A stretch of DNA of 6,860 bases from Prasinococcaceae sp. CCMP 1430 (taxonomy: Eukaryota; Plantae; Prasinodermophyta): assembly GCA_013416795.1 (NCBI GenBank), contig RQSC01000905.1, positions 1 through 6,860 of the forward strand. Direction: 5' to 3'. The position numbers and the translations under genes are program-made. Below the pieces are notes generated by a model. The model made no database searches. It was not told where the DNA came from and saw nothing but the letters and a program-made list of their open reading frames with translations. This document shows, one piece after another, positions 1-6,860 of the stretch (position 1 is the first letter of the stretch; each line of letters starts with the position of its first letter).

Positions 1-55
1 TCTGCAACCTACTTGGTTTGTAGAGATTCTACTTCCGGTTAGTACAATCCAGAAA
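1..55. repeat. 55-nt terminal direct repeat, copy 1 (identical to 6806-6860)
   Basis: TCTGCAACCTACTTGG...GTACAATCCAGAAA is identical at both ends. 55 is a common de Bruijn k-mer size, so this is most likely an assembly circularisation overlap. Confidence 0.95.
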
Positions 56-691
56 CGGGTCAATTCTGACAAGTATTGCTCCAGATATGAGCAAGATACT
101 GTTCTACTACATTCTACTTGGATTCGGTGGTTCTTCAAGTGACGCGTGGCGTACGATGTCAAGTCACAGTGCGCGACAGGGTCTTAACCTCCGGCACTTC
201 TGTCGAGTCAGTACTATTGACTGGACGTGTATATTTCAGTGACTAGACTTGTGCGAATGTCTATTCGCAGTATGGATGTGACGTATTGATAGGACAGTAT
301 GGATAACAGACCTGGTATCTGTTGGTCCACAATTGTGGTCTGAACCAGCGTGGATGATCAGTCCTGTCAAGTGTTCAGATGGGACCGTTGCGTGAGAAGT
401 ACATAATGAACGGGGCTTTGCCACTTGGGCAACCCATTTCCCCGCACTCGAGGCTGCGTACCTTCAGCGTTGTCTCACGTGCCTTCCGTGTACTGTTTGT
501 GCTGGAATCCATAACCAGCACCGTAAAGCTATGATTTAATATAACTCAATCCTTGGCGTGATTTAAGCATTGTCAACCTGAACCACAGTTCAGGGGGTTT
601 TATTTCAACTCGAATTACAAGGGATTCGTCGTCTACGGCTGCGCAGAATTTTTGCGAGCTCTGTGAAGTTTTACGGTATTCACCATTTTTT

Positions 692-1240
692 ATGGGAAAT
701 ACGCGTGAATTTCGGGAACCATCTCCAGAACGCGCTGCGTCTACGTCAAGGTTTAATTTCAGCGAGCGTCGTACTGTGTCCGTCAATCGGCTGCACGCGG
801 CAGTTCATCGTCCAAGTCTTTCGGAAGCCCTGGTGAGCAGGCCGCCTGTGTCTAACGACCTTGCGCAATACATCGACGATCTGTCGAGCGATTTGGAAAT
901 TCTTTCTGAAAACTCGCACATCTTCGAACGTCTTCAGGCTGCGGATCAAGCTCAAGTTATCTCTGCCATTCGAGCTTACGGTCTTGGAGCGCTGGCATTG
1001 GCGACGGCGTGGGCTGGCGTGTCTTCCGAAGTCCCAGCGGTGGATCGTGCGTTGCGCGGCAACGAGTGGGCTGCGACTATCGAAGGCGTCGTGAACGCAG
1101 CATCAGCGTCTGTTGGCATCAACCATCTGGAAGAGCAGTCGACTGAATTTTCCGACTTGCCTGGTTTGATCCCCGACATTGTTGGCGCAGTTATCAACAA
1201 CGTTATTCGTCGTGCGCCAGCAAACCGTAATCTGGATTAA
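692..1240 (+). CDS. Orphan 182-aa ORF upstream of gag (accessory protein of unknown function)
   Basis: Longest ORF outside gag/pol, on the same strand, ATG to TAA. Predicted helical core, a hydrophobic segment (VISAIRAYGLGALALATAWAGVS) and an amphipathic C-terminal helix (LPGLIPDIVGAVINNVIRR). No family recognised. Confidence 0.6.
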   Translation: MGNTREFREPSPERAASTSRFNFSERRTVSVNRLHAAVHRPSLSEALVSRPPVSNDLAQYIDDLSSDLEILSENSHIFERLQAADQAQVISAIRAYGLGALALATAWAGVSSEVPAVDRALRGNEWAATIEGVVNAASASVGINHLEEQSTEFSDLPGLIPDIVGAVINNVIRRAPANRNLD

Positions 1241-1386
1241 TTCGTCGCGGGTTTGTTTAAAGGTTTTCTTCTGTGAAGCTGGAGTGAAATTTTCTGCATC
1301 GGCATCGAGTTAAGGGTCGTCATCGAGCATCAAGTTTAAGCTGTGAAGCAGCGTCATCAGCGACATCGGCATCGTCGGCAGCGACA

Positions 1387-2475
1387 ATGAGCGGCAGCAG
1401 CGGCATTATTCCGCCCCTTCCTCCCAATTCTCCTCCCCCTCTTCCTATTCCTCTTCCTCCTGCAGCGGCTCCTGTCAGGATGCCTAGGGCACAGGATGGG
1501 TTCGCCATCCTCAATCAGCTGCCCAGCCTGAAGGACCACTGGACAGTGAAGGATAAGGAGCAAGCTATGCGACATTTGCGTGGCTTTAGGGCATTGTACG
1601 AGGGTGCTAATCCTCATCAAGTGCTGACCATGTCAACTTATCTTCTGAAGAGCCCCAAGAGGGTGCAGAAGTTTGTTGTAGCCAGCTTTGATAGGGGTGA
1701 TAGCTGGGATGCCTTCATGGCAGCATTCGACCAGTTCCTCGACGACAAGAGGGCCAGCGATGGGTCTTATTGGAAGAATGAATACGCGGCATTTAAGCCT
1801 GAGGGGTTAGTGCTGCAGGCCTTCGAAGAGTTCCAGGAGCTCAGGGCTAATTGTGCAGCAAAGGGGTATGTCCTGGCTGATGAAATTGCCATGGATGATT
1901 TCCTGGCAAGCCTCAAGCTGGATGAGGCAGCCATGGATAACCTGCAGGTGCACATGCGTAGTGTGACCACTTGGGCTGCAATGGAAGCCAAGGTCAAGGA
2001 TTATTTCAGGGGCAAGTTTGTGGGAGGGAAGAAGGTGGCAGACAAGGAAAGGCAGAAGCAGAGGGAGCTTGACAAGGGTGACAAGGGCAAGGATGTGGAT
2101 GACAACACTGCTGGGGGGTCTGTGCCCAAGGTCAAGGGCAACCAAGGTGGGCCTTCCCACCGTGGCTCTGCGCCAAGGCCTGGCCCGCCCAGGCAGGGGA
2201 ACTTCAGTGGCAACAAGCGTGGCAGGTGGGCTAACAGCTACAACAACAACCAGCAGCCTCCTGCACAGCGCCAGAGGTTTGATTTCAACAGGGTGGGTGC
2301 CAACCAGGGAGGTGGGCCCATTCCAGCTCAGCGGGGTACGGTGATGCAACAACCACCTACCAATCCAGTTATCAGGTGCTTTAATTGCCAGAGGCTGGGG
2401 CACATCCGTGCCAACTGTCCTGCACTGCGTGGGCAGGGACAGGGGAACAGGGGTGGCCCTTCTAGGCCAACCTGA
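1387..2475 (+). CDS. gag: Gag (capsid-like helical region plus nucleocapsid zinc knuckle)
   Basis: CX2CX4HX4C knuckle CFNCQRLGHIRANC (2377-2418), Pro-rich N-terminus, G/R/N/Q-rich basic region before the knuckle, and position directly upstream of pol. Alternative start ATG at 1480. Confidence 0.9.
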   Translation: MSGSSGIIPPLPPNSPPPLPIPLPPAAAPVRMPRAQDGFAILNQLPSLKDHWTVKDKEQAMRHLRGFRALYEGANPHQVLTMSTYLLKSPKRVQKFVVASFDRGDSWDAFMAAFDQFLDDKRASDGSYWKNEYAAFKPEGLVLQAFEEFQELRANCAAKGYVLADEIAMDDFLASLKLDEAAMDNLQVHMRSVTTWAAMEAKVKDYFRGKFVGGKKVADKERQKQRELDKGDKGKDVDDNTAGGSVPKVKGNQGGPSHRGSAPRPGPPRQGNFSGNKRGRWANSYNNNQQPPAQRQRFDFNRVGANQGGGPIPAQRGTVMQQPPTNPVIRCFNCQRLGHIRANCPALRGQGQGNRGGPSRPT

Positions 2476-2558
2476 CGTATTATGTACTCCCAGGCCTGGC
2501 CAGGGCTTAGGGAGGGGAGTCCCCCCATTCTTGAGCACAATGGGGAAGCTAGGTGGCC
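2473..2558 (+). promoter_or_regulatory. Candidate UGA readthrough signal: UGA-C followed by GC-rich stem-loops
   Basis: gag TGA (2473-2475) CGT ATT ATG is in frame with pol. Hairpin CTCCC-AGGCCT/GGGCTT-A-GGGAG (2487-2514) and hairpin CCCCATT/AATGGGG (2523-2545) follow. Confidence 0.55.
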
Positions 2559-5500
2559 TTCCACGGTCACTCAGGTGAAAGCAGTCATCACTAGGCAACG
2601 TCATTCCCACCTGGCTCATGGAGGTGATCCATTGGAGCGTGGAAGTCCTCATCTCTCAGAGGTGCAGGAAGCTCCATTTATGGAGGAGGGTGTTGAGGCA
2701 ACCCTTAATGATGCAATGGTTAATCTGTCTGTTTATAATAAAGAATCAGTATTGTCCTACATTGCAATGAGGTTGCATTTAATGTTTGGACATGCAGCCC
2801 AGGCACTCCAATTTGCACGGAGGCTGGGTGGGATTGCTTTATTTAATGCAGTGCACAAGGTTGCTGAGTCTTGTTCTTGTAGGTTGGTGGCAGCCAAGCC
2901 TAAGAAGTCTCATGCTAGAGAACCTGTGTTGCAGCCTGGGTATGTACAGTGTGACATCCAGGAGATCAGGGGCCTATTATTGTTCGTTGGTGTTGACAGA
3001 TACACCAAGTACAAGGTTCTTGAGATTTTGCAGGATAAGACCAAGCCATGTTTGGTGGCAGGGCTCCAGGCAATCAGATCCAGAATGAAACCAGTGATCC
3101 AGATCCAGTGTGACTTAGAGTTTGAGTGCTGCATAGGTCATGCTGACCTTCCAGAGTTATTTGTTGTACACAGAGAGTCACATGGCAGGCAGGGCCTGGT
3201 GGAGAGAACAATCAGAGAGATCAAGACAATCATGCTCCTGGAGAAGGGGATTCCCAGGCAGCAGCCAGCTATTGTGAAGACAGCCTGGCTGAGGTCAGTT
3301 GAAGACAGGTTGAATATTAGGGCTCCCATGTTTGTTGGTGAGACGCCTGTTACACCATTGTCATTGCATCTAAGGGAGCTCCCTGTTGAGGTTGAGCAAG
3401 CCTGGAAGGATAGTCTTATGTTCAAGTTTGCCAAGTTGAGGCGCAAGGACAAAGGCTGGAGTGTTCTGAAACCTGACGTTGGCCAACATGTGATTGTGTG
3501 GAAGGAACCTAAGCTTGCTGGAAAGCGAGGTAGCTGGCATCCTGGAGTAGTGACCAGGGTGGAGTCAGCAGGGCACAAATGCTGGGTGAGGATGGATGGC
3601 CCTCTCCAGTCAGTGCATCGTCTGTCGTGGTCATATGTACGTCCAGGGGTTGTTGAGAAGGAGGCAGCTTCCCCGGTGTTGACAGCTTTGCCAGCTGGTC
3701 GTGACGTCATCCCTGATCACCCCACTACTGTGAGTGACCCCCTAGACAGTTCTGGCCAGACTAGTCCTGGGGTAGTCAGCTCTGCAGATATTCAGGACAA
3801 GACAGACAGGATTCCCCCCAGTTCTTTCACTAAACGTGGGGGTGTGAACCTGAGAGATGTGGTGCTGGCCATGCAAAAAGCCAAGCAAGGCCCTCGGGTG
3901 TCCAAGCTCAGCCAGTTGGAGGAGTCCGAGGAGGCTGTCCTAGAAGTAGATACCAATGCAGAGGTCTCCATCATGGGGTCTCAGCATACAGGGCTTCGGC
4001 AGATCTTTAGGTCTAGTTGCCCCTGGGTGTCTGACTTTAGTGGCAGAACACACATGATGGTGTTGGGAGAAACAGTGGTCCCTTTTATGGGTGAGGATGT
4101 CACTTTTTTGGTGCTTGAAGACTATAATGGCCCAGTCATTTTGGGTCAGAATTTTCTCAATTCACCGGGTATAACTGTGACAGCCACTGAGCTACAGAAG
4201 CATCATTGGGGATATATTCCTTTGGTTAACTTCAAAGCCTTCCTTCCCAGTGTATTTGGAACAGGCAGGACAATAAAAGCGGTCAAGGATGTGCAGTGGC
4301 CTGAGGATCAGATTCCTGTGGCATCCAGTTTGGTTCTGCCAGCAGCTCTACACCCCAGTAGCATTGGTATTACCAAGAAGTCACTGGCTGCACATTCCCC
4401 TCTCACTTATGACCAGCTAGTCCAAGAGATGAGTTCTCCTCTGTTATTTGAGGCCTGGAGGCTAGCATTTGCCAAGGCTCTCGAGGAGTGGTTACAATTT
4501 GATTGCTGTAAACCAATTGACAAGGTTCCAGATTCCAGTTCAAGGCTCAAGCTTCGCTTCGTCATCAAGAGAAAGGAGGTAGATGGAGTGTCCATCCCTC
4601 ATGTGCGACCAGTTCTTAATGAGTACCGTGGTACAGGAGATCTTTTGGGAGAAGAATTGTACACACCTGGGATGCTGCATGACACATGGCGTATTTTGCT
4701 GTGCTTGTATGTAGGCATGCTCAACAAAGGTGATGATGTTTCCTCAGTTTTGCTGGATTTCAAGAGAGCATTTCTGAAGGGTGATCCCAGTGTAGCTAAG
4801 AAAGTGTGGCATTCTGAGACTCCATTCTATGTTCCAGTGCCTGTGGCATGGAAGAATGAGCTCCAATCCAACTTCTTGCTGATTCTTAAGGGTCTTGAAG
4901 GTCTCAGGTCCAGTCCCATCATTTGGAGGCTCACCTTGGAAGACTTCTTGACTAAACACTGTGGACTTCAGGTGTCATCAGTAGACCCATGTTTATTGCT
5001 GGGTAGATGGCAGACCTTACCTGTGTATGCTAGTCTGCATGGTGATGACTTGCACTTGCTTGCACCCACTGAGTGGCTGAAGCAATATGTGCCCATCATT
5101 AATGATGCATTTCCTTTGGGAAAAGAATTGTGGCAGAAGCCTGGTGAGGCAGTCACATTCTGTGGAATGCAGGCTACATTGATTGTGAATCATCAGAGAG
5201 AGTGGCTGATTAAGCTGCAGGCAGGCAATGACTACAAGAGTTCCATTCTTCAATCTGTTCCAGAGGTGCTGACGTCATCCATTGCTCCTGAGCTGAAAGG
5301 CAAGTTGGCCTGGTATGGCAGTATTTGTGGACCTGATATGATGGTTCATAGCAGAATTCCTGATGATGTTCTTATTCTTGAGAAGCCTTCTCAGATTATT
5401 GAACATGTGGACAAGTCTCCTGGCATTATGTTGGCTGGGATTGATTTTGCTTTGCCATTTTCCTTGGATATCTATGTTGATAGTTCCATGGACAGCAGGC

Positions 5501-5940
5501 AAGTGTCCAAGGTCAGAGGCAGATCAGCTGGCTTGTTTGTGCTGCAGCAACGTAAGGCCAGTCTTGTGGCCTGGTACAGTCGTCTTCAGAGGAGAGTTGC
5601 TGTGAGCTCAGATGTTTCTGAGTGCAGGGCCATTTGTGAAGGGATTCAATCCAGTTTGTATATCAAGGAGCTGTTGCTAGCTATGGCTTCAGTGACTCCT
5701 TATACCCTGCAACTGGACACATTGATTCTTTCAGACAATATGGGTATGGTCCAGTTTGTTCACAAGCAGTTGGCCAGAAGCAGAGATCTTGATTACCTCC
5801 TGTTGAAGGAGTTGTGTGGGCTTGTTGATGTTAAACATGTCCCTGGTTCTGAAAATCCTGCTGATGCTTTAACCAAGTTACCTCACAAGGCTCCAGAACA
5901 ATACAAGCTCTTGTATAAACTGATGAACCCAACTGTGTGA
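2482..5940 (+). CDS. pol: Pol polyprotein, domain order integrase - aspartic protease - reverse transcriptase - RNase H
   Basis: 1152-aa uninterrupted ORF with HHCC/DDE, DTNA...ILGQNFL, DFKRAFL...HGDD and copia-type RNase H motifs. In frame with gag, so it may be expressed as a Gag-Pol readthrough product. Confidence 0.92.
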   Translation: MYSQAWPGLREGSPPILEHNGEARWPSTVTQVKAVITRQRHSHLAHGGDPLERGSPHLSEVQEAPFMEEGVEATLNDAMVNLSVYNKESVLSYIAMRLHLMFGHAAQALQFARRLGGIALFNAVHKVAESCSCRLVAAKPKKSHAREPVLQPGYVQCDIQEIRGLLLFVGVDRYTKYKVLEILQDKTKPCLVAGLQAIRSRMKPVIQIQCDLEFECCIGHADLPELFVVHRESHGRQGLVERTIREIKTIMLLEKGIPRQQPAIVKTAWLRSVEDRLNIRAPMFVGETPVTPLSLHLRELPVEVEQAWKDSLMFKFAKLRRKDKGWSVLKPDVGQHVIVWKEPKLAGKRGSWHPGVVTRVESAGHKCWVRMDGPLQSVHRLSWSYVRPGVVEKEAASPVLTALPAGRDVIPDHPTTVSDPLDSSGQTSPGVVSSADIQDKTDRIPPSSFTKRGGVNLRDVVLAMQKAKQGPRVSKLSQLEESEEAVLEVDTNAEVSIMGSQHTGLRQIFRSSCPWVSDFSGRTHMMVLGETVVPFMGEDVTFLVLEDYNGPVILGQNFLNSPGITVTATELQKHHWGYIPLVNFKAFLPSVFGTGRTIKAVKDVQWPEDQIPVASSLVLPAALHPSSIGITKKSLAAHSPLTYDQLVQEMSSPLLFEAWRLAFAKALEEWLQFDCCKPIDKVPDSSSRLKLRFVIKRKEVDGVSIPHVRPVLNEYRGTGDLLGEELYTPGMLHDTWRILLCLYVGMLNKGDDVSSVLLDFKRAFLKGDPSVAKKVWHSETPFYVPVPVAWKNELQSNFLLILKGLEGLRSSPIIWRLTLEDFLTKHCGLQVSSVDPCLLLGRWQTLPVYASLHGDDLHLLAPTEWLKQYVPIINDAFPLGKELWQKPGEAVTFCGMQATLIVNHQREWLIKLQAGNDYKSSILQSVPEVLTSSIAPELKGKLAWYGSICGPDMMVHSRIPDDVLILEKPSQIIEHVDKSPGIMLAGIDFALPFSLDIYVDSSMDSRQVSKVRGRSAGLFVLQQRKASLVAWYSRLQRRVAVSSDVSECRAICEGIQSSLYIKELLLAMASVTPYTLQLDTLILSDNMGMVQFVHKQLARSRDLDYLLLKELCGLVDVKHVPGSENPADALTKLPHKAPEQYKLLYKLMNPTV
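2776..3650 (+). other. Integrase domain (Zn-binding HHCC-like, DDE core, SH3-like C-terminal module)
   Basis: H(2776)-X4-H(2791)-X26-C(2872)-X-C(2878). Core motifs VQCD (D at 2953), VDRYTKY, IQCDLEF (D at 3112) and QGLVERTIREIK (E at 3202). C-terminal VGQHVIVWK...K...SWHPGVV. Confidence 0.85.
3930..4220 (+). other. Retropepsin-like aspartic protease domain (variant DTNA active-site motif)
   Basis: VLEVDTNAEVSIMG (D at 3949), flap-like VSDFSGRT, then VTFLVL...PVILGQNFL (4138-4158), the hydrophobic-hydrophobic-G-x-D/N-F-L motif of retropepsins at the expected spacing. Confidence 0.75.
4450..5330 (+). other. Ty1/copia-type reverse transcriptase domain
   Basis: WRLAFAKALEEW (cf. WxxAMxxE), LRFVIKRK (KWVFKxK), LDFKRAFLKG (D at 4756; cf. 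MDVKTAFLNG), LKGLEGLRSSPIIW (LKKSLYGLKQAPRxW), SSVDPCLL, LHGDDL (5038-5049; YVDD equivalent) and FCGMQ (FLGI). Confidence 0.9.
5465..5890 (+). other. Ty1/copia-type RNase H domain
   Basis: IYVDSS (D at 5479), VAWYSRLQRRVAVSSDVSECRAI (E at 5620; cf. ISWxSKKQxxVAxSSTEAEY), ILSDN (D at 5734) and VKHVPGSENPADALTK (D at 5863). All four acidic residues are present. Confidence 0.92.
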
Positions 5941-6068
5941 GTTGAGGTGTCCAGGATGAGCTGTATTGCTTGTGAGAAGGGCTAAACATTGAGCTGGGAG
6001 CTCTGTTATGCTATGGTCCAGTCTGAGAGCAGTAATGCTCTGTGTATATATGTGTACATACTGTATTT

Positions 6069-6177
6069 TATGTGATGCTCAGTCATAGGGGCATGTGATT
6101 GAGGGTTGTATCCTCGAGGAGGTTTGTCTCAATCACGGGATTTTAAGGGGTGGGGTTCGATTCCCTGGGGCTGCATA
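6069..6177 (+). ncRNA. tRNA-like structure (not a canonical tRNA gene)
   Basis: D-arm-like GCTC-AGTCATAG-GGGC (6077-6092), anticodon-like stem TGTGA/TCACG (6094-6098/6133-6137), and T-arm TGGGG-TTCGATT-CCCTG (6151-6167) containing a consensus B-box GGTTCGATTCC. The acceptor stem is imperfect. Confidence 0.45.
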
Positions 6178-6545
6178 CTGTACACATATGCATTATATGT
6201 GTATGGGCGGACTTTCCTAGACTGGCTGACCCATCTAATCAACCTTGGTTATGGTGGCGACAGGTCTCCCTAATTTTATCCCATGCAAGGATGTGAGTTT
6301 GTAATGTGCTTAATATTTTGTGATGTGAAAATATCTCAGGTTTGGTGGGCGCCTATTAAGTTAGCAGTGTCTACCTGAAAAGGTGAGTGGGTCGCTTGTG
6401 GGGTTCCAACCTGAATTTATTCTGGTTAGCCACAAGGGGCTGCAATGCTGCAACACTCTACTTTCTGCAAGTGGATCTTTTTCTACAAGTGGATAGGGGA
6501 TTCATTGTAATTCGTCATTCCTGAGACGTGTTGTGCTTTGATACA

Positions 6546-6649
6546 TTGATATCCCTAGCAGAGCCTTCAGTGTGCTGTCAAGGAAATCAAGTATCTGGTG
6601 ATTTGATAATCCCTAGCAGAGCCTTCAGTGTGCTGTCAAGGAGAATCAA
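6546..6649 (+). repeat. Tandem duplicated hairpin module, 34-nt identical core, 58-nt period
   Basis: ATCCCTAGCAGAGCCTTCAGTGTGCTGTCAAGGA at 6551-6584 and 6609-6642, each enclosed by TTGAT...ATCAA. Confidence 0.9.
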
Positions 6650-6682
6650 TTGCCATGTATGTTGTTTGCTCTATATGTGTTC

Positions 6683-6780
6683 AGCTTAATACTCCAAGGA
6701 AAAGAAAATGCTGGAGTTATTAAGGCTTGAGGCTGGATGCCTGACTCAGCTCCAAAGAAAAGAAAAATGGGCTGGAGTTA
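6683..6780 (+). repeat. Twin hairpins with purine-only loop tracts (possible PPTs)
   Basis: CTCCA-AGGAAAAGAAAA-TGCTGGAGTTA (6692-6719) and CTCCA-AAGAAAAGAAAAA-TGGGCTGGAGTTA (6750-6780). Confidence 0.75.
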
Positions 6781-6805
6781 ATATTGCTGGACAAGCAATA
6801 TTTGA

Positions 6806-6860
6806 TCTGCAACCTACTTGGTTTGTAGAGATTCTACTTCCGGTTAGTACAATCCAGAAA
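6806..6860. repeat. 55-nt terminal direct repeat, copy 2
   Basis: Exact copy of 1-55. Confidence 0.95.

Follow-up and report, generated by a model that had tools for sequence, protein, structure and literature searches.

The window, as we call the whole 6,860-nucleotide stretch analysed here, represents an intact LTR retrotransposon in an assembly that has been collapsed and circularised; its pol gene encodes the integrase (IN) ahead of the protease (PR), followed by reverse transcriptase (RT) and RNase H (RH). We hold this architecture, gag followed by IN-PR-RT-RH, with high confidence. The order is absent from the literature searched, and a survey that distinguishes five integrase positions has none between gag and protease (PMC2774666). 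RT and RH are of copia affinity, as statistical tests confirm, whereas PR and the IN tail are not. We lean modestly toward regarding the family as an undescribed, superfamily-level LTR lineage of the earliest-branching streptophyte alga: one that couples a copia-type RT-RNase H to a separately derived PR and a GPY/F-type IN, places IN for a third independent time, here between Gag and protease, carries a DTN/DTQ PR and a DD(29)E IN, and possibly has ends other than TG/CA and a primer other than a tRNA.

Layout of the element and its noncoding signals

The element runs from an LTR through a CpG-rich extra ORF, gag and an in-frame TGA into a pol of 1154 codons (Table 1), and contains the gene set of an LTR retrotransposon (Ortervirales-type), namely a CCHC gag followed by a pol with PR, RT, RH and a DDE integrase. 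Direct terminal repeats are observed indirectly, through three features of the assemblies. The circular joint from 6805 to 1 is present in runs X1, X2 and X4; loose ends at 600, 610, 611 and 621 give homology break points at the right end of the LTR; and X1 record 1 has a depth of 16.9, where 16.0–17.6 would be expected of an LTR part present twice. A full two-LTR copy was seen in none of the assembled runs. The break points read AGTT...AACT(C); an alternative LTR start at a TG (6768 or 6773), with a CA at 606–607, is possible, and the repeat is without unique flanks for a target-site duplication. A 4993-nt X1 contig covers gag through the 3′ UTR. No single contig covers the whole window, and runs X4 and X8 (the latter guessed to be RNA) have no cover at 688–1374, which by itself proves nothing.

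Table 1. Features of the window and their coordinates
Feature	Position	Strand	Remarks
LTR-like repeat, main part	1..611	+	Single collapsed copy; joins 6776–6805 over the circular joint; ~640 nt in total
LTR-like repeat, right end	...TATTTCAACTC	+	Uncertain by a few bases
Primer-binding-site position	611..620	+	10 nt exactly complementary to 6505–6514
ORF0	692..1240	+	182 aa from its own ATG; frame open from 545; CpG-rich stretch
gag	1387..2475	+	362 aa; one CX2CX4HX4C knuckle at 2377–2418; zf-CCHC E 4.5e-5
In-frame TGA between gag and pol	2473..2475	+	Context ACC TGA CGT ATT ATG
pol	2476..5940	+	1154 codons in one unbroken frame; IN-PR-RT-RH
Integrase zinc finger	2776..2880	+	H-x4-H-x26-C-x-C
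Integrase catalytic core	2929..3380	+	D160 (2953), D213 (3112), E243 (3202); DD(29)E; rve E 0.16; Z 16.4
Integrase C-terminal SH3/Tudor-type barrel	3454..3657	+	Degenerate GPY/F-like motif; Agenet E 1.2e-4; Z 8.0–8.7 to Tudor/PWWP domains
Retropepsin-fold protease	3928..4248	+	D492 in DTN motif (3949); ILG at 4138–4146
Copia-type reverse transcriptase	4441..5400	+	HGDD at 5038–5049
Copia-type RNase H	5455..5880	+	D1002, E1049, D1087, D1130
3′ UTR partner of 611–620	6505..6514	+	Possible 5′–3′ cyclisation site, a candidate from sequence
Polypurine tract candidate	6754..6767	+	Directly before the LTR; putative function from position
LTR-like repeat, left part	6776..6805	+	Begins AGTTAATA...; loose end before 6776 in run X4
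Assembly overlap	6806..6860	+	55 nt identical to 1–55; not a biological repeat

At the TGA separating gag from pol, X2 record 11 (2209–3725) shows no differences from the window, and the 12 substitutions of X1 record 6 all lie elsewhere. Folding downstream of this codon is no better than that of shuffled sequences (z 0.9, −0.5, −0.4). Tca2 of Candida albicans likewise keeps gag and pol in one frame with a UGA in between (PMC2194720); the resemblance is confined to the junction, and no significant RNA structure was found there in the window element. ORF0 has no family match. No TGG, as expected of a tRNA-type primer site, occurs between 561 and 692, RNA structure at the primer site is not significant, and neither a tRNA gene nor an Rfam family was found in the window. 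A complementary partner such as that shared by 611–620 and 6505–6514 exists for 0.4% of starts on the circle. The polypurine tract has a second copy at 6696–6708, produced by a 58-nt duplication.

From these features we infer how the element would be active and how its Pol would be expressed and primed. The RNA would be packaged by Gag, and Pol could arise either through occasional bypass of the TGA or through restarting at the ATG that follows seven bases later. Cleavage by the centrally placed protease would then release the integrase on one flank and RT-RH on the other. DNA synthesis by RT-RH would start from the purine tract and a minus-strand primer (both candidate steps), and the resulting DNA copy would be inserted by the DD(29)E integrase, with copying presumably proceeding as in other LTR elements.

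Affinities of the Pol domains

A confident fold model recovers each half of the unusual front end of Pol, matching PFV and Ty3 integrases and the Ddi1 and EIAV proteases. Residues 1–303 of the model align with PFV integrase, which the catalytic core matches at E 1e-12, and the protease model superimposes on Ddi1 (Z 8.3, rmsd 3.0, 93 aligned) and on EIAV PR (Z 7.5); as the fold libraries gave no copia integrase or protease, these matches cannot rank copia against gypsy. Single-sequence fold prediction reached a pLDDT of just 31.5, and PDB sequence searches with Pol and with a profile returned nothing significant. The odd domain order proposed in the initial annotation is thus borne out by the fold model, as well as by the four further records described below, and the motifs it quoted do lie in the one open frame 2476–5940: HLMFGH (2776–2793), VDRYTKY (2992–3012), GLVERT (3193–3210), VGQHVIV..K...W (3478–3546), VILGQNFL (4135–4158) and ENPADALTK (5851–5877). 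The active sites depart from the usual in three places: DD(29)E in the integrase, DTN/DTQ in the protease and HGDD in RT.

RT groups with copia at a support of 100/100 and RNase H at 100/98, while grouping with gypsy is rejected by the AU test for both (RT p 0.0023 and 0.017; RH p 0.0003 and 0.010). Copia signal is retained at 17–44 bits in RT and 21–43 bits in RH. In the RH tree, the six copia references make a branch of their own without the family (86/96). In the RT tree, just 36% of bootstrap replicates recover copia as a single group and the stem leading to the family measures 2.9 changes per site, so that a position sister to copia is not separated from one inside it. The copia affinity of RT and RH had been claimed from the outset and stands; that consensus motifs run throughout these domains does not, since the match of the window RT to RVT_2 (E 7e-4) falls short of the cut-off, its RNase H has no Pfam match, and RT reads HGDD. 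These trees, like those below, draw on 6–26 copia references per domain, chosen by one motif and without identified algal, diatom or GalEa lineages; references were thinned at ~60% similarity and limited in number per tree, and the gypsy-like cau_L003 was dropped or regrouped in some trees.

Origin of the protease and integrase

The account we favor, with close to an even chance of being right, sees an intact gag-IN-PR-RT-RH element whose host is probably Mesostigma or an alga closely related to it. The element would most probably be an early side branch of the copia line, one that retained a protease of the old type and gained, or moved, a non-copia integrase to the front of pol. This account is slightly preferred over a recent swap with gypsy. 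The competing proposal, doubtful but far from negligible, is a true inter-superfamily chimera, in which recombination joined a gypsy-like PR and IN to a copia RT-RNase H and left IN in front.

The protease markers speak for such a chimera. By motif patterns that, as for the IN tail, were drawn up after the rows were seen, the protease end is ILG-type in 8/8 family rows and in 10/10 gypsy rows, while the LLS of all 8 copia references occurs in 0/8 family rows; the end is indeed ILG-type, not copia-type, as first annotated. Copia signal falls to at most 2.5 bits in PR and 1.3 bits in the IN tail. A free PR tree places the family with gypsy and caulimoviruses (96/88), and, as a lead only, the PR look-alikes in the Atlas are RVP, RVP_2 and gag-asp_proteas clusters (scores 0.89–0.91). 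Against this, PR similarity between family and gypsy is no higher than in the copia–gypsy control, 27% each. Moreover, ILG is the prevailing form throughout the non-copia proteases, and GPY/F is found in Bel/Pao and retroviruses as well as in gypsy (PMC2774666). Neither is exclusive to gypsy, and both can therefore be retained ancestral states.

The integrase is a mosaic of a copia-like finger, a non-copia tail and a core far from both reference sets. The H-x4-H spacing of the finger, copia-like, is found in 5/5 family members, against x6 or x7 in 20/20 motif-found gypsy sequences, a feature that the initial annotation does not mention; one gypsy-type integrase match also has H-x4-H. In the tail, the copia FG[CS] occurs in 0/9 family members versus 20/24 copia, and VG..V occurs in 8/9 and GP in 3/9 (which keep W.GP), each versus 0/24 copia, the GP motif being degenerate in the window. 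The tail profile matches gypsy (hhalign 50%, versus 0.1% to copia; rank test p 3e-6). The non-copia character of the IN tail was rightly recognised in the initial annotation; GLVERT, also cited there, is not diagnostic, G..ER being present in both reference sets. The core scores −0.6 to 3.8 bits against the two sets, whereas median scores between these sets themselves are 31 and 36 bits, and its profile favors motif-found copia (median 4.1, n=38) over motif-found gypsy (1.4, n=82), contrary to a chimera. Among 1.84 billion proteins, the outside integrase matches numbered five, all non-copia; four carry Integrase_H2C2, a gypsy marker, and one gypsy-type match aligns over 243 columns at 26% identity, from the zinc finger into the tail. 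The repetitive row P0048 is left out of our counts. As to a possible Ginger1- or Polinton-type donor of IN, the other source proposed in the initial annotation, fold matches of the integrase extend to MELD virus (E 3e-10) and mavirus (E 1e-7), with foamy virus and To virus ranking higher; in the Atlas, a cluster headed by Preplasmiviricota comes at rank 23. A motif scan for Polinton integrases to serve as references gave 0 matches.

Unconstrained IN trees nest the family among the gypsy-type matches (92/91; 85 in another tree) on a stem of 1.5. Yet those matches had been chosen because they resemble the query, and the gypsy-side signal disappears without them. Grouping of the family with copia is never rejected for IN or PR (AU p 0.26, 0.19 and 0.17; 0.14–0.57 elsewhere; 0.32 for PR and IN pooled). 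A chimeric route also requires both a swap and a relocation of the integrase. Separate domain trees did not unite all four domains in one well-supported copia clade. The marker discordance behind the suggested module swap between superfamilies is real; the swap itself does not follow, as no AU test rejects copia for IN or PR. The deep copia offshoot has points against it as well: the unconstrained IN trees and the non-copia outside integrase matches, and, for the favored account as a whole, the few copia references, the long RT stem, the single gypsy-type H-x4-H and the shuffle-level folding.

An unlikely third reading sees an ordinary copia element evolving very fast, its PR and IN blocks exchanged and its diagnostic motifs drifted to gypsy-like forms. 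One block move does convert PR-IN-RT-RH to IN-PR-RT-RH, the long stems of RT and IN and the eroded HGDD, DTN and DD29E fit rapid change, and both the zinc-finger spacing and the unrejected family–copia grouping suit it. But RT and RH retain copia signal where PR and the IN tail have none, the alternative motifs are present in most or all members, and two independent convergences would be required. Finally, although the window is a collapsed circle that no one contig spans, an assembly artefact or dead chance fusion of two nested elements is very improbable, being largely refuted by an unbroken 1154-codon frame, an X1 contig running from gag to 3′ UTR and the same order in four further records.

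The family shares with Ty1/copia the grouping of RT and RNase H, an IN before RT, a CCHC gag and the H-x4-H spacing; it differs in having IN precede PR (the copia order was not encountered in the window or the four records), in ILG and DTN in place of LLS and DSG, in an IN tail without the copia FG[CS]...GY pattern, in DD(29)E, and in the tRNA-type primer site not seen here. With Ty3/gypsy it shares the ILG protease, the GPY/F-like IN tail and its best IN sequence matches (the non-chromovirus P0049, P0052, P0053 and P0055), whereas a gypsy placement is rejected for RT and RH, IN does not lie at the C-terminus, the order PR-RT-RH-IN is not encountered, and H..C spacing is 26–27 versus 29 and D–E spacing 29 versus 35. 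In the Gmr1 clade of Ty3/gypsy, too, the order of the domains conflicts with the descent of some of them and IN lies before RT, but Gmr1 is PR-IN-RT-RH with a gypsy RT, as opposed to IN-PR-RT-RH with a copia RT (PMC2774666). Troyka/Kuafuorterviruses and Odin are similarly deep LTR lineages, recently recognised after being overlooked or misfiled; they are, however, animal elements with IN last, neither placed on the copia branch by those papers, and Troyka lacks GPY/F and has CG...CG ends (PMC12440569, PMC11673190, PMC9040795).

Relatives, host and significance

The IN-PR-RT-RH order recurs in four further records from three sources, two of them from Mesostigma viride, which are 29–61% identical to the window (P0002 60%, P0026 61%, P0064 31%, P0056 29%); in P0064, Gag and Pol share one gene model. 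The family is multi-copy in M. viride: in the genome paper, homology to six gene models of the family is recorded for 58 pseudogene rows, many of which lie deep within megabase scaffolds. The best M. viride match to the window is 89% over 257 aa, and Mesostigma or a close relative is the host we infer for the window's element. Consistent with this, its gag-pol CpG o/e of 0.07–0.29 agrees with the CG methylation known from M. viride. That the Mesostigma assembly might be contaminated was considered, as 17 of 21 gene ids fall in Mv25378–26444, and was rejected given the copies within large scaffolds. Proteins of four dinoflagellate sets fall into the same 90% clusters as M. viride models, some being nearly identical to them, which probably reflects cross-contamination and makes a dinoflagellate host less likely. 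Locus searches with a two-sequence alignment had no matches in viral or metagenome contigs.

Textbooks separate copia from gypsy by the order of the Pol domains, and annotation tools depend on this character. Family members score below Pfam cut-offs and are annotated in M. viride as host genes or pseudogenes, and similar lineages may therefore hide in other algal genomes. A living, multi-copy IN-PR-RT-RH family with discordant markers bears on how copia and gypsy split, whether through one moved integrase or several captures, and on what the ancestral states of protease and integrase were. It also supplies natural, assayable exceptions to D[ST]G and DD35E, two active sites that are otherwise nearly invariant.

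Element structure and coding layout

The first 55 bases of the window recur as its last 55, and the joint 6805->1 is spanned by contigs from three public runs; the window is therefore an assembly circle of 6805 bases. Matches to related sequences in other runs break off before 6776 and after 600-621, mostly at 611, and these break points set a joint-spanning repeat of ~640 bases. In the repeat-bearing contig from run X1, depth reaches 16.9 versus 11-12.5 in the interior, where a two-copy repeat predicts 16.0-17.6. We read the whole as an element with two LTRs, folded into one copy by assembly, with approximate termini and no visible target site duplication. TGG is absent from the primer position in the window sequence. 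Bases 611-620 are the exact complement of 6505-6514 (chance rate 0.4% of starts), a candidate pairing reminiscent of Ty1 CYC5/CYC3 cyclisation as described in the available part of PMC7969010. Spaced duplications of 58-61 nt occupy the 3′ UTR (6551-6791), where the purine tract is doubled, each copy then followed by TG. Runs X4-X8 contain a far deeper relative (depth 70-235) with the same LTR-like repeat (window 1-611 plus 6776-6805) and sequence unlike the window's on both sides of it, possibly a non-autonomous partner.

Features located in the window
Feature	Positions	Remark
ORF0	692-1240	
Gag	1387-2475	one CCHC knuckle
Purine tract	6754-6767	

Pol, 1154 codons long, lies downstream of an in-frame TGA that closes gag. 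This TGA is also present in a run X2 contig identical to the window, and is kept in the X1 contig, whose 12 substitutions all fall elsewhere. The junction is of the same kind as that of Tca2 (PMC2194720, available portion). Because the folding signal 3′ of the gag stop is no better than in shuffles and an ATG lies seven bases past the TGA, Pol may be expressed either by readthrough or by reinitiation. In P0064, a distant member (M. viride gene model Mv25688), Gag has two knuckle-like motifs and is fused in frame to the integrase (IN); gag-pol coupling may therefore differ among family members, as far as a gene model can tell. No family matches were found for ORF0. Together with its leader (545-1400) it forms a CpG-rich island (o/e 1.42) in a CpG-poor element, a segment that may be unmethylated or recently gained; the sole listed ORF0 variant (922) falls on a third codon position.

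An integrase-first Pol

Pol residues 90-605 were given an alignment-based fold model (mean pLDDT 73). Across zinc finger, core and tail it matches PFV integrase at Z 16.4 with 285 aligned (rmsd 6.8; Foldseek E 1e-12) and Ty3 integrase at Z 16.1 with 294 aligned (rmsd 6.5); by itself, the modelled tail resembles Tudor/PWWP barrels (Z 8.0-8.7). For model residues 396-502, the matches are the Ddi1 protease domain at Z 8.3 (rmsd 3.0, 93 aligned) and, at Z 7.5, EIAV protease. Reverse transcriptase (RT), then RNase H (RH), follow downstream of this protease (PR), and on inspection the stretch separating gag from IN, in both the window and P0064, lacks a D[ST]G motif. The same order recurs in the related records P0002 (ENA, 60%), P0026 (Logan, 61%), P0064 (31%, with Gag and Pol as a single chain) and, at 29%, P0056 (M. 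viride, spanning IN core to RT). The odd order remarked on in the initial annotation is thus upheld by the model and four further records. The RT thumb and connection region (5158-5470) is apparently much shorter than is usual for copia.

The available text of the Llorens et al. survey (PMC2774666) gives five places for the integrase, and the gap between gag and protease is not one of them. In the parts available, the papers on Troyka, Kuafuortervirus and Odin each place IN last. Neither this order nor this family is reported in the open-access literature searched, which included accessible portions of the GingerRoot (PMC6839031) and clan AA (PMC2642776) papers. The family is a real, intact LTR lineage whose domain order is new; it is apparently undescribed, with a prior entry, for instance in Repbase or a subscription journal, still possible.

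Domain affinities and origin

To gather reference copia, gypsy, caulimovirus, retrovirus and IS sequences, public contigs were scanned with motifs; the sequences were trimmed to domains, then thinned. RT scores 17.5-44.2 bits with the copia profile in 9/9 family rows, and below zero or nothing with gypsy; RH scores 20.9-42.8 versus -0.2 to 9.8 (8/8 rows). In the trees, the family falls with copia (RT 100/100, RH 100/98), and gypsy grouping is rejected for RT (p 0.0023; second test 0.017) and RH (p 0.0003; 0.010), confirming both as copia-type. The protease end, as first proposed, is not copia-like: ILG-type in 8/8 rows, LLS in 0/8. DT[NQ] replaces D[ST]G at its active site in all eight rows, so that asparagine can presumably replace the active-site glycine; the motif is kept across members of ~30% identity, and this conservation suggests selection. 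In the free PR tree the family falls on the side of gypsy and caulimoviruses (96/88), a placement that carries a long-branch warning, but the tests do not reject family plus copia (p 0.17; three-way 0.45 and 0.51).

The integrase is a mosaic. Searched with its profile, a set of 1.84 billion representatives returned 19 matches: 13 family fragments, one repetitive protein and five outside integrases (E 5e-5 to 7e-4). Of these five, four carry Integrase_H2C2, three are preceded by a gypsy-type RNase H and none has a copia marker. The tail, claimed at the outset not to be copia-like, is indeed gypsy-like (hhalign 50% versus 0.1% copia; W.GP in 3/9 rows). Pointing the other way, the core has higher median scores with motif-found copia than gypsy (3.4 versus 1.45 in a first comparison; 4.1, n=38, versus 1.4, n=82, in a larger one). 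It is remote from both sets, which score each other 31-36 bits. The zinc finger is H-x4-H in 5/5; D-E spacing is 29 in 5/6 and 31 in 1/6, versus 35 in 16/16 gypsy and 21/26 copia references. Free IN trees group the family with selected gypsy matches (92/91 and 85); without those matches, the best tree shifts among gypsy, retroviruses and IS elements. A family-plus-copia grouping stands for IN (p 0.26, 0.19; 0.14-0.57 in three-way tests, which were quick searches under a simple model) and for pooled PR+IN (p 0.32).

The marker discordance between domains is real. According to the available text of Llorens et al. (PMC2774666), LLS is the copia state while ILG predominates in all other proteases, and GPY/F, absent from copia, occurs in gypsy, Bel/Pao and retroviruses; what look like "gypsy" features in the family may thus be ancient states since lost by crown copia. 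Taken with the RH tree and the integrase's mosaic make-up, these possible ancient states make a deep copia offshoot slightly likelier than its rivals, at a little under an even chance. The gypsy-copia chimera of the initial annotation is a serious but rather doubtful contender: RT/RH are copia while PR and the IN tail are not, and separate phylogenies put free IN and PR trees on the gypsy side, but the swap itself is undemonstrated, copia grouping of IN and PR keeping p at least 0.14. An eroded crown copia, against which the same evidence favours a deep offshoot, is improbable.

Host and copy number

The relatives with a named source comprise M. viride gene models, together with fragments from four dinoflagellate protein sets. 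The latter (EukProt; P0017-P0024, P0028-P0038) share 90% clusters with Mesostigma viride models, some being near-identical, and are likely cross-contamination of those public assemblies. Many prokaryotic assemblies (L200-L310) bear contaminating eukaryotic gypsy retrotransposon contigs. One M. viride model shares 89% identity with the window's RH region. CpG o/e ranges from 0.07 to 0.17 across the pol domains, with 0.29 for gag and 1.42 for 612-1400, a pattern that fits the CG-dominated methylation described for M. viride. The window's own host is presumably Mesostigma or a close relative. In the accessible part of the M. viride genome paper (PMC6947507), the pseudogene table lists 58 entries with homology to six family models and, among 29 of these, many lie megabases inside large scaffolds; M. 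viride therefore carries the family as multiple integrated copies.
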